Positions 1-12,662 of a stretch of 12,662 nucleotides of DNA are shown here, piece after piece (positions within the stretch are counted from its first letter, which is position 1; each line of letters opens with the position of its first letter). Source of the DNA: Promethearchaeota archaeon Loki_b32 (GTDB taxonomy: Archaea > Asgardarchaeota > Lokiarchaeia > Sigyniarchaeales > SOKP01); assembly GCA_005223125.1 (NCBI GenBank), contig NJBH01000060.1:1-12662 (forward strand). The letters run 5' to 3'. A program made the position numbers and the translations under genes. The notes beneath the pieces are model-generated. The model worked only from the letters and a program-made list of their open reading frames with translations, was not told the origin of the DNA and ran no database searches.

Positions 1-336
1 CTCATCAACTATGATCTTACCATTTAAAATAGAAATAATATTTTGATCTTCAATATAGTTTACATGCCCTTTAGAAAATATGGTTGCTATTCTAGCGGCC
101 AAAGCTTTCATAGGGAATGGTTCATCTTCTAAACTCACGAATTTGTAGAAATTACTTCTAATGAAAAGTTTTGGAAATGATATATTCTTTTCATTTTTAG
201 CATTTAATAAAATTAAATTTGAATCTTCTGAAATTCCTTTTAATTGACCAACAAAGAACTTATCCTTGTCTAGATAAACCTTAACAATCTTATCAATTAA
301 TAATCCTAACTCTGTATTAAATTGTCTTAATGACAT
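1..336 (-). CDS. Sm/Lsm-family RNA-binding protein, SmAP3 type (3' end runs off the window)
   Basis: Not in the ORF track. My translation from ATG 336 is open to position 1: MSLRQFNTELGLLIDKIVKVYLDKDKFFVGQLKGISEDSNLILLNAKNEKNISFPKLFIRSNFYKFVSLEDEPFPMKALAARIATIFSKGHVNYIEDQNIISILNGKIIVDE. It shows the Sm1 pattern (V.V.L....F.G.L.G.....NLIL.NA), an Sm2-like LFIR, and a C-terminal extension resembling crenarchaeal SmAP3. Confidence 0.8.
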   Translation of the reverse strand, partial: MSLRQFNTELGLLIDKIVKVYLDKDKFFVGQLKGISEDSNLILLNAKNEKNISFPKLFIRSNFYKFVSLEDEPFPMKALAARIATIFSKGHVNYIEDQNIISILNGKIIVDE

Positions 337-400
337 GATCCATCAGAACTTACTTGTTTAATAATATAATTATGTTTTTTTGCTTTTATTCTTAATTTAA

Positions 401-1057
401 CTAATTTAAAATACAATTTATAAGTTTGGAGATATTTTCTCCGGTTGTAGCGCTAGTACTTAAAATTGTAAGATTTGGATTAATCTCTTTGGCATCTTGT
501 ATCATATCTTCAATATTGACATCTATAACATCTTTTAAATCGATTTTATTAATAACAGCAATATCAGAAAATTTGAATAACATTGGGTGCTTCCGAATCA
601 CCCAAGGACCTTCTGTTATTGATACAATTATGATCCTTTTCTCGGTTCCTAAAATAAAATCCGAGGGACAAATCAAATTTCCCACATTTTCTATGAAAAG
701 AACATCAACTTCATCTAAATCATAATTGTTTAAAACTTGGGAAATATGATATGAATTTAAGGCACATTCTCGACCAGTATTGACTTGTATTGTTTGAGCT
801 CCATATTTTTCAATTCTATCCGCATCTATTCTGGTGGCAACATCTCCATTAATAACTAAAATTCTATAATCATTTGTTATTCGTTCTACAACAGTTTCTA
901 TAATTGCCGTTTTTCCTGCACCAATTGCTCCAACAAAATCGAAAGCTCTTATATTCTTCTCTCTTAATAACTGATTGTTTTCTTCGGCTAATCTATCATT
1001 ATTTTCTGTTAAATCCTCATTTAACTCAATAATTCGAGAACTTCGTTTATCAGTCAT
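401..1057 (-). CDS. hypB: Hydrogenase nickel-incorporation GTPase HypB (G3E family)
   Basis: P-loop GAIGAGKT, GDVATRIDA, NTGREC, ENVGNLICP and NKID motifs. ATG 1057 (MTDKRSS) is preferred over the ORF-track start at 1117, whose first 20 codons look like intergenic sequence. Confidence 0.93.
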   Translation of the reverse strand: MTDKRSSRIIELNEDLTENNDRLAEENNQLLREKNIRAFDFVGAIGAGKTAIIETVVERITNDYRILVINGDVATRIDADRIEKYGAQTIQVNTGRECALNSYHISQVLNNYDLDEVDVLFIENVGNLICPSDFILGTEKRIIIVSITEGPWVIRKHPMLFKFSDIAVINKIDLKDVIDVNIEDMIQDAKEINPNLTILSTSATTGENISKLINCILN

Positions 1058-1162
1058 TGCAATAAATAAGAAATTAATTTGAAATGGTATAGGATATAAA
1101 AATAAGGTTTTATTCATACATATTTTTTACTAATTTTAATATAAAAGTAATGAGAATTACTT

Positions 1163-2131
1163 CTACTTACTAAAAACTCTATATCTATACACTATGTATG
1201 AACCAAGAATACCTCCTAATTCTGGAAGATAGAAGAGAAAATATAAAAGACTAATAGTTAAACCATACATTAAACCAAAAAATACCCTTATAAAGATGAT
1301 ACAGAATAAAAATGATTTTCCCGTCATTCTAACTCGAACAAGTGTTAAATATGCTGAAGTTTCTCGCTTCATACTTGGGAAAATTGTAAATGTAATTAAT
1401 CCATAAATCCCACCCCATAGTAATCCTACTCCATCAGCAAATTCATTATTTACAATAGGATAATATGCAAGTAAAGCAAGTCTAAGAAGAATGTAAATAA
1501 TGACTGAAAAAAAGCCAGAAATTAAAAATAGTTTAGCTATAAATTTCTTACCCATGCCCATTTCAAGAAATCTAGACATTTTATATGTGAAATATAGCAT
1601 AAAAAAAAGGAGCATCATCGAAAAAAAGAAAAATGGGTCGTAAGGGTTATAATAGGTAATAAAAAGAGATGTTATAAATGTATAAAAAGTAAATTTTGTC
1701 ACAATTGCATTTAAACTTAAATATAAATATTCTCCAACCCCAAAATAAGTAAGAATTATTGATAATATTGATAAAGAAATAATTATAAACATTAAAATAT
1801 CAGAAACCCTATATTTTCTAACATTATCTGAATATCCTCGCATTTGTCTTAATGATTTTGTTCTCTGTTTTTCTTGTCTTCTTAAATACTTCTTTAGAGT
1901 TCTGGGCCCTTTATCTAAATAAAAACGTGATTCTACCTTCTTTAATGATTCTCTTTGATATTTTTTTCGTCCCTCTCTTGGACTAGTAGGAACGACTGGT
2001 ACATGCTTTAACTCAAATGTACACTCATGATTTTCGGGTAATCGATGCTTTTTACAAAATGTTCCTCCACAATATTTACAGGTAAATGGTAAATAACTAA
2101 TTTGATTACCACAAAATTCACAATATGTCAG
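1163..2131 (-). CDS. AN1-type zinc finger fused to a rhomboid-like multi-pass membrane domain, probably catalytically inactive; predicted CTG start, 322 aa
   Basis: The frame of ORF 1163..1843 stays open for 96 more codons upstream and encodes (M)[36 protein letters not shown], an AN1 finger, followed by a basic linker. The membrane part has rhomboid-like spacing (FITSLF ... LEMGMGKKF ... FLISG ... GLLWGGIYG ... ELGGILG). Confidence 0.8.
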
Positions 2132-2325
2132 TCCTATTCACCAAGAAGCAATATTTATTTCAATATCCTCATCATAGAATTTAAAAGTATAATAATGAAT
2201 AATTATAATCCTTGATAATTTTTACTTTTTATTTTTTTACTTTTCTTTTCCCTAATCTTAATAATTTTAGAATACAGTATCTAAATAAAAAAGGATCTCT
2301 AATGAATTAATTTTATCTACCGCGA

Positions 2326-3315
2326 TTATGAAATATATGGGTTAGTAGCAATTGGAGCATAAACCAGTGCATATGTTATTATTAGAAGTATTAGTAATGA
2401 ACCCGCCAGTGCGATATATATTTTTTTATTCCATTTCCAAATATTTTGCCCGTCTAAGATTCCAATGGGAATCATATTAAATGTTCCTAGCATGAAATTT
2501 AAACTCGCTGCTACTCCTATTAACTGGTTGAGTGGATAAGTTGGGATTATGAAGGAGATTATGAAAAGGATAGTACCATAAACAAGATTAACTATAGGTC
2601 CCGCTGCTTTACACAAACCTGTAGTTCTATCTATTTTACTTAGCCCTAAAACAACAACAGCCCCCGGAAGAGCTAATGATGGAAAACCTAATCCCCCTGA
2701 GATTAAGGAATATAAACCAAACACTAGACCGGAAACTGTTAATATCATTCCAAAAGTTAATAATCTAAATTTTGTTTGAAGTCCAAAATGTAATGCTACT
2801 TGCCTATGCCCAAATTCGTGAAAGAGAAAAGCTGTAGCATAAAAAACTGCCAACATGAATATTGCCCATTCATATCCCGTATTAATTAAATTAGGATAAA
2901 ATGTTAAAATTCCAATAATAAATATCAGAGATACACCTATTATAAAATGAAATAATTCTGATTTATGAGGTAATAAAATTCCTTTAAACTTGATTCCTGA
3001 ATCGGGATCAAATGCATCTACCGGGATTTGACTTTCTTGGCGATACCAGGTATATGTTCCATCTGTAGTCCCTCGAACTGGTCCTGTAGTAGCTGGCTGT
3101 TGATGTAATTGTTCTTGAGAAATGGGGGCTACTTGAGGGGACTGACTAAAAGTTTGAGTTGTTGTTGAAGTTTGCTGGAAACTAGTAGAATCTCTTACAA
3201 CACTACAATCGTGATTTTCTGGTTCTTTATGTCGTAGACAATAATTATATCCACATCCACTACAAAAAAAGGGATCTCCTATTATTTCATCCCCACAATG
3301 AGCACAGTTTGCCAT
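2326..3315 (-). CDS. AN1-type zinc finger fused to an M50 (site-2 protease) intramembrane Zn metalloprotease
   Basis: N-terminal CAHC..PFFCSGCGYNYCLRHKEPENHDC, a Q/T-rich linker, then the M50 motifs HEFGH, AAGPIVNL and FNMIPIGILDG. A GAGGT Shine-Dalgarno-like sequence lies upstream. Confidence 0.9.
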   Translation of the reverse strand: MANCAHCGDEIIGDPFFCSGCGYNYCLRHKEPENHDCSVVRDSTSFQQTSTTTQTFSQSPQVAPISQEQLHQQPATTGPVRGTTDGTYTWYRQESQIPVDAFDPDSGIKFKGILLPHKSELFHFIIGVSLIFIIGILTFYPNLINTGYEWAIFMLAVFYATAFLFHEFGHRQVALHFGLQTKFRLLTFGMILTVSGLVFGLYSLISGGLGFPSLALPGAVVVLGLSKIDRTTGLCKAAGPIVNLVYGTILFIISFIIPTYPLNQLIGVAASLNFMLGTFNMIPIGILDGQNIWKWNKKIYIALAGSLLILLIITYALVYAPIATNPYIS

Positions 3316-3529
3316 TATTTCTACCTCATTTAATTTAATTATATCAAAGAATTATTTTTTAATAAATTATAAAATTAAAGATTTAAAATTTTATTGAGAA
3401 TTCTATTGATTATTAAATCTTTAGTTCTTTATTTTTCTTTTCTAATACTTATTAATAAAAAATTAAGTAAAGTATATTAAGCCAAAGTATACTAGTTAAA
3501 TAGTGTTAAAGACTTTATAGGTCATTGTT

Positions 3530-3691
3530 ATGAGTGAAGATGAAAATGAAGATGAGATGTCTTTAGATGAGGAGCGTAAGAAATTAAAAGACATGGGAGT
3601 CAATAGTACATGGGATCTTTTAACAAATGGGGAAAAGAAAAAGAAAAAGTCCGAAGACAAAGATAAACCAGCTTTTAGAGGATTTAATTAA
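3530..3691 (+). CDS. Small highly charged hypothetical protein, 53 aa
   Basis: Below the ORF-track cutoff. ATG 3530 to TAA 3691 gives MSEDENEDEMSLDEERKKLKDMGVNSTWDLLTNGEKKKKKSEDKDKPAFRGFN. Purine-rich, coding-like composition within an otherwise very AT-rich spacer. Confidence 0.7.
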   Translation: MSEDENEDEMSLDEERKKLKDMGVNSTWDLLTNGEKKKKKSEDKDKPAFRGFN

Positions 3692-3789
3692 TTTCTGTTA
3701 TAATTTCTTATTATTTATAGATGAGATAGCAATATTTCATTTACTCTCAAAAATATAATTACTATATAATAATACAATTTGATGTTGTT

Positions 3790-5352
3790 TTGTCTACTCC
3801 TGTTTCAATTCATGATGGGCCTTTTACCACGAATACATTAGCCTCAAAAAAATTTCTGATTTTGTACATTACTATCATCTGGGGCTCGATACTACCATCA
3901 TTATTAGAATTTTACGTATTTTTAAAACTAATTGAATTTAATTTCTACCTCTTCATTTTACTATTACCATTTCAAATTTATATTGGATATATAATTACAG
4001 TGTTCAGTTCTATTTTAGTAGCAAAAATCTTTCTAATAATAATCAATCGCGTTCATAAACCTAAGGAGGGGGTCTTCAAGAGGATCGAAAGTGATAAAGA
4101 TTATTATTTTTGGAGTTTAAGAGCAGTAATAAAAAAATGGCCAATATGGATTTCTAAATTTATACCATTACCAATAATCGATAAATTAAATGTAAGGTGG
4201 TTTGATAATGATTCGGAATTTATTGACTATGGGAAAAATGTCTATATTGGTAAAGGAAGTTCTATAAAAGCAAGTATGATTTTTAGAGAATTTCTAATTA
4301 TTAAGAAAGTAAAAATAGAAGATAATGTAACGATTGGTTCAAATTCCTTTATTGCCCCAGGAACTCATATATGTAAGAATACCATTATGGGAACAATGTC
4401 ATTGGCGAAATTTAATCAAACAATAAAAATAGATTCTGATTTTAAAATGCATTCCATTGATTCAAATCAAGGATTAAAATATGTTTTTTCAAAAGTTATT
4501 AACATTAATGGTAATATACTACCAGAGAAATCAAAAGCAGAGAAGTTTGTCAAGAACTTAAATTTCAATTTATTTACCTTTGGAGTATTATATTTCTTTT
4601 CAAATGTGATTCCAATTCTAGGATCTATTTATTATATAAACACATTTTTTTTTCCTTTTTATTTACAAAGTTCCAATTTTTTTTCTATTTTCTTAAATAT
4701 TAACTCTCTCGTAATTTTTCTAATGACTCCTTTGTTTTTCATCATCTTATATATAATAAATTTACTTCTAGTAATCTTTTTCACTAAGCTTCTCTATCGG
4801 TTGATTTTGTATTTAAACCCAACGAAAGAAGGAGTATTTCACTGGGAAAATAAAAATAAAGATTTTAAATATTATTTCAAACGCTCATTCATATTGAGAT
4901 ATGTGAAATGGAAAATACAAAAAAGCCCCTTTCCATGGTTAATAAAATTTGCTTTTAATTTTATAGGGAATTGCCAAATTGGAACAAATACAGTAATAGA
5001 AGATTCTTATTTAGCAAAAGAACTAATGAAAGTAGGAAATAACACCTACTTAGGAAAATCTTTATTAGCAAATCATTTATGGGATAAAAATTTGATAGTA
5101 AAAAAGATTACTATAGGAGATAATGTGACAATCTCAGATAATTGTTGTATTTCTCCAGGTACAGAAATCCAGGAAAATGTGTCTTTATTACCGTTATCAG
5201 TAACTACTAAAAATGATAAATTGTCAGCCGATTCAATTTATTATAATGCCCCATTAACAAAAATTACAAAACAGGAATTAATTGATGTGTTTAATTTAGA
5301 TATTCATGATTTATTTCTCAATAATATCAAATCTATAAATAATAAAACTTAA
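3790..5352 (+). CDS. Membrane protein with two tandem [2 TM + hexapeptide-repeat left-handed beta-helix] modules; acyltransferase-like
   Basis: Two internal copies of TM-TM-(P/T)KEGVF..KD(Y/F)..R..K..P(L/F)P, each followed by hexapeptide repeats (VKIEDNVTIGSNSFIAPGTHI; ITIGDNVTISDNCCISPGTEI). TTG start. Confidence 0.8.
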   Translation: MSTPVSIHDGPFTTNTLASKKFLILYITIIWGSILPSLLEFYVFLKLIEFNFYLFILLLPFQIYIGYIITVFSSILVAKIFLIIINRVHKPKEGVFKRIESDKDYYFWSLRAVIKKWPIWISKFIPLPIIDKLNVRWFDNDSEFIDYGKNVYIGKGSSIKASMIFREFLIIKKVKIEDNVTIGSNSFIAPGTHICKNTIMGTMSLAKFNQTIKIDSDFKMHSIDSNQGLKYVFSKVININGNILPEKSKAEKFVKNLNFNLFTFGVLYFFSNVIPILGSIYYINTFFFPFYLQSSNFFSIFLNINSLVIFLMTPLFFIILYIINLLLVIFFTKLLYRLILYLNPTKEGVFHWENKNKDFKYYFKRSFILRYVKWKIQKSPFPWLIKFAFNFIGNCQIGTNTVIEDSYLAKELMKVGNNTYLGKSLLANHLWDKNLIVKKITIGDNVTISDNCCISPGTEIQENVSLLPLSVTTKNDKLSADSIYYNAPLTKITKQELIDVFNLDIHDLFLNNIKSINNKT

Positions 5353-5477
5353 GGTCGATTTTTATACCAAAAATAAATTCCTTAATAAAAACTGACAATC
5401 TGTTAAAAGAAAATAGATTTTATTGGTTATATCCAATCTTAATTTGGCTCTCCTTTTTCCCAACTAGCCTAGTTTTT

Positions 5478-6116
5478 ATGTTCTTCTTCAATCTTTTTTC
5501 CTACTGGATTGATCCTATAATAATTGTATGTTTTCTACCAATCTCACTTGTTATTTACTATTTAAATTTTATTTATTTTCTTCTACTGTTCGGTAAATTA
5601 ATTTTAATTCTTACTAATTTGATCCATCAACCAAAAGAAGGAATCTTTCAGCGATCTTCGAAAGATAAAGATTTTTTATTCTATTTACTAAGAAGAAATT
5701 TGAAATCATTTGTTTTAAGAATTTTTAACTACTTTCCTTTACCCTGGGCAAAAATTTTAGCACTAAAACTTTTCAATATAAAAATTCCATATAAAACGGG
5801 TGTATTAGACAGTTTTATTGATTCAGATTTTATTGAAATAGGTAATAATACTATACTTGGTGAAGGCTCGATTATTATGAGTTCAATGGTTTTAGGAGAT
5901 TTTCTGTTAATAAAAAAGGTAATTTTAAAAGATGGGTGCACAATCGGTGCTTTTAGTGTAATTGCTCCCGGAACGATCGTAGAAGAAGGAGTCATTTTAG
6001 GAATGGGAAGCTTTACCAAAATAAATCAACGTTTAGAGAAGGGTTTCATACATTTTGGTCGGCCTGCGAAAAAATGGAAAAAAACCGGAGATAATTTTAT
6101 ATTAACTAAAAAATAA
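5478..6116 (+). CDS. Membrane-anchored hexapeptide-repeat (LbH) acyltransferase-like protein, single-module paralog of the upstream gene; true start probably further upstream
   Basis: HQPKEGIFQRSSKDKDF, FPLPW, IEIGNNTILGEGS, VILKDGCTIGAFSVIAPGTIVEEGVILG and a terminal GRPAK. The frame is open back to 5346 and encodes a further TM segment homologous to the paralog. Confidence 0.8.
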   Translation: MFFFNLFSYWIDPIIIVCFLPISLVIYYLNFIYFLLLFGKLILILTNLIHQPKEGIFQRSSKDKDFLFYLLRRNLKSFVLRIFNYFPLPWAKILALKLFNIKIPYKTGVLDSFIDSDFIEIGNNTILGEGSIIMSSMVLGDFLLIKKVILKDGCTIGAFSVIAPGTIVEEGVILGMGSFTKINQRLEKGFIHFGRPAKKWKKTGDNFILTKK

Positions 6117-6172
6117 TTATAGTGCAAAGAACTAAATTTAAATATTAACAAAAGATTTAGGGAAAATCAAAA

Positions 6173-6439
6173 ATGATTCATAAGGTATATTGCCCTACCT
6201 GTGAAGAAATTGTCACACTTCGTCGAAAAAATTTCGATCATGTATATCATGAAGTTTTATGTTTTATGGTAATTTTAACTTTAGGTTTGGGCTTTATAAT
6301 ATACTTTATTTTAAAATACAGCAAGAAACCAAATACATGCCCAAATTGTGAATCTGTGTTTGATTTAAAGAATCTGCCCACAAAAATGATTAATATCAAT
6401 CAACCTTATGGGCATAGTAGTACATTTACCCTGCCTTAG
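6173..6439 (+). CDS. Small membrane-associated zinc-ribbon protein with LITAF-like architecture
   Basis: CPTC and CPNC knuckles flank one hydrophobic segment (VLCFMVILTLGLGFIIYFIL). Confidence 0.7.
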   Translation: MIHKVYCPTCEEIVTLRRKNFDHVYHEVLCFMVILTLGLGFIIYFILKYSKKPNTCPNCESVFDLKNLPTKMININQPYGHSSTFTLP

Positions 6440-6692
6440 CTTTCATAGTTTTATTGCATCTAGGACAAGTTTTATCCTCGTCAGTAAGTACTTTTTTCCT
6501 TATTGTTTTTTGATATTTACATTTTGCGTTTGGACACACAAGAGTATATCTTGTTAACTGAATTGATGGTTTTTTAAGAAGTTCCTTTTGTATGTCTTCA
6601 CCTTTACTTTTTTTGGCTTGAATGGGTGATGGTTTTTTTTTCTGTGATTTTTTTAATTCATCTTCTGACTTGAGCCATTTATCTAAACCCAT
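6426..6692 (-). CDS. Small basic protein with a C-terminal zinc ribbon
   Basis: Lys-rich N-terminal half, then CPNAKC ... CPRC. Overlaps the convergent gene by 14 nt. Confidence 0.7.
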   Translation of the reverse strand: MGLDKWLKSEDELKKSQKKKPSPIQAKKSKGEDIQKELLKKPSIQLTRYTLVCPNAKCKYQKTIRKKVLTDEDKTCPRCNKTMKAKAG

Positions 6693-6761
6693 AAGAACTC
6701 ACTATGTAAATTTCATGTTTTTTAAAGACTTTAAATATTTGCTTCGTAAAATGCTTCTAAT

Positions 6762-6788
6762 AAATAAAAAAAGAGAAAAAAATAAAAA
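6762..6788 (-). terminator. Probable archaeal oligo-U terminator of mat
   Basis: The minus strand has consecutive T tracts starting about 20 nt after the mat stop codon at 6811. Confidence 0.4.
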
Positions 6789-6810
6789 TTTGTTTATCCA
6801 TAATGATTTA

Positions 6811-8055
6811 TTAAAAGACTTGTACTTTACCTGCAATAAGTCTCTTTCTTAAATCAATGAAGTTTTCCTTACTAAGTCTTTCAGTTAAAACTTCTTCTGC
6901 TATTTTCTTTACTGAATCAAAGTTCACATTATCAGCAGGAATCAATTCTATAGACGAGATCCACGGATCTGTAATTGGTCTTCCTATTTGAGATAATAGT
7001 TTAACATGGGCTTCTATTATATCTCCTTGACCTCTTTTGATGATCTCTCTTGCCATTTCTGTACTTAAAACGTTATATAATTTTCCTACATGGTTTATTG
7101 GATTCTTTCCGCAAACAGCCTCTAAACTCATAGTTCTACAAGGAGTAATAAGTCCATTAGATCTATTACCACGCCCTACTCCTCCATCATCACCTGCTTC
7201 AGCAGATGTGCCAGTAATGGTCAAATACACAATTCCATTTTCTAAATTGTCAGCTACATTTACTTGGCATGATACATCGCGTTCTGGGATGATATCTGCT
7301 GCCAAATCCAAAACTGCTTCTTTGATTTGATTTGTATAACTTACATATTCACTAACGTCATTGATATATTTACTAACCATTGCTGCTGCGACAGTAATTC
7401 CCACTTCATTTCCAATTCTTTCCACCATAACCTTAATATCTTCCCCTGAAGCTTTACACTTGTCTTTGAATTTGTTCGAATTAATCAACATCTCTGCTTC
7501 TAAAGCAATTTTCTCAACATCTGAATAAGGAGCATATCCTACACCAAAACTTGTGTCATTAGCAAGTGGAACTTCTTCAGTATGATGAGATTGATCAAAA
7601 ACTCCAGTCAAATCTATTGATCCCGGTCGAACCGCATAATCAAACTGAATATCTCTGTTTAAATCAAGATTTCTAAAAATATCAGCAAGTACTTTACGTT
7701 GAGTCTCTATACAAATAGTTGGAATTGGAATATATTCGAGTTTATTTGTACCATCCCCACATTCTGTAAGAATTTGATTTATGGCCCGCCCAACAATCAA
7801 AAAGTATTGTGGTTGGATGATCAGACCACCCCCATATTCTGGTCTCGCTGTACCCCCAACGAGAGCAGCCTTATCAACATTATGATGATATATTCGGCCG
7901 AAATTCTCAAGATAATAAACGCATAAGGCTCTGGAGCACGCATCAGCAACAGCATCGCAAACAGTGTCAGGATGTCCAATACCTTTCCTTTCAACGAGTT
8001 CTGGGAATTCACTTTTTTCAATAGGTAAAAAGTTAGCACGAGTTATTTTCAACAT
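6811..8055 (-). CDS. mat: Archaeal-type S-adenosylmethionine synthetase (methionine adenosyltransferase)
   Basis: Signature motifs [55 protein letters not shown] and [13 protein letters not shown]. Confidence 0.97.
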
Positions 8056-8168
8056 TTCATTTAACCAACTTCTTAATGATATAAATAGTTCTTTTAAATA
8101 TATTTTTAAATTAATTATCAGTTAAATTCCTTATTAAATGAAAAATATAGTCAATACATTTTTTTATG

Positions 8169-8227
8169 GGTTATAATTCATAACCTTTATAAATATTTTG
8201 TTCTTATAATATGCATAAGAAGCATAT
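8169..8227. promoter_or_regulatory. Divergent promoter region: TATA box flanked by inverted repeats (candidate operators)
   Basis: TTTATAAA at 8186-8193. GGTTAT-N5-ATAACC at 8169-8185, TTCTTAT-N7-ATAAGAA at 8201-8221 and ATATGC-N7-GCATAT at 8209-8227. Confidence 0.45.
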
Positions 8228-8244
8228 AACATTTTTATTAAATT

Positions 8245-8814
8245 ATGGAAATCTTACCATCTTTAAGTGATATTAAGCGTTTACGTAAAAAATTAAACAT
8301 AAGTCAAAAAACTTTGGGAGAAAAATTAAAGATCTCTCAATCAATAATTTCAAGGATAGAAAGTGGAGCAGTAGATCCTCCTTATTCTAAATTAAAAAGA
8401 ATTTATGAATATTTAGAGAATGAACGTAAGACAAGAGAAAAGTCAAGAAAACATGCAGAAGACATCATGACTCAAAATCTCCATTCCATAAATCTTAATT
8501 CTACTATAAGAGATGCTGTTGAGTTAATGAATAAATATGAAATCTCACAATTACCAATAATAGAAAATAATCTAAATTTAGGAAGCATCACATCTAAAAA
8601 AATACAGAAATCCATAACAGATAATCCACAGATTATTAATGTGGATGTATCTCTCATAAGAGAATTACCTTTTCCTGAAATTGATAAAAATTGGAATGTA
8701 AAGGATATATCTGATCTACTCCTGCAGTATCCAGCTGTTTTGGTAAGAGAAAACAATAATTACATTGGGATAATTACAGATTCTGATCTTCTTAAAATAA
8801 CTTTTAAAAAATAG
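8245..8814 (+). CDS. Xre/Cro-type HTH transcriptional regulator with a C-terminal CBS-domain pair (COG3620-like)
   Basis: HTH IKRLRKKLNISQKTLGEKLKISQSIISRIESGAVDP. CBS motifs AEDIMT..TIRDAVELMNKYEISQLPI and YIGIITDSDLL. Confidence 0.92.
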   Translation: MEILPSLSDIKRLRKKLNISQKTLGEKLKISQSIISRIESGAVDPPYSKLKRIYEYLENERKTREKSRKHAEDIMTQNLHSINLNSTIRDAVELMNKYEISQLPIIENNLNLGSITSKKIQKSITDNPQIINVDVSLIRELPFPEIDKNWNVKDISDLLLQYPAVLVRENNNYIGIITDSDLLKITFKK

Positions 8815-8923
8815 TATAATCTCCTAAATTAATCAACGTAAAACCAATATATTGGTAAAAATATATTACTTAATAGAAAAAAGAATAATTTTATTATACA
8901 ATATTGTTTTTTAAAGATTAGAT

Positions 8924-9925
8924 TTGATGATTGAAAAGATACTTCAAAGGATTGACGTTTTATTAAAGACCGCTAATTATGAAACATTGGCATTGGGTAA
9001 TTTTGCGGCGAAGAAAAGTAAATTCTGTTTTGATCTCTTAGTCAAGAAAGATGCTTTAGTATTTAGTGTAAAAATATTTCCTAATATTGATAACATAAAC
9101 CCAAGCATCCTCAGTGATATTAAATCTTTATCTACAATTCTCAAATCAAAACCTCTATTAATTGGAATTAGAAATCGATATCAAAAATTAGAAGATAATA
9201 CAATTTATATAAGAGAAGATTTACCATTTATCACACTTAATACATTTGAGAATATCCTTGAAAATAAATATCCCCATATTTTAGCAAGAAGGGGTGGTGG
9301 TGTAGTATTTTTAGATGGTACTTTAATGAAAACATTAAGAGAAGATCTTATCATAACAAGAAAAGAACTTTCTGAAAAATTAGGGATAACGAAGAGAACC
9401 CTATGTGCTTATGAAAATGAATCTATGCGACCTTCAGAGAAAATTGCTCAAAAAATATTAGAGATATTAGAAAATAAGGATCTTTTTAAAAAAATCAACA
9501 TATTTGGATGGCCTATTAAGATTGATATCGAAAACGTTGTATGTATCGAAGAAAAGGAATTAAGTGAATTTGAGGCTCATATTCAAGAAATTGTGAAAGA
9601 TATTGGCCTTTCTTCTTATTGGTATAAAAAAGGGTCAATCCCGTTCAAATTATCTTTATATTCTACTTCTGATAAAATAGAATCAGAGGGTTTTTATCCT
9701 CTCTTTTCTGGTATATCGGAAGAACAAGGGAAAATTAACGAAATGAGTTTTAAATGTCTAAAAATGTTTACAGAGGTATTCAACAAAACCTCATTATTCA
9801 TAATAGATAATGATATTAAAATTCCTGAAATATTTAAAAAAGATAAAATTCCTATTGTGAAAATTAAAAATTTAGAAAAAGTAGATGATGAAGAGGAGTT
9901 CATTGAACTCATCCAAGAATCATGA
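8924..9925 (+). CDS. Conserved archaeal HTH-type transcriptional regulator (COG1395-like)
   Basis: CFDLLVKK, PLLIG..LEDNTIYIR..LP, RRGGGVVFLDG and a central HTH (TRKELSEKLGITKRTLCAYENESMRPS). Start is TTG 8924 or ATG 8927. Confidence 0.85.
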   Translation: MMIEKILQRIDVLLKTANYETLALGNFAAKKSKFCFDLLVKKDALVFSVKIFPNIDNINPSILSDIKSLSTILKSKPLLIGIRNRYQKLEDNTIYIREDLPFITLNTFENILENKYPHILARRGGGVVFLDGTLMKTLREDLIITRKELSEKLGITKRTLCAYENESMRPSEKIAQKILEILENKDLFKKINIFGWPIKIDIENVVCIEEKELSEFEAHIQEIVKDIGLSSYWYKKGSIPFKLSLYSTSDKIESEGFYPLFSGISEEQGKINEMSFKCLKMFTEVFNKTSLFIIDNDIKIPEIFKKDKIPIVKIKNLEKVDDEEEFIELIQES

Positions 9926-10631
9926 AGATAAAATAGAATTAATTTGTGGGATTGACGAGGCTGGTAGAATTTAATTCACTTCGAATTTTATGTTAAAAGG
10001 CTCTGTCTTAGGCCCTATGGTTATCTGTGGAATTTGTTTTATTGAATCAAATTTAAGTTTTCTTCCTGAAATTGGAGTTAAAGATTCAAAAAAGACATCT
10101 CCGCATAAGAGGCATCAATTAGCTGAAATTTTGAAAAAAAAGTGCCATTCTCTTAAGATAATTGAAATTAGTGCTCAAGAAATTGATGAAAGGGAATTAA
10201 AAAAAATTACTATGAATCGACTTGAGGAGTTAAAAATGGCTGAAATAATTAACGATTTAAGGCCTGATATTATATACATTGATGCTGCTGATGTTAACGA
10301 AGAAAGATTTGGAATCTCAATTATGAATTTATTAGATTACAAGCCTAAAGAAATCATTTCTAAACATAAAGCTGATGATACTTTTCCTATAGTTTCAGCA
10401 AGTTCAATAGTGGCTAAAGACCGAAGAGATACTTTAATCGAAAAAATGTATAAAAATTACGGTTTTTTTGGTTCAGGTTATCCATCTGATATTAGAACGA
10501 TTAAATTTCTAAGAAATTATGCTAAAAAATATAAAAAAGTTCCTAAAATTGCACGGAAATCATGGAGTACGACAAAAAAAATAATAAATGAAGAAGTGTC
10601 TACAAAGAAAATAACTGATTTTCTTAATTAA
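9903..10631 (+). CDS. rnhB: Ribonuclease HII, split gene: predicted join(9903..9967,9998..10631), 232 aa
   Basis: Exon 1 (TTG 9903, with GAGGAG at 9893-9898; ATGs at 9885/9888 are alternatives) encodes ...ELICGIDEAGR. Exon 2 encodes GSVLGPMV, GVKDSKK, IYIDAAD, HKADD..PIVSASSIVAK, GSGYPSD, RKSWST and a PIP-box-like tail KKITDFL. The ORF-track call at 9990 lacks the first catalytic Asp/Glu. Confidence 0.93.
9968..9997 (+). other. Candidate 30-nt bulge-helix-bulge (archaeal endonuclease-type) intron in rnhB mRNA
   Basis: AATTTAATTCACTTCGAATTTTATGTTAAA contains an in-frame TAA (9972-9974). The 3-nt bulges AGA (9966-68) and AAA (9996-98) flank a 4-bp helix, UGGU 9962-65 with GUUA 9992-95. Removing the insert restores GGT AGA GGC (GRG). 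Confidence 0.8.
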
Positions 10632-11322
10632 TTTCTTTTTTGGCGATGAGAATTATATGATTTGCGGCATATTTATGAATATTTATGCTTTCTACAATAT
10701 TTAATCCATTTTTTTCAAGAATTCTCTTTTCTTGGGCATAAATTTGTTCAGATTTTTTTATGCTATCAATCGATTGAGATTTTATAGCAATAATTAATAT
10801 ACCATCATCTTTTAAGTAATAATTGCAATTTTCTAACGCAATTTCAGCTTGTCGTGGTTGAGCTACATCTTGATAAATTAGATCTACATTAGTAAAAATA
10901 TATTTAGCATAAGTTTCCGGAAAGCGAGCATCAGCTAAAATTGGAATAATATTTAGTCTCTTTGAGGTATTTTGAATTAACTGTCGCATACTTCTTTCTG
11001 CAAATTCTACACTATATATTATTCCTGAATGTATGATATCTGAAAGGTGAGAAATAGTTGTACCTGAAGATGCTCCTAAATACAAGCATTTTAAATCCTC
11101 ATAAAATAAATTCGTTAAAGGATTTTCTAAAATTAATGCTGCCAATTTACTTCTATAGGGATCCCATTCTCTATATTCAATTCCTTTATAGTTGATTAAT
11201 TTCTCTCCATACACTCGTTTCCCTTCCAATAAATTCGTTGTATAAAGCCTTAATCTTTCTTGGGGACCGGAAATAAACACATTGGAGAATTTGGGATGAT
11301 TTCTGATCTCTATTTTCGACAT
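10624..11322 (-). CDS. flpA: Fibrillarin-like rRNA/tRNA 2'-O-methyltransferase
   Basis: VYGEK, EYREWDPYRSKLAA, LYLGASSGTTISHLSDI, YSVEFA, NIIPILADARFP, DLIYQDVAQPRQ and IKSQSIDS motifs. Confidence 0.97.
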   Translation of the reverse strand: MSKIEIRNHPKFSNVFISGPQERLRLYTTNLLEGKRVYGEKLINYKGIEYREWDPYRSKLAALILENPLTNLFYEDLKCLYLGASSGTTISHLSDIIHSGIIYSVEFAERSMRQLIQNTSKRLNIIPILADARFPETYAKYIFTNVDLIYQDVAQPRQAEIALENCNYYLKDDGILIIAIKSQSIDSIKKSEQIYAQEKRILEKNGLNIVESINIHKYAANHIILIAKKEIN

Positions 11323-11337
11323 TTTTTCAGTCCTCTC

Positions 11338-12543
11338 TTATTTTCTTTTTTTTGATTTTTTTTTCTGACTCTTTAAGGGCTGTGCTTTTTTAGGAGGATT
11401 TGGATACTTTTTTTTAATTTCTTTTATTTTTTCATCAATTTCTTTTGACAATACGTCTCCTATGAATTCACCATTAAAATGATCAACTTTTGCGGCAAGT
11501 CCAACCTTACCTGCAACTACTCTAGCAATTTTTCCACGAGTCCACGGGGGGGATGATCGAATTAGATTCCATTGAAATATTAACCCGTGTTTTGGTCTTT
11601 TTTCACCTGTTTTAAGAAACCGATATAATGCTTTCTCAGCTCCTAATAACTGAATTCTTGAAGAAGGCATGTAAGCTAATTTTTGTAATCCTCCTGCTTT
11701 AGCTATTAATTTAGCTCCGATCAAGGAACCGATGAGAGTATTCATGTTTGGAGCAGTACTCTCCATTAATTCTTCTAAATATTTCTCTAATTGCTGACGG
11801 TAAGTATCTAAAGAAATAATTTGTTCAGCATAATTTTGTAGAATGTTAATATCAATATTTGCTCCCATTGATCCTAGAGCAAATTTCTCCAATTTTTTTA
11901 TTTTACTTTCTTTTAAATCAAAGATTTTTTCTATTTTTTCAAACGTGAAATTTTCTCTTGAACCTAAATTTGAAATCAAATTTGCTAAAGTAATATTATC
12001 TTCAATAATCTTATCAGTCAATTCAGGGAAATGTAAGCCATACCATTCTCTAAGATGACTAGAAAATAAACTAAGAGATTTTTTTAATACATCTAAAACG
12101 GTAATAATTTGAGTAATAACATTATCGGAATGTCCGCTTGCTTGACTAATCATTCTTCTTGTTAAGTCCTCACTTACTCTTTTGTATTGTGTAAGAATTT
12201 CTTCATTCGTTTTATTTATTCCAATTTCTTTTAGATGTTCTTCTAAACTTAAACGAAAAGCTTTAAGTTCTATTGATTTACTTTCAAGAAAGGTTTTAAT
12301 TTCAAGTTTTTTTGAAGCTAATGACTCTAATTTTGCATTATCAAAAATAAATTGATTAAAACCTGAATTTTTTAATTCTAGCAAAAAATTCTCAAATACT
12401 TTTTGAATAATATTATTTTCTAATGCGTTATAAAATTCAACAATTTTCTCAGAATCATTATCAAAATCAATGAAATTTAAGATGTTTCCAGTCTCATCAA
12501 ATGCAAAAATTCCAATTAATGTATCTGTTATGTAAGACTTCAT
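11338..12543 (-). CDS. nop5: Box C/D RNP protein Nop5 (Nop56/58 homolog)
   Basis: LREWYGLHFPEL, APNM..LIG..IGAKLIAKAGGL..LA.MPSSRIQLLGAEKALYR, PKHGLIFQ, RGKIAR and a Lys-rich tail. Lies directly upstream of flpA with a 15-nt spacer containing GAGAGGA. Confidence 0.97.
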   Translation of the reverse strand: MKSYITDTLIGIFAFDETGNILNFIDFDNDSEKIVEFYNALENNIIQKVFENFLLELKNSGFNQFIFDNAKLESLASKKLEIKTFLESKSIELKAFRLSLEEHLKEIGINKTNEEILTQYKRVSEDLTRRMISQASGHSDNVITQIITVLDVLKKSLSLFSSHLREWYGLHFPELTDKIIEDNITLANLISNLGSRENFTFEKIEKIFDLKESKIKKLEKFALGSMGANIDINILQNYAEQIISLDTYRQQLEKYLEELMESTAPNMNTLIGSLIGAKLIAKAGGLQKLAYMPSSRIQLLGAEKALYRFLKTGEKRPKHGLIFQWNLIRSSPPWTRGKIARVVAGKVGLAAKVDHFNGEFIGDVLSKEIDEKIKEIKKKYPNPPKKAQPLKSQKKKSKKRK

Positions 12544-12662
12544 TTTGATAGGTTAATTTAAAGTTATTTTTCCTTTATTAATAATTATTATAAAATTATA
12601 ATCATTATTGTCTTTTAAAAAATGCTAGAAGTAAATCTATCTGGTTTAAAATTAAAATCTCC

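Follow-up and report, generated by a model that had tools for sequence, protein, structure and literature searches.

Bulge-helix-bulge (BHB) introns have rarely been documented in archaeal messenger RNA. In 2020, the cbf5 intron and an intron in a Haloferax 5' UTR were given as the only archaeal mRNA cases (PMC7714728), and a 2009 paper mentions untested intron predictions in other genes (PMC2738675). The cbf5 intron of Desulfurococcales and Sulfolobales (Yokobori 2009, PMC2738675, citing Watanabe 2002) resembles the rnhB intron described here: short, of BHB type and inside a coding sequence, it is cut between bulge bases two and three, splits a codon of the active-site motif, has been lost exactly in particular lineages and occurs with a two-subunit EndA. 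It differs in gene and phylum and splits the codon of a catalytic Asp, whereas the rnhB intron splits the Arg codon of the GRG motif; the rnhB intron has also changed state many more times (at least 14), is one of several inserts in its genome and is known here from sequence comparison and one RNA contig. The 5' UTR intron of HVO_1309 in Haloferax volcanii (PMC7714728) is likewise a BHB in an mRNA and is processed by EndA, but it is 46 nt long, lies outside the coding sequence and was demonstrated by circRNA-seq and in vitro. Non-canonical Asgard tRNA introns, the subject of an October 2026 preprint, come from the same organism group, with BHB boundaries and repeated gains; unlike the present case, the preprint concerns tRNA genes only ('mRNA' and 'cbf5' are absent from it), and none of the inserts it newly describes has so far been demonstrated to undergo splicing in an Asgard cell (bioRxiv 10.64898/2026.10.13.758758). 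The first-pass annotation knew of no intron reported in rnhB, and none was found in the literature searched, to which subscription journals contributed little; within that literature, cbf5 alone among archaeal coding sequences has an intron that is confirmed. The mechanism (BHB, EndA and RtcB) is already known.

The window analysed here is a stretch of 12,662 nt, contig C46 in the genome of Promethearchaeota archaeon Loki_b32 (4.13 Mb; completeness 95.5%). A probable Asgard origin had been read from the sequence, and the named close relatives are indeed mostly Promethearchaeota, with near-identical proteins labelled Lokiarchaeota. On recheck, the 30-nt insert at 9968-9997, its in-frame TAA (9972-9974), the coordinates and the base pairs named for it all matched the sequence. 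The DNA runs through the codons of IDEAG, then AG, the 30 nt (9968-9997), A and the codons of GSVLGPMV, which places the insert inside the Arg codon of DEAG-R-G (spliced codon AG/A). Excising 9968-9997 yielded an open frame of 232 codons from TTG 9903 in which, as had been claimed, the active-site motif is intact (DEAGRGSVLGP); every subsequent RNase HII motif is present too. Only after this removal did DEAGRG, the later acidic residues and the C-terminal domain of an archaeal RNase HII lie in one frame. Exon 2 alone matched TIGR00729 over positions 9-205 of 207 (E 2.4e-55), and alignment to a solved archaeal RNase HII placed the first Asp-Glu of the active site in exon 1. The earlier description of a split catalytic motif needs a correction: next to the catalytic Asp-Glu, the insert interrupts the Arg codon of the substrate-sensing GRG motif and not that of a catalytic acid. 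The GRG motif of RNase HII senses the ribonucleotide (PMC13492167). The interrupted rnhB is the sole RNase HII match in the genome, which gave no RVT_3-type match when searched with that model for RNase HI. The features of the locus are as follows (a slash marks a cut).

8924..9925, + strand: upstream PRK04140-like HTH regulator gene, its end overlapping exon 1 in another frame; the RNA contig covers both genes.
9893..9898, + strand: GAGGAG, putative ribosome-binding site for TTG 9903, inside the upstream gene end (sequence).
9903..9967, + strand: rnhB exon 1, encoding ...ICGIDEAG plus two Arg-codon bases, with the first two catalytic acids; start uncertain (TTG 9903, ATG 9888/9885).
9954..9961, + strand: exon-exon outer stem, 5' strand, pairing with 9999-10007; mostly invariant coding positions.
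9962..9965, + strand: central 4-bp helix, 5' strand (UGGU); covariation with 9992-9995.
9966..9968, + strand: 5' bulge AG/A, cut between 9967 and 9968 (RNA contig, relatives).
9968..9997, + strand: 30-nt BHB intron, missing in RNA contig X1, kept in X3 and X5, present in 81/124 family loci.
9969..9991, + strand: intron hairpin, up to 9 bp, with in-frame TAA 9972-9974; two-sided changes in 8/9 pairs.
9977..9983, + strand: conserved C-(ANNUC)-G pentaloop; closing C-G in 70/73, U9981 in 71/73, C9982 in 64/73.
9990..9992, + strand: intronic ATG, annotated start of a truncated 213-aa RNase HII (public annotation).
9992..9995, + strand: central helix, 3' strand (GUUA); covariation.
9996..9998, + strand: 3' bulge AA/A, cut between 9997 and 9998 (RNA contig, relatives).
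9998..10631, + strand: rnhB exon 2, intact through the stop (TIGR00729, E 2.4e-55).

On unspliced rnhB RNA, reading halts at 9972. Standard gene callers had been expected to miss the gene; instead it is called, as a 213-aa truncation from ATG 9990 inside the intron, and 14 of the 15 listed members of its 90% protein cluster begin at the intronic ATG, with the joined N-terminus in none. The N-terminal peptide proposed earlier is probably not the N-terminus. The in-frame candidates are TTG 9903 (behind GAGGAG), ATG 9888 and ATG 9885, all within the final codons of the upstream regulator gene. Where relatives have a stop in the start-region stretch, a canonical start lies five codons ahead of the Asp; a start stands at this place in several relatives and TTA in Loki_b32, and the real rnhB start may be non-standard. 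An exon 1 lacking a start codon, or needing a second intron, was ruled out: no complete locus is without an in-frame start, and a second gap is absent from the RNA contig. A bacterial promoter scan, a method unsuited to archaea, gave no signal above chance. On the opposite strand, the fibrillarin and Nop5/56 genes (10624-12543, -) converge on rnhB, the ends of fibrillarin and rnhB overlapping by 8 nt. The Loki_b32 subclade has GRGS (9999-10004) versus GRGP in most RNase HII, and the Ser codon supplies an extra A-U pair in the exon-exon stem of 33 of 73 carriers.

All pairs named in the hand-folded BHB exist, but the predicted best fold of Loki_b32 takes another register (BHB -3.4 versus -12.0 kcal/mol; ViennaRNA), leaving the BHB 8.6 kcal/mol worse. 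In the relatives, the median gap was 5.2 kcal/mol, and the BHB came within 2 kcal/mol of the best fold in only 20 of 77. The wider stretch around the site folded no better than shuffles (z -1.35). Relaxed BHB look-alikes numbered 163,052 in the genome on both strands, about one per 50 nt, and because they are so frequent the hand fold alone is no evidence, while comparison with relatives is.

That comparison covered 72 distinct 30-nt versions, in which 89% of cells were paired in the BHB register versus 25-41% when the partners were slid by 1-3 columns. Two-sided changes were found in 66 cells, a number reached by 0 of 500 shuffles, which ignore kinship. The annotation had cautioned that three of the four central pairs are G-U wobbles. 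The central helix forms 4/4 pairs in Loki_b32 (3 G-U), 93% of its cells are paired across 72 relatives with compensatory changes, and U9965-G9992 occurs as UG, CG, GC and UA and is paired in 72/73, which answers the caveat. Because the second central pair is unpaired in 11/73, relaxed BHB forms appear to be tolerated. Changes on both sides occurred in 8 of 9 pairs of the intron stem; the outer exon-exon stem is 88% paired, its columns being mostly invariant coding positions. The Glu codon was GAG in 80/81 carriers versus 26/42 intronless genes, and the Gly codon in the helix was GGA in 0 carriers versus 17/42 intronless genes; neither trait was ever reversed on independent tree pairs (median p 0.03 for GAG and 0.06 for non-GGA). 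The covariation favours the BHB as the adopted fold.

EndA cuts between the second and third bulge base (PMC2738675). The junctions proposed by this rule, 9967/9968 and 9997/9998, are set by the relatives, although Loki_b32 alone is ambiguous by one base (removal of 9969-9998 gives the same product). Cuts by the BHB rule restored Arg in 80 of 81 carriers and Lys in one, whereas a cut one base earlier gave Lys, Thr or Ile in 80/81; in three relatives with an AGU bulge, Arg results only from a cut after the second base, and a cut one base later gives Ser. As read from these alignments, the cut position is fixed behind bulge base two, where EndA's rule would put it. The insert does not fit a group I or group II self-splicing intron, being 30 nt and a single hairpin versus a ribozyme core of hundreds of bases, and the endonuclease gene of a mobile BHB intron was found neither within the inserts (28-31 nt) nor among the window neighbours (an HTH regulator and fibrillarin).

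The rnhB gene was read from 124 genomes of the family and from 6 genomes of other families in the same order, one family locus with an assembly gap at the insert site (G022, L021) being left out of both the carrier and the intronless counts. An insert of 28-31 nt occupied exactly the same site in 81 of the 124 family loci, distributed over 8 of 13 genera and 51 of the 52 members of the Loki_b32 genus, and DEAG(R/K)G was uninterrupted in 42 family members and in all 6 outside genomes. Every one of the 81 inserts broke the frame, 77 as 30 nt with a stop and 4 as a frameshift (28, 29 or 31 nt). In other Asgard families of a phylum-wide sample, about 100 listed matches look uninterrupted, with 142 weaker matches outside this listing; two Asgard matches from beyond the family that contain an internal stop (G177, G248) were set aside, their DEAGRG being intact. 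These alignments of related loci bear out the anticipated presence and absence at one site together with BHB covariation. The state of the insert changed at least 14 times on the protein tree, which cannot separate gain from loss. Because the inserts align gap-free and have loop bases in common, one gain with many exact losses is favoured. Within the Loki_b32 genus, exact loss occurred once (G095), and Loki_b32 itself sits in a starred clade of 20 on the protein tree, all carriers. That the intron can be dispensed with is evident from the intronless relatives; most likely it is an old, tolerated insertion for which exact removal is the sole safe way of loss. DEAGKG replaces DEAGRG in one carrier with a long branch (L132, G141) and in two intronless loci (L075, L077; G072, G071).

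The genome encodes two EndA genes (alpha and beta), RtcB and archease. EndA alpha aligned best with entries 3p1z and 3ajv, which we take to be the Aeropyrum EndA alpha subunit, with the N-terminal loop, its Lys included, and the catalytic residues Tyr, His and Lys all aligned; the second subunit is without the catalytic His. Asgard EndA has been described as a two-subunit type whose L1 loop is linked to relaxed substrates (PMC5829648). The rtcB and archease genes are adjacent and convergent (C48:37255-39070), with cbf5 14 kb away (C48:52807); over its matched part, cbf5 of Loki_b32 has no internal stop.

Scanning the genome for other BHB-interrupted genes revealed at least six further genes with similar inserts, including uL11. 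Inserts with a 4/4 helix whose removal restores conserved motifs were found in EF-2 (30 nt; C3:+75804), gyrB (53 nt; C56, minus, 37059), psmA (29 nt; C4:+22685), cdhD (33 nt; C45:+47178) and E2 (31 nt; C30:+11080), that of EF-2 lying in one of two EF-2 genes, with an uninterrupted second copy on C22. A stricter hairpin scan added a frameshifting 28-nt insert in uL11 (C57:+12438), at which the Pfam match breaks exactly (positions 1-26 and 27-58), and, within a CMGCG motif, a candidate of 31 nt. Candidate inserts of 30-34 nt that would join two coding frames came from de novo scanning, at C32:+11030, C33:+1018, C38:+22212, C40 (minus, 44881) and C27:+21006; ranked by folding energy, the de novo scan was mostly noise (rnhB 75th of 2,121), and only the stricter hairpin scan was useful. 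Most mRNA inserts have a five-base NNNUC loop (ACUUC, CCUUC, UUAUC, AAUUC, GAUUC, GUCUC, AUAUC). A UC ending occurred in 6 of 12 split-gene candidates of such loop size compared with 22 of 569 elsewhere; of these six, four had served to form the idea and only two are independent. Six tRNA introns, roughly recovered from three tRNAs by a poor recovery, have the same 28-30-nt hairpin build without the NNNUC loop. ARAGORN returned only 15 tRNAs in this 95% complete genome, tRNA-Val and tRNA-Gln apparently carrying three and two introns. A wider reading, towards which we lean a little less than away from it, is that mRNA splicing by the tRNA machinery may be routine in the Loki-type family, that rnhB, uL11, EF-2, gyrB, psmA, cdhD and E2 would depend on splicing, and that the introns of about 30 nt would form one class with NNNUC kept by selection, whether through a factor that reads the loop or through the introns' spread as a single family.

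The spliced junction was searched for in RNA, and a contig from a hydrothermal-vent metatranscriptome (X1) was found to lack exactly the 30 bases. It comprises 405 nt over 9680-10114, omits 30 letters at 9968, has 11 other differences and is about 97% identical; this RNA evidence is one assembled contig from one study and gives no strand, level or splicing ratio. A second RNA run (X2) did not cover the site. A skip by reverse transcription is an unlikely source of the gap because the repeat is one base and the hairpin weak. An assembly error was excluded by runs X3 and X5, which cross the site ungapped at about 98.6% identity. These runs belong to another study, and their kind is off record; with about 2 billion letters and every bin covered, they were taken as DNA. 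The X1 RNA and the X3/X5 DNA come from different samples, and X5 and X1 have the 10037 allele and upstream alleles in common. Just before the HTH-CBS gene, at 8236-8243, X3 and X5 differ from the window by an inserted G and three substitutions.

Because Asgard origin, correct assembly, same-site presence and absence with covariation, splicing machinery and RNA junction agree, the reading of the first-pass annotation is supported: the insert is indeed an intron, whose splicing is very probably the work of EndA and RtcB. The rnhB gene would be transcribed together with its 30-nt intron, and the exon ends and intron would fold into the BHB, a non-optimal fold presumably bound by protein. The two-subunit EndA would cut each bulge past its second base, and RtcB together with archease would join the exons, rebuilding the Arg codon (AG/A) and DEAGRG. 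Full-length RNase HII, and with it an active enzyme, would be made only from spliced mRNA.

The chief competitor, itself improbable, is that the X1 contig is no splicing product but comes from a closely related strain whose DNA has lost the insert, in which case the insert could still be an intron. RNA libraries can contain DNA, the contig is a single one, and exact loss is common in the family, with one instance in the genus (G095). Such a source is unlikely because the contig is about 97% identical overall, versus 86% for the nearest other species and 74% for the nearest intronless gene across the initial 116 nt of exon 2, and because Loki_b32 belongs to a clade of 20 carriers. The near-universal presence of the insert in the genus, the same-species DNA of X3 and X5, which holds it and has alleles in common with the contig, and the cluster members that start at the intronic ATG, none of them joined, argue against it as well, and the joined junction had no match in the JGI metagenome contigs, which likewise leaves the spliced form with one sighting. 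By a hair less probable is removal along a path that differs from plain EndA/RtcB recognition, such as one in which a helper protein attaches to the conserved NNNUC loop and refolds the weak helix. This would account for a BHB that is not the predicted best fold, for a loop U and C conserved though unpaired, and for the same loop ending in unrelated mRNA inserts of Loki_b32. However, geometry and cut sites fit EndA's rule exactly, two-subunit EndAs bearing the loop accept relaxed substrates, E2 and one further good candidate have other loops, and the motif is absent from the six roughly recovered tRNA introns.

That no splicing occurs at all, with rnhB a pseudogene or with translation from the intronic ATG giving the real product of 213 aa, is very improbable. 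Public annotation does call this protein, and many relatives have an ATG at the same place, but the product would be without the first Asp-Glu and part of GRG, the ATG is missing in several carriers and from the RNA contig, codon variation in exon 1 is almost confined to third positions, and a second RNase HII match is absent. Ribosomal recoding, by stop read-through or hopping over the 30 nt, has the faintest chance of all and is largely refuted: the length of most inserts, 30 nt, is divisible by three, yet inserts of 28, 29 and 31 nt exist, the stops vary (TAA, TAG, TGA; sometimes two), read-through would put ten extra residues inside GRG, take-off and landing codons mismatch, and the bases are missing from the RNA contig.

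Splicing of the rnhB mRNA by EndA and RtcB, the preferred reading, provides a small testable substrate in this intron. Should the wider reading of routine mRNA splicing in the family hold, the X1 contig would rank with the earliest direct evidence of spliced mRNA from an Asgard archaeon. Splicing also means that public Asgard proteomes systematically include truncated proteins, here an RNase HII minus half its active site, and these distort gene-content and phylogenetic work. The spliced rnhB RNA means that protein genes in the archaeal relatives of eukaryotes can depend on splicing.
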